Made by a program: the position numbers and the translations under genes | The notes under the pieces: model-generated | The model's database searches: none | What the model was told of the DNA's origin: nothing | The model's input: the letters and a program-made list of their open reading frames with translations, nothing else | Shown here: in pieces, positions 1 to 64,000 of the stretch | Position numbering within the stretch: position 1 is the first letter of the stretch | Layout: every line of letters starts with the position of its first letter | Virus record (IMG/VR): IMGVR_UViG_3300026442_000101 | DNA from: a virus | Taxonomy: Duplodnaviria; Caudoviricetes | Length of the DNA: 64,000 nucleotides | Direction: 5' to 3' (one strand)

Positions 1-471
1 AAGTTTGAAGAGCTGATCAGAGAAGCGGTCAAGGCCTACGACGACATCCCGGTGCCGATGGCCAAGATGACTCCCGTCAAGGTGATCGGCAGTGTCGAGG
101 TCTACTTCGACAAGAACGACCGCTGGATGTTTGGCGGTAACGTTGAGGGTAAGGAAACTGAGGTCAAGTCCCCTGCCCGCATTCCGGCACTCGATCGCAA
201 CGGCTTTATCGCTGCGGTTAAGATCATCCGCGAGTGCTTGAAGATGCGCGAAAGCAGTGACTTCTATCAGTCATGGCTGGACTTCGAAGATGGTAGTGAT
301 TTCTCGAATGTAATCCATGAGTACGACGAAATGCTGTACATGGATTACTACGATCAATACTACCACCAGACCGTAGGGCAAGCCATCGTCGAAGGGTTCC
401 CTGATTCTTCCTCTGTTGGTGGTGATGTCATCATTGCGTTGATGGCCTGGATGGAACGCAGTATCAAGTAA
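1..471 (+). CDS. hypothetical protein, 5'-truncated by window edge (probably part of virion gene operon)
   Basis: Frame is open from base 1 to the stop at 471; followed by hairpin 475-495. Confidence 0.75.
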   Translation, partial: KFEELIREAVKAYDDIPVPMAKMTPVKVIGSVEVYFDKNDRWMFGGNVEGKETEVKSPARIPALDRNGFIAAVKIIRECLKMRESSDFYQSWLDFEDGSDFSNVIHEYDEMLYMDYYDQYYHQTVGQAIVEGFPDSSSVGGDVIIALMAWMERSIK

Positions 472-520
472 TATAGGGGCGGACTACGGTCCGCCAACCT
501 TAACAACAGCGAGTATCAAC

Positions 521-1600
521 ATGCAAACTCTCCTGAGCGATATCCTGAATACCTACGGCGTCGAGTCGGGTCTGATCACTCCAGAACCCGCCGTTGTCGA
601 GATCCCGCCTGATGACAACGACACCATCGACGGCGACCTGTCTCAGCTGATCGAGCACAGCGCTAACGAGATCGATCGCGGCGTGGCGCTGGTGCAGTCG
701 CTCGACTCGATGTCCGAGCGAGTGGAAGCTGGCGACATCACCGAAGCTGCGATGGAAAGCTATCGCTTCAACTTGGAATGTTTGCTGCGCTCCAGCGGCC
801 TGGGTATCCCGGTTGACCTGATTGCCCCTTCGTTCGAAGCGGCGGAAGCCGACAAGAAGACCGTGGGTCAGAAAGTCAAAGGCGCCATCGACGCTGCCAT
901 CAAATGGATCCGCGAAAAGGTCAAGGCGCTGCTTGCCCTGTTCACTCGCGGTAGCGCCAAGACCAAAGCCAAGGCCGAAGAAGCGAAGAAGGCCGAGGAA
1001 GACGCAAAAGCGTACGCGAAGAAGTACTCCGACGATGGCATCAAGCGCCTGGCTTCTGACGGCTTCGCCGAGAAGTACAAATCGCAGGAAGGTTCGGGCG
1101 TCAAGGTCAAGTCGATGAAGCGCCTGCCGGGCTGGATGGTCAAAGGCGACCAGATCAACTGGGGTGAGCTGGACAAGATCATCGCCGTTTGCAATGGCAC
1201 TCAGGTCAAGAACCTGATGCAGGGCGAAGTGAAGGGCGGTACTCCTGATCACTTCCGGACCGAGATCGGCCACATCATGGCCTCGTTCCCAGCCAACGGC
1301 AATGGCGACGACAACAAGCAAGAGTACGAAGTGGATATTCCGAAAATCGCGGAGTACATCGGCAAGTTCACCGCGTGCATCGTCAGCATCCACGGCCAGT
1401 CCGAAGACCTGCAAGGTACCATCAAAGGGATGGAGAAACGCATCGCGCGCTTCGAGTCCCAAGGTCGCGAGATGAAGCCTGAGGAGAAGAAGCAAATCCT
1501 GGACGACATCCAGGTATTCAGCATGGCAGTTGCTGCCGCTGACCGCATCATCATGCGCCCAGCGTTGGTACTGAAATGGCTGAAGGGCATCCTCGCCTAA
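521..1600 (+). CDS. phiKZ-like inner head (ejection) protein paralog with acidic propeptide
   Basis: Acidic N-terminus, PSFE|A cleavage-type motif, then amphipathic KWIREKVKALL helix as in the paralogs at 57.7-64 kb. Confidence 0.75.
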   Translation: MQTLLSDILNTYGVESGLITPEPAVVEIPPDDNDTIDGDLSQLIEHSANEIDRGVALVQSLDSMSERVEAGDITEAAMESYRFNLECLLRSSGLGIPVDLIAPSFEAAEADKKTVGQKVKGAIDAAIKWIREKVKALLALFTRGSAKTKAKAEEAKKAEEDAKAYAKKYSDDGIKRLASDGFAEKYKSQEGSGVKVKSMKRLPGWMVKGDQINWGELDKIIAVCNGTQVKNLMQGEVKGGTPDHFRTEIGHIMASFPANGNGDDNKQEYEVDIPKIAEYIGKFTACIVSIHGQSEDLQGTIKGMEKRIARFESQGREMKPEEKKQILDDIQVFSMAVAAADRIIMRPALVLKWLKGILA

Positions 1601-1608
1601 AAAAAACA

Positions 1609-1642
1609 GCATAAGGCCCCGGCAAACGCCGGGGCTCTATGT
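1609..1642. terminator. bidirectional hairpin terminator between convergent genes
   Basis: GCCCCGG-CAAACG-CCGGGGC stem, CATA/TATG flanks, upstream A-run. Confidence 0.75.
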
Positions 1643-1644
1643 CG

Positions 1645-1935
1645 TCAATTCAGAAGTAACCAACTAGGCCGATCCTTCCGGAACTTACGTTCTTCTTTCT
1701 TCGCCTCACTCACATCTACGGCAGGGTAGAACCTCACCTTGATGTCCTCCCTCGGCCCATAGACGCGCTGCAACCTAGGACAGTTCATCTTGCCGTCTTC
1801 CAGATCACGCTTGATCTTGAGTAAGGCGGTTTGCATCTGAGTGGACGTACCGGTGTAGACCTTTCCGGTATCGACCATCTCGATAACGAAGAAGCCCGGC
1901 ACATCCATGTCTGTCTTTAGGTGCAGCTTTCTCAT
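1645..1935 (-). CDS. small GIY-YIG nuclease-like protein
   Basis: GFFVI...GKVYTG resembles the GIY-YIG hairpin motif. Confidence 0.55.
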   Translation of the reverse strand: MRKLHLKTDMDVPGFFVIEMVDTGKVYTGTSTQMQTALLKIKRDLEDGKMNCPRLQRVYGPREDIKVRFYPAVDVSEAKKEERKFRKDRPSWLLLN

Positions 1936-1945
1936 CTAATCCTCT

Positions 1946-2368
1946 CTATACAGCAAACTTCTCAGAGGTGGTCGAGAAGTTACGTTTGGCGAAGAGGCGA
2001 ACACCGGCGTAGAAGATCCATGCCCGCCATTTAGCGATACCCTCAGCCCGTAGAGCGCGATAGAAGATCTGATCACACTCCTTACGGGTTGGGTAATAGA
2101 ACCGACCAGGCTCCACCTCAATCCCGTACCCGCTATACAGCCAGTCGTGGATGGTGGCGCTCTTGTCCCCGTAACTCATGAGCAGAGCGTAGAACAAGAA
2201 CGTGAGGATGTTGTACAGGGCATCGATCGAAGCGTAGTCGGTAACGAAACCTTTCCTCGCAGTGATGAGACCCAGACCACTCTGGTCGTTGAAGCTGAAG
2301 TCATCGAGGAGCAGATTTTCCTGACGACTCAGTTGACGTGTGTCGAAGTTACTGAACAGCTTAGCCAT
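1946..2368 (-). CDS. DUF1353-family protein
   Basis: GFVTDYASI, HDWLY, RKECDQIF motifs. Confidence 0.75.
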   Translation of the reverse strand: MAKLFSNFDTRQLSRQENLLLDDFSFNDQSGLGLITARKGFVTDYASIDALYNILTFLFYALLMSYGDKSATIHDWLYSGYGIEVEPGRFYYPTRKECDQIFYRALRAEGIAKWRAWIFYAGVRLFAKRNFSTTSEKFAV

Positions 2369-2408
2369 GGTGATGATCCGTCAATGCCCTATAGTGGGCA
2401 TACGAATA

Positions 2409-2870
2409 TCACCGGAAGTCAGGATGTGGGGTGTTTTCCTTCTTCCGGTCCATGACCCAACAGAACCAAAGGAACCCGACGAGAACGGTACAGATCGCCG
2501 AAACTATAACGGCTACAAACCACCATGGGGTACTGGTGACGTTAGGGTCGAACTTATAGCGCACTACGTTGATGTCGTAAACGATCCCACGTTTACCTGA
2601 CTTGTACGTCTGATAGACACCGCCGCTTATCGGATGTTCGAAGCCCGCTTTGGTCTTCTTATCGACGAAGTAGCCCATCCAGTTTTCTTCTAGATGACTC
2701 TTGGAACCGCTCAAGTAGCTCCACGCTTGAGTCAGTTCCGCGGAGCGCACAACCCGTTCGGTCGGATAACTTGATTTACCGTCGGCGTAATTAGTCAGCC
2801 AGATGAACCCAACGAGCAGAATCGCATAAATGCAGTCCACCCAATACATCTTTTTATTCTTCCCAAGCAT
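2409..2870 (-). CDS. hypothetical membrane protein (2 TM)
   Basis: Two hydrophobic segments; GGAG SD. Confidence 0.75.
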   Translation of the reverse strand: MLGKNKKMYWVDCIYAILLVGFIWLTNYADGKSSYPTERVVRSAELTQAWSYLSGSKSHLEENWMGYFVDKKTKAGFEHPISGGVYQTYKSGKRGIVYDINVVRYKFDPNVTSTPWWFVAVIVSAICTVLVGFLWFCWVMDRKKENTPHPDFR

Positions 2871-2911
2871 GGTAGTCTCCTTGTAGTTATAGCACAGGGC
2901 GGTTTTGTAAC

Positions 2912-2940
2912 AAAAAAAAAGAGGGCGGTTTCCCGCCCCT
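2912..2940 (-). terminator. rho-independent terminator
   Basis: GAGGGCGG-TTTC-CCGCCCCT plus A9 (U-tail on minus strand). Confidence 0.75.
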
Positions 2941-2971
2941 AAAGGGGATGTCCAGTCTGACCTTTCGGTCG

Positions 2972-3226
2972 CTAAAGTACTTGGCCTTGACGGCCGAGTT
3001 CATTCACTACGAATTTGTAGATGTCACCCTGCATACCCAACAGCTCCTTACGGCGCATGTCGATGTAGTCGACTTGAACGTGCGGACTCGTGCCGAAACG
3101 TTTCAACGCATCGGCTTTATAGCTCAACTCCTGTGCCTCTTCGAGCAAGTTGTTGAAGAACTCGTCCGGGTCCTCGTCATCTACGTCACCTCGGTAGTGA
3201 CTTATCTTGAATAACTCTGCCATCAC
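2972..3226 (-). CDS. hypothetical protein
   Basis: Acidic 84-aa ORF in operon. Confidence 0.7.
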   Translation of the reverse strand: MMAELFKISHYRGDVDDEDPDEFFNNLLEEAQELSYKADALKRFGTSPHVQVDYIDMRRKELLGMQGDIYKFVVNELGRQGQVL

Positions 3227-3234
3227 ATTTTCCT

Positions 3235-3414
3235 TTATGCTGCCAAGGCGGCTTCGGCCTCATCGATCTTTGCAGACCAGTGGTTAGCTTCGTCAGAGTT
3301 AACGCCGTGGTTACGCATGGCGCGTTCGAACAGCTTCTCAGCCATCCGCTTTTCCCTCAGGAGGGAATCGGTGACTTCGTTGCTGCGGGTGTTACCAAAC
3401 AGGAAATTAAGCAT
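3235..3414 (-). CDS. hypothetical protein (start reassigned to MLNF)
   Basis: AGGAGG SD precedes ATG at 3414. Confidence 0.7.
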   Translation of the reverse strand: MLNFLFGNTRSNEVTDSLLREKRMAEKLFERAMRNHGVNSDEANHWSAKIDEAEAALAA

Positions 3415-3485
3415 CGCGATTACCTCCTTCGGTGTTATGCGATTGGTGTTCCTTGAGCCGTCATGTTGCACAACTCACGCTGAGT

Positions 3486-3494
3486 ATGTATGAC
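3486..3494 (-). promoter_or_regulatory. putative phage promoter motif (variant)
   Basis: GTCATACAT on minus strand after an AT-rich tract, at head of operon. Confidence 0.45.
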
Positions 3495-3516
3495 TGAAAT
3501 TCTTTTTAATGCGATT

Positions 3517-3810
3517 TCAGGCACGCTGCCGATGCTGGCAAGTATTGAGATGGACTAACTGTTTCTCGAGCAGTATATCGATGGAGTCAGAAATCTCGCG
3601 CATCTTACCCATGACCTCGCGGATACGATCGGTAATCTCGGTCGTATCTTCGTGGCGCATTTGCATTTCCTGACGTTCAGTCGACAACTGCCCGTATTTA
3701 GCATCCAGAGCCAAACGACGACTACGCAGGTCCGCTACGGCACGGCCGTAGTCTACGCTTTGTTGTACGAAGTCTTCGTCGTAGCTGACTACCTGGTTAA
3801 CATGTGACAT
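3517..3810 (-). CDS. hypothetical coiled-coil protein
   Basis: 97-aa helical ORF. Confidence 0.7.
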   Translation of the reverse strand: MSHVNQVVSYDEDFVQQSVDYGRAVADLRSRRLALDAKYGQLSTERQEMQMRHEDTTEITDRIREVMGKMREISDSIDILLEKQLVHLNTCQHRQRA

Positions 3811-4238
3811 AGATAAAGCTCACTCTCATCTGTAGTGGTTTGGTTAAGTGCGAATTCCAGATTGTGCTCAAAGTAGGCGTGTTCAGGAATCGCATCTGCG
3901 ATGCAGCTGTACTTAAAGCACAGCCTGTCCTCTAATCGGACGATCTTGATTTGCTCGCTGTCTCCAGCCTTGCGGAAGTAGTACCAGCGTCTGAAGCGTT
4001 GTGCAGCAGTGATGCACTTCGCGATAGCGAGAGCGTCAACATCCAGCAGCTTCATCAGAAGGACGCCTTCTGAAACGGTTGTTGGCTTTCCAGCGACTTG
4101 GGGCTCGAGCACTTTGTCGCTTACAGTCCAATGACCGCACCGCCAAATGAAACAATTATCTTCCTTGTCCGCATACTTCGGCAAAGGTCCTAGGCTCTCT
4201 GCAGCGGCGGCATTATGTGTTATCACATGGTAGAACAT
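3789..4238 (-). CDS. hypothetical protein
   Basis: ORF overlapping the downstream gene; start taken at MFYH. Confidence 0.7.
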   Translation of the reverse strand: MFYHVITHNAAAAESLGPLPKYADKEDNCFIWRCGHWTVSDKVLEPQVAGKPTTVSEGVLLMKLLDVDALAIAKCITAAQRFRRWYYFRKAGDSEQIKIVRLEDRLCFKYSCIADAIPEHAYFEHNLEFALNQTTTDESELYLCHMLTR

Positions 4239-4271
4239 AGGGCCACCTATTATCACGGTTCATCCTGTCGA

Positions 4272-4283
4272 TTATGTATGACC
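4272..4283 (-). promoter_or_regulatory. putative phage promoter motif (variant)
   Basis: GGTCATACATAA on minus strand upstream of 3789..4238. Confidence 0.45.
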
Positions 4284-4298
4284 GAATAAACTTTAACA

Positions 4299-4331
4299 GC
4301 ATATAGGCCGGGGATTACCCGGCCTATATGT
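4299..4331. terminator. hairpin terminator with CATA/TATG flanks
   Basis: CATATAGGCCGGG-GATTA-CCCGGCCTATATG. Confidence 0.7.
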
Positions 4332-4663
4332 CATTTGCAAACGCCTTCCTTACAGGTGAGGATGTTGACCTCATCTTTCTTGAGGGCGTTGTAGTTGCGC
4401 GTATTATCCAAGCGGATGTTGCACGCACCCACCAGACCGATCTGTTTGATGTACAGACCGCTCCAGAAGTCCACCTGCTCCTGGAGAGACATCTGACGGT
4501 ATTCATCAGGTTCTGCCGGAGAGAGTACCGGACAGTCTTTCAACCACCGATCGTCGATGACAGCGTACTTGGTGACGGTACGCTCTACGATGACCTCTTT
4601 GACCTTGGGAGCACAACCTGTGATCAAGATCGAGAAACACGCTACGGACAGAATCCTGAACAC
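4331..4663 (-). CDS. o-spanin-like lipoprotein (Rz1-like)
   Basis: Signal peptide with lipobox LITG|C; directly downstream of TM plus coiled-coil gene. Confidence 0.7.
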   Translation of the reverse strand: MFRILSVACFSILITGCAPKVKEVIVERTVTKYAVIDDRWLKDCPVLSPAEPDEYRQMSLQEQVDFWSGLYIKQIGLVGACNIRLDNTRNYNALKKDEVNILTCKEGVCK

Positions 4664-4666
4664 TTG

Positions 4667-5122
4667 CTACTTCTCCTTAGGCTCACACCGCGGGTCGGAT
4701 GGAGCTACCTTGCAGTAAGCCTGCCATGTGATTTCGATCTCTACCGGGATACCCCTGAAGGTATTCGGATTCGATCCGTTGGACTGATCAGCCAGTTTGC
4801 TTTCCAGTTTCTTCCGTTCAGCCACCGCTTTGGCTAGCTTGACGCCTAACTCATCAACCGAGCCCAGCAGATCAGTGGTTTGCTGATCGATTGCTTCCTC
4901 GGTCTTCCTGCGGTCCTCATCGTCCTTGACGCGTCTGATGAGTTCCTGGTTGACACTGGCGTTGATCTCGAGCAAGTTGGCGACCTTCGCCTTTTCCTCA
5001 GCCAACTCCGTGGTCATGTTGCGGTAGGTATCCACCGCATAGCCGATGCCGAAATAGGCACCGCCCAGTACCGCCGCAAGTAAGAGTAGCCAGACCCACT
5101 TGGGAATCAGTTCCAACTTCAT
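4667..5122 (-). CDS. i-spanin-like protein (Rz-like)
   Basis: N-terminal TM, long coiled coil, C-terminal Cys pair. Confidence 0.7.
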   Translation of the reverse strand: MKLELIPKWVWLLLLAAVLGGAYFGIGYAVDTYRNMTTELAEEKAKVANLLEINASVNQELIRRVKDDEDRRKTEEAIDQQTTDLLGSVDELGVKLAKAVAERKKLESKLADQSNGSNPNTFRGIPVEIEITWQAYCKVAPSDPRCEPKEK

Positions 5123-5131
5123 GACGTTACC

Positions 5132-5809
5132 TCACTGTTCGATGACGAGCTTACCGTACTGTTCGCATACCAGCCTGTGGCCTTGCGAATCCAGCAGAGG
5201 GTGGACAAACGTGTTGCCCCGCAGCTGGTAATCGAGAGCAGCCATTTCAGCGATCAGAGACGGTGGTACGTCCCATGGCGCTTTCATGGCTTTAATCTGC
5301 TCTTCAGTAGGTTCGAGGTGAACGTCGATGCGATGGTTCAGTTCCAGTGGTCCTGCCTTGTACAAGCGGCAGAGGATCATTGGCGGCTGTGGTTCGAACA
5401 TCTTGTCGCTGTCGATCCGAATACTAAACAGATAACCATCGATCTCACGAACGACCTCAGCCACCACCGCCAGTACGTGCTTCGACCGGAACTGTCGTGG
5501 CGCCTGGTTGAAGGTGACGTTGCCGATCCACGGCAGGTCGGAGTAATGGACGTCTTCAAGATCTGGGATATCCTCTAAGCTACCTGCTGCCGTCTTCTTC
5601 TCTTGCCTGACTACACGAATGCGGCGGCGCATCACGTCGGACTTATTGTCGGGCAGACCCCAGTAAGAAATCTCTGCAGACTTCTTCTTGCGCAGCACTT
5701 CGAACACACTGCTGTTCGCGATGGCGATTTCACGGTGACCGGCGGTTTCCTCTACGGGAATATAGATCACCTTGATCGCTGTTTTCTTTGCTGCCTGCAA
5801 CATATTCAT
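5132..5809 (-). CDS. hypothetical protein
   Basis: 225-aa ORF with GGAG SD. Confidence 0.75.
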   Translation of the reverse strand: MNMLQAAKKTAIKVIYIPVEETAGHREIAIANSSVFEVLRKKKSAEISYWGLPDNKSDVMRRRIRVVRQEKKTAAGSLEDIPDLEDVHYSDLPWIGNVTFNQAPRQFRSKHVLAVVAEVVREIDGYLFSIRIDSDKMFEPQPPMILCRLYKAGPLELNHRIDVHLEPTEEQIKAMKAPWDVPPSLIAEMAALDYQLRGNTFVHPLLDSQGHRLVCEQYGKLVIEQ

Positions 5810-5831
5810 GCCCCATACTCCTAAAGCAGCC

Positions 5832-6449
5832 TTAAGTCAGGCTGCTGTTGTAATGTTCCGCAATAGCGGTTGGTGAAAATTCTGTTCCCCACGCCTTGAA
5901 GATGACGAGCACTGTGTCGTCGGTGGCGGTCTCGATGGTCACGATCCTACACTCAAGCTTGAAGGCGATTTCTTGCAGCAGTTGCAACAGACCCGCGGAG
6001 GGTCCGCCGAACAGACTATTAGTGTTCGGAATCGGAGCTACTGGAAAGAACATGGCGACATGTGGATCGCCATAGAACTCGTAGCCGTCGACATGCGTGA
6101 CTTCGATCGTACGAACGCTGAGTCCGCCTTGGAAGTCCATCGAGTTGTTGCTGACCTTCCACTCTAGATTCGGCTTGTTGAGCAAGTCCCGGATCATCGT
6201 GTAGACAGGCTCTGACAGATGGTTGAAAGTACCCTTACTCCAGCCGTAAGCCAGGAACTGAGGAGAGGTTTCTTGCTCCTCCCCATCGATACCTATCCGT
6301 GCCATAATCAGCGGGCGCTGTACCCGCTTGATTGCAGGTTCAGGTTCTGGTTCCGGAGGTACGGTTGGGAGAAACGTCACAGTGGCTCGGAACAATGGAC
6401 GGTTAAGGAGCCTGGTCGCGGTAGCCCAGATGTCTTTCAATGCTTTCAT
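5832..6449 (-). CDS. hypothetical protein
   Basis: 205-aa ORF, PEPEPE linker. Confidence 0.75.
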   Translation of the reverse strand: MKALKDIWATATRLLNRPLFRATVTFLPTVPPEPEPEPAIKRVQRPLIMARIGIDGEEQETSPQFLAYGWSKGTFNHLSEPVYTMIRDLLNKPNLEWKVSNNSMDFQGGLSVRTIEVTHVDGYEFYGDPHVAMFFPVAPIPNTNSLFGGPSAGLLQLLQEIAFKLECRIVTIETATDDTVLVIFKAWGTEFSPTAIAEHYNSSLT

Positions 6450-6475
6450 AGCGATGTGCCACCTTACAGTAGAGA

Positions 6476-6685
6476 TCAGTCGAAGCCGTCGAACGCATCG
6501 CCCAGACCATCCATCGCTTCGCCAACGCCGCCCGGTGCGTAAGCGATGACGGCGATGATGATATCAATCACGATCATGATGGTAATCGCGATCCACGACC
6601 ATTCGCGGATGTGGTGCGTGCCGAGGATGAACCCTTCGACCAGGAAGACGATTGCCCAGGCGAACAATACGCTTAACAGTTTCAT
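6476..6685 (-). CDS. small membrane protein
   Basis: Two TM segments, acidic tail; overlaps upstream gene stop. Confidence 0.7.
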   Translation of the reverse strand: MKLLSVLFAWAIVFLVEGFILGTHHIREWSWIAITIMIVIDIIIAVIAYAPGGVGEAMDGLGDAFDGFD

Positions 6686-6972
6686 TTGTGCTCCTTACGG
6701 ATAGGCACTACCTTTCCAGGCGCTGGCGACACTGACTTGAGGTGTTTGTTCTCACGCTTCAGGCGCTGAAACTCGTTGTAATCGTCGATCGACTGTTGGC
6801 GACGATGGTCGAAGAAGACGAACGCCAAGCCAATCACCCAGAGTAGGGCGAGCGTCATCTTCCCGAACCCATCCCACTGACTGATGTCGGGAGTGGCTGC
6901 GACAAACATGCCGATCACGTAGGTGATCGCAGTGACCGATAAAGCGTAGATGAAATGTTTCATAGCTAACAC
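6682..6972 (-). CDS. small membrane protein
   Basis: Two TM segments. Confidence 0.7.
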   Translation of the reverse strand: MLAMKHFIYALSVTAITYVIGMFVAATPDISQWDGFGKMTLALLWVIGLAFVFFDHRRQQSIDDYNEFQRLKRENKHLKSVSPAPGKVVPIRKEHK

Positions 6973-7283
6973 GCCAAGGCTTGTTGGTTTAATTGTGCCA
7001 TCGCAGCGACATAGCGCTGCGATTGGTCGAGGGTCATGGCCACCGTATCCAGATTGATCGTAACCATAAACTCTCGAGTTATAGGCGAATACTCGACTAA
7101 GACCTTGCGCATACCGCAGTAACGCTTGACGGCATTGCGCAGTTGGTCAGTGACGCGTTTGAAGCACAGAGAATCAGCACCCAGCCTGAACTTGCGTTCT
7201 ACCTGACCTGTCTTACTGCACAGGTTGATCGATACGTCAATGCAAGCGTTGATTTCACTGTCGAGTCGTTCAGTGTGGGACAT
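6966..7283 (-). CDS. hypothetical protein
   Basis: 105-aa ORF in operon. Confidence 0.7.
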   Translation of the reverse strand: MSHTERLDSEINACIDVSINLCSKTGQVERKFRLGADSLCFKRVTDQLRNAVKRYCGMRKVLVEYSPITREFMVTINLDTVAMTLDQSQRYVAAMAQLNQQALAC

Positions 7284-7292
7284 TCCTTTACC

Positions 7293-7463
7293 TCACAGAG
7301 AGGTCTCGTAAATCTGCCATTCACCGACAGTCATCTTGAAGATGGCTAGGCGCGGGATATCCGAGACGGGTAAGTTGACGAGTTTGGCGAGGGCTTCTTC
7401 GCCCTCTACCTTAGACCACTGGTTAGTGGTCTTGTTGTAGACCTTGAACTTACGTGGACGCAT
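7293..7463 (-). CDS. hypothetical protein, 56 aa (not in ORF track)
   Basis: MRPRKFKVYNKTTNQWSKVEG...; fills the gap exactly, abuts dcd stop. Confidence 0.6.
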   Translation of the reverse strand: MRPRKFKVYNKTTNQWSKVEGEEALAKLVNLPVSDIPRLAIFKMTVGEWQIYETSL

Positions 7464-7464
7464 G

Positions 7465-8208
7465 TCAAGTCCTTGCGAGTGTGGTTCCGCGCTGCCCTTG
7501 GTATTTACCGCCTTTGTCTTTGTAGCTGATTCTGCAGACTTCAGAGACAGTGTGGAACAGCAGCTGAGCGATACCGCAGCCGAGGTACACGCGGGTTGGG
7601 CTGTTGGTCATCGAAGCGATCTCGAGAACCAGCTCGCCTTCCCATTCCGGCTCCAGCGGGGTAACTAGCTGAGACAGGCCAACGCGGGCATAGGTGGACT
7701 TGCCAAGGCAGGTCACCAGCAGGTCACGCGGAATAACGAAGTATTCGACGGTGTGGGCCAGCGCCAGACTGTTAGGCGGCAGGATGAAGTAGTGCAGACC
7801 GAACTCTTCATCGAAGTGGATCACCGGGTCCATGAGCTGGTCGCCATACGGCCGCATCGGATCGACGATCTCACCGGTGAGGTTGGTGAACAGCTTGATA
7901 CCGTCGGCCTTGATGCGAATGTCGTAGCCGTAGGAGCTGGTGCCCCAGCTGATGATCTTGGTACCCTTCTCGTTGAAGCGGTTAGCCTCTGGAGAGAACG
8001 GCCAGATCATGGGCCGCCAACCGAAGCGGGAGCAGTCCTCGTCATCCTTTGGAGTCTCCAACCCCATCCAGCGACGCTTCTCCATATTCGCCACGATCTC
8101 TGGCGTATGGGTGACGCCCGGAATGATCGGTTCCCAGAAACCATCGCGACGCATGAAGTGGTTAGGGCGCATGCAACGCGCCTGAATTTGACGATCGGAC
8201 AGCAGCAT
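7465..8208 (-). CDS. dcd: dCTP deaminase
   Basis: ISWGTSSYGYDIR, GKSTYARVG, TPLEPEWEGELVLE, YQGQ motifs; ~50-aa N-terminal insertion. Confidence 0.95.
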   Translation of the reverse strand: MLLSDRQIQARCMRPNHFMRRDGFWEPIIPGVTHTPEIVANMEKRRWMGLETPKDDEDCSRFGWRPMIWPFSPEANRFNEKGTKIISWGTSSYGYDIRIKADGIKLFTNLTGEIVDPMRPYGDQLMDPVIHFDEEFGLHYFILPPNSLALAHTVEYFVIPRDLLVTCLGKSTYARVGLSQLVTPLEPEWEGELVLEIASMTNSPTRVYLGCGIAQLLFHTVSEVCRISYKDKGGKYQGQRGTTLART

Positions 8209-8217
8209 CGGTTATCC

Positions 8218-8700
8218 TTAAGGTTTTCTATGCCGTTTATTGGGATTGATCTTCGCAAACATGTTTGCGATATGCTCGTTCCAATGACGGACGTGTCTGA
8301 ATATTTTGACCAGCTCTTTCGCATCGGTCATTGTGATTACGTGCTTGGTAGCAATGTTCTTGAGCTTGAAATAAGCCTCAGTGGACATAACAACCTGATT
8401 AGGATTGTAGTTCCGGTTACGGCGGCGATAGGATACAACGATACCATCACAACCAATGTGGCGAACTAGCGCTGCCAGATTGGGGACGCTATCGACAGCC
8501 TCGTTTAACCGCCTGGCGACTTTGACAGGGTAGTCACCGTCCAGCACTTCCAGCGTGCCGCAGACGTGCATCATGGCAGCCATGAAATGCTGGTCTTCCA
8601 TCTTCTCCATCTGTTCGCCGGACGGATGCTTAACCAGTCGGGTGATTTTCAGGCCGATGGACTTATGATACAGTTCGATCTGAACGTCGTAAGTTTCCAT
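8218..8700 (-). CDS. hypothetical protein (start reassigned to METY)
   Basis: Upstream in-frame part crosses a terminator. Confidence 0.7.
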   Translation of the reverse strand: METYDVQIELYHKSIGLKITRLVKHPSGEQMEKMEDQHFMAAMMHVCGTLEVLDGDYPVKVARRLNEAVDSVPNLAALVRHIGCDGIVVSYRRRNRNYNPNQVVMSTEAYFKLKNIATKHVITMTDAKELVKIFRHVRHWNEHIANMFAKINPNKRHRKP

Positions 8701-8730
8701 ACTTTCATTGCTCTTGGTATTTAAGTACAC

Positions 8731-8758
8731 AAAAAAGAAAGGGTCGGTTTCCCGACCC
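8731..8758 (-). terminator. rho-independent terminator
   Basis: GGGTCGG-TTTC-CCGACCC plus A-run. Confidence 0.7.
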
Positions 8759-8764
8759 AATCGT

Positions 8765-9664
8765 TTACATCTCAGCCAGACGATGGATAGCGTCTTCCAT
8801 CTCCATGTCGGGGTTCTCATCGAGAAGCTGGCGCATCTGATCCGTTACGGGAGTCTTGCTGATCGGAATCCGAATCACCTCACCGCCGGTGACGGTACGC
8901 TCGACAGGCGCAGTGAGTTGTTTGACTTCTTGCGGTGCGGAGGAGGTGTGCTCCGATTCCACTGCCTGTCGCCACTTGTTGCGGTTACGCTCCTTGAGAT
9001 CTTCGCAGCGTTTGGCGATGGACTCGTGATGTTCTTCCAGAGTCTTGTGCGTCTTCAGCTTGAAGCGGAACTTCTCCACTTCACGCGTCATGCACGGCTC
9101 GCAACGCCCGCACGCTGTAGCGCCCTTACGGGCATTGGTAGTCGGTAGTTCACAGACCCAGGTAGCAGCGTAGATCTCTGGTGGGAGATCGCGCATCATG
9201 GCGAACTTGGTAGTGTGTCGCAACGGGAACTTCAAGGGGACGACATCACCTTTCTTGGTGAAACGCCACATGGCATTCCACGCCTCGATCATCGAGTGCA
9301 TCTCTTGCAGCGTGTCATCGTCAGCGCAATAGCCGATGTTGACCGAGGTGTGGACATCGGGATCGACCATCTCGATTGCAGCTACCATCCAAGGTAGCGC
9401 TTGACGCCACTTGGCTTTAGGCGTCGCCGACAGATTGACCTTCGACAACACACGCCCGCCGCCATGCGGATACCAGCCTGGCCAATACTCTTTGATCAGG
9501 CTGATGATCTCCCCGCGGGAGTCCTCTTCGACGGAAGACTTATTGCGACCCTGGGCGCCGTCAGCGTAGATGTAGTCGACCTGAGTTCCTGCCTCTGCCA
9601 TTTCCCACATGAGGTAAGTGGAGTCCATCCCACCAGAGAAGAGGACGAGTGCACGCTTAGCCAT
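8765..9664 (-). CDS. QueC-like PP-loop ATPase (7-cyano-7-deazaguanine synthase family)
   Basis: LVLFSGGMDS PP-loop; C..CGRCEPC Zn motif. Confidence 0.75.
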   Translation of the reverse strand: MAKRALVLFSGGMDSTYLMWEMAEAGTQVDYIYADGAQGRNKSSVEEDSRGEIISLIKEYWPGWYPHGGGRVLSKVNLSATPKAKWRQALPWMVAAIEMVDPDVHTSVNIGYCADDDTLQEMHSMIEAWNAMWRFTKKGDVVPLKFPLRHTTKFAMMRDLPPEIYAATWVCELPTTNARKGATACGRCEPCMTREVEKFRFKLKTHKTLEEHHESIAKRCEDLKERNRNKWRQAVESEHTSSAPQEVKQLTAPVERTVTGGEVIRIPISKTPVTDQMRQLLDENPDMEMEDAIHRLAEM

Positions 9665-10074
9665 TACAGACCACCCTGACCGATGAATACTTCGAAGGAG
9701 TGAATGTCGCCTTCAGGCGTACGCTTCATGGTCTTGAGCCAGCCATTGAGAACGGTCAAGCCGCTCAGAGCGACGCTCTGCACCAGGGAGGCGTAAACGT
9801 CATCGCCTTCGAGCTTAATGACTGCATTGCTCAGGCCCACGCCGCTGCTTTCGAACACGCCAGGCATGCGCGGGTTAGCAGCTTCGAAATCAGGAGTCCA
9901 GCATTCCATACGGCATGCCTTGGTAGGGCAAGTCGCGTTACCGAGTTGATCAGTTGGCAGGAACAGTTTGATGTTAGGGTTCTTGAACGCACCTACGAAC
10001 TTCTTGCGGGGATCGATCAGGACGCGTTTCTTCTGGAAGTTTGCTTCGGTAACTTGTGGACGGTAGGACATCAT
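9664..10074 (-). CDS. hypothetical protein
   Basis: 136-aa ORF coupled to the queC-like gene. Confidence 0.7.
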   Translation of the reverse strand: MMSYRPQVTEANFQKKRVLIDPRKKFVGAFKNPNIKLFLPTDQLGNATCPTKACRMECWTPDFEAANPRMPGVFESSGVGLSNAVIKLEGDDVYASLVQSVALSGLTVLNGWLKTMKRTPEGDIHSFEVFIGQGGL

Positions 10075-10136
10075 GTCACTCCTAATTAGTTAGTGGCGGT
10101 GAGACTCTCACCGCCGGGGTTTTGTATTGCTGGGAA

Positions 10137-10709
10137 TTACTTGCTTTCGAAACGGACGTCGACGCCGTAGTAGTTGATGTGGAACGCCATGCCTTCCAGA
10201 CCGCGGTAGGCGCGGTTTCTGGTAACGGTGAGAGTGATCTCATCAGTTTCCGGCAAGAGGTCCACCCAAGCCAGCATCTTCTCGAGCTGACCATTGTCGG
10301 CATTCAGCGCCAGTAACTTGATGCCTTCGCGAACTTTGGCAACGCCGGAGTATTGATAACACTCCACCTCGGCTGTCGGATTCTCAACGACCGGTAGACG
10401 CCGAATGGCCGTGAGGTATTCCAGAGCTTTCGGTAGACTCCAGGCGTGAACCATGTGATCGCTCTTGGTGACATCATCGTCAGTGACGCTGCCGCGACGG
10501 GAAGTCTTCGACCAATCAATCGAGATGACGCGCTTCCGCCAGCCGATGCGGATCTGGCCCTCTTCAGTGCTGACGAGATACCACGGATACTGCTTACGCA
10601 TGTCGTCGTAGTTCGGATGGTCGGGCCAGTAATCGTTCTCGATCTTCTGGAACTCAGTGGGCTCGTAACCTGCGAGGTTGAACAGGGCCGCTACTTCTAC
10701 TACTTGCAT
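10137..10709 (-). CDS. hypothetical protein (start reassigned to MQVV)
   Basis: GGAG SD before ATG at 10709. Confidence 0.7.
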   Translation of the reverse strand: MQVVEVAALFNLAGYEPTEFQKIENDYWPDHPNYDDMRKQYPWYLVSTEEGQIRIGWRKRVISIDWSKTSRRGSVTDDDVTKSDHMVHAWSLPKALEYLTAIRRLPVVENPTAEVECYQYSGVAKVREGIKLLALNADNGQLEKMLAWVDLLPETDEITLTVTRNRAYRGLEGMAFHINYYGVDVRFESK

Positions 10710-10719
10710 GCAACTCTCC

Positions 10720-10974
10720 TTAGTGAATATAGATGGTGACTTCGAGCATTTTGTTGTGGGCAGCCTGGGCCTTATAGTTGATGGTGGTGCCTTCAACTTC
10801 TACATCTGCGAACTCGTTCTCTTCGCAAACGAGCTTCTCGTCGATTTCGATTTCGACATCTTCGTTGAAGTGGCCAGTCGCAACCAGATGGGCTTTGACG
10901 TCGATGGAACCTTCATGACCAACTGGGAAACTGATAGTCATGCTGGTTACTTTGAATGCTTGTTGCAGTGTCAT
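10720..10974 (-). CDS. hypothetical acidic protein
   Basis: 84-aa ORF with SD. Confidence 0.7.
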   Translation of the reverse strand: MTLQQAFKVTSMTISFPVGHEGSIDVKAHLVATGHFNEDVEIEIDEKLVCEENEFADVEVEGTTINYKAQAAHNKMLEVTIYIH

Positions 10975-10984
10975 GATGCTCTCC

Positions 10985-11335
10985 TTAGTGCAGGGTTGTC
11001 TTTTCTTCTGGGACGATGATCAGTTCGACCCGAATTGGATACATTCCAGCCTCACCTTCGCCGACCTTAAGGCCCAAGTCGTAGCGAGGTCCCATGTCGT
11101 CGAATGCTTGGTGGTACTTTCCTGAGAATAGGCCGAACTGTTTACCGAACTGTAGTTTGAACTCATCGCGCAGCACGCGCACGAATTGTTCTTCCTGCTC
11201 GCTGAACTGATCTGCCGTGCTCATTCCCAATGTGACGAGTGTATTGACAATCCTCGGAACCAGCTTCTCCGAGAATACCTTCAACTTCTCCTCATCAGGC
11301 ACGATCAGTTCAATCCGAAATGTCTCTTTAATCAT
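10985..11335 (-). CDS. hypothetical protein
   Basis: 116-aa ORF. Confidence 0.7.
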   Translation of the reverse strand: MIKETFRIELIVPDEEKLKVFSEKLVPRIVNTLVTLGMSTADQFSEQEEQFVRVLRDEFKLQFGKQFGLFSGKYHQAFDDMGPRYDLGLKVGEGEAGMYPIRVELIIVPEEKTTLH

Positions 11336-11386
11336 CCTAAATCCTTATTCAGGTGCGGCATAAAGGCGGGATTACTCCCGCCCAAT

Positions 11387-11923
11387 TTACCAGGTCAGCA
11401 TCTTGGACTCAGTGGATAGACCCACCTTAGTCCCAGACTTACTCAAAATTCTTGCGAGGTTCTTCTCACGCTGCTCATCAGTAAATGCGGTGTTCGAATC
11501 CCACGCCCATTGCAGCAGGCCTTGTCTCTGCACAGGCCGGCAGTTCTTATCGGCCAGCGTACAGTTAGCTTTGATCTGCCCCATGTGCCTGGCTACAAAG
11601 CTATTCCATCGACCGATCTGCCAATCGTCTTCCTTACCTAGGCGACGACCCATGAAGTAATGGCAGTACCATTCGAACCAACCAGACTTATCGGTCTTGA
11701 TCCAACCGTTAGCGCGCCAGACAGAAAGAGGTTGTCTGGATTTGACGCCGTAGAAGTTCAGGCTTATGTCCGGACTATCTTTGGGACCTAATACTCTCGG
11801 ATATTTCTTCCAAGCCTCAGGTACCCCTTTGACGCTATTGATGTATTTGCCTTCGAAGACGCCCTTCTCGAGCATCTCTTGCGGCGTAAAACTTGGTGTA
11901 AACTTAGGGTTCCATGACGCCAT
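11387..11923 (-). CDS. conserved hypothetical protein (FTPxxTPxEML / GWFEWYC / QRQxLLQWA family)
   Basis: Recognisable motif set shared by phage and cellular uncharacterised proteins. Confidence 0.8.
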   Translation of the reverse strand: MASWNPKFTPSFTPQEMLEKGVFEGKYINSVKGVPEAWKKYPRVLGPKDSPDISLNFYGVKSRQPLSVWRANGWIKTDKSGWFEWYCHYFMGRRLGKEDDWQIGRWNSFVARHMGQIKANCTLADKNCRPVQRQGLLQWAWDSNTAFTDEQREKNLARILSKSGTKVGLSTESKMLTW

Positions 11924-12257
11924 GACGAGAGTCCTTTGAATTAGGTTTCATGTTATTGGCGGCATAGAGGTAGAAACGTGCCACCTCCTATTCTGAAACC
12001 CGCTCTGGCGGTCCCACTATCCTTGATCAAGGAATAGCGGCGATCCCAGTTACGCCTTCATATTTAGGAGGTGACGGTGCTTCTATACTCGACGGTCTGT
12101 GAGCGCAAGCCAGAGTGTTGCTTCATCTCCCGCTACCCAACAGATTGTCGCCGTGGTATCGCGGCATCACACAGACGCCTAATTTGAGCGGTCATCCCGT
12201 CTCTTGGTTGACTATCTACGCTTATCAGTGGGGTGGGTGATTAAAGTCCCAAAGGCG

Positions 12258-12521
12258 TCAGGGAGTCTGGGCCATGCCAAACCGAGTCCAGATCTCGGCG
12301 GCGTGACTGTGGGTGCCAAGGAATCGCCCCGATGATTGCCACGACCACGAACATCCGCCGATCATGCGGAGAACGTATTCGAGGTAATCGTCATCTTCCT
12401 CCCCGTCAGTGCAGCAATCCTCTTCCTCGTAGGTGGGTATCTGGAGGTAGCGGTTGAAGCGTTTGACGGAGAGTTCGAGGAGCCGGAATGCGAGACCTAA
12501 GGCGCTGAAGGATCCGAACAT
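12258..12521 (-). CDS. hypothetical acidic protein
   Basis: 87-aa ORF with EEEDCCTDGEEDDD tract. Confidence 0.5.
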   Translation of the reverse strand: MFGSFSALGLAFRLLELSVKRFNRYLQIPTYEEEDCCTDGEEDDDYLEYVLRMIGGCSWSWQSSGRFLGTHSHAAEIWTRFGMAQTP

Positions 12522-12585
12522 CCAAACCCTTAATGCGGCGGCAGTGCTTTACATATAAGGCAATGTGCCAGTAAAAAGTTACGGA

Positions 12586-13023
12586 CTACCCTACCTTAGT
12601 TCCCCAACCGATGTTGTTGATCACATGTCGGGAAGATGCTTCCGGCTCTGTGTTATCCAACCACCACCATTTGGTGTCGCCTGTCGCGATATGTACGACA
12701 ACCGCAGCTTCGTACCACCGACCGCCCGCTTCGAAGCGCTTCCTGCCGTAGCAGAACTCGCCATCGCTTTTGAGAGGGATCTTCACATTAGGGTGGATTA
12801 CCGAGTTATCCCCAACCTTCATGCCTTTCGGTACGATCGCTGAGATCCCGGCGACGTAGCCGAATTGGGAAGCCAGTTGTCGATGCGCACCCAGCATCCG
12901 CCCTAATGCGGCGTCAAACATATTCTGCTTGTCTTCCCAGCTCGTTAATGCTGGCGGAGGTGGTGGGGTCACCTCGAATGTCGCCGAGGGGTAATAAGGA
13001 CCACCACCATCGTCACTAAACAT
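12586..13023 (-). CDS. hypothetical protein
   Basis: 145-aa ORF, Pro tract; ATGA overlap with upstream gene. Confidence 0.7.
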   Translation of the reverse strand: MFSDDGGGPYYPSATFEVTPPPPPALTSWEDKQNMFDAALGRMLGAHRQLASQFGYVAGISAIVPKGMKVGDNSVIHPNVKIPLKSDGEFCYGRKRFEAGGRWYEAAVVVHIATGDTKWWWLDNTEPEASSRHVINNIGWGTKVG

Positions 13024-13139
13024 CAGCAGCTCCTTAACCAGGCAAAGCCTACGATGACTGCGACGATGCCAAAGGCGATCAATGCGCCCTTGGCTTCAGT
13101 CCAGTCGATACAGTTACAAGTCTTCCCACACCGACACAT
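13023..13139 (-). CDS. 38-aa Cys-rich membrane microprotein (not in ORF track)
   Basis: MCRCGKTCNCIDWTEAKGALIAFGIVAVIVGFAWLRSC; stop/start overlaps at both ends. Confidence 0.65.
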   Translation of the reverse strand: MCRCGKTCNCIDWTEAKGALIAFGIVAVIVGFAWLRSC

Positions 13140-13519
13140 CAGGCCATATTCCTGATCGTCTTCCATTCATCCACGGTGAACGTCAGAGAGATCTTAACGT
13201 TATCGCCGCGCTTGTACTGACCAGGGTGAAGCTGGTGCATGTTCTGACTCAGCCACTGTGACATCAGCATCCTGGTGATGCGTTCATGTCGAGTGCGGGA
13301 CATGGCTTCGAGCTTGTCGCTGAAGCGTTGGATGCACTTGCCGATCGGGAACGCAATGGCGGCGCTGTAGACAGCGATATAGAACATGGCCGTGGCCGGG
13401 AACTCTGGGATCGCGAGCATGATGGTGTCATTGATCACACCCATGGCGAACAACATCGCACCCAGAAGAACAAACACTAGAACGCCGATGCTGAATTTGT
13501 AGCGGAATGGAATGATCAT
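13139..13519 (-). CDS. membrane protein (2 TM)
   Basis: Hydrophobic N-terminal half. Confidence 0.75.
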   Translation of the reverse strand: MIIPFRYKFSIGVLVFVLLGAMLFAMGVINDTIMLAIPEFPATAMFYIAVYSAAIAFPIGKCIQRFSDKLEAMSRTRHERITRMLMSQWLSQNMHQLHPGQYKRGDNVKISLTFTVDEWKTIRNMA

Positions 13520-13520
13520 G

Positions 13521-13736
13521 TTAGTCCCTTAATAGATCGAAGACGACGTAGAAGAATTTGCAGACGCACCAGATGATGCCGCAGAAGAGGTAGATCGGCC
13601 AGAGTACGGCGCACCCGAACGGAATCCAGGCTTCCGCATAGCGGGGATCCTTCAGGAGGTTTCCCCACATGACGGTGATTACGCCGCCGACTAGGTAAAT
13701 GAGGAGCCAGAGCTCCCCATAGGTCAGAGTGATCAA
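13521..13736 (-). CDS. small membrane protein
   Basis: Two TM segments; overlaps upstream gene stop. Confidence 0.7.
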   Translation of the reverse strand: MITLTYGELWLLIYLVGGVITVMWGNLLKDPRYAEAWIPFGCAVLWPIYLFCGIIWCVCKFFYVVFDLLRD

Positions 13737-14050
13737 CGAAGACCCTCCAACAGATGTAGAGGCGCCAACTCCTCAAGCGGATGGCTGGAGTATTGGAGGA
13801 TGCGTTTCTCGAAGTTAGGGTCAGTGCCCTCGATCCACGCATAGCCTTCGAAGGTCTTCACCTCGATGGCCCAGTCAGCGGGGCCGTAATTGCTGCCCAT
13901 GATGACGCGGAACGGCGTATCGCCCAGAGCAGCGGCGGTCACGGTACGGACCTCAGCCTCAAGGAGATTGTACGCTTGGCGCAGCTGGTAACCCAGCGCA
14001 CGCTTGGTGAGCTTGCGGTTACCGCCGAAGTAGTGCTTAAGCTTGCGCAC
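13733..14050 (-). CDS. hypothetical protein
   Basis: 105-aa ORF in operon. Confidence 0.7.
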   Translation of the reverse strand: MRKLKHYFGGNRKLTKRALGYQLRQAYNLLEAEVRTVTAAALGDTPFRVIMGSNYGPADWAIEVKTFEGYAWIEGTDPNFEKRILQYSSHPLEELAPLHLLEGLR

Positions 14051-14723
14051 GGATAGGCTCCAAGGTAGCGAGGTCGTAGAAGGTGAAGTAACCCTTCTTC
14101 CAACCCTCGGTGTCGATGTGGTGGATGTTCGCTACGATCAGCGGCTCTGCTACTTTGCAGTGACCGACCACCAAGGCGCGGATATCGCGCACTGGGCGCT
14201 CATCACGGATCTGGTAGCGGTTGCGAGAACCCTGCACGGCGTTACGCACAAGCCATGCGATGCGGTGATCCTTCGAGTGGAGGTACTCCTTGAAGGTTTC
14301 CCAGGTATCGAACATCACGTCAGCGTGGACGATGCAGACCAGACCTTCTTCAGTCTCGATCTCCATCCCGATGGGCAGCTTGCCGAACGCGGCAGCCCAT
14401 TCATCTTTGTGCTCTTCTTTGAAGTTCTGGAACCACGAACCACCTTCAGAGACCCACTTGTCTACAGGGCGTTGACGCCAGTCGACGACGTACTGATCAT
14501 GGTTGCCGCGTACAGCGAAGAACCATGGCTGAGACAACCACCAGAGCGATTGGCTGCTCTGGGGTCCACGGTCTACCAGGTCGCCGACGCTGAACAGACG
14601 ATCGTACTGCTTATCGAAGCCGATCTCTTCGAGTCCCCGCTCGACACGGTCCCAGCAACCGTGGATATCGCCGATCGCAATATCGCGACCAAACTTATTT
14701 CTACCGAAGTGACGAATCAACAT
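14037..14723 (-). CDS. metallophosphoesterase / Ser-Thr protein phosphatase (PphA/NinI-like)
   Basis: GDIHG, GDLVDRG, RGNHD, VGH motifs. Confidence 0.9.
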   Translation of the reverse strand: MLIRHFGRNKFGRDIAIGDIHGCWDRVERGLEEIGFDKQYDRLFSVGDLVDRGPQSSQSLWWLSQPWFFAVRGNHDQYVVDWRQRPVDKWVSEGGSWFQNFKEEHKDEWAAAFGKLPIGMEIETEEGLVCIVHADVMFDTWETFKEYLHSKDHRIAWLVRNAVQGSRNRYQIRDERPVRDIRALVVGHCKVAEPLIVANIHHIDTEGWKKGYFTFYDLATLEPIRAQA

Positions 14724-14735
14724 CCGTATCCCCTA

Positions 14736-15311
14736 TTAGAAGTAGTAGTTCGACTTACCGATGCGTTTGTTGAATTTCCCTGCGACACCACGTTCTACCT
14801 CGATGCTTTGACGAGTGCCTGAGAAGCCCCTGGTCTTGAACAGGACGACTTCGCATGCAACTCGCTCTATGTTAAGGAAGTTCATCAGAGCGTGAGCGGC
14901 GGCTGCCACCATCTCATGCTCGTTTGCAATTATCCACGCCCTGTCCTCGACGACGTCCTTGCGGTAGTGTTCGACGGGATGCTTGTTACCATCCTGTTCT
15001 CGCATTACCTTAGGGTCCCGCAGCTGTATGTCCAGAGGGATAGCTTCGCCCTCATAGATCACAAAGCCAGGTCGCCCCATCTTCGAGATCTCGGTCGAGC
15101 ATTCATACAGATCGAGCAGGCCGTCGGCAAGGAAATAGACCATCTCTTTACGGCCAGGGGCGTCGATGACTTTATTGACCATCGCTTCCTGGACAGAGCG
15201 GGTGCAGCGTTTGGATAACTTGATGAGTTTCTTCTTCTGTTCCTTCTTATCTTTTACGTATTCGACTATCAGCGCCATGCGCAGTAACGCGTCGAGTGGA
15301 TCGTAAGCCAT
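14736..15311 (-). CDS. hypothetical protein (start reassigned to MAYD)
   Basis: ATG at 15311; promoter motif overlaps the longer start. Confidence 0.7.
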   Translation of the reverse strand: MAYDPLDALLRMALIVEYVKDKKEQKKKLIKLSKRCTRSVQEAMVNKVIDAPGRKEMVYFLADGLLDLYECSTEISKMGRPGFVIYEGEAIPLDIQLRDPKVMREQDGNKHPVEHYRKDVVEDRAWIIANEHEMVAAAAHALMNFLNIERVACEVVLFKTRGFSGTRQSIEVERGVAGKFNKRIGKSNYYF

Positions 15312-15342
15312 GACACGAATTCCTAAGTTGACATCTATTCTA

Positions 15343-15352
15343 TAATGTGTCA
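15343..15352 (-). promoter_or_regulatory. putative phage promoter motif CACATTA
   Basis: TGACACATTA on minus strand at operon head. Confidence 0.55.
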
Positions 15353-15360
15353 CTGTAACA

Positions 15361-15410
15361 AAATAAAAGAGATCAAAATGCCGGGGCGATTAAGCCCCGG
15401 CATCTATGCT
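15361..15410 (-). terminator. hairpin terminator
   Basis: ATGCCGGGGC-GATTAA-GCCCCGGCAT with adjacent A-rich tract. Confidence 0.7.
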
Positions 15411-15411
15411 G

Positions 15412-15507
15412 TTAGCCCTTGTCGTTATTACCGTATTTATCGTACAGGGCTTTGAGTCCGTAAAGACCCAGTCCAATGATTACAACCCAGCCTACAAATG
15501 TAGCCAT
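15412..15507 (-). CDS. 31-aa membrane microprotein (not in ORF track)
   Basis: MATFVGWVVIIGLGLYGLKALYDKYGNNDKG; AGGAG SD. Confidence 0.6.
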   Translation of the reverse strand: MATFVGWVVIIGLGLYGLKALYDKYGNNDKG

Positions 15508-15516
15508 GGTGTACTC

Positions 15517-15855
15517 CTATTCCAAACTGCTGATGTCGATAGCGTGAGCCTGGGCGATACCCACTGCTGGGACCTCCGAGGCTGCCCGCTGATAGGTACT
15601 GATGATTTCACCCGCGGTTTCAGCACCGAGGATGTGGAGCATGAACGAGTAGATCGAGATATCGATCCAAGCGTTCTCGCTGTCATGCTTGCTGATCAGT
15701 TCAGCAATCTCGCCCATCAGGTAGCGCGCAAGCACTTCCTGGTTAGCTTCATCACGAAACAGATCCAGCGGAACCTTCTGCTTCTCAGTGAGGTATTTGA
15801 AACGTTCCAGCAACTCACCGCTGAACTTCGCAGAGAGGAATTCGAGAATATCCAC
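15517..15855 (-). CDS. hypothetical protein
   Basis: 112-aa ORF with SD. Confidence 0.75.
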   Translation of the reverse strand: MDILEFLSAKFSGELLERFKYLTEKQKVPLDLFRDEANQEVLARYLMGEIAELISKHDSENAWIDISIYSFMLHILGAETAGEIISTYQRAASEVPAVGIAQAHAIDISSLE

Positions 15856-15864
15856 GAGGACTCC

Positions 15865-16068
15865 TTAGAAGAAGCCGAGGTCTATGCCGCCGGCCTTGAT
15901 GTTGATTATTGGACTGCCGTTAAAATAGGTGAGGATCATCTCCACATCTGGCGTGGCGATAATGATCGATTCGGCGTCCGTGAACTGATCAGGGGTGATC
16001 GCCTGTTCCTCGAGCAACTCGAGGAGACGATCATTGATCTGCTTAGCCCCACGAATTACTTCAGACAT
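15865..16068 (-). CDS. hypothetical protein
   Basis: 67-aa ORF with GAGG SD. Confidence 0.7.
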   Translation of the reverse strand: MSEVIRGAKQINDRLLELLEEQAITPDQFTDAESIIIATPDVEMILTYFNGSPIINIKAGGIDLGFF

Positions 16069-16080
16069 AGCGATTACCTC

Positions 16081-16614
16081 CTACTTACAGAATTCGCGAT
16101 CGGTGAATACCGTTCGCTTATTACCGACCATGATTACATACTGATCGGCGTGTTCGATAGGGAGATTACCGAACTCTCCCTTACTTGCATTCTTCCACCA
16201 CCATGACCCATCTTTCATCAGACCGATGACTTCGGTATCATCGCCTGTGAGTTTGATAGTGGTCTTCTCGGTAGTCTCCAGCTTGTTCATGTGACGGTAC
16301 GCGCCGTAGAAGTCGATGAAGGGCTGACCGAATGTTCTGGTGCCGTTGACGGTGGCGTCATTCTTGGTAATCTTGCAGTCCACTGGGTACGACAGATAAC
16401 CAGTCTTCTTGGTATCCCAGCCGATCCAGCCGATAGCGCCAATCATGATGATCCCAGCAATGGTGACCATCAGGTAGACACGCAACATGAAGAGTCTGGC
16501 GTTCTGTAGAACATCGCGATGCTTCTGCACCATCTTGTCGCGTGAGGCGATTCCCGCATCGAGTACGACTACGTGGGAATCTTCGTTATTGCTTGGGAGG
16601 GCTTCTGTGGACAT
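16081..16614 (-). CDS. membrane-anchored hypothetical protein
   Basis: Single TM then periplasmic-type domain. Confidence 0.75.
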   Translation of the reverse strand: MSTEALPSNNEDSHVVVLDAGIASRDKMVQKHRDVLQNARLFMLRVYLMVTIAGIIMIGAIGWIGWDTKKTGYLSYPVDCKITKNDATVNGTRTFGQPFIDFYGAYRHMNKLETTEKTTIKLTGDDTEVIGLMKDGSWWWKNASKGEFGNLPIEHADQYVIMVGNKRTVFTDREFCK

Positions 16615-16618
16615 CGTG

Positions 16619-17119
16619 TCACTCCTGGGTGATTCGTAAGCTATCGCTTACCGGTTGGGCTGGTAGACGTCCTTCGCTGAAGACGCAGGTCATCAAGTCA
16701 GGTACTTGCTCAAAGATACCCGGCAGGTATTTATTGAAACTGACGCAGTGGAGCAGGCGGAGCTTCTCATAAGCAGCTTTCGCCCTAGGCGGCTGACACA
16801 GTTTGAACTCGGTGACCGCTTTGTCTAATTCACAGATATCTATCCATCCCCTGGTAAACATCTTATCGACGTTTTGAACCAAGTTAGTCAGGCGCTGGAC
16901 TTCCCAAACGTCATTATGGTCGTTCGGTTCCGGGAAGACAATCTGGTCGGTAATGCGCGCACGGCCGATTGTCCTTACCCGCCGATGCTGACCCGGTTCA
17001 GGTGCTGCGATACGGCCCATGGCCTGTAACGCTTGGAAGACATCGGCCACGGTTGTATCTTTATCTAGGGGCGGTTCTTTCTTTGCCCAGTTGATTTCGA
17101 TGAGTCCGAAGAGCTTCAC
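16619..17119 (-). CDS. hypothetical protein
   Basis: 166-aa ORF with GGAG SD. Confidence 0.75.
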   Translation of the reverse strand: MKLFGLIEINWAKKEPPLDKDTTVADVFQALQAMGRIAAPEPGQHRRVRTIGRARITDQIVFPEPNDHNDVWEVQRLTNLVQNVDKMFTRGWIDICELDKAVTEFKLCQPPRAKAAYEKLRLLHCVSFNKYLPGIFEQVPDLMTCVFSEGRLPAQPVSDSLRITQE

Positions 17120-17138
17120 GGTAATCTCCTGTTTGCGG

Positions 17139-17168
17139 AATAAAGGCCGGGTGGTTTCCCACCCGGCT
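17139..17168 (-). terminator. hairpin terminator
   Basis: GCCGGGTGG-TTTC-CCACCCGGC. Confidence 0.7.
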
Positions 17169-17174
17169 CAGGCA

Positions 17175-18836
17175 TCACTCTGGACGGTCGATGATGTAAT
17201 CGGCTTTACCGAATTCAGTCTCGACACGGATGATGAACGGTGCGCCTTGTGCAGGGCGCAGGCCGATGGCCGGACGCTCTACGTCAAGTTCCAGCGAACC
17301 GCCGTCAGAGAACGCGCTGATCACACGCTCCACTTCCTTGAACTCGCGACGCAGCAGTTCGTTGAAGAGGCAGAGCTTGCGGGGGTTGCGTTCTTTCAGG
17401 CCTTCCAGCACGATGATGTCACCGGCGTACTTCGCAGCAGCCTCACCGCCAGTCCAGGTACCAGGGATCGGCAGGACGCCAGCCACGTCATGGAACACGT
17501 TAGGAGCCATGTTGTACTGACGCATGTCGACCATTTCGGAGCTGGTGTACCAGCAGAACGGGTTGCGGTTGTCCTCGTGGTCGTAGAAGAAGATACGACC
17601 AGAGTCTTCCTTCACCGGCGCGGTAACGCAGAAGAAGTTACCTTGGACGATGGCGGGACGAGCCTGCATGGTGCGAGCGTTAGGCAGAACCTTCTCGCAG
17701 AACTTCTCCCAGGTCATGGTCACCGCCGGAGCGATGTGTTCCTTGATCTGCGGCTTGGCTTCTTCCTGCTTGGTGGTCAGGCTGCCGAACAGCTTCTTCT
17801 CAGGCTGCTTGACTTCGATCGGGTTTGGCGACCAGGTGAAACGATTGGCCACTTCGTCGATCTTCGCCAGGCGGCGCAGCAGGTCTTCTTCGCCCAGGCC
17901 CAGCTCTTCGAAGATCTGACGAGCACGCTCGACGTTACCTTCGGAAGGAGCAGCGGTCTGCTGACGGTAGTTGACCGGATCGATCTGCTTGATGAACGCA
18001 CGCTTGGCCATCTCGGTGGAGCGACCGTTGACGATCGGATCCAGGAGCATGGAAGCCACGACGTTGGTGCCGACGCGCGGGAAGGTTGGGTTGATGGCCA
18101 TGCCTTCAGCCACTGCACGCCAGATGTAGTTGCGCAGCAGGGTGTCCTTCAGACCCAGGTCGTCTTTCGCCTTGACCACGCCGTGGAACCACTTCAACAG
18201 TTCGGTGTGCTTGAGAGCGATCTGACCGCAGGATTCGGAGATCACGACCGCGGCAGCGATAGCTTTCAGCGGGTAGTTCTTGATCGCGTTTTCCAGCAGG
18301 GTGAAGTTCTCAGCGTAACGGCCGATGTTCTCGGCAACGTTGCTTTCGGAACACACCTGACGCACCAGATCTTTCGGCAGGAAGTAGTGCGACCACTTCA
18401 CCGCTTCGCCGTTCTGCTGACCGTCGGTCAGTTCTTCGCCCCAGCTGGCGTGCTCGGTCCAGAAGTAACCGGCAACGCCCTGACGACGTACGAAGGTTTC
18501 CACAGCCTTGGTCGAGGCGCGGTATTCTTCAGGCACGGCGTTGGAGTCCCAGAATGCCGGAACGGTACGGCCTTCCGGAGTGATGAAGACCAGGTGGCCG
18601 AAGCGTTCGAAGAACAGACGGCAGCTGGTGCACTTGTTGTGCTTCTGGAGCTCTTCCGGGAAGGCCTGACGGTAGACAGTCGACAGACCTTTGCCGCGGG
18701 TGGAGTACAGATGCGGGCCGAAGCTTGCGAAGTTTTCCTTGAAGGTCTGGATCGCCAGAGCTTGGGCCTTGTGGAAATCAGCACCGGAGGCCGACAGAAC
18801 CTCGGCTACGGAGTTACCAACTACTTCTTGAGTCAT
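17175..18836 (-). CDS. conserved hypothetical protein with CxxC motif
   Basis: 553 aa, strong codon bias, HNKCTSCRLF motif. Confidence 0.85.
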   Translation of the reverse strand: MTQEVVGNSVAEVLSASGADFHKAQALAIQTFKENFASFGPHLYSTRGKGLSTVYRQAFPEELQKHNKCTSCRLFFERFGHLVFITPEGRTVPAFWDSNAVPEEYRASTKAVETFVRRQGVAGYFWTEHASWGEELTDGQQNGEAVKWSHYFLPKDLVRQVCSESNVAENIGRYAENFTLLENAIKNYPLKAIAAAVVISESCGQIALKHTELLKWFHGVVKAKDDLGLKDTLLRNYIWRAVAEGMAINPTFPRVGTNVVASMLLDPIVNGRSTEMAKRAFIKQIDPVNYRQQTAAPSEGNVERARQIFEELGLGEEDLLRRLAKIDEVANRFTWSPNPIEVKQPEKKLFGSLTTKQEEAKPQIKEHIAPAVTMTWEKFCEKVLPNARTMQARPAIVQGNFFCVTAPVKEDSGRIFFYDHEDNRNPFCWYTSSEMVDMRQYNMAPNVFHDVAGVLPIPGTWTGGEAAAKYAGDIIVLEGLKERNPRKLCLFNELLRREFKEVERVISAFSDGGSLELDVERPAIGLRPAQGAPFIIRVETEFGKADYIIDRPE

Positions 18837-18895
18837 TATTACAGTCCTTGTTTGCGGGATTTACATCTAATGGTCTTGCTGCTTATCTTTTTACA

Positions 18896-19465
18896 TCAAT
18901 TGCCGATCAGGTCTTTGATGGCCTTCAGGCGTTCAATCACAGCTTCCTGTCCGGGGAAGTCGTGGTTTGGCAGATCGCGAGCCCAGTAGTAGCTCAGGCG
19001 CGGGTCTGCCAGAGCTGCAATATGGACCATGACACCGCCGATGTTGGTGTACAGGAGTTCATCGCCGAGAGACTTACTGTCCTTGAACTCGACGTCACGC
19101 GCTCTCCAGTAAAGCTGGAACCCCCCGGTATCACAGCTGTGGAGAATCGCGTTGAGCTGCTGCTCTACGGTATCGAACTCAGACTCGATAGGCACCAGCA
19201 TGCGGCGGGTAGGCTTAGCCAGACCAAGGCGCAGGATCAGCTGCTGGCCGGTGTGTTGGTTCACCAGGTACAGGTGGTCCATGACCGGGAAGTCTTTGTT
19301 GGACGGATCACGGAACAGCGCATGCCAGCCGTGGGCAAGGTTGCTCTGCACGTAACCATCGCCGGTGAACTCAGGGATGGTGCCTGGAGTCATCGCTACG
19401 CCTTCAGCGACGCGTACGTCAACGAAGTCAGTATTCTTTTGCTCGTGGTGCAATCGATCGATCAT
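18896..19465 (-). CDS. hypothetical protein
   Basis: 189-aa ORF with SD. Confidence 0.75.
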   Translation of the reverse strand: MIDRLHHEQKNTDFVDVRVAEGVAMTPGTIPEFTGDGYVQSNLAHGWHALFRDPSNKDFPVMDHLYLVNQHTGQQLILRLGLAKPTRRMLVPIESEFDTVEQQLNAILHSCDTGGFQLYWRARDVEFKDSKSLGDELLYTNIGGVMVHIAALADPRLSYYWARDLPNHDFPGQEAVIERLKAIKDLIGN

Positions 19466-19491
19466 GTAACTCTCCTAATGTGGAATGTCAA

Positions 19492-19995
19492 TTAATAGCC
19501 GCGACGTCTAACGCGCGGATCGTGGGCTTTAGCAGAACCCTTCTTGGCATGAGCTTTACGCTCGCTACCGGTTTCTCCAGTCAACAATGTACGACCAGAA
19601 TTCCGTTTACTGGGAATGCCGAGTACGAATTGCTTCGAGTCCGGGTTGATGGAATCGATGAGTTGCTTGAAGCCTTCCATCGGATCCCTGGTCAGCCCGT
19701 CCAGCGCATCTATCATGTCGTCGACGTCAGGTGGAGCGATCAGGCCAGGATACTTCCGCCCGCGATGCAGAGCTAGGATCTGCTGCATGTTCACCATGGC
19801 GTCGAGGTGCTTCTCTTCCTCGACTACGATCACGATGTCTTGGACTGACTTACTTTCGAGCGCCAACTCATCGAGGATAGTGTTCGCGATGTAGCGACGA
19901 CCCTCAGCGCCCGGACCTGTCAGGATGATTCGACAACTTCCGCTAGAGGTGAGGGCTTTGATCAGTTCCTGAATCTTTGCTGCATTCATAACCAC
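19492..19995 (-). CDS. hypothetical protein with degenerate P-loop-like motif
   Basis: IILTGPGAEGRR; IVIVVEE. Confidence 0.7.
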   Translation of the reverse strand: MVMNAAKIQELIKALTSSGSCRIILTGPGAEGRRYIANTILDELALESKSVQDIVIVVEEEKHLDAMVNMQQILALHRGRKYPGLIAPPDVDDMIDALDGLTRDPMEGFKQLIDSINPDSKQFVLGIPSKRNSGRTLLTGETGSERKAHAKKGSAKAHDPRVRRRGY

Positions 19996-20001
19996 CTCGA
20001 C

Positions 20002-20034
20002 AAAATAAAAAACCTGCCCGGTTACCCAGGCAGG
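20002..20034 (-). terminator. rho-independent terminator
   Basis: CCTGCC...GGCAGG hairpin plus A-run. Confidence 0.6.
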
Positions 20035-20046
20035 GATACAAATCGT

Positions 20047-20775
20047 TTATTGCTCAGGTGGAGTTTCACCTTTGGTTTTCGGCCAGTATACGTCACCTAG
20101 TTCCTGAGCCACTTGGTAGACATCTGCGCCAGTGCCGATCCAGAAAACTCGCGCGCATTTGCGACGTTCTGGACGCATCGGTCGGAACCGCCACGACAGA
20201 GCACAGACGATGCCGAGTCTGTATTCATGCTCGGCATCGGGTAGACGCTCTGCAACGTATTGAATGGCCGCAGCGAGGAACCGAGCTTTAGAATCAGGAA
20301 CAGAAGCAAATGCACCGAACCAGCCAAAGTTATCCCACGACTTTACTTCATCGAAGAATGGCGTCAGTAGCTCCTTCGCCCGCGCAAGTCGCTTCAAACG
20401 TTCGGCTGTGATTTCATCAGCCAGAACACCTGGGTCTTTACGGCCGAAGTTACGATTGGCGATGAAATCAGGATCTGAGTTGAAGGCAGCAGCTTCCTGC
20501 CTGTCCTTATAACCCATCGCCTGATAGATCATCAATGATGCTCTCATGTATTTGATCTTGCGTTCAGACAGATCGCGGATCTTTCGAGCAGCCTCGTTGA
20601 TAACCCTCTCAGAGACCTTTTCCAGTAAGACGATCTGAGCGATGATACCGCTTACGTCACCATCTACTTCGGGCGGAGGTTCTACCTCGTACCCATTGCG
20701 GGACTTGAACGCCTCCTCATGTTCCTTAAGGTTTCTGGAGAGGTTCTTAGCGGTCAATACTTCCCGGCGCATCAC
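20047..20775 (-). CDS. hypothetical protein
   Basis: 242-aa ORF with GGAGG SD. Confidence 0.75.
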   Translation of the reverse strand: MMRREVLTAKNLSRNLKEHEEAFKSRNGYEVEPPPEVDGDVSGIIAQIVLLEKVSERVINEAARKIRDLSERKIKYMRASLMIYQAMGYKDRQEAAAFNSDPDFIANRNFGRKDPGVLADEITAERLKRLARAKELLTPFFDEVKSWDNFGWFGAFASVPDSKARFLAAAIQYVAERLPDAEHEYRLGIVCALSWRFRPMRPERRKCARVFWIGTGADVYQVAQELGDVYWPKTKGETPPEQ

Positions 20776-21238
20776 GCACCTCCTTCAATTCGGTTTCAAG
20801 CATTTTGCCGCCTTTGTAAAACAATGCAGCGAAACACCTGGATGTCTCAAGGTGGATGGTCACGACGATTTTATAATCGGCTCGACGCAGCATAGCGATG
20901 GTCACACTTTCGCAATATCCATCGGACTGTCGTCCTACGATCATGTAAGCATTGCCTAAGGCGAGGACTTGGTCATTGAAATCACGTAACACGTAATGCC
21001 AAGGACCGCCATTAACTTCGACGACGGTCAGCTTGATCCCGAAGTTCATGGCAACGGCAGCGTCAACATTACCGCTGAACTGTCGGCGGGCTTTAGGTCT
21101 GGTCACTTCAGGAGCTTCTCGGAACGCCTTCTCGAGACGGTCCATTCGTAACTGGGTTGCGCTGATGTGATGCTTCAGCACTGATAGAGCTGTTTGCCAA
21201 TCCAACTCCAACTCCATTTGTTGTTCAGCCATCATCAT
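20747..21238 (-). CDS. hypothetical protein (start at MMMAEQ)
   Basis: ORF in operon. Confidence 0.7.
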   Translation of the reverse strand: MMMAEQQMELELDWQTALSVLKHHISATQLRMDRLEKAFREAPEVTRPKARRQFSGNVDAAVAMNFGIKLTVVEVNGGPWHYVLRDFNDQVLALGNAYMIVGRQSDGYCESVTIAMLRRADYKIVVTIHLETSRCFAALFYKGGKMLETELKEVRDAPGSIDR

Positions 21239-21242
21239 CCCC

Positions 21243-21374
21243 TTAATTCGTACGCTTGATGATCTGCTCAGCAATCCGGTCGCCGAGCGGTTCCTGTTTG
21301 CCTAATTCGGAGATACCGTACAGGCCAGCTACCAGGCAGAGAGTGAGAAACAGTCGACGAACCAGATTGTTCAT
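21243..21374 (-). CDS. 43-aa microprotein with N-terminal hydrophobic segment (not in ORF track)
   Basis: MNNLVRRLFLTLCLVAGLYGISELGKQEPLGDRIAEQIIKRTN; AAGGA SD. Confidence 0.6.
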   Translation of the reverse strand: MNNLVRRLFLTLCLVAGLYGISELGKQEPLGDRIAEQIIKRTN

Positions 21375-21386
21375 GTGCAAATTCCT

Positions 21387-21908
21387 TTATGCGATAGTAG
21401 ACATTAGTGTTTCGTGATCAGCGCCTTCCACCTTCCATTCAAGGAGCGTGATGAGACGCGAGTAATCGAGTTGCTTGACTTTCTCGATGTCGCCTTCGTG
21501 ACCTTCGCAGATGATGCCGATGATGGCGCCACGCTTGACGCCGCTACCGAGGAACATCGGCAGGCCCATGTCGATGACGCGAGCATTACCGCCAGAGAGA
21601 TGCTGTACTTTACTTACCAGCGCGTCTCGATATTCCGGCTGTAGCTGCTTGGCTTGCAGTAACGCCGCATAGCCAGCCGCCTTGACCAGGTACTTCATTT
21701 CTTCTTCAGTACCGGTGTAAACGGTGTCGTCGATGCAGCCCAATACCTTGACGCGATTGACCAGCCGGGTTTCGGTGAGTTCGAGGATTTCGCTATTCCA
21801 GCCGATATCGCATTCGAGCAACTGACTCAACGCACCCCAAGGCTGATCGGTCTTCTTCGACTTGTAGGTCTCACCGTCTTTCGTACGGATCAGATCAATG
21901 GCGATCAT
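21387..21908 (-). CDS. hypothetical protein
   Basis: 173-aa ORF. Confidence 0.75.
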   Translation of the reverse strand: MIAIDLIRTKDGETYKSKKTDQPWGALSQLLECDIGWNSEILELTETRLVNRVKVLGCIDDTVYTGTEEEMKYLVKAAGYAALLQAKQLQPEYRDALVSKVQHLSGGNARVIDMGLPMFLGSGVKRGAIIGIICEGHEGDIEKVKQLDYSRLITLLEWKVEGADHETLMSTIA

Positions 21909-22324
21909 GCAGACTCACCCAACTTGATGATGCGGTTAGGGAGAGTTTCGTCTTCGGTCGGGTTCTTTGGTGCGAAGGCAAGGCCGCCCAACACTTCGTT
22001 GATTTTCTGAAGACGCTTACCTTCTCGACGAGTCGAATAGACCTGGAAGTTCCAGCTGCCGAATTGGACTTCTTTCGGCATTGGGTGGCAGTAAGGCGTG
22101 CTCTCGACCACGTTCTCCAGAACACCGAAGATAGCGCGTGTTTCCTTGTCTTCGTTCCAGAGCTTCTTCAGCACCTTTGGACTGACCGGCTTGTCAGTGC
22201 TGAAGTTGAAGATGATGGTGACGTCGTCAGCGCCTTTGGTGTAGATGCACTTACCCTTCGGATTGAAGGAGTCAGTGAACACGGTAATGTTGATGTCGCC
22301 AAGTTTCTTTTCGTAGTTGCTCAT
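21905..22324 (-). CDS. hypothetical protein (start reassigned to MSNY)
   Basis: AAGGA SD before 22324. Confidence 0.7.
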   Translation of the reverse strand: MSNYEKKLGDINITVFTDSFNPKGKCIYTKGADDVTIIFNFSTDKPVSPKVLKKLWNEDKETRAIFGVLENVVESTPYCHPMPKEVQFGSWNFQVYSTRREGKRLQKINEVLGGLAFAPKNPTEDETLPNRIIKLGESA

Positions 22325-22334
22325 GATTGTTTCC

Positions 22335-22628
22335 TTATACGTCGAGGTGGGAGAATGGTGGTTTGCCGTCATCGCTGAACGCGAGATGTACGCGGCCGAG
22401 TTCGAGATAGTCTTTGACCAGAGGACCGTAGCGGTCATCGGCCTTTACGCGGGCAGCCCACTCGGCAGCGGTTTCGCCGACCTTAGGGGTGACTACGATG
22501 CTCAGATGCTGCGGACGTTTGGTCAGCGCCTCTGGCGACAGGGACGTAACCGCGACAGGGAATACGTCGAAGAAGCCAGCTACGAAGTTAACGCCCTTAG
22601 TGTTAACGGATACGATGAGAGTTTTCAT
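22335..22628 (-). CDS. hypothetical protein
   Basis: 97-aa ORF. Confidence 0.7.
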   Translation of the reverse strand: MKTLIVSVNTKGVNFVAGFFDVFPVAVTSLSPEALTKRPQHLSIVVTPKVGETAAEWAARVKADDRYGPLVKDYLELGRVHLAFSDDGKPPFSHLDV

Positions 22629-22661
22629 GCGAGTTCCTTCTTTAAGAAAAAGTGCTGCTTA

Positions 22662-22702
22662 CAAAAAATAAAAGGCGGGGGATTTCTCCCCCGCTTTATG
22701 CC
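22662..22702. terminator. hairpin terminator
   Basis: AAAGGCGGGG-GATTTCT-CCCCGCTTT with A-run and TATG. Confidence 0.7.
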
Positions 22703-22705
22703 GTG

Positions 22706-23596
22706 TTACTGAACGCGCTGTTGACGCACGTTTTGCACGATGGCCTTATCCAGCGACTTGCGCAGGAGGCGAACATCTTTCTTGTCCAGACCGTCGAACA
22801 GCTCGTTGTTGTAGACGATCTGAGCATTGACGCAGTAGGTATCGGGCTTCAGACGGGTGGAGGTCTTCAGGCCGTTGGTCTGCTTGTCGGTCAGTTCACA
22901 GGTGGAGTACAGCTGACCACCGATGGCGTCTTTCACGCCCTTGAAGCTCGAGACATCGATCTCGCCGATGGTCAGGTCTTCTTTGAACTCGCCAGTGATT
23001 TCAGAGCTGATGTTGCCAGGGCGACCAATGTAGACCATGCCAGCGATTGGGATGTCGTTCTTGGCACGACGCACCTTGCCGTCAGCAGCAGCCTTCGCAG
23101 CCGAGAACCAGTCGTCGAAGACGATGATGTTCAGGTCTTTGAAGTCCTTGTCGACGTTACCGAAGTTACGCAGGGTCACTTCAGCACCGGAACCTTCAAC
23201 AACGGCGATGCCTTTGTTCTTGTGTTCCTTGTCGGACATGTCACCGAAGTCGCTCACGCCACCCTTACCGAACAGCCAGTAGATGGCTTCCTTGTGGGCG
23301 TCGCTGACGGCGATGTCAGACGGCAGGGGACGGGAGATCACGGCGTCAGCTTGCAGAATGGCGACATCGCAGTCGCCGTCCTTCAGCATCTGGGCCGAGG
23401 ACACCGAGCCTTCAGTCGACAGCACCTCAACCTGGACCTTGGCTGCTTTGGCGACATCATTGGCGATCTGCTTGGCAAACGACTCGTAGAAGCCGCCTTC
23501 TGCACCGCCGCAGAAGTTGAGGGTTTTGCCTTCGATAGCGAGGGCGTTGAACGACATGGCCATCATGGCCAGTGCGGCGACGAGCATCTTCTTCAT
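22706..23596 (-). CDS. TAXI-family (TRAP-type) periplasmic solute-binding-like protein
   Basis: Signal peptide; GGAEGGFY, STEGSVSSAQML, DVAILQAD motifs. Confidence 0.75.
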   Translation of the reverse strand: MKKMLVAALAMMAMSFNALAIEGKTLNFCGGAEGGFYESFAKQIANDVAKAAKVQVEVLSTEGSVSSAQMLKDGDCDVAILQADAVISRPLPSDIAVSDAHKEAIYWLFGKGGVSDFGDMSDKEHKNKGIAVVEGSGAEVTLRNFGNVDKDFKDLNIIVFDDWFSAAKAAADGKVRRAKNDIPIAGMVYIGRPGNISSEITGEFKEDLTIGEIDVSSFKGVKDAIGGQLYSTCELTDKQTNGLKTSTRLKPDTYCVNAQIVYNNELFDGLDKKDVRLLRKSLDKAIVQNVRQQRVQ

Positions 23597-23626
23597 GTTT
23601 TACTCTCGAGTGGTACTGCGGGTGGG

Positions 23627-23764
23627 TTAATTGAAAAGCTTGTAAGCGCCGTACACCGCCAAGCAGACGATGACTAGGCCAGCGGTGAAAAGCCAGCCTT
23701 GCAAAACGCATTGGCACGGCTGGCGTTTACATTCGCAGCAGTAGACGTGATCACGACGAGACAT
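23627..23764 (-). CDS. 45-aa Cys-rich membrane microprotein
   Basis: MSRRDHVYCCECKRQPCQC followed by a TM segment; GGAGGA SD. Confidence 0.65.
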   Translation of the reverse strand: MSRRDHVYCCECKRQPCQCVLQGWLFTAGLVIVCLAVYGAYKLFN

Positions 23765-24359
23765 CGCAATCCTCCACCAGTGCGTTGATATCGAACTGCA
23801 CGTCGATGAGCAAGTCTCGCCCTTTGACGTACCCCTGGATGTCGAACATGCCCCCGCCCTCTTCGACGTCGACGTAGACAACATCGAGTTCGTTCTCGAT
23901 GAACAGTCTGACACTGCTCTCGATGAACATCGCCACGGCCGGATTGAGCCGTCCGTAGTCTTCGAGCAGATCGGCCAGCAGCTCTTCCAGCATGCTGTAA
24001 TCCGGCATGGCTTCGACGTCATCTGGACGATTCTGACGGGTGGCTTGAAGCGCCATGAAGCAATCGTGCTCTGGACGAACTTTAGTACGCCACAGAACAG
24101 CTACGCTTTCGCCGACGTTCTCCAACTTGCCGGTAGTATCCGAATCACGGGAGATTATTGCGGTATAGATCGCATGCTGCTCACGATACTTCCCATCAGC
24201 AAACTCGCGCTGAATCTTGCCGGCGATCGACCAAAGCGGATTATCCGGGAACAACTCAACTGCTTCTTCAAAAGCGACCGCATAGTCGAGCTGCGTTTTA
24301 CCGGCTGTGTCGACTTCGCGTTTCTTCTGGAAGCGATCCGTGCTAGCGATTACTGTCAC
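23751..24359 (-). CDS. hypothetical protein
   Basis: 202 aa, acidic C-terminal half. Confidence 0.75.
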   Translation of the reverse strand: MTVIASTDRFQKKREVDTAGKTQLDYAVAFEEAVELFPDNPLWSIAGKIQREFADGKYREQHAIYTAIISRDSDTTGKLENVGESVAVLWRTKVRPEHDCFMALQATRQNRPDDVEAMPDYSMLEELLADLLEDYGRLNPAVAMFIESSVRLFIENELDVVYVDVEEGGGMFDIQGYVKGRDLLIDVQFDINALVEDCDVSS

Positions 24360-24597
24360 GGGTGTTTCTCCTGAAATGACTACGACTTGCCAAGATCACC
24401 CCATACCCGACAAGCATCATCAGGAAGAACGACAGGAGGATTGCAGCCATAGCCTCGCTGGTGTCAAACTTCGGATGATGCTTATCAACACAACCGTCCC
24501 ACGCAGGTCGTTGGATCGACGTTACGTACTTAGGGCTGTACGGGATACAGCATGCGGCTTCGAGGCATTGCTTGAATGCCTCGTCACCTTTACTCAC
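24343..24597 (-). CDS. small membrane protein
   Basis: 84 aa, one TM; overlaps upstream gene stop. Confidence 0.6.
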   Translation of the reverse strand: MSKGDEAFKQCLEAACCIPYSPKYVTSIQRPAWDGCVDKHHPKFDTSEAMAAILLSFFLMMLVGYGVILASRSHFRRNTRDSNR

Positions 24598-24953
24598 GAC
24601 AGGGTTTCTTCGCCGCGTGCGATGCGAGCGATCTGAGCGTCATCACGCTCCTGCTTGAAGGCGTGTTGCTCTTCTTCAGTAGCGATGACGATCTTGCTGC
24701 CATTGACGAACACGTCGGCACCGTTCTCGATCGCTTCGACAGCAGCGTTGAGAGCGATGTCCAGGTTGTTGTCCATCAGGGAACTGATGGTCTGGCCGGT
24801 AGTGATGACGTCGCCCTCGCACTGGCTGGTTTGACCGCCGATGATCACCTTGGTGATGACCTTCTTGCCGTTGTCCACGATATCGTGAGTAACAGCGGTA
24901 GCCAGAGCCAGCAGGCAGTCGACGGAATAGACTTTGGTTTCGGCGTTGCTCAT
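24594..24953 (-). CDS. hypothetical protein
   Basis: 119 aa, codon-biased. Confidence 0.75.
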   Translation of the reverse strand: MSNAETKVYSVDCLLALATAVTHDIVDNGKKVITKVIIGGQTSQCEGDVITTGQTISSLMDNNLDIALNAAVEAIENGADVFVNGSKIVIATEEEQHAFKQERDDAQIARIARGEETLS

Positions 24954-25222
24954 GGGGACTTTCTCCGTTTGGGGTGTCGTACGTCACGTACGACTAGGGT
25001 GATGAAACCGATGATTATTGCGATGACGATCAAGTACAGCCAGGCGCGTTCATGGAACTCCCTGTTGGCTATCTCGATGTCACGACAATAGTTGTATTGC
25101 TTGATGTCAGCGATGCTGGTGCTCGTCGTTGGCACTTTCTTCAAGACGGGCTCGCAGTCGATAGACGGTTCACGAGGCTTATCGTCACCGCCGAGGACAA
25201 AGTACCAGACGACGATGCTCAT
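24950..25222 (-). CDS. membrane protein (2 TM)
   Basis: TM-loop with Cys pair-TM. Confidence 0.7.
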   Translation of the reverse strand: MSIVVWYFVLGGDDKPREPSIDCEPVLKKVPTTSTSIADIKQYNYCRDIEIANREFHERAWLYLIVIAIIIGFITLVVRDVRHPKRRKSP

Positions 25223-25488
25223 CAGCTGATTCCTTCTTTAGGGACGGGAGCGAAGCGAGTTTCGTCCTCGATCTCCGCCTGGCCGCGTTGCCAGAGTGGG
25301 TTCTCGTCATCGACCGGCAGACCAGGCTTGGCGTAGCCATAGGCCCATTCACCGGTTTGTTCGAGTCGGACATGATGCAGTTCAGGAGTAGTAACGATCA
25401 CGTACTCCTGTCCTTTGTAGTGTTTGAGAATCTGCCCGGGAGTATACTTACAAGCTGGCATGATGAATCTCCTGATTGGGTTGCCCAT
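25222..25488 (-). CDS. DUF1653-like small beta-barrel protein
   Basis: KHYKGQEYVIV motif. Confidence 0.6.
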   Translation of the reverse strand: MGNPIRRFIMPACKYTPGQILKHYKGQEYVIVTTPELHHVRLEQTGEWAYGYAKPGLPVDDENPLWQRGQAEIEDETRFAPVPKEGIS

Positions 25489-25518
25489 ACCAAGTAAATG
25501 CCCAGTAAAGAAACACGA

Positions 25519-25890
25519 CTACTTCTGGTACGGCATATCGAAGCCGATGTAGAGCACGCAGTCCGCGTAGTCACTTTCACCCACCACTTCGGCTTTGGCA
25601 GCCGCTGGCGAGTTGAAGATCTTGGTCACGTTGGCGATAGCCATCGGTACCATTGCGCGGTAGCCGTCATCTTGCAGATGTTCGGGCTTCATCAAACCCA
25701 GCAGCACCGAGTCCATACCTGCGTTCTCAGCACGAGCAGCTACTGCGCCCTTACTGATGTCAGCCACCATCTTACAATCCTCAGTGGTGACTCTGTGGTA
25801 TTCGAATTCCGGAAGGCTATCGTCATAGTGCGGCATGGCGTTAGCGATAACAGCGGTCAGCATCAATGCCGAAAAGATTGCAACTTTCAT
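25519..25890 (-). CDS. secreted hypothetical protein
   Basis: Signal peptide; Cys pair. Confidence 0.75.
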   Translation of the reverse strand: MKVAIFSALMLTAVIANAMPHYDDSLPEFEYHRVTTEDCKMVADISKGAVAARAENAGMDSVLLGLMKPEHLQDDGYRAMVPMAIANVTKIFNSPAAAKAEVVGESDYADCVLYIGFDMPYQK

Positions 25891-25932
25891 GTAGTCCTGA
25901 TCCTAGTGGTTGGTTTGGTTATTCACTTCCAA

Positions 25933-25942
25933 AATGTGTGAC
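25933..25942 (-). promoter_or_regulatory. putative phage promoter motif
   Basis: GTCACACATT on minus strand at operon head. Confidence 0.55.
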
Positions 25943-25962
25943 TATCTAATTCTTAGATAGGC

Positions 25963-25992
25963 AAAAAAAAAGAAGCGGGGCAAGAGCCCCGC
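25963..25992 (-). terminator. rho-independent terminator
   Basis: GCGGGGC-AAGA-GCCCCGC plus A9. Confidence 0.75.
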
Positions 25993-25997
25993 ATCAA

Positions 25998-26699
25998 TTA
26001 CTTCTCGGCCGGGGCTTCGTCAGCACGGATGAACGAAAGTGGGATCGCCATCCCGTTAGGGAACCTGTACGCTACCAACGCTCTACATACGGCCACCGAA
26101 TACGATTGGCAGTTTTCAGCAAAGCGAGTTTCATCGTCGATCCAAGCCCGCGTGTACTGGCCTTCCGGATCCCGGCGAGTGCGGAACTGCGTGTTGATGT
26201 TGTTATTGATGGCGATGTGTGCCGCCATGTTCACACTGCGGGATGGATTGAAGCCGTAGGTGTGGTTGAACTCAAGTTCTTCCTCATCCGGGTCCGGCGC
26301 ATCGTAGGAGATGAACGGAGGTTCACCTTCGCGATCCTCATGTAGACGAATCGTACCCCGGCCGTAATACGGCTCGGTCCAATTCAGCGCTACGGCCACC
26401 GCATAGTCCAGCGCTTTACCGCCCAGACCGTTTGGGAGAACCCAGACCAGCGGGTCTTTCAACGGCTCGACCACCAGCGAAGTAATCGTGACGATCTGAC
26501 GGCGTTCGCCACGACGGCGAGCATCGGCGAATTCGGTAGAGAAATCGAACACCAGCCTATCGATTGAATCGTAAGCCAGCGGTCCAGCATTATTGAACTG
26601 GAAACGCAACATCGCGTCGCGACGCTCGATATTACCATCGCTGTATTGCACCATCAGGCGCGGCAGCTTGTCTGGCGTATCAAACAGTTCTGCAATCAT
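25998..26699 (-). CDS. hypothetical protein
   Basis: 233-aa ORF. Confidence 0.75.
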   Translation of the reverse strand: MIAELFDTPDKLPRLMVQYSDGNIERRDAMLRFQFNNAGPLAYDSIDRLVFDFSTEFADARRRGERRQIVTITSLVVEPLKDPLVWVLPNGLGGKALDYAVAVALNWTEPYYGRGTIRLHEDREGEPPFISYDAPDPDEEELEFNHTYGFNPSRSVNMAAHIAINNNINTQFRTRRDPEGQYTRAWIDDETRFAENCQSYSVAVCRALVAYRFPNGMAIPLSFIRADEAPAEK

Positions 26700-27862
26700 T
26701 TACCACCTCCTTTAAAACGACGATGCTGACCGGGCGGTGGAGCGCCCCATGGATCGTTTGGGTCACTGTGCAGGTGCGGTTCATCATCGTCATGACGGTA
26801 ACGCTTCATCTTCGACGAATTGGTTGCGCGCTGTTTATACGGCGACAGATTGCGATTGACCTTGATGGTGATGGTTGGGCTGATCACCACACGCCATTCG
26901 CTTTCATCAGCGGCAGTCTCGACCTTGGAGGCCGTGAGCCATTCGAACTTACCACTGTCGACGATCTCGTTGGACTTCGGATCGCGCAGTTCGAGAACGA
27001 TAGTGCCATCATCCTCATGCACGAAACGACTGTCGCCTTTGAACGCCTCACCGTTGTGCAGGATCTCACGCAGGTTGTAGTTCGCGTACACTTCGTCAGG
27101 TACGTTGTGGATCTTGAGCTCTTGCTTGAAGGCCTTCAGATCCTTGGCGCCGGTGGCCACCTTCGCTACCACTCGCAGCATGTCAAAGCTGATGCGGTGA
27201 CACTTGCAGTAGTCGAGGATGTATGCCAGGATAGCCGGCTTGAGCTGAAGCTCTTCGATCACTTCGAGGATGGCATCTTCCTGCATGCCTTCGTAGTTGA
27301 TCTTGTACAGGAAGCGGCCAGGGCGGTGGATCATGTAGTCGCTGAGCTCGTGGACATGGTTGGAGGTAACGATGAACATCACCCCTTCCAGATCCGAGTC
27401 GCTGAACAACGTCAGCATCTTATCGCGAGCTTCTTCTTCGTAGTACTTACCGAACTCATCGAAGTAGACGACGCACTTACCCATCGCCAGGATCAGGCGC
27501 TTGATCACCGAGGCCGGGATGGCGCTGGTAATCATGAGACACGGCCGCTTGAACTTCTCGATCACCGAGTTGATGGTGTCTTCAGCCAGCAACGACTTAC
27601 CCGCACCTTTCAGACCGGTCAGCAAGATACCGGTGGTGCCCTTGGCCTCACCGTAGGTTCTGATGAAGCTGGTCTTGTAAGCATCGTGCTGACCATAGCG
27701 CTTGGTCGGAACCTTGAACTTTTCGCGGTCCTTGATCAGGATGACTTCTTCATCCTTGGTCCCTACACGGTAGACCATTGGAGCGACTGCGTCGATCTTG
27801 TTGTGCAGGTTGATATTGCTGAGCGTTACGTATGGGCCTTCATCGGCCAGAATGGTTGGCAT
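26696..27862 (-). CDS. AAA+ ATPase
   Basis: Walker A GLKGAGKS, Walker B VVYFDE, HRPGRF arginine finger. Confidence 0.9.
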   Translation of the reverse strand: MPTILADEGPYVTLSNINLHNKIDAVAPMVYRVGTKDEEVILIKDREKFKVPTKRYGQHDAYKTSFIRTYGEAKGTTGILLTGLKGAGKSLLAEDTINSVIEKFKRPCLMITSAIPASVIKRLILAMGKCVVYFDEFGKYYEEEARDKMLTLFSDSDLEGVMFIVTSNHVHELSDYMIHRPGRFLYKINYEGMQEDAILEVIEELQLKPAILAYILDYCKCHRISFDMLRVVAKVATGAKDLKAFKQELKIHNVPDEVYANYNLREILHNGEAFKGDSRFVHEDDGTIVLELRDPKSNEIVDSGKFEWLTASKVETAADESEWRVVISPTITIKVNRNLSPYKQRATNSSKMKRYRHDDDEPHLHSDPNDPWGAPPPGQHRRFKGGGK

Positions 27863-27871
27863 CTTGTTTCC

Positions 27872-28714
27872 TTACACGAGTTCGACGATATCGAGATGAT
27901 CGATGCGGTTACGCTTGAAGCTTGCCGCGTTAGTGTGACCGCCGCCGCCGTGTTGTTCGGCAATGGTGGCGACGTTAACGTCAGAGCTCTTGAGCGAACG
28001 CAGACGGTAGTAACGGAACTTGGCGTCTTCGTACCAAGTGATCGAGAACGGCGAGTTGTACTTCTTGATCAACTCTTCACCGACGCGGCTGCCGTTGTAG
28101 CGCGGCACGTTCGACATCGGAATGTTCTCATAGCCAGCGAAGCTGACCAGGAAGCTTTCTTCCAGATGTCGGCCGATCTGCTGATCTTCCATCGCCACCA
28201 GCGGCTGCCCTACATCAATCAGATGTTCGGTATACGCATGAGCGTAAGTCACCGAATCGATTTCGATAGGCAAGGTGGCAAAGCCTGCGATGAAAGCTCG
28301 GGTATCAGGCAGCTTGTAGTTCCACAGGTCGTGGTCTTCCACAAGGTCGACAATCGTCGGCCGCGGCTGATTGGGGAAGATGATGTCCCACGCCAGACCT
28401 GCACCAGACCGGGTCATGTCAAGACGCAGGTCGAGGTTGTTCGGATAGCCCGCCTTCTCGAAGTATTCGTCGATACGTTCGATGGCCGTCTCGTGATGAT
28501 CGAGCACAGTGACCATCTTCGCCTTATCGCACATCTCAGCGAGGACGTTCGGCGGATAGGAGAAGTCGAGGATGATGACCGTACGGTCGGTAACGTCGGG
28601 TGGGTTATCACCATAAGCTGCGGCGATGTAGTCGGCATCATCACCGTACTTGTTGCGAGCTGCCCATGCGGCAACGACGCCGTCGAAACAGTCAGCGTGG
28701 TAGATTACAAGCAT
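27872..28714 (-). CDS. DHH/DHHA1 phosphoesterase
   Basis: HADCFDG, ILDFS, LDHH, GGGGHTNAASF. Confidence 0.9.
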   Translation of the reverse strand: MLVIYHADCFDGVVAAWAARNKYGDDADYIAAAYGDNPPDVTDRTVIILDFSYPPNVLAEMCDKAKMVTVLDHHETAIERIDEYFEKAGYPNNLDLRLDMTRSGAGLAWDIIFPNQPRPTIVDLVEDHDLWNYKLPDTRAFIAGFATLPIEIDSVTYAHAYTEHLIDVGQPLVAMEDQQIGRHLEESFLVSFAGYENIPMSNVPRYNGSRVGEELIKKYNSPFSITWYEDAKFRYYRLRSLKSSDVNVATIAEQHGGGGHTNAASFKRNRIDHLDIVELV

Positions 28715-28764
28715 TACAGTCTCCAGTTTGCCTTATGTCAGAACATAAGGCATTGGGTTAGATT

Positions 28765-29403
28765 TTAACCGTTATCGGTCGCTTGGTTCATGGGTTCCGC
28801 GTAACCCATGCTCTCATCAACTTCAGATTGCAACCGATCGGTCATGCGTTCGCGCCTTTCTTCGGTAGTGATCTTGCGGATGGGAGGCTTGAGGTTGTGG
28901 TCCTCCGTGAAACCTTTGGCATGCAGCAGCGCCAAGATATCTTCGACCTTCCAGATCTCGTAAGGCGGTAAGCCGCCGAGCGAACACTTGCGCAGCAGTT
29001 GACCCGCTTCGTCAAGGCTCTTTGTGATGTGAACAGCCATGGTCATCTGTTCTTCAAGCTTACTGGCAGCTCCGCGGACGTAGGTAACGCCTTGCCCGTA
29101 ATGTACGCGGCGGCGCAGCATGTACGTCTTGTGTTCTTCGCTTTTGTTGGGTACGCGGAACTCGTAGAGCTTTCCGCTAGGCGTCAGGATATTGCAGACG
29201 TTGGCGACTTCAGCCTGGCGGATCTCATCGATAGTGCCATCGAAGTAATCGTAGATCACCGGCCAGTTGCATTCCAGCGGGATGATTAACCCGTACTTGG
29301 TAATCAGCGAATCGATCGACACCTTGGTGTATAGATCGTTAGGTTTCAAGATGCCGGTCTGGAGGAAGATCTCGTTGTCTTTGAATACAGTTACGTTTGC
29401 CAT
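28765..29403 (-). CDS. hypothetical protein
   Basis: 212-aa ORF. Confidence 0.75.
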   Translation of the reverse strand: MANVTVFKDNEIFLQTGILKPNDLYTKVSIDSLITKYGLIIPLECNWPVIYDYFDGTIDEIRQAEVANVCNILTPSGKLYEFRVPNKSEEHKTYMLRRRVHYGQGVTYVRGAASKLEEQMTMAVHITKSLDEAGQLLRKCSLGGLPPYEIWKVEDILALLHAKGFTEDHNLKPPIRKITTEERRERMTDRLQSEVDESMGYAEPMNQATDNG

Positions 29404-29993
29404 TACTTAGCGATCCTTGGGACTCGAGGCTTACGGGCACGTTTACGGGTAGGCGCTACTTCTACCGGCGCTGGCTTCGCAGGTGGAGTGATCAGCGGCA
29501 ACAGGTCGCTCTGGCCGATGACATCAACCACCGTACCTACCTCAGGGTTGAGCTCACCTACTGAGATGATCGTGTCTGTGACTGACAGGCCGTGGGCCAA
29601 GCCGACGTATCCCATCCATGCACCGTTACCTCGACATTGGGTGGTTTCGTTCAGATGGGTCCAGCGGTAACCATCAACGCACCACGCGTCAGTGGTGGTC
29701 ATTACGAAATAAGTGCGGTCGCCCAGGAATGCTTCCCGCTGTTCCTCGGTGAACTCAGGGCCGACGTTCTTCTCAGCCGCTTCCCAGCCCATCAGTACGA
29801 TGCTGAATATATCCATCGCAATCTGAACGCTTTCAGGATGGATGTTGTCCCCACAGAAAGCTACAGCCATGCGCTTGGTCTTGCAGACGTACAGCTTCCG
29901 CATTTCCTGAAGGTTGGAATAGGTGGTGTAAGGCTGGACAACACCACAGCGATCAGCGCCGAGGACTCCATCCTTGTAAATGATCAACGACAC
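29403..29993 (-). CDS. Ntn-hydrolase (HslV/proteasome-beta-like) protein, Ser at N-terminus
   Basis: MSLIIYKDGVLGADR pattern parallels MTTVVFDGVTLAADS at 42044. Confidence 0.55.
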   Translation of the reverse strand: MSLIIYKDGVLGADRCGVVQPYTTYSNLQEMRKLYVCKTKRMAVAFCGDNIHPESVQIAMDIFSIVLMGWEAAEKNVGPEFTEEQREAFLGDRTYFVMTTTDAWCVDGYRWTHLNETTQCRGNGAWMGYVGLAHGLSVTDTIISVGELNPEVGTVVDVIGQSDLLPLITPPAKPAPVEVAPTRKRARKPRVPRIAK

Positions 29994-30018
29994 ATCTATC
30001 TCCTTACAAAATAAAACG

Positions 30019-30052
30019 ACATAAAGAGCAGGGTCTTTCGACCCTGCTCTCG
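30019..30052 (-). terminator. hairpin terminator
   Basis: GAGCAGGGTC-TTTC-GACCCTGCTC, CATAAA flank. Confidence 0.7.
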
Positions 30053-30062
30053 CTTGTGCTGC

Positions 30063-30350
30063 TTAAAGGTCCGGGCGCAGTGCCGTCGAACCTTGACCCT
30101 GCTTCGGAGCCGGTGCCTTGTAGGTCGGTGCGGTGCTGCGGGTCACTTTGCCGTCGGTGCCGAAGTAGATACGGGTGCCGATGGTTTCGGTGATGGCGGT
30201 ATCGCCGACCAGGACCGATTCCATGGAATTGTCACCGAATACCAGGCTGGCGCCTTGGTCGCTCAGATGCGCCAGAGTAGCGTAGGTTTCGCCGTTCTCG
30301 GTGGATAGCTTGGCGATTTGTTCAGCGGTCAGTTGCATGTGAAGCTCCAT
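30063..30350 (-). CDS. hypothetical protein
   Basis: 95 aa, codon-biased. Confidence 0.75.
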   Translation of the reverse strand: MELHMQLTAEQIAKLSTENGETYATLAHLSDQGASLVFGDNSMESVLVGDTAITETIGTRIYFGTDGKVTRSTAPTYKAPAPKQGQGSTALRPDL

Positions 30351-30379
30351 TGCAGTTGGGTTGGTGTTGCTCTATACGG

Positions 30380-30388
30380 TAATGTGTG
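30380..30388 (-). promoter_or_regulatory. putative phage promoter motif
   Basis: CACACATTA on minus strand. Confidence 0.55.
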
Positions 30389-30405
30389 GTTGTGATTAGT
30401 TACAG

Positions 30406-30933
30406 TCAGTTGACCCGAAGGATCACTTGATCACGACCACCGCGTTGAGCCAGCCATTCGTAGAACTGCGTATACTTCATATTGCAGAAGAAGTAACTGG
30501 CATCGTCGACGATGATGAGCTTTGCTGGGGGAATAGGATCGGGCAGACCTTTCTTCCGATGCAGGATCGAGCGCTTTACTTCGTATGGCGTACACACACG
30601 AACGCTTTCTAATTCTGCACGGGGATACCCGATGAAATCAGGGTTCTCGTTCGCACAGTTCTGGATCAGCATCTTCTTGATCCTGAGGTTCGGTACGATG
30701 TAGAGCGCCTCACCTACCAGGTTGAAGATCTGAGCCAAAGCTCTGGTACGGCCGGTCTGACGTGGGACGAAGAACCCCACAGTCTTCCAGTCACGCAACC
30801 AGATGTCGTCTGGAGGAGCTGCCCTTCTGTACTGTTCCTCGAACCACTCCTGTTCGGCGTGGAATGGCGCCAGCAGGCTCTGTACCATCTCCTTCGGATT
30901 GAAGGGAGGTTGTGAGACCGTTTTCTTACTCAT
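30406..30933 (-). CDS. small P-loop NTPase-like protein
   Basis: PRQTGRT Walker A-like and IIVDDA Walker B-like. Confidence 0.6.
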   Translation of the reverse strand: MSKKTVSQPPFNPKEMVQSLLAPFHAEQEWFEEQYRRAAPPDDIWLRDWKTVGFFVPRQTGRTRALAQIFNLVGEALYIVPNLRIKKMLIQNCANENPDFIGYPRAELESVRVCTPYEVKRSILHRKKGLPDPIPPAKLIIVDDASYFFCNMKYTQFYEWLAQRGGRDQVILRVN

Positions 30934-31349
30934 CTTGTAATCTCGCCTTTATATTCAAACGGTAAGTTCGCCTTCTCAGCGATCTTCCGTAAAACGTTTA
31001 TGCTTAAGTGTCGGTGACAGAACTTACCGGGACTACAATAGCACGCAATGGCCACCTCACTGTCTCGTCCCAATTCGAGCAGATCGTAGAAAGACCGACG
31101 CCAACTACCGTACCGATCGCGTAATAGCGCTAGGTATTGTTCGGTATACATCTCGTCGGTTATGAGCTCGCCCTTGTGGTTCATGACCATCGTCCAAGTG
31201 GGTGCGAGAAACTCGTACTCCACAGCTGACTTTACCGTGGTATCGGCCAGGATGATTCCCCTATCCTGCACCAGTCTCCACTGGCTAATCTGCGCTGTCC
31301 AAAAGGCCATGCTAAGCTCCGGTATTCTCTGACATACATTTGCCAGCAT
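30930..31349 (-). CDS. DUF488-like protein
   Basis: ACYCSPGKFCHRHL motif. Confidence 0.6.
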   Translation of the reverse strand: MLANVCQRIPELSMAFWTAQISQWRLVQDRGIILADTTVKSAVEYEFLAPTWTMVMNHKGELITDEMYTEQYLALLRDRYGSWRRSFYDLLELGRDSEVAIACYCSPGKFCHRHLSINVLRKIAEKANLPFEYKGEITR

Positions 31350-31364
31350 AAATGAAAGTTTACG

Positions 31365-31396
31365 GCATAAAGCCGGGATCTATCCCGGCAGTATGT
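31365..31396 (-). terminator. hairpin terminator closing the RNA locus
   Basis: GCCGGGA-TCTA-TCCCGGC with CATA/TATG flanks. Confidence 0.7.
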
Positions 31397-31397
31397 T

Positions 31398-31530
31398 TAG
31401 GCCCCGAGCGGGAGATTTGAACTCCCCACCAACTAATAAACGACGGACACGGGAAAGTGCGTCAGGCATGAAACCCTTTCCAGTATATCGTATCGCAGTT
31501 CGCCGGAGTAGCGCCAGCCGCTAGCCAGGG
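31398..31530 (-). ncRNA. tRNA-scaffold RNA NC1 (133 nt): acceptor, D-like hairpin, long insert, T arm, G-CCTA end
   Basis: Acceptor CCCTGGC/GCTCGGG; T arm GGGAG-TTCAAAT-CTCCC. Confidence 0.55.
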
Positions 31531-31537
31531 ATGATCG

Positions 31538-31726
31538 TTACAGGAACTTGGGCTTTTCCTTAGTCAGGCAAGCCGCCGGGAAGCCGGTAGCGCGAACTTC
31601 ACCATCGGCCATCCAACGAACCACCGTGTGCTCGTCTTCCTCATCATAACGCTCGACGGTCAGTTCCGGAGAACCGCTTTTGAGGTAGACGACATCACCT
31701 GGTTCGAACTTGGTAGCTTCGCTCAT
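31538..31726 (-). CDS. YodC/DUF2158-family protein
   Basis: FEPGDVVYLKSGSPELTV...VRW...FPAACL. Confidence 0.75.
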   Translation of the reverse strand: MSEATKFEPGDVVYLKSGSPELTVERYDEEDEHTVVRWMADGEVRATGFPAACLTKEKPKFL

Positions 31727-31744
31727 GCCGGTATCCTGTATTGT

Positions 31745-31948
31745 TTAGAAATCGGAGAAGGTGCGCATGAAGATGGACTCAGCAATGGTCCAGATCTTCC
31801 CTGCCGGTGCATCATGGGTAGGCTCCACATTTGTGTAGACCACCATCGGCCAAGAGCAATCTTGCCCATGTTGCGCCTTATACAGGACTTTGAATCGCAG
31901 TCCGCTAGGAGACTTGTAATCCACTCCTTCTTCATACGACTCAAGCAT
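31745..31948 (-). CDS. DUF1653-like protein
   Basis: FKVLYKAQH...MVVY...IWT...F pattern. Confidence 0.6.
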   Translation of the reverse strand: MLESYEEGVDYKSPSGLRFKVLYKAQHGQDCSWPMVVYTNVEPTHDAPAGKIWTIAESIFMRTFSDF

Positions 31949-31963
31949 TGCACTCTCTCCTAA

Positions 31964-32115
31964 TAGGTCTCCAACATACCCAGTGTATCGCCTATTGTAT
32001 TGTTGAGCGGTCGCAGTTAGGATTTCGGGTCGTACCTAAATTTTCCCCATTGCTGGGCGATGTCCTGATGTAGCGTTTTGGACGATTGCGACACTTTAGC
32101 GATACCACGTTGGAA
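31964..32115 (-). ncRNA. structured RNA NC7 (152 nt) closed by an acceptor-like stem, ending A-CCTA
   Basis: TTCCAACGT/ATGTTGGAG, GTATCGC/GCGATAC, GTCGCA/TGCGAC, CCCA-GCAA-TGGG, TTAGG/CCTAA. Confidence 0.55.
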
Positions 32116-32117
32116 AA

Positions 32118-32245
32118 TAGGTCTCCACCCGTGTTTTCGAGACACGGACCTCACTCATGTACCTGATCCACGCCGAACCCCGAAGGGATGGGCATGTTCG
32201 GAATCGAACCGAAAGAGTGCGCTCTACCATCTGAGCTAGGCGGAG
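32118..32245 (-). ncRNA. tRNA-scaffold RNA NC2 (128 nt) with permuted mini-tRNA in the anticodon arm
   Basis: Acceptor CTCCGCC/GGTGGAG, D arm, stem CACTC/GAGTG around 58-nt insert holding a second T arm. Confidence 0.7.
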
Positions 32246-32252
32246 ATAAAAC

Positions 32253-32978
32253 TTACGCGCAGCGGTAGTTCGGGTTCTCGAGAACAACCTCGAGGTCGAA
32301 GAACAGCTCGGTCTTGATGCTGGACGGCACGGTGATGGAAAGCAAGGCGCGCTCAGGATCTACCTTCAGGTAGATGTCTTCAGCACCAGGGATGCTGAGG
32401 GTGTAGTTCTGAGTACGCTGACCTTCGATCTGCTTGATAGCAGAGAGGTCATGGGACAGCTTGATACCATCGGCCGTGCGGACGTTGTTGAAGCGGATAG
32501 CGCCGACGCTGTCGGTCAGATCCAACACGCTGGGATCGCCGAAGCCGAACACGTTGAACTTACCATCGACCAACGGCAGGTTCTTGGCTTCGAGGCGACG
32601 CTCGGTAGCGCGGCCAATGCGACGACGCAGGACAGTGGAGTACTTGTCCATGAACGCGCCTTGCTGCATCATCATGTCTACATCGAGATCGGAAAGACCT
32701 TCAGGCTTGGCGCCCTGACCCACGTTGTAGAGGAACGAGCACAGACCTTTGTGACGCGCGGTCAGTTGCGCTTGCTCGATAATCATGCGCTGGACATGCG
32801 CCGGGCGGCTGTCGATGTGACCGAGCGGCAAGTGATCTTTCAGGAACTGCTCTTCCGATTGCCAGGTTACGTTGCCGGCTTCGTCTTTGACGTTGTAGCC
32901 AGGCTTACCATCTTCGCCGGATTGAGACGACCAGGCGAGGACAGTAACGTTCTTGTTCACCAGATAGTTCTGAGTCAT
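32253..32978 (-). CDS. multidomain hypothetical protein with crAss001_48-like helical hairpin
   Basis: QRMIIEQAQLTARHKGLCSFL...QQGAFMDKYSTVLRRRI pattern. Confidence 0.7.
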   Translation of the reverse strand: MTQNYLVNKNVTVLAWSSQSGEDGKPGYNVKDEAGNVTWQSEEQFLKDHLPLGHIDSRPAHVQRMIIEQAQLTARHKGLCSFLYNVGQGAKPEGLSDLDVDMMMQQGAFMDKYSTVLRRRIGRATERRLEAKNLPLVDGKFNVFGFGDPSVLDLTDSVGAIRFNNVRTADGIKLSHDLSAIKQIEGQRTQNYTLSIPGAEDIYLKVDPERALLSITVPSSIKTELFFDLEVVLENPNYRCA

Positions 32979-33006
32979 GAAAGATCTCTGCGGGTGGTTG
33001 GATGAA

Positions 33007-33095
33007 TAGGGCGTTCCTCGTGGATTTGAACCACGGACCTTCGGCGTGTCTTTTAGCTAAGGGGCCGACGCTCTAACCAGCTGAGCTAAGGAACG
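33007..33095 (-). ncRNA. tRNA-scaffold RNA NC3 (89 nt) with 18-nt anticodon loop
   Basis: All four tRNA stems perfect; loop CCCTTAGCTAAAAGACAC; ends C-CCTA. Confidence 0.75.
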
Positions 33096-33099
33096 AGAA

Positions 33100-33213
33100 T
33101 AGGGGCTTCCTCGAAGAATCGAACTTCGGACTTCCGCCAGGTATGGTGAGCCTGCCCCATTTAAGGGGCCAGGAGGCTCGAAGACGGCACTCTACCAACT
33201 GAGTTAAGGAAGC
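33100..33213 (-). ncRNA. tRNA-scaffold RNA NC4 (114 nt) with 44-nt hairpin insert replacing the anticodon loop
   Basis: GCTTCCT/AGGAAGC, CCGTC/GGCGG, CGAAG-TTCGATT-CTTCG; ends C-CCTA. Confidence 0.75.
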
Positions 33214-33220
33214 ATGTAGC

Positions 33221-33496
33221 TTAAAGCAAACCTTCCGAGATCATGAACTGTTCGAGGTCATCAAAGAAACCATCGTACAGGATTTCGGTACCGGCAAAAC
33301 CTTTCCAGCGCCACCACTTAGGTTCTTTACCCATAGCGGTGATGCTTTCTTCGGTTTGCTTTCTGAAGAAATTACCGACCTTATCGAACGCAACGAGGTC
33401 GGTGGTGTAGAGATCCCCGTGGACGTGCAGCAGCCTGATTATCTTGGCTTCCAGTTCTGGACTAACCTCGAGTTCTTTCAGTTGCTTATTGCGCAT
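33221..33496 (-). CDS. hypothetical protein, 91 aa (start reassigned to MRNK)
   Basis: The longer start overlaps the NC5 RNA. Confidence 0.7.
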   Translation of the reverse strand: MRNKQLKELEVSPELEAKIIRLLHVHGDLYTTDLVAFDKVGNFFRKQTEESITAMGKEPKWWRWKGFAGTEILYDGFFDDLEQFMISEGLL

Positions 33497-33512
33497 CACA
33501 AGTTTCTCTGAA

Positions 33513-33664
33513 TAGGGAGCACTGACTGGAATTGAACCAGTGACCTTCGTCAAGTTGGCCTTACGCTCTAACCAACTGAGCTAATCACCCATACGGGCGA
33601 TGCCGGACTCGAACCGGCGACCTTAAGGGAGGGACGACGCTCTACCAAACTGAGCTACAGTGCT
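33513..33664 (-). ncRNA. nested double tRNA NC5 (152 nt): outer tRNA containing a complete circularly permuted tRNA
   Basis: Outer AGCACTG/CAGTGCT and TCGTC/GACGA; inner GGGTGAT/ATCGCCC and TAAGG/CCTTA; two D arms, two T arms; ends C-CCTA. Confidence 0.85.
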
Positions 33665-33670
33665 ATTGAA

Positions 33671-33821
33671 TAGGTAACTCTAGCAGGGAATCGAACCCGC
33701 TGCCTTCCTCATGTTTGCGTCTACCAATTCCGCCATTGGCCGATAGTGCCGGCCAAGCAGGACTCGAACCTGCAATCCTTTTCAGGAAGGTGAGGACGCT
33801 CTACCAATGAGCTACAGAGTT
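33671..33821 (-). ncRNA. nested double tRNA NC6 (151 nt): outer tRNA containing a permuted Leu-type tRNA lacking its anticodon arm
   Basis: Outer AACTCTG/TAGAGTT and TCCTC/GAGGA; inner CGGCCAA/TTGGCCG, D arm TGGCGGAATTGGTAGACGC; ends A-CCTA. Confidence 0.8.
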
Positions 33822-33823
33822 AG

Positions 33824-34122
33824 AATAAGCGCCTGGGGAGGACATTCCCCAGGTCTTGCCACTAATTACCCTAGTGGCCAAGGTGCCTTCATATCGCTTC
33901 AGGCAGGTTTGCGCGGTACTAGCTAGTGTCTGACCATGCTAGAACAGTGCTCGGCATGTGCGGCGCTGGCGCTTCCCTGATAACTCAAAGCCAACAGACT
34001 GGCTCCTCGTCGTCGTAGGGTCTAATGTAACTACAAAGCCTTACGTGCAGCTATAGCGCCTCGGGTAGGGAGGGCACGGGGCTAGGATCTTAGGCTTGGC
34101 ATAGGAGTACCGAGCTTCTGAT
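33824..34122 (-). ncRNA. candidate ~300-nt structured ncRNA
   Basis: No credible ORF; hairpins GCCACTAG/TTAGTGGC, CCTGGGG/CCCCAGG; flanked by tRNA-Gln and NC6. Confidence 0.4.
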
Positions 34123-34123
34123 T

Positions 34124-34201
34124 TGGCAGGGGTAATTGGATTCGAACCAATGATCGCGGCGTCAAAGGCCGCTGCTTTAGGCCAGGCTAAGCTATACCCC
34201 G
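34124..34201 (-). tRNA. trnQ: tRNA-Gln(UUG)
   Basis: GCGGC-CTTTGAC-GCCGC anticodon arm, TTCGAAT T loop, encoded CCA. Confidence 0.9.
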
Positions 34202-34209
34202 ATTGAAAA

Positions 34210-34285
34210 TGGCTCCACGACCTGGACTCGAACCAGGGACAGGCGAATTAACAGTCCGCTACTCTACCGACTGAGTTATCGTGGA
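34210..34285 (-). tRNA. trnN: tRNA-Asn(GUU)
   Basis: GCGGA-CTGTTAA-TTCGC, acceptor TCCACGA/TCGTGGA, CCA. Confidence 0.92.
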
Positions 34286-34361
34286 ACAAAGGGTGACCCT
34301 CCAGCCGATCTACGGCTAGTTAAGCGCGCTGCGTAATACGCTGCCTGGCAAGGGTCGTAAA

Positions 34362-34445
34362 TGGTGGATGGGGAAGGATTCGAACCTTCGAAAAATTAAT
34401 GGCGGCTTTACAGGCCGCTCCCTTTGACCTCTCGTGAACTCATCC
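34362..34445 (-). tRNA. trnY: tRNA-Tyr(GUA)
   Basis: GCGGC-CTGTAAA-GCCGC, long variable arm, CCA. Confidence 0.9.
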
Positions 34446-34454
34446 AGATGCAAG

Positions 34455-34530
34455 TGGTAGTACCGAGTGGGATGGAACCACCGACCTTATCCTTATCAGG
34501 GGTGCGCTCTACCAGCTGAGCTACGGCACT
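34455..34530 (-). tRNA. trnI: tRNA-Ile(GAU), possibly degenerate
   Basis: CTGATAA loop, CCA; anticodon stem CACCC/GGATA has 2 mismatches and T loop is TTCCATC. Confidence 0.7.
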
Positions 34531-34576
34531 ATCTTTCTTACATCTTATCTACACGTTCCGTAAAAATGTACGGAAA

Positions 34577-34885
34577 TCAATGAGATCCCTTCGAGCAACT
34601 CCGGCAACCTTTACAGCCAGGACGAGGAGTACCGGCCTTGATGTTGATGTCGGTCTTCCAGGTATGCGTTGCCCGCTCTACAGGAGATGCGGTGATAGCG
34701 ATCTTCACCTCGACATCTTCAGGATCCAGACCGAGCAGCACCCAGATGATCTCATGAACCTTAGGCTGCATGAGCTCGGTAAGTTCGGCCAGACCTACCT
34801 CAGTGAACGGAAGGTTATTCTCTGCGGCCACGTCTTTGATGACGTTCTCGATACGTTGACGGAAGTCCATGGTTTCTCGGGTCAT
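34577..34885 (-). CDS. hypothetical protein
   Basis: 102 aa, C-terminal CxxCxxC. Confidence 0.7.
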   Translation of the reverse strand: MTRETMDFRQRIENVIKDVAAENNLPFTEVGLAELTELMQPKVHEIIWVLLGLDPEDVEVKIAITASPVERATHTWKTDINIKAGTPRPGCKGCRSCSKGSH

Positions 34886-34899
34886 TTTGATTTCTCGAC

Positions 34900-34932
34900 A
34901 AAAAAAAAGAACGCGGGGTGGTTAGCCCCGCG
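34900..34932 (-). terminator. rho-independent terminator
   Basis: CGCGGGG...CCCCGCG plus A9. Confidence 0.7.
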
Positions 34933-34941
34933 GCTTGTGGA

Positions 34942-35052
34942 TCAACGCATCAACATGGAGATCGCCATGGTAACTGCCATGATGATCTTCAATCGACACA
35001 TTGCTTTCTTCTGCTTAGCCGTGAATGGCTTGAGCGGAGGTTTATGTTTCAT
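34942..35052 (-). CDS. 36-aa microprotein (not in ORF track)
   Basis: MKHKPPLKPFTAKQKKAMCRLKIIMAVTMAISMLMR; GAGGA SD. Confidence 0.5.
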   Translation of the reverse strand: MKHKPPLKPFTAKQKKAMCRLKIIMAVTMAISMLMR

Positions 35053-35061
35053 AGCTCGTCC

Positions 35062-35280
35062 TCAGATGAGTTCGAGTTTCAACCCATGCTCTTCCAGAGT
35101 GGCGATCAGATCCATCACGTCACGGCGCTGTATCCGACCGAGGCGTTCGTAAGACCCGAGCGCTTCTTCCAGTAGGTCAATCACGCGTTCGGAGTCAGTC
35201 TCTTCAGCGTTCTTGGCCAACATCCACTCAGGGAGTGGTTCATCGGGATTGAGCTCGATGTTTACGTTCATGCCTTCCAT
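35062..35280 (-). CDS. hypothetical protein
   Basis: 72-aa acidic ORF. Confidence 0.7.
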   Translation of the reverse strand: MEGMNVNIELNPDEPLPEWMLAKNAEETDSERVIDLLEEALGSYERLGRIQRRDVMDLIATLEEHGLKLELI

Positions 35281-36203
35281 TAGGTCGGGTTCTCTTCATT
35301 GAGGAGGTATTGGCGAATGCGCGCGACTGGGATGTTGAAGCCGAGGTTATTGATGATCGAGATCTCGCGATCACGAGCCAGCGGACTACGCGCCGCCAGG
35401 TGGCGAATCAGGAACTGCTGTTCATCGACGCGCAGTTCCTTGTAGCCGGTAATGTGCCAGCAGACCTCTTGGGATACTTCGTAGTAGGTCTTCCCACCCT
35501 CTCCAGGAATTCTGAGTCCGGCAAACCTGGAACGGAGATGATGCAAGTTGGACGGCAGGGTCATTGGGAGATCGGCAGATCTATTGAGGACCAGCGAGAT
35601 GAATTCCTCAAGCTCATCCATCCCGCATCTCGAAAACCGAGATTTGATGAACTCACGTTCGCACTCCTTGAGGAGATTGAAGTAAGGGATTTCCGCCAAC
35701 TCGGAGTCGGTAGGGGCAGCTGCGTTTTTCGAGTAACCGCTTGGAGGTCTTTGAAGCCGGCCAGAGTCTGCGATGTGGTACTCCTCGAACACCGATGGTC
35801 CGTTGAGCTTTTCGAAGTAAGCGTAGCAGCGCAGTTGCAGATACCCTGCGATAGATGCCCTGACATTCTTCGGGGCGCAGAATAGTGCGCCGCTGGTGTA
35901 GGCCTTGGCTTCTTCAGCCCCCACTTCTTCCAGCAGATTCCAGAATCCAGAACCGGGCAGTCCGGCGTTGGTGCCCGACTTACGTACGACGAGCGAGGTC
36001 AGGTGCGGCCAGTTCTTCTCGATGCAGAAGTGGAAGATGTGGGTGAGCAGACCGCCGATGGTCTTGGCCATCTGGTTGCCCCTGTTAGGGATGCCCACGA
36101 GACCTGCGAGCTCTTCGTAGGTAGTGGTTCTTCTCTCCATTGCCAGAACGATCAGTCTGGCCGAGATTGTCGAAGTTGCGCTGTGAATGTTATTGCTAGC
36201 CAT
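35280..36203 (-). CDS. protein with N-terminal winged-helix-like domain
   Basis: TTYEELAGLVG...PHLTSLVVRK...LPGSGFW pattern. Confidence 0.7.
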   Translation of the reverse strand: MASNNIHSATSTISARLIVLAMERRTTTYEELAGLVGIPNRGNQMAKTIGGLLTHIFHFCIEKNWPHLTSLVVRKSGTNAGLPGSGFWNLLEEVGAEEAKAYTSGALFCAPKNVRASIAGYLQLRCYAYFEKLNGPSVFEEYHIADSGRLQRPPSGYSKNAAAPTDSELAEIPYFNLLKECEREFIKSRFSRCGMDELEEFISLVLNRSADLPMTLPSNLHHLRSRFAGLRIPGEGGKTYYEVSQEVCWHITGYKELRVDEQQFLIRHLAARSPLARDREISIINNLGFNIPVARIRQYLLNEENPT

Positions 36204-36251
36204 GTGGCTCTCCTAAACACCGTGTGGTGTCGGTATTGTTAATGCGTAGGC

Positions 36252-36662
36252 TTAGAGTGCCGTACGCAGAGAAAACTCCGTGACGACGTGATTGACGTCA
36301 CAGGAGGTGGTGCTCTTTACGAACTCATCGAACTGGGCGTTATGCTTCATGCGATGCTCGACGATTGCTCGACGTATTGCGAGACTGGCGTCTGCGAAGC
36401 CGATGATGTTCTTTACGCATTCATCATGGCAACGGGTGGACTTGTCTTCTTGACGGACGTAGTAGGCGTCCATCTTGGCCCGGGATTCGGTGAAGCTATC
36501 TACGCAGAACTGATCGCGCTTGAGCTTCACCTTATCACGTTTGACTTCCACCACGTATACGCTTAGGGTTGCGTGTGACCCTTTACGCTTGGTAGTGTAG
36601 GTATCGCCCACGTAGATGGGTTTATAGACTGGAGCGGGTTGAGTTTGCTTGCGTAGCGGCAT
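36252..36662 (-). CDS. hypothetical protein
   Basis: 136-aa ORF. Confidence 0.7.
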   Translation of the reverse strand: MPLRKQTQPAPVYKPIYVGDTYTTKRKGSHATLSVYVVEVKRDKVKLKRDQFCVDSFTESRAKMDAYYVRQEDKSTRCHDECVKNIIGFADASLAIRRAIVEHRMKHNAQFDEFVKSTTSCDVNHVVTEFSLRTAL

Positions 36663-36673
36663 TTCACTTATCC

Positions 36674-37234
36674 TCAGAACCAGGAATGTAGTCTCTCGTT
36701 ATTGATGAGACTTTGGTATTTGTTTTCGATGAGTCGGCAACCCGGCTCAAGGAACGTGCACATCTTGTCGAACGTTTGCTGCGGGTTGAAGTTAGGCGAG
36801 GTGCGGCGGTTGGTGTGGAGACGATAGATGCTATCGAACCACTGCATGACAGCTTCGAGGCTAAAGCCTGCGCACATGCAGCGAACCATCAAGTTCATTG
36901 CCGTCTTCGACATCTCCACCAGGCCCTCGACCTGACGGTCGTGGAACACGTACTGCGGAGACACGAACATGTTGGTGTCCTTACAGTCGTGGGAAACCTC
37001 GATAGCGACGTTGCCATATTCCCCATGAATCATCACGCCGAGGCCGAAGCTATTCTCGTACGTGTAAACGCCGCCGCGAGTACCTAGACCTTGGGCCGAC
37101 ATGTGCGCTTTGGTGATCGCGAAGACTTCGTTAAATGCCATGAAGCGCAAGTGCGGGAAGCCTCGATCTTTCTTGATCATCTTGCCGATGGCGGTGTAGA
37201 TGCGGGAGCGTTCGACGCTATTGAAAGCCAACAT
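36674..37234 (-). CDS. hypothetical protein
   Basis: 186-aa ORF with SD. Confidence 0.75.
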   Translation of the reverse strand: MLAFNSVERSRIYTAIGKMIKKDRGFPHLRFMAFNEVFAITKAHMSAQGLGTRGGVYTYENSFGLGVMIHGEYGNVAIEVSHDCKDTNMFVSPQYVFHDRQVEGLVEMSKTAMNLMVRCMCAGFSLEAVMQWFDSIYRLHTNRRTSPNFNPQQTFDKMCTFLEPGCRLIENKYQSLINNERLHSWF

Positions 37235-37270
37235 GTTGCTGTCCTTATTAATGGTGGTTATCCAGGGCAG

Positions 37271-37280
37271 TAATGTGTTA
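37271..37280 (-). promoter_or_regulatory. putative phage promoter motif
   Basis: TAACACATTA on minus strand. Confidence 0.55.
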
Positions 37281-37301
37281 CCCTAATTTCTTTAACTGAG
37301 C

Positions 37302-37336
37302 AAAAAAAAGACGGCGGGTTTCCCCGCCGCTTATGT
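37302..37336. terminator. hairpin terminator
   Basis: GGCGGG-TTTC-CCCGCC with A-run and TTATG. Confidence 0.7.
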
Positions 37337-37338
37337 CG

Positions 37339-38184
37339 TTAGTTCAACGTCGCGCCGAACCGCAGATCGGAGAAGATGTCGCGCAGGGTAGCTTCGACTT
37401 CTTCATCGGTCATTGCATTGCCGACCATGGACTGATCGAGAGCGCCGTCTTCGATGACGCGTTCGATATAGTTCTTGAGCGGGACGGAGAACGTCGAGCG
37501 AGGTTGTTCGTCGCTGGTCAGGTAGTGGATGATCTCGTCGCGCATCAGTGCAGGAACGGCTTCCAGCGCACGCTCGACCGCCACGATTGGCGACATATGT
37601 ACGCGAATGGAGCGTGCACGCAACAGCGGATACAGGACTGCCAACTGGAGGTTACGCAACAGGCCGGCAGAGTGCTGGTTGACGTTCGGATCTTTCAGGA
37701 CCAGGTTGGCGCTGGTGAGTTCTTCGATGTAGCGAGATTCCATCACCAGGCAACGGACGCGCGCTGCGGCGATGGCCGCTACGTTCTTCGCCGTGCGCTC
37801 CAGGAAGGTGGCGTAGGTCACGTCTTCCACAAACGGGCTATTCGCCCAGAGGTCTTGAGCGAGGTCGATACCGTAGTGGAGAGTTTCCGGGTAGGTGAAC
37901 TCGAGCGGCTTACCGCCCTTCTCGATGTTACGGAAGTGGTCGAGAATCTCGTAGCCAATCACCTGGATTTTCAGATCACCTTCTTCATAGGTGATTTCGA
38001 TCTTGTCGGCACTTGGGCGCGACAGACCCTGATACTTGCCCGGCGGGTGGGCGTAGAGGAACTGCACCAGATGGTGGTTCTTGATGCCGTAATCGGTCGA
38101 ATGGACCGCGGCCTTGATCGGCATTACACCGCGGTTATTACAGGCTACGTAGATACCTTCAAATACAGGGAATGGGACGTTCAT
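37339..38184 (-). CDS. hypothetical protein
   Basis: 281 aa, codon-biased. Confidence 0.8.
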   Translation of the reverse strand: MNVPFPVFEGIYVACNNRGVMPIKAAVHSTDYGIKNHHLVQFLYAHPPGKYQGLSRPSADKIEITYEEGDLKIQVIGYEILDHFRNIEKGGKPLEFTYPETLHYGIDLAQDLWANSPFVEDVTYATFLERTAKNVAAIAAARVRCLVMESRYIEELTSANLVLKDPNVNQHSAGLLRNLQLAVLYPLLRARSIRVHMSPIVAVERALEAVPALMRDEIIHYLTSDEQPRSTFSVPLKNYIERVIEDGALDQSMVGNAMTDEEVEATLRDIFSDLRFGATLN

Positions 38185-38187
38185 GCC

Positions 38188-38784
38188 TTACTCCGTTGCT
38201 TCGATTCGCTCGAAGGTGTAGTAGGTGTGGGACGGAGTCTGGAACTCCGGCGCTTTGGGGTTTGATTCTTTCACGTCACGCAGATGCTGCCGCACCCACT
38301 TATCTTGAGGGAGGCGGAAGTTCTTGATGACAGTATCGTACTTCGGTGCTGTCTTGTGGACCAGCGTCAGGAACACAGTACCGACGATGTCGAGGGCTTC
38401 TTCGTAGATGCTGGCGCCACCGACAAAGAAGATCCACTCGGTGTCGAACGTACGGGCCAGTTCCAGAGCTTCATCGACACTGGACACGCCATAGATTTCG
38501 TTCTCTGGATCATGCACCTCGGAAGCGTATTCCGGCGAGCGGGTGACGACGATACGCTTACGACCGACCATGACAGCCGGCATCGATTCGTGAGTACTAC
38601 GCCCGGAGATGATGACGTTACCCGTGGTCAGGTCTTTGAACCGGGGAAGATCACCTTCGAGTTTCCATGGGATGGTGCCCTTGTAACCTATCTCGCCGTT
38701 TGCAGTAGCTGCGACGATCATGGCGAGTTTCCCTTTGACGGGATCAGCCATTTCCAGTTGGAATCGCGAAAGATCGAGAGACAT
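38188..38784 (-). CDS. folA: dihydrofolate reductase
   Basis: IVAATANGEIGYKGTIPW, DLPRFKDLT, GRSTHES, VGGASIY. Confidence 0.95.
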   Translation of the reverse strand: MSLDLSRFQLEMADPVKGKLAMIVAATANGEIGYKGTIPWKLEGDLPRFKDLTTGNVIISGRSTHESMPAVMVGRKRIVVTRSPEYASEVHDPENEIYGVSSVDEALELARTFDTEWIFFVGGASIYEEALDIVGTVFLTLVHKTAPKYDTVIKNFRLPQDKWVRQHLRDVKESNPKAPEFQTPSHTYYTFERIEATE

Positions 38785-38861
38785 AGGAATCCAAAATAAA
38801 AAAGTTGGCAGGGGGAAGAAGTCCCACGCTAGGACATAGCCTAGCGCGGGTATGTGAAACG

Positions 38862-40316
38862 TTACTCGAACACGAACCGGAAGGTGGCGTTCTCGAGGCT
38901 GATGGTGACGCCCTCACAAGGCTCGAAGACCTCGTTGTGCAGCTTAGGACCTACTTGGCTTTCCAAGGCCTCGTAGTCGATGTCGGTGATCTTCTGCACC
39001 AGCGCCGAGTCAGGGTAGTGACCAGGGTTGGCGTACAGGGTGATCGTCACGCCAGGCCAGAGCGTGTTGATTGCCGCCTTGATGCCGGAATGACGATTGG
39101 TGCTGAACGCCCACGGGCCGATGTCGACACTGATCTCGCGCGAAATCTCATCGACGTCAACGTTGACCACGTTTTCGTGCTTGGTGATGTCGTTGATGGT
39201 AGTCAGGCTGAACGTAGTGATGGCGTCGCTCAGTTCGACTTCCTTACCAGCGGCAGTCATCACCATGGTAGGCTTGCGCTTGAAGTCCATCTTCCGCAAC
39301 ACGGAGCTCAACGAGTCGACCGAGTGGTCCAAGACACTGGCGCCGAGTATACCAAACGGCGTCGAGAGCTCAAATCCGGTGAGTTCGCGGCGCGCAGAAC
39401 CCAGAGCGCCGACACGGTCCGCAGTCTTGTAGGCGAGCCAGTCGGTATAGTCCAGCGCTTTGAGCAGCTCGATGGCCAGCAGGTTGATCTGCTTGTTCAG
39501 CAAGGCATGGTTGACGACAACGCCATGGCGAGAGGTGAACGAGAAGTCCTGCTCAACACGGAAGTAGAACTTACGAGTGAGTGGCTTGGTACCGTGGGTG
39601 AGGCTGACGTAGTGCGTAGGACGCAGATCAGCTGGAGAGCCGATAGCTGTCCATGCATGCAGGTCGATGAGGGTAATGGTACCCCAATCATGGATCTGCA
39701 TTTCGCCTTCTTCAACCACGTATTTATCGCGCTCTTTGATCATGGCTTCTGCAGTCATGTTGTCAGTCTCAGGATTGATTTCGCGCAGCTTGGTGACTTC
39801 GCCACGCATTACGAGGCTGTAGAACTCAATGAGCGCTTCTGCCTTTTCGCCGACCAGGTCTTCGTACAACTTGTCGTCGAACACTTCACAGAAGTGACAA
39901 TTGTCGGTTTCGAAGACTTTGATCGGGACGCCGTAGCGGTCCTTCTCGAGCTTACGCGTCGACGGCATTTCGAAGTCTGGGAACAGTTGACGGTAATTAT
40001 CGCGCATCTCGTTACATCTGGCCTTGATGTGCGCGCGTGGATCGGCAACATCAGGAGTAACGCTGAGCTTGGTGTACTTACCGTCCACAATGGCTTTGAA
40101 CACCTTTGGCCACCAGGCAGACCGCTGGCTGTCGATGAGACGCTCAGCGACTTCTTGAATGGCGCGTACCTCGAAGCTACCGTTCAAGTATTGGTAAACG
40201 ACGAAGCGCTCGCCCGCTGGCAGTTCTTCGGGTTTGGCAACGGCGACATCTACGGTGTCGAGGGTCGGGTATTTAGCCAGGAATTCTTCGCGGGCAGTTT
40301 GTTTCTTTGCAGTCAT
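38862..40316 (-). CDS. hypothetical protein
   Basis: 484 aa, codon-biased. Confidence 0.8.
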   Translation of the reverse strand: MTAKKQTAREEFLAKYPTLDTVDVAVAKPEELPAGERFVVYQYLNGSFEVRAIQEVAERLIDSQRSAWWPKVFKAIVDGKYTKLSVTPDVADPRAHIKARCNEMRDNYRQLFPDFEMPSTRKLEKDRYGVPIKVFETDNCHFCEVFDDKLYEDLVGEKAEALIEFYSLVMRGEVTKLREINPETDNMTAEAMIKERDKYVVEEGEMQIHDWGTITLIDLHAWTAIGSPADLRPTHYVSLTHGTKPLTRKFYFRVEQDFSFTSRHGVVVNHALLNKQINLLAIELLKALDYTDWLAYKTADRVGALGSARRELTGFELSTPFGILGASVLDHSVDSLSSVLRKMDFKRKPTMVMTAAGKEVELSDAITTFSLTTINDITKHENVVNVDVDEISREISVDIGPWAFSTNRHSGIKAAINTLWPGVTITLYANPGHYPDSALVQKITDIDYEALESQVGPKLHNEVFEPCEGVTISLENATFRFVFE

Positions 40317-41089
40317 TATACAGCTTCCTTGTCCATAGTTGGGATAATGCGGTGAGTTGGAGTGCGGTTGTTTTCGACAGCACAGTGCGCGTCGCCGAGC
40401 TCGAATTCATTCGTCGGCGGCTTGCAGCCGGGGTACATCAAGGCGTAACGCTCCTCGAACGTCAACTCCTCGGTATTGGTTCTGTCCTCAGGACAGAACA
40501 CATAGCCGGGGTAGCGATTGTCGAGAAGATGTTTGGGGATGTAACGAACCATGCCTGCATCGCGCAAGATCTCCACGACCTTGTGCCCGGCTTTGCGGTT
40601 CTTGTGGAACATCTCAACCAGAGGGTCTTTCTTACCGCGATGCTCCCAGAACATCTTCATGCGGAAGAACAACTCACGGTCCATACCGCCAGCGCTGCCG
40701 ATGCAGCCAGGGTGGTCAGTGGCCATGTAGTAAGGTTCGACATCAGGAGCCGCGTCCTCTTCCTCGTAGATGAACTCGAGGATGTACTCGATGAACTGAG
40801 CCACCGCCGGAGAGCGGATACGGCCTTCGCCACAATGGACGATGATCTCCTTACGAGACTCTGACGCTACCAACGCGAAGTCGATGATCGAGAGGATGTG
40901 CTCGTCGGTGATTTGACCTTCCGGCTTGACCTTCGACATGTTCATCGGATCGAACTTCAGCTGCAAGAGCTGAATGTGGTTAGCGTGGTAAACGGCTGGC
41001 GAGTCGTAACTACCGCGCAGGCCGATCAGTCGCGTCGGCTTAGTCAGCGCGACAGCAGCTTCCTTACTGATGAAATGAATCTTTGGCAT
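40316..41089 (-). CDS. protein-tyrosine/dual-specificity phosphatase-like protein
   Basis: IIVHCGEGRIRS = HCx5R active-site loop. Confidence 0.75.
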   Translation of the reverse strand: MPKIHFISKEAAVALTKPTRLIGLRGSYDSPAVYHANHIQLLQLKFDPMNMSKVKPEGQITDEHILSIIDFALVASESRKEIIVHCGEGRIRSPAVAQFIEYILEFIYEEEDAAPDVEPYYMATDHPGCIGSAGGMDRELFFRMKMFWEHRGKKDPLVEMFHKNRKAGHKVVEILRDAGMVRYIPKHLLDNRYPGYVFCPEDRTNTEELTFEERYALMYPGCKPPTNEFELGDAHCAVENNRTPTHRIIPTMDKEAV

Positions 41090-41098
41090 GGGGTTTCC

Positions 41099-41383
41099 TT
41101 ACTTGAAGAACGCTACGTAGGCTACGCAGCCGATGATGGAACCGAAGACCAGGATATCGCGAATGACCCTCCCGGCTTTCCTTTTGAATGTTGCCAATTG
41201 CTCGCGCTTCCTTTGCTGATGTAATTCCGCGAGGCCGTGTTGGAAGCCCTTACGGTAAGACCACATGGCTGCGTTCTTGAACACCCCATGGCGTGGCCTT
41301 CGTTTGAGCTTCCATTTACCAGATAGTGCGTCGCGTTTACCTTCCTCGTACCAGAGCTTGGCACGCTGAGAGTTCTTACTCAT
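41099..41383 (-). CDS. small basic protein with C-terminal TM, Rmf-like motif
   Basis: YEEGKRDALSGK...YRKGFQHG; hydrophobic C-terminus. Confidence 0.65.
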   Translation of the reverse strand: MSKNSQRAKLWYEEGKRDALSGKWKLKRRPRHGVFKNAAMWSYRKGFQHGLAELHQQRKREQLATFKRKAGRVIRDILVFGSIIGCVAYVAFFK

Positions 41384-41838
41384 TCGCCGTAGACCAAATC
41401 GAATGTGATGATGCGATCGATTTCTTTGTGCGTGCTGACTGTCGGTTTTAGAAGTGACCGCATCGCCATACGCGCTTTGCCCGGTTCTGCGAACATGTCT
41501 TTGGCGATCTGACCTTTAGGTCCAGCAAACCGAAGTTGGCCGAGCAGGAAAGCTTGATCGTCTTCGTACCGCATATGCACGTTACGCACCAGAGCACAAA
41601 TGTCATCCATCTCGATATTCTGAAATGCAATGATCGCATCTTCCGATGTGGCGTGCGCACGTCGAGTCGGTCCGCCTAAGGTGCAATAGAGTGTCCGCAT
41701 TTTGTTGAGTCGGGCAATCTCCTTGTGGAGATTACTGTTGATCTCGTACGTGAAGCCGGTATGCGGGGACGGCGTATGGAAATTCCCGAGCAGCACTACG
41801 TAATACTCACCTTCCTTGTGGAGGTTGTTACGTTCCAT
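41380..41838 (-). CDS. prohead-protease-fold paralog, probably inactive
   Basis: LYCTLGGP / IEMDDICA / FAGPKG / AMRSL echo the GExGHP...GPxG...SxR pattern of T4 gp21/phiKZ gp175-type proteases. Confidence 0.5.
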   Translation of the reverse strand: MERNNLHKEGEYYVVLLGNFHTPSPHTGFTYEINSNLHKEIARLNKMRTLYCTLGGPTRRAHATSEDAIIAFQNIEMDDICALVRNVHMRYEDDQAFLLGQLRFAGPKGQIAKDMFAEPGKARMAMRSLLKPTVSTHKEIDRIITFDLVYGE

Positions 41839-42047
41839 TATCTCTCCAATCGTTCTAACGCATCAGCGTATTCGTTAAGTTCACGAACCTTCTTTATCAG
41901 TTCGCGACGTTCTCTGCTGTAATGGCTTAGATCCCTGAGGTCCACTTCAAACGCAGCAGCCCTTAGTCGTAGACTCTCAGGGTCCGAGCATTCGCCGTAG
42001 ACCTTTGCGTAGACCCTAGCCCTTAACGCTGCTAGGGTCCTGGTCAT
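41838..42047 (-). CDS. hypothetical protein
   Basis: 69 aa; overlaps neighbouring genes at start and stop. Confidence 0.65.
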   Translation of the reverse strand: MTRTLAALRARVYAKVYGECSDPESLRLRAAAFEVDLRDLSHYSRERRELIKKVRELNEYADALERLER

Positions 42048-42643
42048 TCGCCGCGAGAATGATTCGTTTCGATCATGCGATCGACAGGGATTGTCTTGAC
42101 TTTGCCCTTACGGGCGATGTAGCGGACTTCACCGCCGGTAGCCTTGTCGTACTGGCGGGCCAACTGAACCGCCTTAGCCGCGCTGAGGCCGAGCATGTCC
42201 ATGCCGCAACGAGCCACGTCAGCACCAGATCCAGCGAAGTACGGGAACTTGGTGATCTTCTTGACGGTGAACTTGTGCTTGATGCCCATCTTGAGTTCGA
42301 AGAAACTCTCCTTGGTGAGAACCAGCACGGTACCGGTGGGCAGAGTCTGATTTTCTGTCGTGGTGGCTTTCAGGAGTTCAATAGCCGCATCAAGATCCAT
42401 CCCGGTGAATATGGCGTGGACGAGGCCTTGGGTGAGATTCACCGTACCGGCAGTGGCGACAGCGACGACACGTTCGCCTTGGAAGGACACCGCCTTCTTA
42501 GGTACTTGAAGCTTCTCAACGAACGACGCAGTTGCGTTGATCGATTCCTTACAATGGACGCAATGACGATCGCCCGAGCCCATGCCGCGGCTACGCTGAG
42601 AGTCGGCTGCCAGAGTGACGCCATCGAATACTACAGTCGTCAT
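42044..42643 (-). CDS. HslV/proteasome-beta-like Ntn peptidase
   Basis: N-terminal Thr (MTT), AADSQ, GSG, DxxTGG motifs; CxxC insert. Confidence 0.75.
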   Translation of the reverse strand: MTTVVFDGVTLAADSQRSRGMGSGDRHCVHCKESINATASFVEKLQVPKKAVSFQGERVVAVATAGTVNLTQGLVHAIFTGMDLDAAIELLKATTTENQTLPTGTVLVLTKESFFELKMGIKHKFTVKKITKFPYFAGSGADVARCGMDMLGLSAAKAVQLARQYDKATGGEVRYIARKGKVKTIPVDRMIETNHSRGE

Positions 42644-42915
42644 TAAACCATGCCCCCGTGATAGCTACCGGAATGAAAGCGCTTACTGATGCCGATACGA
42701 CGCTCCAGCGCCGTTTCGTAACCTTTTGACTCAAGCGCTTGAGACGCCATGCCGAACGTCGAGTTCATGTTGATCTTGAGCTGCTGGATCTCAGCCCAAC
42801 GGCGGATCTGCAGCAAGAAGTAGTTCTTGAGAACCGACGGCATCTTCTTGAGTTTGTTGCGGCCGAACTTGTCGATGCCTTTGTTACGACCGATGTAAAT
42901 CTTGGACTTGCGCAT
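42643..42915 (-). CDS. basic hypothetical protein
   Basis: 90-aa ORF. Confidence 0.65.
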   Translation of the reverse strand: MRKSKIYIGRNKGIDKFGRNKLKKMPSVLKNYFLLQIRRWAEIQQLKINMNSTFGMASQALESKGYETALERRIGISKRFHSGSYHGGMV

Positions 42916-43136
42916 TACTTAGCTCCCTTGCGTTTACCTACGAGTTCTGCTTTATTCCAGCATTGGCGATAGATGAGGGCCTGATCCCCACCTTCATCAA
43001 GACACTTGCGCATGGCGACCACAATGGCATCACTGCCTTCCATTCGCTGCGGTTTGTCTAACTGACCGTTAGAGGCGGCGATTATCGCCAGACCTGTCAA
43101 GACCAAACCTACAGCTACGATTAAAGCACCACGCAT
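42915..43136 (-). CDS. small exported or membrane protein
   Basis: N-terminal hydrophobic segment, Cys pair. Confidence 0.7.
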   Translation of the reverse strand: MRGALIVAVGLVLTGLAIIAASNGQLDKPQRMEGSDAIVVAMRKCLDEGGDQALIYRQCWNKAELVGKRKGAK

Positions 43137-43170
43137 TTACCTTTCCCCAGGTTATGTTATCTCCATCCGA

Positions 43171-43179
43171 TAATGTGGT
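43171..43179 (-). promoter_or_regulatory. putative phage promoter motif
   Basis: ACCACATTA on minus strand. Confidence 0.5.
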
Positions 43180-43201
43180 ATCTTATTAATTTACACAGCA
43201 C

Positions 43202-43246
43202 AAAAAAAAAGAAAGCACCGACAGTACCTTTCGGTACTGTCGGCGT
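43202..43246 (-). terminator. rho-independent terminator
   Basis: CCGACAGTACC-TTTC-GGTACTGTCGG plus A9. Confidence 0.8.
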
Positions 43247-43249
43247 TCA

Positions 43250-43594
43250 TTACAGCAGATCCTCGGCGAGCGTCGCCAGTAATGCTTCTGCCATGACGTA
43301 GTATTGACCAGCCATCAGCCACTGGGTTTCGCTATCCATGCCCGGTACACCGATCGTGATCTTATCTTCGGAGGCCGAGTAATGGATGTACAGCTTCGAG
43401 GTGCTGCCGAACCGCATGGTCATACTCCCGCTCGGGAAATGGACCAGCTGGACGGTGAAGAGAACCCGATGGCTTACTCGGAACGCTCTGACGCAGTTCT
43501 CTTTCTTCCATTCGAACTTGTGCTTCTTGAACAGTTCGAGGAAGTCGGCTTCCAGTTCTTCACGGGTGCGTACATCGATCGGGAGTACCTTCAC
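43250..43594 (-). CDS. hypothetical protein
   Basis: 114 aa; GTGA overlap with upstream gene. Confidence 0.7.
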   Translation of the reverse strand: MKVLPIDVRTREELEADFLELFKKHKFEWKKENCVRAFRVSHRVLFTVQLVHFPSGSMTMRFGSTSKLYIHYSASEDKITIGVPGMDSETQWLMAGQYYVMAEALLATLAEDLL

Positions 43595-43740
43595 TTACGC
43601 CCCTCCAGATCTCTCCAGGCCTTGTCGAGTTTTGCTAGATGCTTATCCAGCTCATCGAACTTCTTGTCTTCCCACAGCTTGGCCGCATCGCTACCGCGCT
43701 GGATGGCTTGACCTTTATAGCGGATTACGTTGACGTACAT
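43591..43740 (-). CDS. 49-aa hypothetical protein (not in ORF track)
   Basis: MYVNVIRYKGQAIQRGSDAAKLWEDKKF...; AAGGA SD. Confidence 0.6.
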   Translation of the reverse strand: MYVNVIRYKGQAIQRGSDAAKLWEDKKFDELDKHLAKLDKAWRDLEGRK

Positions 43741-43749
43741 GGCTTTTCC

Positions 43750-44016
43750 TTAAGGACTTCCTACGAGATACCTGAACTGTTTGCAGCAGCGCAGGATCTC
43801 TTTGTGTTGGGGATGCTTCGGCTCCAGCTGTTCGAAGTACTGAGCTACTTTTACCTGGTAGATGCCCAGATCGATCGCCCGCTTACCGTCATCTGTCGCG
43901 ATGTGGGCGGTGCGGAAAATCCTGGTGGCGATCAGGGCTTTGAAACCATCGGCGGTGAAGTCGAAGGTAGCCCCATCTTCTTCATCTCGACCATCGTAGA
44001 ACAGGATCGTCAGCAT
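43750..44016 (-). CDS. hypothetical protein
   Basis: 88 aa with GGAG SD. Confidence 0.7.
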   Translation of the reverse strand: MLTILFYDGRDEEDGATFDFTADGFKALIATRIFRTAHIATDDGKRAIDLGIYQVKVAQYFEQLEPKHPQHKEILRCCKQFRYLVGSP

Positions 44017-44025
44017 GTCGTCTCC

Positions 44026-44256
44026 TTACAGAGTAAGTATCTTGAACCCCGCCATCTGAAGAGCTACAACCCAACCCGCAAGCATTACCGCAGGGTAGAT
44101 CAAGCCCCAAGCTTTGATGTGATCGACGATCTCACCAAAACCGCTGAGATGGATTTCCCATTTGCGAATGTCTTTGATAGACGCGCATACGCCGGCGATT
44201 TTGAAAGTGATGATTGCACAAAGTACCAACGCCGACAGGGCGATGCTAAGGTCCAC
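44026..44256 (-). CDS. small membrane protein
   Basis: Two TM segments. Confidence 0.7.
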   Translation of the reverse strand: MDLSIALSALVLCAIITFKIAGVCASIKDIRKWEIHLSGFGEIVDHIKAWGLIYPAVMLAGWVVALQMAGFKILTL

Positions 44257-44275
44257 TTACTTCAACTCCAATTAA

Positions 44276-44316
44276 CAAAAAGAAAGGCGGGGATTTCTCC
44301 CCGCCGATTTATGCCG
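44276..44316. terminator. hairpin terminator
   Basis: GGCGGGGA-TTTC-TCCCCGCC with A-run and TTATG. Confidence 0.7.
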
Positions 44317-44317
44317 C

Positions 44318-46381
44318 TTACGCGACTTTCGAATTGCCGTGCAGTTCGAACCACCGGTCAGTAGTTTCGGTGATGTGCTGATCGACCTTCGCACAGATGT
44401 CGGTGTGGTTAGGATCAACCACGAAACCGCCATCCATGAAGATCGGTTTCAGCAGACCAGACTTGACGTGGATCTCGGCGATCTTCATATCTTGCTCTTG
44501 GTTGAGCACGATACCTTCATCGCTGTCGATCAGCGCCAGCAGGCCTTTGGCCGACTTCTTCAGACCGTCACCGGTGGCTGGGTCTTTGTACAGCTCGACC
44601 ATCTCACCATTGACCATGGTCGCGGTAGCCTTAACGGCAATGCCGAAGGTATCGCGAGTCAGGTAGTTGTAGGTGTAGGAGCCGACGCCGAACACGACGT
44701 TGCACGATGCGAAACCTTTGATCGCCAGACGACGGCAGATTTCTTCAGCGCGGTGTACGGTGATGGAATCGCCGTAGATCAGGCCGATGCGTTCGTGCAG
44801 AACTTTGTAGCCGCGTTCGGTTTCGGTACCGCCGAAGGTTTCCCACAGCAGCTCGATGGCACCCTTCTCTTGCGCCGACAGCTCGACCTGTTCGATCTTG
44901 TAGCCGTTGCGGTAAGTGCCCTTACCCATGACCATGACTTCGACACCGCGCAGCTCGAGCAGGTCATGCAGCTCACGATACGCTTTGAAGCGGACCGGGT
45001 CGGTGCAATCGGCGCTGATCGGGAACGGGTAGTCGAACAGGGCGGCGGAGCCCATCACGTCGGTCATCAGTTCGTCGTAGTAGCTGTGATCAACCGCAGG
45101 CAGATCGGCCTTGACCTGACTGATGGTGCGGGAGATCGCTTTACCGGCGATACTGGTGGCTTTGTGAATCTTGCCTTCCGGATCTTTGAAGTAGACGAAC
45201 TCCGGCTTGTAGTTCACCATCTGAGCTTCGGCAGCAAGCTGGTCCAGGATTTCCACGCCGCAGATGATTTCTACAGGATCGCCCGAGTCAGGACGGATGA
45301 CCAGCTTGGCCATGCCGTTCTCGTCAGGCAGACGAGCCAGGATCTCTTCCTTCAGCGAAGGCAGGACCGAGGTCAGTACGCCAAAGAAGTCGAAGCTGTC
45401 GCACACCAGGCCCAGCATGCCGGTCTTGAACTTGACGGTCAACATTTCCTTGATGAAGCCACGCTCTGCTTCCAGGCGCATGCCTTTCAGTTCAGAGAGC
45501 AGCTCTTCTTCGGTAGCGCCTTCGGCTCGACGAGCCTTGACCATCTGACGCAGCCGACTCAGGATGTTCGCGGTTGCCACCGAGTGCTCAGTCGCAGGAA
45601 TGGTACCTGCGATCATCACCTTCTCGGCATCGCCGTTGTACATCTGCTCGATGTAGTCGATGGCCGGCATGGTATCACTGCCGGTGAACACGCGCAGGTG
45701 AGCCGCGCCGCAACGAGCGCCATCTTCCATACCCGACATGCCACGGTACGAGAAGTCGTGAGCCTGGAACTTGACGAAGTCGGTAGGCACGCCGGTGATC
45801 TTGGCCCACTTGGTCAGGACGCGACGGTACTCGAACGCAATGGTGCCGACGGTAACCTGTTTCCAGGTCATGTTCGACATGATGGTTTCGAGGAACTCGG
45901 CCAGCCAGAAGAACTCGGAGCCTTCATCGATGACATTACCGTTGCTGTCGTAGATGACGTACATAGGCACGCCAATCGGCAGACGGGTACCTTCTTCCAC
46001 GCCCAGGATACGCAGCGGCAGGTGACCGATATCGTGCAGGTTGGCAAGGGACTTGGCCGATACCTTGTCTTTGCCGATGTAGGTGTCGCAGCGGCGCTTG
46101 AACTTGTAGAGCACGTCGGACTTCGGCTTGCTGAAGAAGCTCTCTTCCCACATGCTGACGATTTCATGCAGCGCGGCTACGTGACCGGTGACCAGGATCT
46201 TACGGTCCCACATCGAACTACAACTCGGCGATCGAGCGAAGATCTTGTCGCTACGCGCGGTGCTGTTGGCGTAGAGGAACGACGAACCGTCGGGATACAT
46301 CGGACCATGGCCTTGTTTGTAGCCATCGGTACCGGTAGGGCCGAACATCTTGAAAGCTTTGAACAGTTTCTTGAGAGACAT
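44318..46381 (-). CDS. nadV: nicotinamide phosphoribosyltransferase-like (NAMPT/Namat) with insertions
   Basis: TDGYKQGH, HDFSYRG, IPATEHS, IRPDSGDP, LIYGDSIT, KKSAKG. Confidence 0.95.
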   Translation of the reverse strand: MSLKKLFKAFKMFGPTGTDGYKQGHGPMYPDGSSFLYANSTARSDKIFARSPSCSSMWDRKILVTGHVAALHEIVSMWEESFFSKPKSDVLYKFKRRCDTYIGKDKVSAKSLANLHDIGHLPLRILGVEEGTRLPIGVPMYVIYDSNGNVIDEGSEFFWLAEFLETIMSNMTWKQVTVGTIAFEYRRVLTKWAKITGVPTDFVKFQAHDFSYRGMSGMEDGARCGAAHLRVFTGSDTMPAIDYIEQMYNGDAEKVMIAGTIPATEHSVATANILSRLRQMVKARRAEGATEEELLSELKGMRLEAERGFIKEMLTVKFKTGMLGLVCDSFDFFGVLTSVLPSLKEEILARLPDENGMAKLVIRPDSGDPVEIICGVEILDQLAAEAQMVNYKPEFVYFKDPEGKIHKATSIAGKAISRTISQVKADLPAVDHSYYDELMTDVMGSAALFDYPFPISADCTDPVRFKAYRELHDLLELRGVEVMVMGKGTYRNGYKIEQVELSAQEKGAIELLWETFGGTETERGYKVLHERIGLIYGDSITVHRAEEICRRLAIKGFASCNVVFGVGSYTYNYLTRDTFGIAVKATATMVNGEMVELYKDPATGDGLKKSAKGLLALIDSDEGIVLNQEQDMKIAEIHVKSGLLKPIFMDGGFVVDPNHTDICAKVDQHITETTDRWFELHGNSKVA

Positions 46382-46408
46382 GTTACGTCCTTGCTTGCGG
46401 GTGGGTGT

Positions 46409-47266
46409 TTAAACTTCGAGCCAGTGGTAGCCTTCGCGCACTTCGCCGTCAGGGCAGAGCGGGCCACGTCCTTTACCGTGGAACGAGTTGGTGCTGTAGA
46501 TCGCATCGAAATACTTCGGCATTTCGTCGTAGCCGTGGCTGAAGATGCCGTGGGTTACGAACAGCGACATGTACTTAGCGCCTTTCTCACGCAGCTTCTT
46601 GGAAAGCTCCATGAAGGTACGGCCGCCATCACAGATGTCGTCGAAGATGATGACATTCTTGCCATCAACATCACCGTAGATCTCGGTGTGGGAGATCTTG
46701 CCGGTAGCTGGGTCACGGTGCTTACTGGCCACGATGACTTCAGACGCCTTGAGCTCTTTGGCGTACTGGTAGGTCTTCTTGAGCGCACCGGCATCAGGAG
46801 CGATCAACACCAGACCTTCGGGCAGGTGGAGCTTACCGATGTACTCCAGGGCGCTGACGTTGACACAGTTGTTGATACCGGTCATGGCGCCTTCGGAGTG
46901 AGCGTCCACGATGGTCACGGTTTCCGCATTGATCGAATTGATCATCTGCCCAACCACTGCCAGCGACAGAGCCTCGCCTTCGTTGCAGACGCGGTCCTGA
47001 CGAGCGTACGGCAGGTACGGGATGAACAGACGTACTGCACAGCCCGGCCAGCGGCGACGCACAGCGTCAGCGGTGAGCATGAGACCGATCAGCAGGTCGG
47101 AGCTGCTGAGGTGGGCTACGATGGTCACGTCAGGACGGATCATCGGTGCATCGCATGGATCGAGTTTGACATCGATCTCACCGCCCGGGAACTTGCCAAT
47201 CTTGACAGCGATGTCGCGGGACATTACGCCAGTGGCGAAGTTCATGGTGGCAATTACTTTGATCAT
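46409..47266 (-). CDS. prs: ribose-phosphate pyrophosphokinase-like (PRPS/Adps)
   Basis: FPGGE, PYLPYARQDR, APDAGA, DDICDGGRTF, THGIFS. Confidence 0.95.
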   Translation of the reverse strand: MIKVIATMNFATGVMSRDIAVKIGKFPGGEIDVKLDPCDAPMIRPDVTIVAHLSSSDLLIGLMLTADAVRRRWPGCAVRLFIPYLPYARQDRVCNEGEALSLAVVGQMINSINAETVTIVDAHSEGAMTGINNCVNVSALEYIGKLHLPEGLVLIAPDAGALKKTYQYAKELKASEVIVASKHRDPATGKISHTEIYGDVDGKNVIIFDDICDGGRTFMELSKKLREKGAKYMSLFVTHGIFSHGYDEMPKYFDAIYSTNSFHGKGRGPLCPDGEVREGYHWLEV

Positions 47267-47586
47267 TACTTTACTCCAAAGTGTTCCATCAGCATGTTCA
47301 GGTACAGTAGTTTGTGGGCTTTGATTTTACGGATGAACGCGAGTCGCTTCTGCTCGTCATGACAGACATCACCCTTCGCATTACCGCATTCGAAACACAC
47401 GACTTCTAAATTGTTCATGTCGAGCAGGAAGCCGTACCGTTTCGCCCGGCGACGAAGGATTCTCAAGTCAGCATTGTGTTCTTCGGCGATACGTCTGCCG
47501 CGACGGAGAACCCACCAGCATGCCAGGAAACTCCCGGCAAGAAGGCCTATGACAAAGGCCCCGATTACGAGGAGTGTTCCCAGCAT
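47266..47586 (-). CDS. membrane-anchored hypothetical protein
   Basis: N-terminal TM, CxxC...C. Confidence 0.7.
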   Translation of the reverse strand: MLGTLLVIGAFVIGLLAGSFLACWWVLRRGRRIAEEHNADLRILRRRAKRYGFLLDMNNLEVVCFECGNAKGDVCHDEQKRLAFIRKIKAHKLLYLNMLMEHFGVK

Positions 47587-47597
47587 GATTACTTTCC

Positions 47598-49418
47598 TTA
47601 TACAGCGACAGGGATGTCCATGAACGGACCGTGGGTATAGCCGGTGATCTCAACATCGCTGAACTTGATGTCGTCGATGTTGTCGAACTTACCGTTGATG
47701 ACCATGCGGGCATCGAAGTCACCGTCGGAGTCGCGCCAGATCAGCTCTTTGATCGCATCGACCTGGTTGAGGTAGATGTGAGCATTGACGCCGACCGTTA
47801 CGAGTTCCATCGGAGCGTGGTTGGTGACGTGAGCTACCATGTGCAGCAGGTAGGCGTACTGAGCTACGTTGAACACGGCTCCCAGCGGCAGGTCGCTGGA
47901 ACGCAACAGGACGAAGCAGTTCAGGCCACGACGCGGAATGTCTTGCTTGTCGAGATATTCATCGACGCTACCAGCACCGCCTTGGGGAAGCTCGACGTCA
48001 TCGCGATGTTTGTACTTCAGCAGCTTCACGCGTTGCGCCATGGTGAGCACTTGCGAGGTGAACTGGAAGTACAGGTGACATGGAGGAAGCGCTGCCTGCC
48101 AGGTACGGCCGGGGTTGTGAGCAGTCACGATGATCCGACGGTCATCCGGGTTGGTGCGTAGCGTATCGATACAGTTCTGCAACTGGTCGATGCTGCGGTG
48201 CATGACCGAGTGACCGAGAGTGGTGAACTCTGGCTGAATCTCGCCCCACTTCAAGTAGCCCTGCTTGATGTAGTCGGAGAAGCTAGGGACGGCATTGTCA
48301 GCATTGGACACTACTTGCCAATCCTGCCATTTGCGCCACTGTGCGCCGTAACCACCCGCACCGATGTCAGCTTCAAGCAGAGGCCACGCATTGATGCCGA
48401 AGAAGTCCAGCAGTTTCTCTACCCGTTCCACTTGGGCGTTGTTGAGGATATCGTCCTCGAACTTGCCGTTGCGGAACACGACCACCGGGACGGTCTTGGT
48501 TTCAGCAGGATCGTCCTCACCCATCATGATAGCGCCAATGATTCGGCTCCATTCATGTTCGCGGTTCTTCGACAGGCGCGCCAACCGACGCTTGAGCGAC
48601 AGGCGCTTCGGCACGTTACGGCGGCGTGGGATGCCGCTGTAGTCGAGGATGTGGTTGAAACCGTCGACCTGGTCGCGATCGAACCCGAAGTTACTGGCGA
48701 TGTTCGGATGCTTGAAGTCCAGGTACTCGTACGGCTCACGACCACCGCCCGGATGGAACCCATGGAGGAACGGCACCACCATGTAGACCTTCCCCGTCTG
48801 TATAGCCAGCTCGATACGTTCTTGGGTGGTGAGTGTGTCGCCTTCCACAGCGTCCCAGAACTCGTACACGCGAGCTACGCCAAACTGGTCAAGGAACTTG
48901 TGGATCTCATGGATGTCAGCATCGGCCAGATTGGAGTAAGTCACCTGCTTCGAGCTTCGCCCGGGCAGCAGCGAAAGTCTTTCGGGACCACCAATGCCGC
49001 TGATCTCGATGCGACGTTCGATGAACTTCTGGATCGCCTCGGTATTTTCGAGGGTGGTGCACGACAGGTCGATACGCTGCTGGCAAGTGCGGCGCCTGAT
49101 GCGCGGCTCATCGTACTTGTCGGTGCCCTTGATGAACCAGCTGTCCCAGATACCTACCTTGTTGTCGCGCAGGTACTTGATGTTGGTGTTACCGGAGACG
49201 AACCAATGCATCTCGTGCTGGAACTTCTCAGGTAGGATACCGCGCAGGCTGATGATCGGCATCTGACCGAACTGGCAGTCAAAGCGCATGACCGCTGCGT
49301 GAGTGGCGTAGGTACCCACCCCGGTGCGGTCCTCTTGGAACCAGCCGTGATCGAGGCAATGGCGATACTTGTCGACGAACTGAGCATCAACAAGGTTGTG
49401 GATTACTGGATCGGACAT
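47598..49418 (-). CDS. thyA: thymidylate synthase with large insertions
   Basis: DRTGVGT, EMHWF, YGAQWR, ALPPCH, RSSDLPLGAVFNVAQY. Confidence 0.95.
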   Translation of the reverse strand: MSDPVIHNLVDAQFVDKYRHCLDHGWFQEDRTGVGTYATHAAVMRFDCQFGQMPIISLRGILPEKFQHEMHWFVSGNTNIKYLRDNKVGIWDSWFIKGTDKYDEPRIRRRTCQQRIDLSCTTLENTEAIQKFIERRIEISGIGGPERLSLLPGRSSKQVTYSNLADADIHEIHKFLDQFGVARVYEFWDAVEGDTLTTQERIELAIQTGKVYMVVPFLHGFHPGGGREPYEYLDFKHPNIASNFGFDRDQVDGFNHILDYSGIPRRRNVPKRLSLKRRLARLSKNREHEWSRIIGAIMMGEDDPAETKTVPVVVFRNGKFEDDILNNAQVERVEKLLDFFGINAWPLLEADIGAGGYGAQWRKWQDWQVVSNADNAVPSFSDYIKQGYLKWGEIQPEFTTLGHSVMHRSIDQLQNCIDTLRTNPDDRRIIVTAHNPGRTWQAALPPCHLYFQFTSQVLTMAQRVKLLKYKHRDDVELPQGGAGSVDEYLDKQDIPRRGLNCFVLLRSSDLPLGAVFNVAQYAYLLHMVAHVTNHAPMELVTVGVNAHIYLNQVDAIKELIWRDSDGDFDARMVINGKFDNIDDIKFSDVEITGYTHGPFMDIPVAV

Positions 49419-49443
49419 CAGTTTGCTCCCAATGGTCTTCTAT

Positions 49444-49851
49444 CTAATTAGCCGGTTTTGTATGTTTTGATTTGAACAATCGCTCATGAGCCGCCATGGC
49501 CGCAATGCAACCAAATGACCCACCTATTCCAGAGGTCAGTAAGATTACCCAGCCGCCCATGACGATGAACGATACACTAGCCACAGCACACGTCGTTACC
49601 AGCCACGATGTCAACCAAGCCGACCAGTAATGGCCTGCCATGATGTTTCGCGACTGGAAGGCTTTGAGGAAGGCCTCAGTAAACGTGGTGAGCATGCTGC
49701 CAAGATACAGGATCGCCATTGCGATGTGGTGATAGTCTTCCTTGGTGAGTGCGTCCAGGAAAGGGAAGATGGCGAGAACATTATCCCGCCACCAGCCTTG
49801 CTGTAGCAGACCGAGCAGACCTGATTCCAGGAATGTGGTCATCGTACTCAT
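49444..49851 (-). CDS. multi-pass membrane protein
   Basis: 3-4 hydrophobic segments. Confidence 0.75.
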   Translation of the reverse strand: MSTMTTFLESGLLGLLQQGWWRDNVLAIFPFLDALTKEDYHHIAMAILYLGSMLTTFTEAFLKAFQSRNIMAGHYWSAWLTSWLVTTCAVASVSFIVMGGWVILLTSGIGGSFGCIAAMAAHERLFKSKHTKPAN

Positions 49852-50339
49852 CAGCGGATCACCACCGCCGACGACTGTTTAGGCTCATCACCAGGACCCC
49901 AAGCCGAACGGATGTTGCGATTATCGGCACTTCCGTACATCACCGACTTGAAGTCAAGCCCGAAGCGGGCAGCGTCAATGAACCAGACGCGCTTCAGTTC
50001 CACATTAGGGTCTTGTACGCTGTAGACCACTTCTTCGGCAATAAGCTTACTGAAGCGAACAACATCAAGAACTGCGAATTCACGTTTGTCCCAGTCGATA
50101 TCTGGAGCGAACTTGAAGAAGATCGCCCAGTCTTTCTCGCCCTTGTCGGTCTTCATGCGGATGTGCAGATAGCCGTCAGCATCAGGGAGTTTCACGAGGT
50201 CTTTTTCGTTACTGACGCAGATGCTCATGCCCGGGAAGAGATGGATAGGTTCAGCGAAATACGAATCCTCCCACGGTACCTGAGTGAAGTCATCGGAGGT
50301 CCAATCATTCATTGGGGACAGCATTGCTTCGTTGGCCAT
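49851..50339 (-). CDS. hypothetical protein
   Basis: 162-aa ORF. Confidence 0.75.
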   Translation of the reverse strand: MANEAMLSPMNDWTSDDFTQVPWEDSYFAEPIHLFPGMSICVSNEKDLVKLPDADGYLHIRMKTDKGEKDWAIFFKFAPDIDWDKREFAVLDVVRFSKLIAEEVVYSVQDPNVELKRVWFIDAARFGLDFKSVMYGSADNRNIRSAWGPGDEPKQSSAVVIR

Positions 50340-50365
50340 TTTTTTCTATTTCCTTACATTGAGGG

Positions 50366-50396
50366 ACATAAAGCCCCGCCATTGCTGGCGGGGCGT
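50366..50396 (-). terminator. hairpin terminator
   Basis: GCCCCGCC...GGCGGGGC, CATAAA flank. Confidence 0.65.
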
Positions 50397-50399
50397 GGA

Positions 50400-51128
50400 T
50401 CAACCTACCACCGGCGCAAGGTCTGCGCTGATGATGAACTGCGACCAGTTTTCGTAAACGTCGATGGTATCATCCAGCTCAAAGCCGGTTTGCCATTTGA
50501 CGTCTTCGATTGCATCTTCTTCGCCCGAAGTGACTTCAAGTACTGGCTGTACTTCAACATCGAAGTACACACCGAGGTGAGTCTTGCCGACGTCGTCCGT
50601 GGTGTCATAGATGAAACCTCGCGCTTCCACGCAGAAGTATTCAGGATCATCGGCAATGGTTACGAACTTGCCAAGACCTGGGTGGTAGAACCGCAGCTCT
50701 TCGTCTACCTCACGGATGAACGAAGCGCGCAGCGTCTGGTAGGCGTAGATCACGCCTTTCGGGCTACGGACGTAGTCGATGGAATCGACATGACCTGCAA
50801 ACCCTACCGAACGCTTGCCGGACAGACGCACTTCACCGTTGTTCTGGTCAGGGCGCTTGTACGACAGGGTGGACTTCTTATTACCTTCACCTGGCCACTT
50901 CGACACGGTGCCGTAGGGGATGAAGTGCAGCTCCGTACGAGACGCTTCCATCCGCTTACGGGTACGCGAGACGATGTCCCAGCGTGCGTCGTGGCAGAAC
51001 TTCTCGACGTCTTGCTTGATCACGCCCTGGCGCGGAGTGTTCAGCAGGACGATTGCCTGCATGATCTCCAGGCCGAAGATGCTCTCAAGCTGCTTCTCGT
51101 ACTTGTATTCTTCGTTGATCGGCGACAT
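50400..51128 (-). CDS. NUDIX-fold hydrolase
   Basis: GEVRLSGKRSVGFAGHV, REVDEEL, VGKTHLG. Confidence 0.75.
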   Translation of the reverse strand: MSPINEEYKYEKQLESIFGLEIMQAIVLLNTPRQGVIKQDVEKFCHDARWDIVSRTRKRMEASRTELHFIPYGTVSKWPGEGNKKSTLSYKRPDQNNGEVRLSGKRSVGFAGHVDSIDYVRSPKGVIYAYQTLRASFIREVDEELRFYHPGLGKFVTIADDPEYFCVEARGFIYDTTDDVGKTHLGVYFDVEVQPVLEVTSGEEDAIEDVKWQTGFELDDTIDVYENWSQFIISADLAPVVG

Positions 51129-51130
51129 GT

Positions 51131-52519
51131 TTATTCACCCTTCTCGTCAGCGACGAAACCACGGCTGCGCGGCAGCATGAATTCAGCGATAGATTGGACC
51201 GTGTCGTACGGACGCTGATCGTTGGCATCGATGACGACGTGCAGTTCGATACGACCATCGTTCAAGGTTCTGATCGATACCGAGCGGTCGATGCCTTCCA
51301 GACGCTGGAGAGGATGTTCGTCGATAGGTGTCGAGATCGCAGCGCAGCCGCGAACAGCTTCGCCGATGCGAGCCGGGATGATGGCGTCAAGGCTGCGCGA
51401 CGGCTCCGGGAGATCGAACCAACGTTCAGCCGGGTAGCGGCTACCTTTACGAAGATGGTGGGTGCCGAAGTTGGTTGCGAAGTTGTCGACCACGACCATG
51501 ACATCGACGAGGACATCAGGTTTGTTGGTCATTGCCATCAGCATGTTGCGGATGACATTCGCGCTGACTTCGGTATTCAGCGAATACAGTTGTGCGGTAT
51601 TCCAGGTGGTCTCGACCCAGAATGGCACAACGGCGTTCATGAAGTTCAGGCCTTCGGTGTACTCGACGAATAGATGGCCAGCAGGCGCACCTTCCTGAAT
51701 CGCAGTACCGACCTGAGGAGCAATGATGAAGCCTGGGAGGACTTCAACACCGCCGGCAAGCCAGAGGTCAGGGCAGTTTTCGGTCGGGATCGGCTTAACC
51801 GGATCCATTGCACGGCCTGGCTCGATATCTGCGTGAGCACCTTCGGCCATCAACGAGTCGATGGTCATGGTCGGACGCTTGCGCAGATCACGATCGATCT
51901 CACCCAGGGTTGGGAGGATCTGTGCGAACACTTGCTCGACGTCGACGTTAGCGTCAATGACGCGATAACGATCAGGCTCGCTGAGAGCGAGGTCCAGATA
52001 AGCCTGCTCGGCGCGGGCGTAGTAATCGGAACCCTTGAGCTCCATCGCATCGCGAGTGGAACCTTCAGCGCGCTGGAGTTTGGTGTTCACATCAGCGGTC
52101 AGCAGGAAGGTCATGTCAGGAACGACCTCACCCACGACATGTTTGTCGAGCATGTTGATCAGTTCGACAGGCGCACCGCCGCCGGCGATCTGGTAGGCAT
52201 AGCTCGAATCGACATAGCGATCGGTAATGACGATCCAGCCGTCAGCCAGCAGCGGCTTGATGAGCTGGTTGATGTGAATGTCGCGTGCTGCGAAGAACAA
52301 CAGGAGCTCGGCGATGTCGGAAATCTCCTGCCCGTCCTTCCTTTCGGCAAAAAGAAATTCACGCAGCTTTTCCCCTGCTGGGGTCCCACCTGGCTCGCGA
52401 GTGTAGTGCACTCGGAAACCAGCATCTTCGTAAAACTTGCCAATCTTGGCGCGTTGAGTACTCTTGCCTACCTTGTCGGTACCTTCAAGAGCAATCAGAT
52501 AACCTTTCTGTTGAGTCAT
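51131..52519 (-). CDS. tmk: thymidylate kinase with ~240-aa C-terminal extension
   Basis: EGTDKVGKST, TREPGGT, DRYVDSSYAYQ. Confidence 0.92.
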   Translation of the reverse strand: MTQQKGYLIALEGTDKVGKSTQRAKIGKFYEDAGFRVHYTREPGGTPAGEKLREFLFAERKDGQEISDIAELLLFFAARDIHINQLIKPLLADGWIVITDRYVDSSYAYQIAGGGAPVELINMLDKHVVGEVVPDMTFLLTADVNTKLQRAEGSTRDAMELKGSDYYARAEQAYLDLALSEPDRYRVIDANVDVEQVFAQILPTLGEIDRDLRKRPTMTIDSLMAEGAHADIEPGRAMDPVKPIPTENCPDLWLAGGVEVLPGFIIAPQVGTAIQEGAPAGHLFVEYTEGLNFMNAVVPFWVETTWNTAQLYSLNTEVSANVIRNMLMAMTNKPDVLVDVMVVVDNFATNFGTHHLRKGSRYPAERWFDLPEPSRSLDAIIPARIGEAVRGCAAISTPIDEHPLQRLEGIDRSVSIRTLNDGRIELHVVIDANDQRPYDTVQSIAEFMLPRSRGFVADEKGE

Positions 52520-52568
52520 TGGTTACAGCCTCCGGTTGTACTACATGATAACCGGAGGCTGTAATCTT

Positions 52569-52964
52569 TTACTTAACGAGGAACGGCATCAGATCGCCGA
52601 TTGGATTTTCGCCACCGCCTGCGTGGCCGGTGACGACTGCCATCAGCTTACCGCTCTTCTTATCAATGGTCAGCTTCTGGAGGATCAGCGGCTGGCCGCG
52701 GTATTCGCCTTTACGCATCGTTACCACCATGCCTGGAATCGGGCTCCACGCATCAGTAACGTCGATCACTGGGGTCGGTCCGGTTTCATCAACCAGATCG
52801 CCTTCAATCAGGGATCGTTCCAGACGTGCGATGATTTCAGAGTTCATCGAACGGTGATGTTCACGAGCTACTTCTGCGATACGCTCACGCATGCCATCAG
52901 GCAGACGAACAACGAATTTGTCAGCAGTGCGGGAGGAGTATACAGCTTGTTTCATTGGACGCAT
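52569..52964 (-). CDS. amrZ: AmrZ/AlgZ-like Arc-family (ribbon-helix-helix) transcription regulator
   Basis: [49 protein letters not shown] is nearly identical to the Pseudomonas AmrZ N-terminal domain as I recall it. Confidence 0.9.
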
Positions 52965-53020
52965 TTACAACTTCCTTTTAAGATAATGACCTTCACGGTC
53001 GGTATGGTATTGCAGGTCTA

Positions 53021-53031
53021 CAATGTGTGAC
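53021..53031 (-). promoter_or_regulatory. putative phage promoter motif upstream of amrZ
   Basis: GTCACACATTG on minus strand. Confidence 0.55.
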
Positions 53032-53047
53032 CGTAGTTAATTTAACT

Positions 53048-53081
53048 GCATAAAGCCCCGGTGTCAACCGGGGCGTTATGT
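53048..53081. terminator. hairpin terminator with CATA/TATG flanks
   Basis: GCCCCGG-TGTCAA-CCGGGGC. Confidence 0.7.
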
Positions 53082-54173
53082 TTATTTGACGGAGGCCGAG
53101 ATCAACTTGTCGAGCGCTTTGAGCGTTCTGACGAGCTGGTCGATCATTGGCTGGTCGTAATAGTAGTTGACGGGGTCGTAGGAGTTATCCACCAACTCAG
53201 TCACCGAGTAGAACGCGTTCTCGTTCTTCTCGTTCTTCTCGAACTTACCGTTGCGAGCAGCCCATTTGAAATCGTCCATCACGTCGGTGTACCACCACTC
53301 ATGACGACCGTACTGATCGTCAAGGATACCAAGGATCCTGAACATGAGCTTACCGGCTTTCTCCACACCGTTGACGGTAAGGGCTGGCCAGTAGCTTGGG
53401 CTGTTCTGAGGCTCTTGTACGATGGAGTGGTAGATGTCGCGTTTGACTTCGATCTTGAAGTTACCGAGTGTACCGCGCGGCACTTTCAGCGCATTCATTG
53501 GTCCTGCGATCTTGGCTTGCTCAGCCAGGAGCTTGACCTTTGCTTCGGTGTAGTCATCGGCTTTGAGGAATTCACCCCAGAGCGTTTCCATCTTGCCCAT
53601 GTACTTGGTCATTTCCCGACTGTAATCGATCAGGAACTTCTCGATCTCGTTGACGCCTTTCTCGATGCCGTCGAGCAGGTTCTGAGGCCAAGGCTTCAGG
53701 CGTAGCAGAGGACCAATGTCACCGAACGGGATCATGGCGTCGGTCACTTCGATCTGCGACAGCCATTCCTTGTTCGTGTAGGTGCCCTGCACCGTCTTCT
53801 CAGCTTTCTGGATGAAGGTCCACTTCGATTCGTAGATCTCGTTGCTGTCTTCATCTTTCTTCTTCGTGCCGCTGAAGAAGTTGGTCAAGCCGACCACGAT
53901 ATCCCACAGCAGGCCTTTAGCCTCCATGGATTCATCGCCCTTCTTGTCATCTTTCTTTTTGTCGCTCTTCTTTTCTTTCTTATCCTTCTTGTCGTCGTCT
54001 TCTGCTTTCTCCGGCAGATTCTCGTACCACTTAGGATCTTCCTTGCGTTTCTTCTTATCTTCGGCGTGCCACTCCCTGGCTTGTTCCTGGTTTATGTGGC
54101 GGGCCTCAGCGAAGTCCTTGTTGTAAGACGCGATCTCGAAAAGCTTGTACTGGGCCTTACTTTTGCTGGGCAT
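53082..54173 (-). CDS. probable virion head protein with charged propeptide (start reassigned to MPSKSKAQ)
   Basis: K/D-rich linker then ESME|A site and amphipathic LLWDIVVGLTNFF helix; longer start crosses a terminator. Confidence 0.75.
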   Translation of the reverse strand: MPSKSKAQYKLFEIASYNKDFAEARHINQEQAREWHAEDKKKRKEDPKWYENLPEKAEDDDKKDKKEKKSDKKKDDKKGDESMEAKGLLWDIVVGLTNFFSGTKKKDEDSNEIYESKWTFIQKAEKTVQGTYTNKEWLSQIEVTDAMIPFGDIGPLLRLKPWPQNLLDGIEKGVNEIEKFLIDYSREMTKYMGKMETLWGEFLKADDYTEAKVKLLAEQAKIAGPMNALKVPRGTLGNFKIEVKRDIYHSIVQEPQNSPSYWPALTVNGVEKAGKLMFRILGILDDQYGRHEWWYTDVMDDFKWAARNGKFEKNEKNENAFYSVTELVDNSYDPVNYYYDQPMIDQLVRTLKALDKLISASVK

Positions 54174-54191
54174 ACTTGCCACTCCGCTGAC

Positions 54192-54228
54192 AAAAAAAAA
54201 GAAAGGAATGAGGCGGCTGGGCCGCCTC
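54192..54228 (-). terminator. rho-independent terminator
   Basis: GAGGCGGC-TGG-GCCGCCTC plus A9. Confidence 0.65.
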
Positions 54229-54238
54229 TGACATATCC

Positions 54239-54526
54239 TTACTCGGCGCGTATGCAGCAGCCGATTGCGGTGTAGCCATAGACCATGAAGGTCGAGTATA
54301 CGGTGGCCCAGATGCTCCACGACATACCGAAGTAGTTGTAGGCGATCAAGAACAGCCCCAAACTCACGACGTCGATGCTGGCGGACCATTTACCCAGCGC
54401 ACGGTGGTAGCTGACCAAGTAACGCGCACCTTCCCTGAAACCAATCCCGTAGATCAGGATGCCGACACTGAAAGTGGCGCCGCCGACGGTAAGTATAGCG
54501 ATAACGATGTCGATGAAGTTAAGCAT
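54239..54526 (-). CDS. membrane protein (3 TM)
   Basis: Hydrophobic 95-aa ORF; GGAGG SD. Confidence 0.75.
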   Translation of the reverse strand: MLNFIDIVIAILTVGGATFSVGILIYGIGFREGARYLVSYHRALGKWSASIDVVSLGLFLIAYNYFGMSWSIWATVYSTFMVYGYTAIGCCIRAE

Positions 54527-54559
54527 TGGTTGACCTCCTCGGTCGATGGTTGAATCGAG

Positions 54560-54655
54560 TTACATGTACCCGCGTTTGTGGAGTTGGGAGATTACGATGT
54601 TGGCTACAACCACTACGGTTACGCCTACAGCTACACTGCGAAGAAAGTTAGCCAT
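54560..54655 (-). CDS. 31-aa membrane microprotein (not in ORF track)
   Basis: MANFLRSVAVGVTVVVVANIVISQLHKRGYM; GAGGAG SD. Confidence 0.6.
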   Translation of the reverse strand: MANFLRSVAVGVTVVVVANIVISQLHKRGYM

Positions 54656-54703
54656 GATGTTACTCCTCGGTTAGGGACAAAAGACAGCGCATGTCTATGC
54701 TGG

Positions 54704-54713
54704 TAATGTGTGC
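54704..54713 (-). promoter_or_regulatory. putative phage promoter motif
   Basis: GCACACATTA on minus strand. Confidence 0.55.
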
Positions 54714-54723
54714 CTTGGGAAAT

Positions 54724-55104
54724 TTAGAGTGCGATTCGCTGCGCACGCGCATACAGCAAGCGCGGCCAGATCGCACTCTTCTTTATGCCGTCCACAGTGG
54801 AGAGGTGTTGATAGATCTCTTCCAATTGATCGGCGCGGTTATCTCCGTAGAGCGGAGATGGCTTGTCATGACACTGGGCGAATGCGCACCAGTCACGATA
54901 CTTCAGATCGTCGATGATAGTGACGATCCTCACGTAGTGGTGCTTGCCGTCCACGGTCTTGCGCAGCATGGCTTGTTCAGCCAGATCCGCTTTGCGCAGC
55001 AGTGTGTAGTGCAGGCACTTCTGCCCATGGAACTCGTAGTGCTCAGGGAAGAACACTCGACCTTCAGCATCGTGGGTTACCTTTACTTGACCTTCCATGT
55101 TCAT
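54724..55104 (-). CDS. hypothetical protein
   Basis: 126 aa; ATGA overlap. Confidence 0.7.
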   Translation of the reverse strand: MNMEGQVKVTHDAEGRVFFPEHYEFHGQKCLHYTLLRKADLAEQAMLRKTVDGKHHYVRIVTIIDDLKYRDWCAFAQCHDKPSPLYGDNRADQLEEIYQHLSTVDGIKKSAIWPRLLYARAQRIAL

Positions 55105-55244
55105 TCTCCTTGCACCGATGCAAAAGCGGCGCGAGCGGCCTGGGCGTTGCCAGATTCGTTGAAGAAGTTGTTGGCAGTCATGCTAGCGAACAGTGCGCCA
55201 ATCATGATACCAGTCAGGGCCAGCTTAAAAGGTTTGTATTTCAT
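55101..55244 (-). CDS. 47-aa exported or membrane microprotein (not in ORF track)
   Basis: MKYKPFKLALTGIMIGALFASM...; GGAGG SD. Confidence 0.6.
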   Translation of the reverse strand: MKYKPFKLALTGIMIGALFASMTANNFFNESGNAQAARAAFASVQGE

Positions 55245-55308
55245 GTTGACCTCCGCGGTCGTTGTATGTTCGGGTTAGGGTAGTCACTATTGACTACCCT
55301 TCCTAGGT

Positions 55309-55761
55309 TTAGCGTGTGATCGAATCTACGGCATTGCTCAGCATTTCGCGAGCTACCATCGGGGTGATGTGTTCAACATCGACGATGGTCTCGAGAGTCC
55401 ACAACCAGATGATGTCATCCACCTCGTGCGGCATCTCGGTACGGTGCACGTTCAGCAGGGTGTTCTTAGCCACTGGGATGGTTACTTCCTCAGTGACTCG
55501 CTCCATGCCGAGGTTCATGCACCAGCGTTTGTACAGATCTTTCATCCGACGCTCGCCGGCTTCATCCGCGACGATGAAGCTGACGTAGAACCGGACCTTA
55601 CCTTCTTCTGGCGCGCCGATGCTGCTGGCGAGCGTGGCGACGGTTGGGATCTTGTTGATCTTTCGGCAGATGCTGTGCATGCCGTGATCAAGTTCCGTCG
55701 GGTGTACCTTGCTAAAGCGGGCCTTCGCTTTAGCCACTTCTTTTTCACTGGCGTAAAACAT
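55309..55761 (-). CDS. hypothetical protein (start at MFYA)
   Basis: GGAGG SD. Confidence 0.7.
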   Translation of the reverse strand: MFYASEKEVAKAKARFSKVHPTELDHGMHSICRKINKIPTVATLASSIGAPEEGKVRFYVSFIVADEAGERRMKDLYKRWCMNLGMERVTEEVTIPVAKNTLLNVHRTEMPHEVDDIIWLWTLETIVDVEHITPMVAREMLSNAVDSITR

Positions 55762-55801
55762 GGCGGACCTCCGAGGTCTCAAGGTGTGCTATCGCGCTGA
55801 C

Positions 55802-55811
55802 TATGTGTGAC
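55802..55811 (-). promoter_or_regulatory. putative phage promoter motif
   Basis: GTCACACATA on minus strand. Confidence 0.55.
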
Positions 55812-55838
55812 TGAAAACTTTTTAGATGCGATAAGATG

Positions 55839-55876
55839 CGGCATAAGCGGGCGGTTTCCCGCCCGCCGTCTATGCC
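55839..55876. terminator. hairpin terminator with CATA/TATG flanks
   Basis: GCGGGCGG-TTTC-CCGCCCGC. Confidence 0.7.
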
Positions 55877-55877
55877 G

Positions 55878-56333
55878 TTACCAGTCGTACACGTAGAGCG
55901 TATCGGTAACGTTGTTATCACCGAACCGTGCTTCGATCAAAGGCCTGACCTCGGTCCTGTAATCCAACGTCCCCGTCGTTTCGCCACATCCGATCCTCGG
56001 GATATGACACTCCGTGATTAGATTCTGCTCCATGTACTTATCGAGCCGCGCCAGCGTTACCTTGATGAGATCAGGAACGGATGGATCAGGCCAATGGTAC
56101 TTGGTAGGAAGGAACGCTAAGGTGAATGCATCAACCTCGTAAGTTACGAGTTCGCCCGTTGCGATCCGGCCTCGTCTACATGCCTTGACGTAGTGCTCGT
56201 GAGCTTTCTTCCAGCGCTCCCGCATGTAACAGGCAAGGCCTTTACCAGCCACGCCTACGGTGTTTACCGGAATGCCTACGAGCGAGCCTTTAGGGGCCAG
56301 CTTCAGCATGTCTCCTTTTATATCGACAAGCAT
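55878..56333 (-). CDS. DarG-like macrodomain (ADP-ribosylhydrolase fold)
   Basis: PVNTVGVAGKGLA, LPTKYHW, IPRIGCG..G.LD. Confidence 0.85.
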   Translation of the reverse strand: MLVDIKGDMLKLAPKGSLVGIPVNTVGVAGKGLACYMRERWKKAHEHYVKACRRGRIATGELVTYEVDAFTLAFLPTKYHWPDPSVPDLIKVTLARLDKYMEQNLITECHIPRIGCGETTGTLDYRTEVRPLIEARFGDNNVTDTLYVYDW

Positions 56334-56337
56334 AGTC

Positions 56338-57087
56338 CTACCTCAGAATATCGCGCATCTCTAGAAGGACCTCTCTACCGTGCATGCTCTCGTAATACTC
56401 CAGTAGACCCGGAGATCCGTGGACCTGCAACATCTCCGTAGGTCTGGTTTCCATCTTCTTCAGCAGAGAGTCGTAGTCGCCATGAGCACTGGTGACGTCC
56501 TTGGCTGCATTCTTCGACATCCCAGGAATCCCTAGTGCATAGAGATGATCGGAAAACTCGATGGCGTGAGGGTCGTCGAGCATGGTCATCCAGTCCAGTG
56601 CATCGCGCATCGACATACCCACCTCGACCAAATGATGACCGCGCAGGGAATAGAGATCAGGGATGCCGCGCACCAACCCTTTGTCGTAAAGGGCCTTCAC
56701 GGTTACTTGCTCGAGGGGAGCTTTCATCAGGTCGAGGTATCGCACGATCCTAGGGATTATCTGGTCACGGCAACTGTGAGACTTGGTGCACTTAAGAGAG
56801 GTCTTCCGAGGATAGGTCAGCAGTGCGCTGTTACACGACGGGCATTTGTCAGGTATGGCGGTTGGATGAGCATCGACTGGACGTTCGCATTTAATGACCG
56901 AAGTGATCTCACCGAACTTGTCGACCTCGATAGTGTCGCCTACCAATACCGCGTGATAACTGAGCAGGTGAACGTTACGCAGAACCACCTGACCTTTATC
57001 GTCGAGGACGATCACCGGCTTCACGTCACCAGTGCTCGCGGTCATGAACACGATGTCCGTGACCACGGCGCGTTTACCGTTTAGCAT
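56338..57087 (-). CDS. stand-alone C-terminal part of NAD-dependent DNA ligase (OB, Zn finger, HhH); no adenylation domain
   Basis: STGDVKPV, GDTIEV, IPDKCPSC...C...C, LVRGIPDLYSL, LYALGIPG. Confidence 0.75.
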   Translation of the reverse strand: MLNGKRAVVTDIVFMTASTGDVKPVIVLDDKGQVVLRNVHLLSYHAVLVGDTIEVDKFGEITSVIKCERPVDAHPTAIPDKCPSCNSALLTYPRKTSLKCTKSHSCRDQIIPRIVRYLDLMKAPLEQVTVKALYDKGLVRGIPDLYSLRGHHLVEVGMSMRDALDWMTMLDDPHAIEFSDHLYALGIPGMSKNAAKDVTSAHGDYDSLLKKMETRPTEMLQVHGSPGLLEYYESMHGREVLLEMRDILR

Positions 57088-57670
57088 TGTCTACCGCCCT
57101 TTGCATTAGTACCGAGCTGACGAAGTGATCGACTCGGTTAAATACATCTTCGTAATAGAGGTTGTACACCGGGATGAAATGCTCTACGGCAATCCGCACG
57201 GCAGTCGCCGTACCGCCTTTCACCCGACCTTGTTTACCGGACGGGATAGCCCAGGTGAGCACAAAGTCCACGTTGCTGCAAAGATCGTCTCCTAGGACCT
57301 GGTACGGGTTCCTGGAATGCAGCATGATCCCCTTCTCATAGAGGCCGTGCCAACTACCGCGCGCTAGCTCCGCAATGATCTTTGCTATGTCGTAGTTCTC
57401 AAACTTAGTAGCGTCGTAAAAACCGTTAGCTGGATCATGATGGAGATCAGCCATTCCATCCCATGCGAGATAGATGCGGTTCTTTGACTTATCGGAAGCT
57501 TTGTGGCCGTAAGCGCCCTTTAGCGCTGCGTAGTCCATCCCTTTAGGACAGCCTCCTGAATAAATGGCATAGCCTAGCTCTACGAGGATGTTTGTGAACC
57601 TCTTAGCGAGCAGGCATACATTGTCTGGGGTTTCCCTCGAGCCGATGACGGCAACTCGTTTGGTAGCCAC
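57074..57670 (-). CDS. SLOG/DprA-like Rossmann-fold protein
   Basis: VAVIGSRETP, SGGCPKGMD, KGGTATAVRIA. Confidence 0.8.
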   Translation of the reverse strand: MATKRVAVIGSRETPDNVCLLAKRFTNILVELGYAIYSGGCPKGMDYAALKGAYGHKASDKSKNRIYLAWDGMADLHHDPANGFYDATKFENYDIAKIIAELARGSWHGLYEKGIMLHSRNPYQVLGDDLCSNVDFVLTWAIPSGKQGRVKGGTATAVRIAVEHFIPVYNLYYEDVFNRVDHFVSSVLMQRAVDNAKR

Positions 57671-57751
57671 ATTGCCTCCAAAAGATCCTATGGGAGTGGG
57701 TCTGTTTGCTACGATCCACCGTTTCTATAATAGCTGTGGCGAGCGTGTAAA

Positions 57752-58918
57752 ATGACAGGTATTTTGAAGCAGCTATCGGCCAGTTGTATCGCTAATGTTG
57801 CCACGGATAACTACGAGGCCGAGGCTGCAAAGATCCTCCATCTGAACGACCAGATCGATCGAGCGACTCAGGCTCTCAACATCGTCAGCGGGTACGATCG
57901 TAAACTCGCCGATGGTTGGTTACCAACCACTCAGTTCGACCGCAGCAACTACCAGCAAAGCATGGAGAGCGCAAGTGCGCTCACTTATGACTTCATGCAG
58001 CTGGACGTCGGTTACAGCACTGAGGCCTCTGAAAAGTCTCCGGGTATGCTCAAGCGTATCTGGGAATGGATCAAAGCGGCCGTTTCCAACTTGATGAAGA
58101 TGATTCGCAAGTTCATGGGGCTGCAGAAGACCAAGCTCATCCGCGTTGAGGCCGACCTCAAGAAGATGCTGGAAGCCATCGGTCGTATCGCAAAGGATAA
58201 AGCCGAGCCATTCTCCGATAGTCGCCGTCCTAACGACCCGTACGTGATCAACGCCAGTGGCGCGTTTGTTGGTACGGGGAACATTCGTTCAGGTCTGGAC
58301 GCTTGTGCCAAAGCCACCAATACCATCGTCAGTAACATCGAGAAGTTGGTGAACTTCGACGCGACATCGGTAACTCCGGTCAAGAACAAAGTCGAGACCG
58401 GCGGTATGATCCGGAGCAAGTTAGGCCTTGAGTACAAATTCAATCTAATCGGCGAAATGAAGCTCGACATCGGCATCGCGACCGTTAACGTTGAGGGCCG
58501 TTCCGGTATGAAGCACCACACTTATACCGGCGCTGTACTCGCAGCCTCTGCCATGAAAGAGGCCTGCCAAACTTCCCTCAAAGCCATCGATGAACTAAGC
58601 AGTGGCGAAGCCGCTGCCGTCAAGTCGCTGAATAAGTTCGATCAGCGGATCGAGGCTATTCGTAAGAAGAATTACGAAGCGCTGGGCAATCGCCACTACG
58701 ATGCCATGAAGCAGAAGATGGAAGCAAACCGCCGGGGACCTCAGGTCGATTACGACAAGCTGGAACAAGACGCCAACGTATTCAACGCCTTGACCACCAT
58801 GATCGACTCTCACTGCCGTGCGATCAGTCAGACCTACTTCGCTGGGCTGACTTACCTCGGTTCGATCAAGCATTTCGTGCGCGCGAACCTCGAACAATAT
58901 CGAGAGCTAGCCGAGTAA
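57752..58918 (+). CDS. phiKZ-like inner head protein paralog
   Basis: YSTE|ASEKSPGMLKRIWEWIK. Confidence 0.8.
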   Translation: MTGILKQLSASCIANVATDNYEAEAAKILHLNDQIDRATQALNIVSGYDRKLADGWLPTTQFDRSNYQQSMESASALTYDFMQLDVGYSTEASEKSPGMLKRIWEWIKAAVSNLMKMIRKFMGLQKTKLIRVEADLKKMLEAIGRIAKDKAEPFSDSRRPNDPYVINASGAFVGTGNIRSGLDACAKATNTIVSNIEKLVNFDATSVTPVKNKVETGGMIRSKLGLEYKFNLIGEMKLDIGIATVNVEGRSGMKHHTYTGAVLAASAMKEACQTSLKAIDELSSGEAAAVKSLNKFDQRIEAIRKKNYEALGNRHYDAMKQKMEANRRGPQVDYDKLEQDANVFNALTTMIDSHCRAISQTYFAGLTYLGSIKHFVRANLEQYRELAE

Positions 58919-58961
58919 CCAAATTCTATAGCCATCCATTCCCCTGATCAGGAAGTGAAAC

Positions 58962-60377
58962 ATGAGCATCTTCAAGCAACTGGCTGGCGCCTCGATGGAA
59001 AGCCTCGCACCGAGCGAGGAAGTCATCGCAGCCCAAGCCCAAGCCGCAGCAGCCGAAGAAGAGCGTGAAGTAATCACCCTCTCCGACGAAATCGACTCCG
59101 ACATCGAAGTTATCGGTGCCATCGGTAACGACATCGAAAAATCCGCCGACGAAGTGTCCAAGGCTTCCGTAGCCTCCGGCGCTATCGAGAATCTGGTTGA
59201 CCAGACCATCGAAACCTACGGCGAAGACGGCATCACCGAACAAGGTGCAGCCATCCTGCAATCCTCGATGGAATCGGTGCTCAAGGCTGCTGGCCTCGAC
59301 ATCCCGGTGTCCATGCTCGTCCCATCGTTCGAAAGCGGTATGACTCGTACCGACTACTCGACCGAAGCCGAAGAGAAGAAGGGCGGCGTCATCAGCCGCA
59401 TCCTGAAGTGGCTGGCTGACGCCTACCACGCTGTGATCGACGGCATCAGCAACTTCTTCACCCGCTTCTTCGTTACTGCTGGTCGTGTCCAGAAGTACGT
59501 CGACAAGGTCAAAGACAAAGTCAACGCCCAGAAGGGTGATGGCGGCGCTGGTGAGATCAGCCTGGGTGGCGAGATCCTCTTCATCGATGGCGGCAACCCT
59601 TCGGCCAGCCTGAACAAGAACGTTCAGGTCTTCCAGAAGTTCGTTCAGCGCTGGACCAGCACCTTCGGCCCTATCGCCGATATCAAGGTCGGTGGTCTGC
59701 AGGAAACCTTCAGCTCCGCTACCAACGCGATGAGCGGCATGATGGAATCCGGCGTTACCCACCTCAAGGGTCTCGAGATCGTTCCTGGCTATTCGGTCGA
59801 GGTGTCGAAAGGCGCCAACAACGAGTTCCCGATGATCGGCGCCAAGCTGAAAGTCGAAGGTAAGGAAAAGCCGAAGGACACCAAAGTCCGTGGCGTTTCG
59901 CTGTCTGATTGCAAGTCCGGTATCGAGGTGTGCGACAAGGCACTGAAAGTCCTGGATGGCATGAAGACCAAGGTCGATGAATGGCTGAAAGATGCCAAGC
60001 GTCTGCAGAAGTGGGCGTCCTCGAATGCCTTCAACCAAAGCATGCTGGCCAAGGTTGAGGATAACGTTCACATGAAGGCTCAGCAGCTTCGTCACCGCGA
60101 CATGCTGAAGTCCGTCGTCGGCGCTTCGCAGGTCATGGCTCAAGGCTGGGCACAGGCAGCTCCTCTGTTCCTGCGCTCCGTCAAGGCGCACGCCGCCTGG
60201 GTTGACCGCAGCTGCCGTGGTTCGGCTGGTCAGGACAAAGATGCTCCTGAGCTGAAGACCATCAAGCCTGATGACAACAAGGCCATCGGCTACGACGCTA
60301 CCGGCAAGAAGAGCACCTCCTACGGCAACGGTAAGGAGCCTGAGAAAGAAGGCACCACTTACCAGAAACGAAAGTAA
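58962..60377 (+). CDS. phiKZ-like inner head protein paralog
   Basis: ASME|, PSFE|, YSTE|AEEKKGGVISRILKWL; strong codon bias. Confidence 0.85.
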   Translation: MSIFKQLAGASMESLAPSEEVIAAQAQAAAAEEEREVITLSDEIDSDIEVIGAIGNDIEKSADEVSKASVASGAIENLVDQTIETYGEDGITEQGAAILQSSMESVLKAAGLDIPVSMLVPSFESGMTRTDYSTEAEEKKGGVISRILKWLADAYHAVIDGISNFFTRFFVTAGRVQKYVDKVKDKVNAQKGDGGAGEISLGGEILFIDGGNPSASLNKNVQVFQKFVQRWTSTFGPIADIKVGGLQETFSSATNAMSGMMESGVTHLKGLEIVPGYSVEVSKGANNEFPMIGAKLKVEGKEKPKDTKVRGVSLSDCKSGIEVCDKALKVLDGMKTKVDEWLKDAKRLQKWASSNAFNQSMLAKVEDNVHMKAQQLRHRDMLKSVVGASQVMAQGWAQAAPLFLRSVKAHAAWVDRSCRGSAGQDKDAPELKTIKPDDNKAIGYDATGKKSTSYGNGKEPEKEGTTYQKRK

Positions 60378-60388
60378 GGGGATGGTGA

Positions 60389-61630
60389 ATGGGCGCCTCG
60401 CTGCTTAAGCAATTGTCGGCAGTGTCGGCGCCACACAAACCTCAAGTTGATCACAGCCTCGAGAGCGCTATCGTCGAGGCTGCTGCCACCGCGGACGGCA
60501 ATATCGAAAGTTTGTCTGATATTGCCGCTACGGTTAATCAACATGTCGGGGAGATCTCGACTGGGATTTGCGTGGCGGACAGTCTGACCGACGTAGTCGA
60601 CAACACCATCGCTATTTATGGCGAAGGCGGTATCGACGAACAGGGTGCTGAGCTTCTCAGGATCTCTGTGGAATCCATCCTCAAGGTAGGTGGTATAAAC
60701 ATCCCTGCCGAGATGGTCGCTCCTTCCTTCGAATCTGTGACCGGTAATTACTCCGCCGAAGTGGCAACCCAGAAGGGTAATGTCATTTCCAGGATCATGA
60801 CCTGGCTGCACGCTGCTCTGCAATCGATCAGCGAATCGATGAAGTCCTTCTGGCTACGCCTCACCAACAGCAGTAAGTCGGTGGAGGAGTACGCTAAGAA
60901 GGTCGCCGAGAGAGTCAAGGCCGTGGATGGCGAGTTGAAGGATCCTGCTGCTACCATCAACGTAGGTGCTGATGCGCTCTGGTTGACTGGTCGTAGCGAT
61001 CATATCTCCAAGCCAGATCGCCATGTCGTGGAAACAGTGGCACGCTTCGAAGACTTCGTCGTCGAATGGCGTAACCTGTGGGGTAGCATCATCGACTTCC
61101 AGTTCCCGTCGCCGTTGAGCGATCCGAAGAACATGGAGGTGTTGAACAAGAAGCTGCATGATCTTGCCGTCTCCACCGTGAAGGGTACCAAGCCTGTCAA
61201 GATCGACATCACCGTGGGTCATGCTATCGACCTCAAGCCAGGTGCTGGCGAAGTCCCGATGCTGACTGCGACCACTAAGGTGGTTGTCAACGTGACGGTC
61301 AAAGACAAGACCGCTCCTGTGCTCACCAAGGATGAGATGAAACACGGTATCGATACCGTGCTCGAAGCCTTCGGTGTGCTGAAGAAGCTGGAGAAGGACA
61401 TGGACAAAGTGGGTCAGACCACTCTGCGTGTCTCCCGGCTGACCAAGAGCGTCTCGGTCAAAGACACCGGTGTCGAGATCAAAGAGAGTGAGCTGCGTCA
61501 AACGCTGAAGGCTCTCTCCAAGGCTTGCGGCTTCGCCTCTTGGGGCTGGACCAACGCCGTACCGTATTACCTCAAAACCCTCAAGGCTTGTGTCAAGTAC
61601 ATTGACGCATCGGCCAGCCGTTACTCTTGA
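60389..61630 (+). CDS. phiKZ-like inner head protein paralog
   Basis: HSLE|, PSFE|, YSAE|VATQKGNVISRIMTWL. Confidence 0.85.
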   Translation: MGASLLKQLSAVSAPHKPQVDHSLESAIVEAAATADGNIESLSDIAATVNQHVGEISTGICVADSLTDVVDNTIAIYGEGGIDEQGAELLRISVESILKVGGINIPAEMVAPSFESVTGNYSAEVATQKGNVISRIMTWLHAALQSISESMKSFWLRLTNSSKSVEEYAKKVAERVKAVDGELKDPAATINVGADALWLTGRSDHISKPDRHVVETVARFEDFVVEWRNLWGSIIDFQFPSPLSDPKNMEVLNKKLHDLAVSTVKGTKPVKIDITVGHAIDLKPGAGEVPMLTATTKVVVNVTVKDKTAPVLTKDEMKHGIDTVLEAFGVLKKLEKDMDKVGQTTLRVSRLTKSVSVKDTGVEIKESELRQTLKALSKACGFASWGWTNAVPYYLKTLKACVKYIDASASRYS

Positions 61631-61645
61631 TAGAGGATTCACCCA

Positions 61646-62932
61646 ATGTTCGTTCATGACGACGCACTGCAACAAGCCGCGGCCCAGGCGCAACTGGAAG
61701 AGAACCCGACCGCTCTGGTCGAGTGCATGGTCGAAGAAGCAGCCGGTGAGCTGAACAACGCCGTGATCGCCGCTGACGCTTCCGGTCAGGAAGTGGTCAA
61801 GATCGCTGAAGTGACCGAATCGCTCGAGTCCTTCATCCACGGCATCTTCGAGCAGGTTCCTGCTGCCGAGTGGAACGCCAAGGTTGCCCGTCAGTACCAG
61901 GTAGGTGTTGGCTCTATCTTCGCTGCCGCTGGCGTTCCGATGGATTCGCGGATCTACTCCGCCTCCTTCGAAGATGCTGGTAAAGAGCAGACCAACGAAG
62001 AGAACCGCGCCGAGTCCGAGACCAAGGGCAAGAACATCGTCAAGCGCATGTGGGAAGCCTTCCTGAAAGCCCTGGCGTCGCTGGCTAGCAACATCATGCT
62101 GTTCGCCGGTAAAGTCGGTAAGAGCGCCCTGGCCTGCCGTAAGGCCGGCGAGAACCTGTGGGCTCGTGCCAAGAAAGCCAAGGGCACTCCAAAGAAGGAT
62201 ACCTTCGACGGGGCTCCGGCTTGGGGCAAGTACCTGTACAAGAACGGCAGTCAGGGCAAGCCGGCCGCTGCTGTTGCTTCGGCGACCTACGAGCTGATGC
62301 ACGTAGCCGTTCCGACCATCGACGCTTACTCCAAGATGGCCGAAGTCTTCTCCAAGGCCGTTGCCGAAGGCGATGTGCTCGACGACGACAAGTTCTCGAA
62401 AGACCTGAAGGACATCGCCGATGAAGGTGGTGATCTCTTCGGTGGTCAGAAGCTCGAGATCGAAGTCTCCGAAGACAAGCTGGTCCCTGGTATCAAAGCC
62501 AAGATCACCAAGACTGCTCCGGCCGTCAAGGACATCAAAGTCCTGACCATCACCGAGATCAATGAACTCGGTACCGCTATCACCAACGTGGCGGACAGCA
62601 TGGAGAAAGTCGAAGGTGGCGTGAAGGCTGCGGTGAAGGGTCTCGAGAAGATTCGTCGCAACATCCACAGCGCCGCGAATAAAGCGACCCCGACCCGTCT
62701 TCGTTCTTCGCAGCTGTCGGACATGATCAGCAACATCACCTCGATGGCCAAGGTTATCCTGCCTTACTCGGCTAACCTGGTGCAGGACGCCTACAGCCAC
62801 GGCTCCGCTTCGCTGAAGATGTACAAAGGCGACTCGCCGGCTGTTGAAGACAGCAAGGGCGGTGACGAGAAGGAAGTGAAGAAGGAAGAACCGAAGGCTG
62901 GCGACAAAGAGGATGGGAAGAAGGATGACTGA
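61646..62932 (+). CDS. phiKZ-like inner head protein paralog
   Basis: ESLE|, ASFE|, KGKNIVKRMWEAF; charged C-tail. Confidence 0.85.
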   Translation: MFVHDDALQQAAAQAQLEENPTALVECMVEEAAGELNNAVIAADASGQEVVKIAEVTESLESFIHGIFEQVPAAEWNAKVARQYQVGVGSIFAAAGVPMDSRIYSASFEDAGKEQTNEENRAESETKGKNIVKRMWEAFLKALASLASNIMLFAGKVGKSALACRKAGENLWARAKKAKGTPKKDTFDGAPAWGKYLYKNGSQGKPAAAVASATYELMHVAVPTIDAYSKMAEVFSKAVAEGDVLDDDKFSKDLKDIADEGGDLFGGQKLEIEVSEDKLVPGIKAKITKTAPAVKDIKVLTITEINELGTAITNVADSMEKVEGGVKAAVKGLEKIRRNIHSAANKATPTRLRSSQLSDMISNITSMAKVILPYSANLVQDAYSHGSASLKMYKGDSPAVEDSKGGDEKEVKKEEPKAGDKEDGKKDD

Positions 62933-64000
62933 TACTAGCCTGTTTCCCGAAACCCCTGCTGAGGACCTTGGTCCTCTGACCGAAGCCGAAGTAGACGGAC
63001 CGATCTTCGATCCAGTTGACGACGTGCAGTTAGGCGAAAGCGTGGGCAACCTCGAGAAACTCGCTAGCATTACCGAGAGCCTGGAGTCGTACACTGCCAG
63101 GTTCTTGGATACCGTTCCTGCCGACAAGTGGACTGACAAGACCTCGGTGCAGTTTTATACCGGGGCTGGCCAGATCCTCTCGGCAGGGGGTATTGTCCTC
63201 GACACCCCACTCTTCGATCTATCCACCGAAGCGTCCGATAAGGCCGGTATCGGCGGGGCAATGAAATCGTTCTTGGCCCGCTTGTGGGAATCCTTCCGTG
63301 GGTTGCTGGCTATGGTGGTTGACAAAGTCACCCAGCTGGTCGTCAACTACGGGAAGACTTCCAAGGCGGTCAGAAAGATGATCATGGCGATGAATAACTT
63401 GCAAGACAAGTTTCCAGACGCCAACCCGCCTAACGGCATGTCGTTCGACATGGTTCCTTCGTGGTCTGACTACCTGATGTACAAGGGTAACCAAGTATCG
63501 GCGCGTGCTTCTCTTGAGGCCGCGATCGGTATCTTGCAGACCGAGGCTCTGAAGTGGATGGATGCCTTCATCGATCCGGCTGATGCTTGCATCAAGATGG
63601 CGTTGGGCGGTAAGCCAGTTACCATGGAGTACCTGAACACCATCGCAGCACCTCCTTCGAAGACCATCGAATGGCCTGGTGGTACGTCCATTGAATTTAC
63701 AGTGGACCTCACCAAGCCTGGTGGTTCGATCCTGAACACCTCAGTGAGTGTCGTGAAGAATCCTAAGCGACCTCACCGCGTAGATGTCCTGAGCGATGTC
63801 GAGATCAAACATGTGGCTGAACGCATGGAAGATCTGGCTCGCGCCATGAACCTTGTTGAGAAAGGCCTCAAGGCCCGTATCAGCACCATGCAGAGCATCC
63901 AACGCAGGATCGGGAAGGAAGCGCTGCCGGTAAGTCCTGCTGCGATCGCTTCGATGATCAAAAGCATGATTGCCGTGCCTCGCATCGTACTACCAACGTC
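62925..64000 (+). CDS. phiKZ-like inner head protein paralog, 3'-truncated (not in ORF track)
   Basis: ATG at 62925 (MTDTSLFPE...), ESLE| and LSTE|ASDKAGIGGAMKSFLARLWESF; open to window end. Confidence 0.8.
   Translation, partial: MTDTSLFPETPAEDLGPLTEAEVDGPIFDPVDDVQLGESVGNLEKLASITESLESYTARFLDTVPADKWTDKTSVQFYTGAGQILSAGGIVLDTPLFDLSTEASDKAGIGGAMKSFLARLWESFRGLLAMVVDKVTQLVVNYGKTSKAVRKMIMAMNNLQDKFPDANPPNGMSFDMVPSWSDYLMYKGNQVSARASLEAAIGILQTEALKWMDAFIDPADACIKMALGGKPVTMEYLNTIAAPPSKTIEWPGGTSIEFTVDLTKPGGSILNTSVSVVKNPKRPHRVDVLSDVEIKHVAERMEDLARAMNLVEKGLKARISTMQSIQRRIGKEALPVSPAAIASMIKSMIAVPRIVLPT

What the first reader, a model, noticed from the sequence alone, without database searches (positions are those of the whole stretch)
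33007..33095. Perfect tRNA body with an 18-nt anticodon loop containing the palindrome TTAGCTAA
All stems are Watson-Crick perfect, but the loop is CCCTTAGCTAAAAGACAC (11 nt too long). It contains a self-complementary octamer that could mediate loop-loop dimerisation. GCCCCTTA is shared with the insert of the adjacent NC4. Removal of 11 nt would restore a normal tRNA, so a tiny intron is an alternative explanation.
Basis: partly seen in the sequence, partly recalled or inferred. Interest (0 to 1): 0.65.

Follow-up and report, generated by a model that had tools for sequence, protein, structure and literature searches.

The report
Valine-type phage tRNA look-alike
This is a real, conserved tRNA-shaped RNA gene of an uncultured soil jumbo phage whose anticodon loop is split by a small hairpin, so it almost certainly cannot read codons, yet it keeps the two bases that valyl-tRNA synthetase recognises; it is the smallest member of a family of phage tRNA mimics that I found in no paper or RNA library searched.

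Summary
Window 33095-33011 (minus strand) is a tRNA body with 21 Watson-Crick pairs, all elbow nucleotides and an 18-nt anticodon loop. It is not a private pseudogene: four sequence variants in related phage contigs keep an 18- or 21-nt loop, with compensatory changes in the acceptor stem and in a 3-4 bp mini-stem inside the loop. The octamer palindrome is not conserved; only AGCU in the apical hexaloop is invariant. The motif shared with NC4 is also not conserved. No excision yields U33, and there is no bulge-helix-bulge, so a known type of intron is unsupported.

The loop reads C32 C33 + an 11-nt hairpin insert + G34 A35 C36 A37 C38. In the same register, all six sibling groups that have an anticodon stem and a CCU end carry N-A-C in every phage examined. 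Position 73 is always A or C. These are the valine identity marks seen in plant-virus TLS-Val.

My best reading is a non-decoding, valine-type tRNA mimic that engages host ValRS. Its purpose is unknown, and expression could not be shown. One relative lacks the gene. The scan has noted valine-type look-alikes before, both for siblings in this genome and in unrelated phages.

The parts
33011..33095 (-). tRNA-shaped body of the target, from C1 to discriminator C73 (85 nt)
   Evidence: Rfam RF00005 54.7 bits. 21 of 21 Watson-Crick pairs. Covariation across 4 variants.
33046..33063 (-). 18-nt 'anticodon loop' CCCUUAGCUAAAAGACAC, read as C32 C33 + insert + G34 A35 C36 A37 C38
   Evidence: The same layout is found in L001, L003 and L124 (21 nt there).
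33050..33061 (-). Mini-hairpin: CUU/AAG stem with hexaloop AGCUAA (33058-33053). Its last base, G at 33050, doubles as position 34.
   Evidence: RNAfold predicts it in all three folded orthologues and in L124. Pair U-A <-> G-C changes on both sides. AGCU is invariant.
33053..33060 (-).
   Evidence: Present in the window. It is not conserved as an octamer in relatives.
33046..33050 (-). G34 A35 C36 A37 C38: a valine anticodon with its 3' neighbours, stacked on the 3' strand of the anticodon stem
   Evidence: Register check against the canonical tRNAs of the same loci. GAC is kept in all four variants.
33004..33010 (-). 3' trailer CCUAUUC in place of CCA
   Evidence: Conserved in all orthologues, including L124. 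Six minus-strand CCTATT copies lie at 31962-33674, each directly after an acceptor-like stem.
33104..33213 (-). Sibling NC4: a tRNA body with a 44-nt loop holding a covarying hairpin. Positions 34-38 read UACCU.
   Evidence: Rfam tRNA 48 bits. Alignment. Register table.
33513..33664 (-). Sibling B-C: a double-bodied tRNA-in-tRNA. Positions 34-38 of the outer body read AACUU.
33671..33821 (-). Sibling D: a double-bodied element. Positions 34-38 read AACAU.
32118..32245 (-). Sibling downstream of the Sequestin-domain gene. Positions 34-38 read UACAU, with A73-CCU.
34124..34530 (-). Canonical tRNAs with encoded CCA (Ile, Tyr, Asn, Gln) at the head of the same RNA island
32253..32978 (-). Gene starting 30 nt downstream of the target: a 241-aa protein with a PF21825 (Sequestin) domain
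   Evidence: Pfam E = 1.9e-12. The family is named Sequestin. It is an anti-Thoeris 3'cADPR sponge family.

Best explanation
The element is a stable, non-decoding tRNA mimic of valine type. It is the smallest paralogue of a family carried in the tRNA island of a phiKZ-like soil jumbo phage lineage.

Shown:
- It has a complete L-shape-competent tRNA body.
- Its anticodon stem ends in an asymmetric internal loop (5' CC, 3' ACAC or ACUU) that carries a conserved, covarying mini-hairpin with hexaloop AGCU(A/U)A.
- The five bases just 5' of the 3' strand of the stem read G-A-C-N-N. That is a valine anticodon in the exact 34-38 register.
- The 3' end is N73(C or A)-CCU-AUUC.

Inferred:
- The transcript is cut out of the polycistronic RNA by host RNase P and 3' trimming.
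- It is trimmed back to N-CC and completed to CCA by the host CCA-adding enzyme.
- It is bound, and possibly charged, by host valyl-tRNA synthetase through A35, C36, the elbow and the acceptor end.
- The hairpin at the 33/34 turn keeps it off the ribosomal decoding site.

It would then work like the valine-accepting tRNA-like structures of plant viruses. The downstream purpose is not known; candidates are ValRS or EF-Tu engagement, or protection from a tRNA-directed host response.
For: - Fold: Rfam tRNA 54.7 bits. All 24 pairs are kept in 4 distinct orthologues. Three acceptor pairs and one mini-stem pair change on both sides; slid controls pair at 35-52%.
- Not private: the expanded loop is present in L001/L002, L003/L125 and L124. 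In L124 the flanking protein is only 51% identical, yet the 3' strand of the anticodon stem, the variable loop, the T stem and the hexaloop AGCUAA are unchanged.
- Non-decoding: none of the 8 possible excisions in any orthologue gives U33. Position 37 would be U in three of the four variants.
- Valine marks: GAC sits at 34-36 in all four variants.
- The same register gives N-A-C in all six sibling groups with an anticodon stem, in every locus examined. NC4 has UAC, GAC or AAC. B-C has AAC or CAC. D has AAC. The 32245 element has UAC. E' has AAC or CAC. Positions 34, 37 and 38 vary freely.
- Control: the CCA-ended tRNAs of the same loci give their true anticodons in that register.
- N73 is A or C in every member.
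- A35 and C36 are the major valine determinants. TLS-Val elements have conserved A35CAC38, N73 of A or C, and tolerate large inserted stem-loops (PMC9976931). The window copy reads A35 C36 A37 C38.
- G45 and a regular acceptor helix without G-U pairs, which are minor valine elements, are present.
- Context: the same-strand neighbours include a Sequestin-domain protein and NAD-salvage genes, so this is a counter-defence neighbourhood.
Against: - Expression, processing and 3' end are not shown. The RNA-labelled soil runs hold the whole phage at uniform depth on contigs longer than 200 kb, so they say nothing about this RNA.
- A35 and C36 are known determinants within a 7-nt loop. Whether ValRS accepts them beside a hairpin at 33/34 is untested.
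- G20, a minor determinant, is U here.
- C73, rather than the A73 universal in cellular tRNA-Val, is found in the window clade.
- CCA is not encoded, and completion from CCU is an inference.
- The host is unknown.
- The gene is absent from one relative (L123), so it is dispensable or redundant.
- Two other CCUA-ended elements of the island (31530-31398 and 32115-31964) lack this arm and the NAC.
- A35-C36 could be kept for a partner other than ValRS.
Confidence: 0.45

Rival explanations
1. It is a decoy for a host defence that attacks tRNA-Val. The mimic shows the 35-36 recognition bases and the tRNA body to an anticodon nuclease or another tRNA-directed toxin. The hairpin sits exactly at the 33/34 turn, where some anticodon nucleases cut, so the mimic would bind without being consumed.
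For: - A35-C36 is invariant while position 34 and the 5' half of the loop are free.
- In every sibling the insert replaces the 5' side of the loop.
- The island lies among counter-defence genes: a Sequestin-domain protein, NAPRTase and PRPP synthetase.
- Jumbo phages are known to answer tRNA cleavage with their own tRNAs and repair enzymes (PMC7824862).
- The canonical tRNAs beside it (Tyr, Asn, His, Asp, Gln, Ile) are of the kind phages supply against anticodon nucleases (the link to nucleases rests on my own knowledge).
Against: - I know of no anticodon nuclease specific for tRNA-Val, and the literature searches found none.
- This phage lineage carries no normal tRNA-Val that would replace a cleaved host species.
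- No binding data exist.
Confidence: 0.2
2. It is a true tRNA-Val(GAC) gene interrupted by an 11-nt (14-nt in L124) mini-intron between positions 33 and 34. The insert is removed by an unknown phage or host cut-and-ligate activity, and the siblings are Val isoacceptors with longer inserts.
For: - Excising the hairpin leaves 7 nt, CCGACAC or CCGACUU, in all variants.
- The siblings together cover GAC, UAC, AAC and CAC.
- No normal tRNA-Val is encoded in the island.
- Insert length varies at one site, as introns do.
Against: - Position 33 would be C, and position 37 would be U or C in most members.
- There is no bulge-helix-bulge.
- It is far too short for a group I intron.
- In the double-bodied siblings the two strands of the junction hold only 11 nt, too few for two 7-nt loops.
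- No splicing endonuclease, RtcB or RNA ligase was found among the 38 ORFs scanned.
- No contig lacking the 11 nt was seen in 4 runs; contigs cannot prove absence.
Confidence: 0.08
3. It acts in cis. The tRNA-like fold is a processing or punctuation signal that defines and stabilises the 5' end of the Sequestin-domain mRNA starting 30 nt downstream. The loop content would then be incidental.
For: - A tRNA-like element followed by CCCUAUUCAUCC...GCAGAGAUCUUUC-AUG sits directly before the gene in every relative.
- In L123 it is NC4 that occupies this place, with the same trailer.
- No sigma-70-type promoter lies inside the island, so the RNAs and the gene are probably co-transcribed.
Against: - A processing signal would not need the covarying mini-hairpin, the invariant AGCU or A35-C36.
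- Siblings with the same features lie far from any start codon.
- More distant Sequestin homologues have no tRNA-like element upstream.
Confidence: 0.07
4. It is a loop-loop dimerising RNA. The self-complementary loop pairs two copies, or pairs this RNA with another RNA carrying AGCU.
For: - AGCU in the hexaloop is invariant in four variants.
- The window and L124 have longer palindromes of 8 and 12 nt.
- Computed duplex energy for the hexaloops is -2.7 to -3.9 kcal/mol.
Against: - The palindrome shrinks to 6 nt in L003 and 4 nt in L001/L002.
- A 4-bp kissing contact is weak.
- The computed gain of the strand-swapped dimer is generic to any hairpin.
- An 8-nt palindrome arises in 1.4% of shuffles.
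- Conservation of the loop fits a protein contact equally well.
Confidence: 0.05
5. It is a decaying tRNA pseudogene with an accidental insertion.
For: - It is absent from one relative.
- It has no encoded CCA.
Against: - It is kept across phages whose flanking protein has diverged to 51% identity, with compensatory changes and a 33-nt stretch unchanged.
- The insert itself covaries.
Confidence: 0.03

Closest known systems
Valine-accepting tRNA-like structures (TLS-Val) of tymoviruses such as TYMV
   Same: A viral RNA that is not a decoder but shows valine identity: A35 and C36 (A35CAC38 in TLS-Val; ACAC in the window copy), a discriminator of A or C, a 3' end that needs the host CCA enzyme, and tolerance of inserted stem-loops (PMC9976931).
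   Different: TLS-Val is the 3' end of an RNA genome, builds its acceptor arm with a pseudoknot and keeps a 7-nt anticodon loop. Here there is a free-standing small RNA gene of a DNA phage, a normal 7-bp acceptor stem and a loop split by a hairpin. No Rfam TLS family matched. Valylation is untested.
YrlA-type Y RNAs of bacteria and phages (Rfam RF02553; PMC4201824)
   Same: Non-coding tRNA mimics with D-arm and T-arm elbow features that are handled by tRNA enzymes. They also occur in phages. Weak YrlA hits fall on the double-bodied siblings.
   Different: YrlA is permuted, carries a Ro60-binding stem and lies within 4 kb of an rsr gene. The target is a normally ordered cloverleaf. Its best YrlA hit is 25 bits against a gathering score of 69, and that hit spans two genes. 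No TROVE protein was found among the scanned ORFs.
Phage T4 stable RNAs rnaC and rnaD (species 1 and 2 RNAs)
   Same: Small stable RNAs of 139 and 119 nt encoded at the end of a phage tRNA cluster. rnaC has an acceptor-plus-T-arm 3' domain and an off-size 6-nt loop. To my knowledge their function is still unknown.
   Different: There is no sequence relation. The rnaC loop reads CGUCAA (GUC, not NAC). It scores only 17.5 bits on a tRNA-type model, and the body is not a full cloverleaf.
Intron-containing tRNAs (archaeal/eukaryal bulge-helix-bulge type; bacterial group I type)
   Same: Extra nucleotides within the anticodon loop of an otherwise normal tRNA gene. ARAGORN in intron mode parses the target as Lys(CUU) with an 11-nt intron.
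   Different: There is no bulge-helix-bulge. The 37/38 parse gives different anticodons in orthologues. No excision restores U33. It is 20-fold too short for a group I intron.
tRNA-like small RNAs cut out by tRNA enzymes (mascRNA; gammaherpesvirus 68 TMER tRNA-like parts)
   Same: tRNA-shaped, uncharged or non-decoding RNAs matured by RNase P, RNase Z and the CCA enzyme. This comparison rests on my own knowledge and on PMC9976931.
   Different: Those are eukaryotic or animal-virus RNAs without a conserved aminoacylation identity. No homology was detected.

Membership tests
tRNA (Rfam RF00005), structural membership | Cloverleaf with 7/4/5/5-bp stems and the elbow nucleotides (U8, A14, G18G19, G53-C61, T-loop UUCRANY) | tested here: met
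   54.7 bits against a gathering score of 29. 21 of 21 Watson-Crick pairs. Nucleotide table.
tRNA, functional decoder | 7-nt anticodon loop with U33 and a purine at 37 | tested here: not met
   The loop is 18 nt (21 in L124). No excision gives U33 in any orthologue.
tRNA, functional decoder | 3' CCA, either encoded like the neighbouring phage tRNAs or demonstrably added | tested here: inconclusive
   The gene encodes N73-CCU-AUUC, while Ile, Tyr, Asn and Gln encode CCA. Completion to CCA is possible but untested.
Intron-containing tRNA, bulge-helix-bulge type | Two 3-nt bulges on opposite strands separated by a 4-bp helix at the exon-intron junctions | tested here: not met
   The predicted arm is a 5-bp stem, a 2 x 4 nt internal loop, a 3-bp stem and a hexaloop.
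Intron-containing tRNA, bulge-helix-bulge type | Splicing gives one consistent, canonical anticodon loop across orthologues | tested here: not met
   The 37/38 parse gives CUU, CGU or UUU. The 33/34 parse gives GAC, but with C33 and U37.
Intron-containing tRNA, group I type | Self-splicing intron of about 200 nt or more with a P1-P9 core | tested here: not met
   The insert is 11-14 nt. No group I intron hit appeared in the Rfam scan at E <= 1.
YrlA / Y RNA (RF02553) | Score at or above the family threshold, with permuted T-acceptor-D order and a Ro60-binding stem | tested here: not met
   The best overlapping hit is 25 bits against a gathering score of 69, and it spans NC4 and the target. The gene order is that of a normal tRNA.
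YrlA / Y RNA (RF02553) | A Ro60 (TROVE) gene within about 4 kb on the same strand | tested here: not met
   No TROVE domain in the 38 ORFs scanned, including all the flanking ones. The rest of the >240-kb genome could not be read.
Valine-identity tRNA mimic (works like TLS-Val) | A35 and C36 in register with the 3' strand of the anticodon stem | tested here: met
   GAC in all four orthologue variants. NAC in all six sibling groups. Identity rules from PMC9976931.
Valine-identity tRNA mimic (works like TLS-Val) | Discriminator A73 (tRNA-Val), or A/C73 (TLS-Val) | tested here: met
   C73 in the window clade and A73 in L124. Every sibling has A or C.
Valine-identity tRNA mimic (works like TLS-Val) | Binding and valylation by ValRS | not testable with these tools
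   This needs an aminoacylation or binding assay.
TLS-Val of plant viruses (membership) | Pseudoknotted acceptor arm at the 3' end of a viral RNA genome, with a 7-nt anticodon loop | tested here: not met
   The target has an ordinary 7-bp acceptor stem, lies internally in a DNA phage transcript and has an 18-nt loop. No Rfam TLS hit.
CCU-ended tRNA-like family of this phage lineage | Acceptor-like stem + N73 + CCUA(UU) trailer, in the same-strand RNA island | tested here: met
   Six minus-strand CCTATT copies lie at 31962-33674, each after an acceptor-like stem. The window-wide count is at chance level, so it is the clustering and placement that are specific.

The most novel reading that the evidence does not exclude
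DNA phages have evolved their own counterpart of the plant-virus TLS-Val. This would be a family of free-standing small RNAs that keep only the tRNA body plus the valine determinants A35-C36. They present these to host valyl-tRNA synthetase, and may be valylated after CCA completion, while variable grafts at the 33/34 turn keep them out of decoding. Earlier scan notes report valine-type look-alikes in unrelated phages, so this may be a recurrent and so far undescribed way for phages to act on the host translation or tRNA-surveillance machinery.
Probability: 0.35. Interest if true: 0.8.

Novelty: new variant of a known kind. Interest (0 to 1): 0.62.

Why it matters
tRNA mimicry with a defined amino-acid identity is a classic of plant RNA viruses, but I found no description of it for bacteriophages in the literature searched.

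This 85-nt element is the simplest member of a family that otherwise includes tRNA-in-tRNA constructs. That makes it the most practical substrate for asking directly whether ValRS binds or charges these RNAs, and what the phage gains.

If ValRS engagement is confirmed, it would reveal a new layer of phage-host conflict at the level of aminoacyl-tRNA synthetases or tRNA surveillance. It would also give a natural example of a tRNA scaffold that tolerates grafts at the anticodon turn. If it is refuted, the strict A35-C36 conservation still marks a specific unknown partner worth finding.

Tried and rejected
- Expression and splicing from public runs: 21 RNA-labelled soil runs hold the stretch. In the three RNA runs laid, the whole phage is present at uniform, very high depth on long contigs, as in the DNA run, so nothing can be said about transcription. 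No contig lacks the 11 nt. One Illumina adapter junction at 33013 in a single run (X17) is not usable as an RNA end.
- Isolated phages (INPHARED): blastn found no homologue, only generic tRNA matches. The best was a Gordonia phage tRNA-Ile at 75%.
- E. coli genomes: no informative match.
- Search for a cellular ancestor: the 18-mer GCCGAAGGTCCGTGGTTC occurs in 16 of 185,579 species genomes, and all 16 matches fall outside any tRNA gene (ARAGORN calls none there). BLAST against five soil genomes matched only the D arm that many tRNA types share.
- IMG/VR: only three related contigs. A scan for 'T arm + 11 nt + CCTATT' returned 118 loci that are mostly ordinary tRNAs or chance matches, with no further family members.
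- Ro60, RtcB, RNA ligase, splicing endonuclease and CCA enzyme: none found among the 38 ORFs scanned with Pfam, 8 of them also with PHROGs. The rest of the genome is not held.
- k-turn or bulge-helix-bulge reading of the internal loop: rejected by inspection.
- Dimer modelling with RNAcofold: the gain is generic to hairpins and not informative.
- T4 rnaC/rnaD as a possible Val-type relative: rejected. The rnaC loop reads GUC and the RNA is not a full cloverleaf.
- Pairing of the loop with the ~285-nt RNA upstream: its UAGCUA is not conserved in L001.
Full report
**What is there**

On the minus strand, window 33095-33011 folds as a complete tRNA.
- Acceptor stem CGUUCCU/AGGAACG, D stem GCUC/GAGC, anticodon stem UCGGC/GCCGA and T stem CGUGG/CCACG give 21 Watson-Crick pairs out of 21.
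- U8, A14, G18G19, G15-C48, G53-C61 and a UUCAAAU T loop are in place.
- Rfam's tRNA model scores it at 54.7 bits against a gathering score of 29.
- ARAGORN calls a tRNA with an undefined anticodon.
- The loop is CCCUUAGCUAAAAGACAC (33063-33046), 18 nt.
- The gene does not encode CCA. Discriminator C (33011) is followed by CCU-AUUC.

**Setting**

The window is phage DNA, and no whole genome is held for it. An identical copy of the flanking protein occurs on a 248-kb contig. Earlier scan notes call it a phiKZ-like soil jumbo phage; I did not test this.

The target is the last RNA of a same-strand RNA island. In order, the island holds:
- four ordinary tRNAs that encode CCA (Ile, Tyr, Asn, Gln; 34530-34124);
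- an ORF-free ~285-nt stretch;
- two double-bodied tRNA-in-tRNA elements;
- a 91-codon ORF;
- NC4, a tRNA body with a 44-nt loop;
- the target.

Thirty nucleotides further on begins a 241-aa protein with a PF21825 domain. Newer Pfam names this domain Sequestin. The family comprises anti-Thoeris sponges for 3'cADPR (bioRxiv 10.1101/2025.07.12.664507).

More CCU-ended elements follow that gene. Genes nearby include NAPRTase, PRPP synthetase, DHFR, thymidylate synthase and thymidylate kinase. No sigma-70-type promoter lies inside the island.

**Is it a private accident?**

No. I found orthologues through the flanking protein:
- three IMG/VR contigs (L001, L002, L003; 67-76% protein identity);
- a Logan contig (L125, 68%);
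- an ENA contig (L124, 51%).

There are four distinct sequence variants. Their loops read:

| Source | Loop | Length |
|---|---|---|
| window | CC-CUU-AGCUAA-AAG-ACAC | 18 nt |
| L001/L002 | CC-CGU-AGCUUA-ACG-ACUU | 18 nt |
| L003/L125 | CC-CGU-AGCUAA-ACG-ACUU | 18 nt |
| L124 | CC-UUUU-AGCUAA-AAAA-GACUU | 21 nt |

On the alignment, all 24 pairs of the proposed structure are standard pairs in all four variants. Three acceptor pairs and one pair of the mini-stem inside the loop change on both sides. Sliding the 3' partners drops pairing to 35-52%.

In L124 the acceptor stem has become CUCUCUU/AAGAGAG and the discriminator is A. Yet the 3' strand of the anticodon stem, the variable loop, the T stem and the hexaloop are unchanged.

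One relative lacks the gene cleanly. In L123 (61% protein identity), NC4 is followed directly by the CCCUAUUCAUCC trailer and the start codon. L124 in turn lacks NC4. Single members are therefore dispensable or redundant.

**The palindrome and the NC4 motif**

- An 8-nt palindrome appears in 1.4% of shuffles of this loop.
- Across orthologues the longest palindrome is 8, 4, 6 and 12 nt. Only AGCU is invariant.
- What all variants conserve is the other register: a 3-4 bp mini-stem closing the hexaloop AGCU(A/U)A. RNAfold also predicts this.
- A kissing contact through AGCU is weak, at -2.7 to -3.9 kcal/mol. The computed advantage of a strand-swapped dimer is generic to hairpins.
- Dimerisation is not excluded, but conservation does not single it out.
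- The GGCCCCUUA shared with NC4 exists only in the window. In relatives the target has CCCGUA and NC4 has UCCCUUA.

**The intron idea**

- ARAGORN in intron mode parses the target as Lys(CUU) with an 11-nt intron at 37/38.
- The same parse gives CGU in the close relatives and UUU in L124.
- I enumerated every excision that leaves 7 nt. None gives U33 in any orthologue, and most give U37.
- The arm has no bulge-helix-bulge.
- The insert is far too short for a group I intron.
- No splicing endonuclease, RtcB or RNA ligase was found among the 38 ORFs scanned.
- No contig lacking the 11 nt appeared in four runs, although contigs cannot show absence.

**What the loop actually contains**

The same enumeration showed that cutting out just the hairpin leaves CC+GACAC in the window and CC+GACUU in all relatives. 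The five bases directly 5' of the 3' strand of the anticodon stem are G-A-C-N-N, a valine anticodon in the exact 34-38 register.

A note from an earlier agent on a sibling element had mentioned a valine type, so I tested the whole family. A script anchored on the T arm, the variable loop and the 3' strand of the anticodon stem returned the true anticodons for every CCA-ended tRNA in the loci (GAU, GUU, GUC, CAU and so on). For every CCU-ended element that has an anticodon stem, it returned N-A-C-N-N:

| Element | Positions 34-38 |
|---|---|
| target | GACAC / GACUU |
| NC4 | UACCU / GACCU / AACCU |
| B-C | AACUU / CACUU / AACUC |
| D | AACAU / AACGU / AACGA |
| 32245-32118 element | UACAU / UACAA |
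| E' (extra element, relatives only) | AACGU / CACCC |

- Positions 34, 37 and 38 vary among paralogues and orthologues. A35 and C36 never do.
- N73 is always A or C.
- Two further CCUA-ended elements (31530-31398 and 32115-31964) have no such arm and no NAC. The rule therefore covers six of eight element types.

**Why A35-C36 matters**

- A35 and C36 are the major identity determinants for valyl-tRNA synthetase.
- In the valine-accepting tRNA-like structures of plant viruses, A35CAC38 is fully conserved and the discriminator is A or C.
- Large inserted stem-loops do not prevent valylation of those structures (Giege and Eriani 2023, PMC9976931).
- The window copy reads A35 C36 A37 C38.
- G45 and a regular acceptor helix, both minor elements, are present. 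G20 is not.
- From my own knowledge, TYMV RNA also ends in CC and needs the host CCA enzyme, and RNase T stalls at a 3' CC. The CCU-AUUC trailer is therefore compatible with maturation to CCA rather than being a block.

**Best explanation and its limits**

The target is a non-decoding tRNA mimic of valine type.
- Shown: the fold, the conserved and covarying hairpin at the 33/34 turn, the valine marks and the family trailer.
- Inferred: excision by host tRNA-processing enzymes, completion to CCA, and binding or charging by host ValRS.
- Unknown: the purpose.

Nothing here shows expression, the host is unknown, and ValRS tolerance of a graft beside the anticodon is untested.

The main rival is a decoy for a tRNA-Val-directed nuclease or toxin. 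It uses the same evidence but a different partner. I rank it lower only because no such nuclease is known to me or was found in the searches. The other rivals are a spliced tRNA-Val, a cis-acting processing signal for the Sequestin-domain mRNA, a dimerising RNA and a pseudogene. Each has specific evidence against it, listed under the rival explanations.

**Comparison with known systems**

- It works most like TLS-Val but is not a member. It has no pseudoknotted acceptor, is not a genome 3' end and has no 7-nt loop.
- It is not a YrlA. The best hit is 25 bits against a gathering score of 69, the gene order is normal, and no Ro60 gene was found nearby.
- The nearest phage precedent is the pair of stable RNAs rnaC and rnaD at the end of the T4 tRNA cluster. 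To my knowledge their function is still unknown. rnaC has an acceptor-plus-T-arm domain but a GUC-containing 6-nt loop, and there is no sequence relation.
- Literature searches found no phage tRNA mimic with a defined amino-acid identity.

**Earlier scan notes**

Notes on this genome already describe the family and its 3' end code, and call two siblings valine-type. Notes on other genomes describe valine-type look-alikes in a salt-lake phage and a peat phage.

I re-derived and tested the valine register for the target and all siblings here. I did not check the other genomes.

**Verdict**

The element is a new variant of a known kind, a viral tRNA mimic. It is the simplest member of its family and a good experimental handle on it.

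Noticed in passing
window 33832-34115 (minus); L001:2890-3195; L123:215-485: An ORF-free ~285-nt stretch lies between the last canonical tRNA and the mimics. It is well conserved in relatives and ends in a strong hairpin plus GCUUAUUC, which resembles the family trailer. No Rfam family matched at E <= 1.
   Followed up: no
L123:1057-1205: The target gene is cleanly absent in this relative. NC4 is followed directly by CCCTATTCATCC and the start codon of the Sequestin-domain gene, as if lost or gained by recombination between the repeated CCCTATTC trailers. L124 in turn lacks NC4.
   Followed up: partly
L001:3285-3420; L003:52-185; L123:577-710; L124:616-760: Relatives carry a further family member that is absent from the window. 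It is a tRNA body with a ~65-75-nt insert in the anticodon loop, AAC or CAC at 34-36 and a C/A73-CCUA end.
   Followed up: partly
window 33221-33496 (minus): A 91-codon ORF with no Pfam or PHROG match sits inside the RNA island between the double-bodied element and NC4. It is present only in the window; relatives have just a short spacer there.
   Followed up: no
window 32253-32978 (minus): The protein just downstream carries a Sequestin (PF21825) domain at residues 59-122 but is 241 aa long. That is much longer than the <100-aa sponges described for the family, so it may be a fusion or a divergent form.
   Followed up: partly
window 44318-47266 (minus): An NAPRTase-family protein (687 aa) sits next to a PRPP synthetase-like protein. 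This is an NAD-salvage pair of the kind jumbo phages use against NAD depletion.
   Followed up: no
window 30930-31349 (minus); L123:2603-2983: A DUF488-N3a domain protein is conserved downstream of the RNA island in relatives. Its function is unknown.
   Followed up: no
L089:4190-4270: An unrelated IMG/VR phage contig has a 72-nt tRNA-like gene whose anticodon arm is a CCGGA/UCCGG stem capped by a GCGA tetraloop, followed by C-CCUAUU. It is a different kind of anticodon-less tRNA look-alike.
   Followed up: no
L020, L057, L073, L082, L104 (about 70 nt before each CCTATT match): Several unrelated viral contigs share a 72-nt tRNA-like gene with an 8-nt anticodon loop, which ARAGORN reads as a 4-base anticodon GUAG. 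In the one copy I read (L020) it has weak acceptor pairs and lies next to a tRNA-Thr.
   Followed up: no
window 31398-31530 (minus) vs L123:2332-2511: The last tRNA-like element of the island ends in G-CCU in the window but in G-CCA in L123. The CCU/CCA split between mimics and tRNAs is therefore not absolute across relatives.
   Followed up: no
runs X11, X16, X17: Libraries labelled as soil metatranscriptomes hold this phage at several-thousand-fold depth on contigs longer than 200 kb, with even cover over genes and spacers. They appear to contain much phage DNA, or the phage was extraordinarily abundant in those samples.
   Followed up: no

What the first reader, a model, noticed from the sequence alone, without database searches (positions are those of the whole stretch)
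33100..33213. tRNA chassis presenting a 44-nt hairpin at the anticodon position
Intact acceptor, D and T arms. The anticodon stem CCGTC/GGCGG encloses GAGCCT..GCCCC-TTAAAT-GGGGC..AGGCTC plus a single-stranded ACCATACCT. This is the layout of engineered tRNA-scaffold expression constructs, here apparently natural. Inference: the insert could be a functional cargo (protein-binding hairpin or antisense seed) or an intron-like segment removed by a phage-encoded repair or splicing activity.
Basis: partly seen in the sequence, partly recalled or inferred. Interest (0 to 1): 0.7.

Follow-up and report, generated by a model that had tools for sequence, protein, structure and literature searches.

The report
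Hairpin-carrying valine-type phage tRNA mimic
A giant soil phage encodes a conserved 110-base RNA with a complete tRNA body whose anticodon loop is split open by a hairpin, so it almost certainly cannot read codons and probably acts as a tRNA look-alike; unannotated copies also sit in cultured Ralstonia and Burkholderia phages, where this can be tested.

Summary
On the minus strand, 33213-33104 folds as a full tRNA body. Its 5-bp anticodon stem encloses 44 nt: a UUC linker, a bulged 11-bp hairpin with a UUAAAU loop, and single-stranded ACCAUACCU.

Default tRNA finders miss the element. Rfam tRNA scores it 48 bits once filters are relaxed.

Four related uncultured phages keep it. Five base pairs changed on both sides yet stayed paired, one of them in the hairpin. 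Three copies are 99% identical although the neighbouring gene is only 73-75% identical.

I also found unannotated counterparts in cultured Ralstonia phages RP12, RP31, FLC1-1B and FLC4-3B and in Burkholderia phage FLC9. Across these, the hairpin sequence and loop are not conserved. The hairpin's presence is, and so is the 3' linker, which begins N-CCA and has A,C two bases before the stem (the valine identity positions 35-36).

Position 37 is always a pyrimidine, U33 is often missing, and the splice motif of archaeal tRNA introns (bulge-helix-bulge) is absent. An intron-bearing decoding tRNA is therefore unlikely.

Best reading: a non-decoding, valine-type tRNA mimic. It is the most widely kept member of a family this scan has already flagged in this genome and in other phages. 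The partner, possibly valyl-tRNA synthetase (ValRS), is inferred.

The parts
33207..33213 (-). Acceptor stem, 5' strand (GCUUCCU), RNA positions 1-7
   Evidence: Pairs with 33105-33111. Pairs 1:72 and 6:67 change on both sides in relatives.
33189..33204 (-). D arm: ACUC, loop AGUUGGUA (A14, G18, G19), GAGU
   Evidence: Rfam tRNA alignment. A-U changes to G-C in relatives.
33183..33187 (-). Anticodon stem, 5' strand (CCGUC)
   Evidence: Pairs with 33134-33138. G-C changes to A-U in relatives. Four of the five pairs covary across 9 phages.
33180..33182 (-). 5' linker UUC (CCC in relatives; 3-7 nt and not conserved in cultured phages)
33148..33179 (-). Insert hairpin: GAGCCU / bulge CCUG / GCCCC / loop UUAAAU / GGGGC / AGGCUC
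   Evidence: Minimum-energy folds. In the outer helix, G-C changes to A-U on both sides and U-A changes to C-G or U.G (sequences). A hairpin of 8-12 bp is present in all 9 homologs.
33159..33164 (-). Terminal hexaloop UUAAAU
   Evidence: Invariant in 4 of 5 close relatives and UUAAGU in L031. Replaced by GUAA, GAAA or other hexaloops in cultured phages.
33139..33147 (-). 3' linker ACCAUACCU: N-CCA directly after the hairpin, a variable base (position 34), A35 C36, then C37 U38
   Evidence: The same 8-mer ACCAUACC is in Ralstonia phage RP12. A,C lie at -4,-3 in every non-canonical element examined.
33134..33138 (-). Anticodon stem, 3' strand (GGCGG)
33112..33133 (-). Variable region AAGUC and T arm CGAAG-UUCGAUU-CUUCG (G53, U54, U55, C56, A58, C61)
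   Evidence: The T arm is invariant in the five close homologs.
33104..33111 (-). Acceptor stem, 3' strand (AGGAAGC) and discriminator C73
33097..33103 (-). 3' trailer CCUAUUC (CC-U where a tRNA gene would encode CCA)
   Evidence: Every non-canonical element of this clade ends N73-CC-Y-A. Every canonical tRNA beside them encodes CCA.

Best explanation
The element is the gene for a stable, non-decoding tRNA-shaped RNA: a valine-type tRNA mimic of a phiKZ-like jumbo phage.

How it would work:
- The intact acceptor, D and T arms give it the tRNA L-shape. Host tRNA enzymes would therefore cut it out of the array transcript and tRNA-binding proteins would recognise it.
- A bulged 8-12 bp hairpin is inserted on the 5' side of the anticodon loop. 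The loop cannot close into a U-turn, so the RNA cannot pair with a codon on the ribosome.
- The 3' part of the old loop is kept single-stranded at the normal distance from the elbow. It displays N-CCA and A35-C36, the main bases read by valyl-tRNA synthetase (ValRS).
- I therefore think it works by docking onto a protein that reads valine-type tRNA, most likely host ValRS. It could act as a ligand or regulator, or as a valine acceptor that never enters translation.

Shown: the structure, its conservation, the conserved linker motif, and the absence of decoder features.

Inferred: transcription, processing, stability and the identity of the partner. My odds that the partner is ValRS are about 0.3.
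For: Structure and detection: tRNA body at 48 bits with the elbow nucleotides intact; cloverleaf with extended arm as the minimum-energy fold.

Conservation in close relatives:
- In the five close homologs 99.3% of pair cells are paired. Five pairs change on both sides, against none in six slid controls.
- L001, L003 and L033 RNAs are 99% identical while the adjacent gene DNA is 73-75% identical. Their only difference is the position-34 base.

Wider distribution:
- The same architecture occurs in cultured phages RP12, RP31, FLC1-1B, FLC4-3B and FLC9.
- The tRNA-body helices covary strongly over 9 sequences, with 14 pairs changed on both sides.
- Every insert folds into a hairpin.
- It is the only match to my model in the whole RP12 genome, so it is kept even where the nested relatives are absent.

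Valine signature:
- A,C at -4,-3 in all six element types in all phages inspected.
- Discriminators are only A or C.
- Valine identity is A35, C36 and A73. Plant-virus TLS-Val keep A35-C-A-C38, have A73 or C73, and tolerate large inserted stem-loops (PMC9976931).

Not a decoder: position 37 is a pyrimidine in all nine, and U33 is unavailable in the L001 clade and RP12.

Precedent for phages acting on ValRS: T4 vs modifies ValRS, with an unknown role (PMC13716836).
Against:
- The close-relative sample is small: five sequences in about three lineages.
- Orthology with the cultured-phage copies rests on architecture and the shared linker, not on synteny.
- Valine identity is only partly met. The window clade has C73, not A73. 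G20 is absent. The FLC copies have irregular acceptor helices, and E. coli ValRS needs a regular one.
- The window clade encodes CC-U rather than CCA, so charging would need trimming and a CCA-adding enzyme.
- A,C could be partly inherited from one tRNA-Val ancestor.
- No partner gene was found beside it.
Confidence: 0.6

Rival explanations
1. Cargo-centred scaffold. The tRNA body is only a processing and stability chassis, and the working part is the hairpin with its N-CCA tail. The hairpin could be a protein-binding handle. Alternatively it could be an embedded minihelix-plus-NCCA that resembles the minimal RNase P substrate; RNase P would then nick the RNA 5' of the hairpin and release or expose a small helix-ACCA.
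For: - A hairpin of 8-12 bp followed directly by N-CCA is present in all nine homologs, although its sequence changes.
- In copies with 8-9 nt linkers, N-CCA is kept in addition to the A,C pair, so N-CCA looks selected in its own right.
- The layout matches engineered tRNA scaffolds (general knowledge; not tested here).
Against: - Loop sequence, bulge position and bulge size are not conserved across the cultured phages. That argues against a sequence-specific protein site.
- The closing pair and loop do not match a T arm.
- In the 7-nt linkers, N-CCA overlaps the anticodon-like CAC, so it may be nothing more than positions 32-35.
- There are no data on any internal cleavage.
Confidence: 0.15
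2. Intron-bearing tRNA-Val gene. The insert is cut out and the halves are joined by an unknown host or phage activity, giving a decoding tRNA-Val(NAC). This would resemble the 'enigmatic introns' reported in Lak megaphage tRNAs.
For: - The retained 3' part always reads N-A-C, a valine anticodon, and only the wobble base varies.
- The arrays hold no canonical tRNA-Val.
- The Lak megaphage preprint, which says it knows of no earlier report of introns in phage tRNAs, describes short conserved insertions, one of them predicted to encode a tRNA (10.1101/356790).
- ARAGORN can model the element as a tRNA plus intron.
Against: - Position 37 would be C or U in all nine copies.
- U33 is unavailable in the L001 clade (CCC linker) and in RP12.
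- The folds show no bulge-helix-bulge motif, and at 37-44 nt the insert is far too short for a group I intron.
- ARAGORN's isotype and splice site change from copy to copy: Ser(CGA) in the window, Leu(UAA) in L001, Met(CAU) in FLC4-3B.
- No intron-less allele was found.
- No endonuclease or ligase family turned up among 77 window ORFs.
- The sister elements carry whole permuted tRNA bodies, which are hard to see as introns.
Confidence: 0.12
3. Decayed tRNA-Val gene kept only as a processing signal. The top half still directs RNase P and 3' cleavage, which punctuates the polycistronic transcript around the small ORFs and the PF21825 gene. The anticodon region has been free to accept junk insertions.
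For: - In the window the elements flank ORFs tightly. The element starts 7 nt after the stop of the 91-aa ORF, and the PF21825 gene is bracketed by two tRNA-like elements.
- RNase P and the 3' processing enzymes need only the acceptor/T domain (general knowledge).
Against: - The insert and linker are under clear constraint. Both sides of a hairpin base pair changed together, three insert sequences are identical in phages whose neighbouring gene is about 27% diverged, and the linker motif is conserved as far as RP12.
- The D arm and anticodon stem, which punctuation does not need, also covary.
- In FLC4-3B, FLC1-1B and RP12 the element is followed by about 300 nt of non-coding DNA rather than by an ORF.
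Confidence: 0.1

Closest known systems
Valine-accepting tRNA-like structures (TLS-Val) of tymoviruses such as TYMV
   Same: Both are viral, non-decoding tRNA mimics that keep A35 and C36 in a single-stranded anticodon-like strand. Both have discriminator A or C and tolerate large inserted stem-loops (PMC9976931).
   Different: TLS-Val sits at the 3' end of an RNA genome, has a pseudoknotted acceptor arm and keeps a closed 7-nt loop with ACAC. This element is a free-standing gene in a DNA phage tRNA array, has a normal acceptor stem and has an opened loop. Valylation was not tested.
'Enigmatic' tRNA introns of Lak megaphages (Devoto et al., bioRxiv 10.1101/356790)
   Same: Both are short, highly conserved insertions in the anticodon region of huge-phage tRNA genes. 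Default tRNA finders miss them or call them pseudo-tRNAs, and one Lak insert is itself tRNA-like.
   Different: The Lak authors read their inserts as introns and had alleles with and without the insert. Here no insert-free allele exists and the remaining loop lacks decoder features. I did not compare sequences because their Table S6 is not held.
YrlA-type Y RNAs of bacteria and phages (Rfam RF02553)
   Same: Both are tRNA mimics used as non-coding RNAs. The nested sister elements in this array resemble the YrlA tRNA-like module.
   Different: This element has no permuted T-arm / closed acceptor hairpin / D-arm order. The 25-bit YrlA hit at 33066-33136 spans the junction of two adjacent elements and is far below the gathering score of 69. 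No Ro/TROVE gene was found in the window.
Engineered tRNA scaffolds for recombinant RNA (Ponchon and Dardel; from my own knowledge)
   Same: The cargo helix replaces the anticodon loop on an intact anticodon stem, and the tRNA body provides processing and stability.
   Different: That is a laboratory design, not a natural family. Here the most conserved feature is the linker (N-CCA ... A,C), not the cargo.
   Same: Both are small stable RNAs of unknown function encoded inside phage tRNA clusters.
   Different: I made no sequence or structure comparison, so relatedness is unknown.

Membership tests
Canonical decoding tRNA (Rfam RF00005) | Cloverleaf with acceptor, D, anticodon and T stems and the elbow nucleotides | tested here: met
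   48 bits against a gathering score of 29. All four stems covary.
Canonical decoding tRNA (Rfam RF00005) | Closed 7-nt anticodon loop with U33 and a purine at 37 | tested here: not met
   44 nt lie between the stem strands. Position 37 is C or U in all nine homologs. U33 is absent in the L001 clade and in RP12.
Canonical decoding tRNA (Rfam RF00005) | 3' CCA, either encoded or added | tested here: inconclusive
   The window clade encodes N73-CC-U. The FLC copies encode A73-CCA and RP12 encodes A73-UCA. The mature end is unknown.
tRNA with archaeal/eukaryal-type intron | Bulge-helix-bulge (3-4-3) motif at the splice sites, usually at position 37/38 | tested here: not met
   The folds show a 3-nt and a 9-nt strand directly opposite each other, then a 6-bp helix. 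There is no 4-bp helix between two offset 3-nt bulges. The insert lies 5' of the anticodon remnant.
tRNA with archaeal/eukaryal-type intron | A splicing endonuclease and a ligase available | not testable with these tools
   None among 77 ORFs of the window, but the rest of the phage genome and the host were not available.
Group I intron in a bacterial or phage tRNA gene | Insert of about 200 nt or more with the P1-P9 catalytic core | tested here: not met
   The insert is 37-46 nt and forms a single hairpin. No Rfam intron family was hit.
YrlA / Y RNA (RF02553) | Permuted tRNA-like module (T arm, closed acceptor hairpin, D arm) on a Ro-binding stem | tested here: not met
   The only hit is a 25-bit match across the junction with the neighbouring element.
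Valine-type tRNA mimic (TLS-Val-like function) | A35 and C36 displayed in the anticodon-equivalent strand | tested here: met
   A,C at -4,-3 from the 3' stem strand in all nine T-type copies and in all sister elements inspected.
Valine-type tRNA mimic (TLS-Val-like function) | Other E. coli ValRS determinants: A73, G20, G45 and a regular acceptor helix | tested here: inconclusive
   The window clade has C73; the cultured phages have A73. Position 20 is U or C. G45 is present except in the window. The FLC acceptor helices carry two mismatches or a bulge. The determinant list is from PMC9976931.
Valine-type tRNA mimic (TLS-Val-like function) | Binding or charging by ValRS | not testable with these tools
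   This needs biochemistry.
Lak-type 'enigmatic' phage tRNA intron | Alleles with and without the insert that define excision points | tested here: not met
   No insert-free homolog in 50,697 phage records, in IMG/VR or in the metagenome scan.

The most novel reading that the evidence does not exclude
The hairpin type is the core member of a widespread, undescribed family of phage valine-type tRNA mimics that act on host valyl-tRNA synthetase, as ligands, regulators or non-translational valine acceptors. That would give an RNA counterpart to the T4 Vs-ValRS modification, whose purpose is still described as unknown. It would also be directly testable in cultured Ralstonia phages RP12 and FLC4-3B.
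Probability: 0.25. Interest if true: 0.85.

Novelty: new variant of a known kind. Interest (0 to 1): 0.62.

Why it matters
If these RNAs are working tRNA mimics, jumbo phages carry a class of small RNAs that standard annotation does not see. All five cultured-phage copies are unannotated in GenBank, because default tRNA finders reject the long anticodon-loop insertion.

The valine signature ties them to two older observations. Plant viruses use valine-accepting tRNA-like ends. Phage T4 modifies host ValRS for a reason still described as unknown in 2026 (PMC13716836).

Because the hairpin type exists in phages that can be grown on Ralstonia, several things are now within reach: northern blots, charging assays, pull-downs and deletion mutants.

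The element is also a natural example of the tRNA-scaffold principle used to express recombinant RNAs.

Tried and rejected
**Expression**
Stability, ends and splicing are untested.
- No whole genome is held for the window.

**More relatives**
- The single metagenome scan returned only the contig already known as L001.
- Two IMG/VR pattern scans (loop plus linker; linker plus stem) gave 20 and 8 extra loci. None matched the covariance model, so they were chance matches.
- L032, whose PF21825 protein is 51% identical, keeps the sister types but lacks this one.

**Antisense seed**
- The hairpin core CCCTTAARTGGG occurs only once in the window.
- CACCANACCTGG has three further 1-mismatch sites (4 observed against 0.86 expected). 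None is exact, and the one at 28402 lies in a plus-strand ORF. The variable middle base of the motif argues against a fixed seed, so I did not pursue this.

**Alternative pairings and matches**
- In L001 the GGUGG strand could pair with CACCA instead of the 5' stem strand. I rejected this because the window's C41 covaries with G29 and not with the invariant CACCA.
- The inner loop as a real tRNA-Leu(UAA) anticodon loop (ARAGORN's call in L001): rejected. The loop is 6 nt in the window and in L031, and it is replaced by tetraloops in the FLC phages.
- The YrlA matches come from adjacent tRNA-like genes lying side by side.

**Partner gene**
- No cupin, Ro/TROVE, RNA ligase or endonuclease was found in the window or beside the cultured copies. 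The cupin link noted by other agents elsewhere therefore does not show here.
- A check of one flanking gene against RP12 found no similarity.

**Tool failure**
- The first genome search failed. The repeat worked.

Full report
**What is there.** The window carries a tRNA array on the minus strand between about 34530 and 33010. Default ARAGORN and Rfam find four ordinary tRNAs, Ile(GAU), Tyr(GUA), Asn(GUU) and Gln(UUG), plus one odd tRNA at 33009-33095. Neither reports the stretch in question.

With relaxed filters, Rfam's tRNA model matches 33104-33213 on the minus strand at 48 bits (gathering score 29, E 9.8e-9), with a 41-nt insertion in the anticodon loop. ARAGORN with introns allowed also finds it.

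Read 5' to 3' on the minus strand, the RNA is:
- acceptor GCUUCCU
- U8 A9
- D arm ACUC-AGUUGGUA-GAGU
- G26
- anticodon stem CCGUC
- linker UUC
- hairpin GAGCCU / bulge CCUG / GCCCC / loop UUAAAU / GGGGC / AGGCUC
- linker ACCAUACCU
- anticodon stem GGCGG
- variable region AAGUC
- T arm CGAAG-UUCGAUU-CUUCG
- acceptor AGGAAGC
- discriminator C
- trailer CCUAUUC

The minimum-energy fold of the 110 nt gives exactly this structure (-42.8 kcal/mol, z -2.6). The 44-nt insert alone folds at z -5.2.

**Context.** Earlier notes of this scan identify the genome as an uncultured soil phiKZ-like jumbo phage. My Pfam census of 77 ORFs agrees: phiKZ internal head protein, Peptidase_S80, thymidylate synthase, thymidylate kinase, DHFR, a dCTP deaminase-like protein and QueC.

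The element sits 7 nt after a 91-aa ORF. It is followed by a second odd tRNA with an 18-nt loop and then by a PF21825 gene (crAss001_48, called 'Sequestin' in the precomputed Pfam labels).

Upstream lie two elements in which the anticodon loop of one tRNA body holds a permuted second tRNA body. I saw these independently, and other agents have already followed them up.

All these non-canonical elements end N73-CC-Y-A, mostly CCUAUU. All canonical tRNAs beside them encode CCA.

**Conservation in close relatives.** I used the PF21825 protein as an anchor and a covariance model built from the element. These found the element in four other uncultured phage contigs: L001 (same as L002), L003, L033 and L031, at 116-136 bits.
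- 99.3% of pair cells are standard pairs.
- Five pairs change on both sides: two in the acceptor stem, one in the D stem, one in the anticodon stem and one in the hairpin. Six slid controls show none.
- A sixth hairpin pair goes U-A, C-G, U.G (sequences).
- L001, L003 and L033 RNAs are 99% identical although the neighbouring gene is 73-75% identical at DNA level between L001 and either of the other two (L003 and L033 are themselves near-identical). Purifying selection therefore covers the insert as well as the tRNA body.
- The single base that differs among those three is the one between ACCA and ACCU: G, U or absent.

**Cultured relatives.** The model also hit unannotated 106-116 nt elements next to the tRNA genes of Ralstonia phage FLC4-3B and Burkholderia phage FLC9. 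BLAST from those hits added Ralstonia phages FLC1-1B, RP12 and RP31. None is annotated in its record.

Over the nine distinct sequences the tRNA-body helices covary strongly: 14 of 25 predicted pairs changed on both sides, and four of the five anticodon-stem pairs did.

Each insert has the same plan:
- a non-conserved 5' linker of 3-7 nt
- a bulged hairpin of 8-12 bp
- a 3' linker of 6-9 nt

The hairpin's sequence, bulges and terminal loop are not conserved. The loops are UUAAAU, UUAAGU, GUAA, GAAA and two other hexaloops.

The 3' linker is conserved. It always starts N-CCA directly after the helix, and it always has A,C at the fourth and third positions before the stem. RP12 has ACCAUACCA, sharing the window's 8-mer.

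In RP12 the element is the only match to the model in the whole genome. The hairpin type is therefore kept even where the nested types are missing.

**What the linker means.** Counted back from the 3' strand of the anticodon stem, the A,C fall at positions 35 and 36, with the variable base at 34. The same holds for every sister element I inspected, in all phages.

A35, C36 and A73 are the principal determinants of valine identity. Plant-virus TLS-Val conserve A35-C-A-C38, carry A73 or C73, and can be valylated despite large inserted stem-loops (PMC9976931). Here the discriminators are only A or C.

I then tested the rule across all elements myself.

Identity is only partly met:
- the window clade has C73
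- G20 is absent
- the FLC copies have irregular acceptor helices
- the window clade encodes CC-U rather than CCA

**Why it is not an intron-bearing tRNA.**
- Whatever is removed, position 37 would be a pyrimidine in all nine copies. U33 is unavailable in the L001 clade (linker CCC) and in RP12.
- The two unpaired strands lie directly opposite each other, so there is no bulge-helix-bulge motif. The insert is far too short for a group I intron.
- ARAGORN's isotype and splice site change from copy to copy: Ser(CGA), Leu(UAA), Met(CAU).
- No insert-free allele was found.
- No endonuclease, ligase or Ro/TROVE family is present in the window.

The Lak megaphage 'enigmatic introns' are the nearest published observation and may be a related phenomenon. 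I could not compare sequences.

**Most likely mechanism.** I read the element as a non-decoding tRNA mimic.
- The tRNA body secures processing from the array transcript, stability and recognition by tRNA-binding proteins.
- The hairpin holds the loop open.
- The N-CCA...A,C strand is the displayed ligand, most plausibly for ValRS.

The structure and its conservation are shown. Expression, processing and the partner are inferred.

Phages are known to act on ValRS: T4 vs encodes a ValRS modifier whose role is still described as unknown, and it matters in minimal medium (PMC13716836).

The rivals are a cargo-centred scaffold (including an embedded helix-NCCA substrate for RNase P), a spliced tRNA-Val, and a decayed tRNA kept as a processing signal. 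The constraint on insert and linker argues against the last. The lack of decoder features argues against the second.

**Limits.**
- The close-relative set is small.
- Orthology with the cultured copies rests on architecture and the linker motif, not on synteny.
- The cupin gene that other agents found next to similar mimics elsewhere is not detectable here.

**Verdict.** The feature is real and conserved. It is a new variant within the loosely known kind of phage tRNA-like RNAs. It belongs to a family this scan has already flagged in this genome and in at least four other phage genomes.

This report adds three things: the element's wider distribution, the cultured hosts in which it can be tested, and the finding that the linker, not the hairpin, is the conserved sequence.

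Noticed in passing
window 33822-34124 (minus strand): A ~290-nt block without an ORF lies between tRNA-Gln and the first nested element. It is 85-86% identical in L001, L031 and L033 and folds at -101 kcal/mol. It ends in a GC-rich hairpin (33853-33832) followed by GCUUAUUCU, which resembles the CCUAUUC trailer. It is probably another structured RNA of the array.
   Followed up: partly
L042 4447-4762 (FLC4-3B), L044 2611-2926 (FLC1-1B), L045 2603-2913 (RP12): In the cultured Ralstonia phages the hairpin-type element is followed by about 300 nt of unannotated non-coding DNA starting GUAUUGUUGUAG. This DNA is 99% identical between the two FLC phages and about 81% identical in two segments of RP12. 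It has no sequence similarity to the window's 290-nt block.
   Followed up: partly
window 34124-34530; L001 2492-3278; L042 and L043 arrays: The canonical tRNAs of these phages are dominated by the four queuosine-type tRNAs (Tyr, Asn, Asp, His, all GUN anticodons) plus Gln. The window also encodes a QueC-like protein. This may point to queuosine metabolism or to defence against a nuclease that cuts Q-tRNAs.
   Followed up: no
window 34455-34530 (minus strand): The window's tRNA-Ile(GAU) has two mismatched pairs in its anticodon stem (CACCC/GGAUA), whereas the L001 ortholog is perfectly paired (CACCC/GGGUG). The window copy may be impaired.
   Followed up: no
window 32253-32978 (minus strand): The PF21825 gene (crAss001_48 family, labelled 'Sequestin' in the precomputed Pfam labels) is bracketed on both sides by tRNA-like elements. 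Only six homologs were found among 5.8 billion proteins. A DUF488-N3a gene lies at 30930-31349. The array may lie in an accessory or counter-defence region.
   Followed up: partly
window 33010-33095 and orthologs (L001 3882-3967, L032 1093-1182): The neighbouring element's 18-nt 'loop' forms a small hairpin. Its stem covaries (CUU/AAG, CGU/ACG, CUUUU/AAAAG) around the loop AGCU(A/U)A. It is followed by AC-NN, so the plan is the same as in the hairpin type, only smaller.
   Followed up: partly
L043 4396-4529 (Burkholderia phage FLC9): A second unannotated 134-nt tRNA-like element with a larger insert containing a T-arm-like GGUUCAAAUCC and a linker ending AAACAA. FLC9 therefore carries at least two family members.
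   Followed up: no
window 34912-34932 (minus strand): A strong terminator-like hairpin (7 G-C pairs followed by UUCUUUUUUU) lies just upstream of the 102-aa ORF that precedes the tRNA array. It may mark the start of the array's transcription unit.
   Followed up: no
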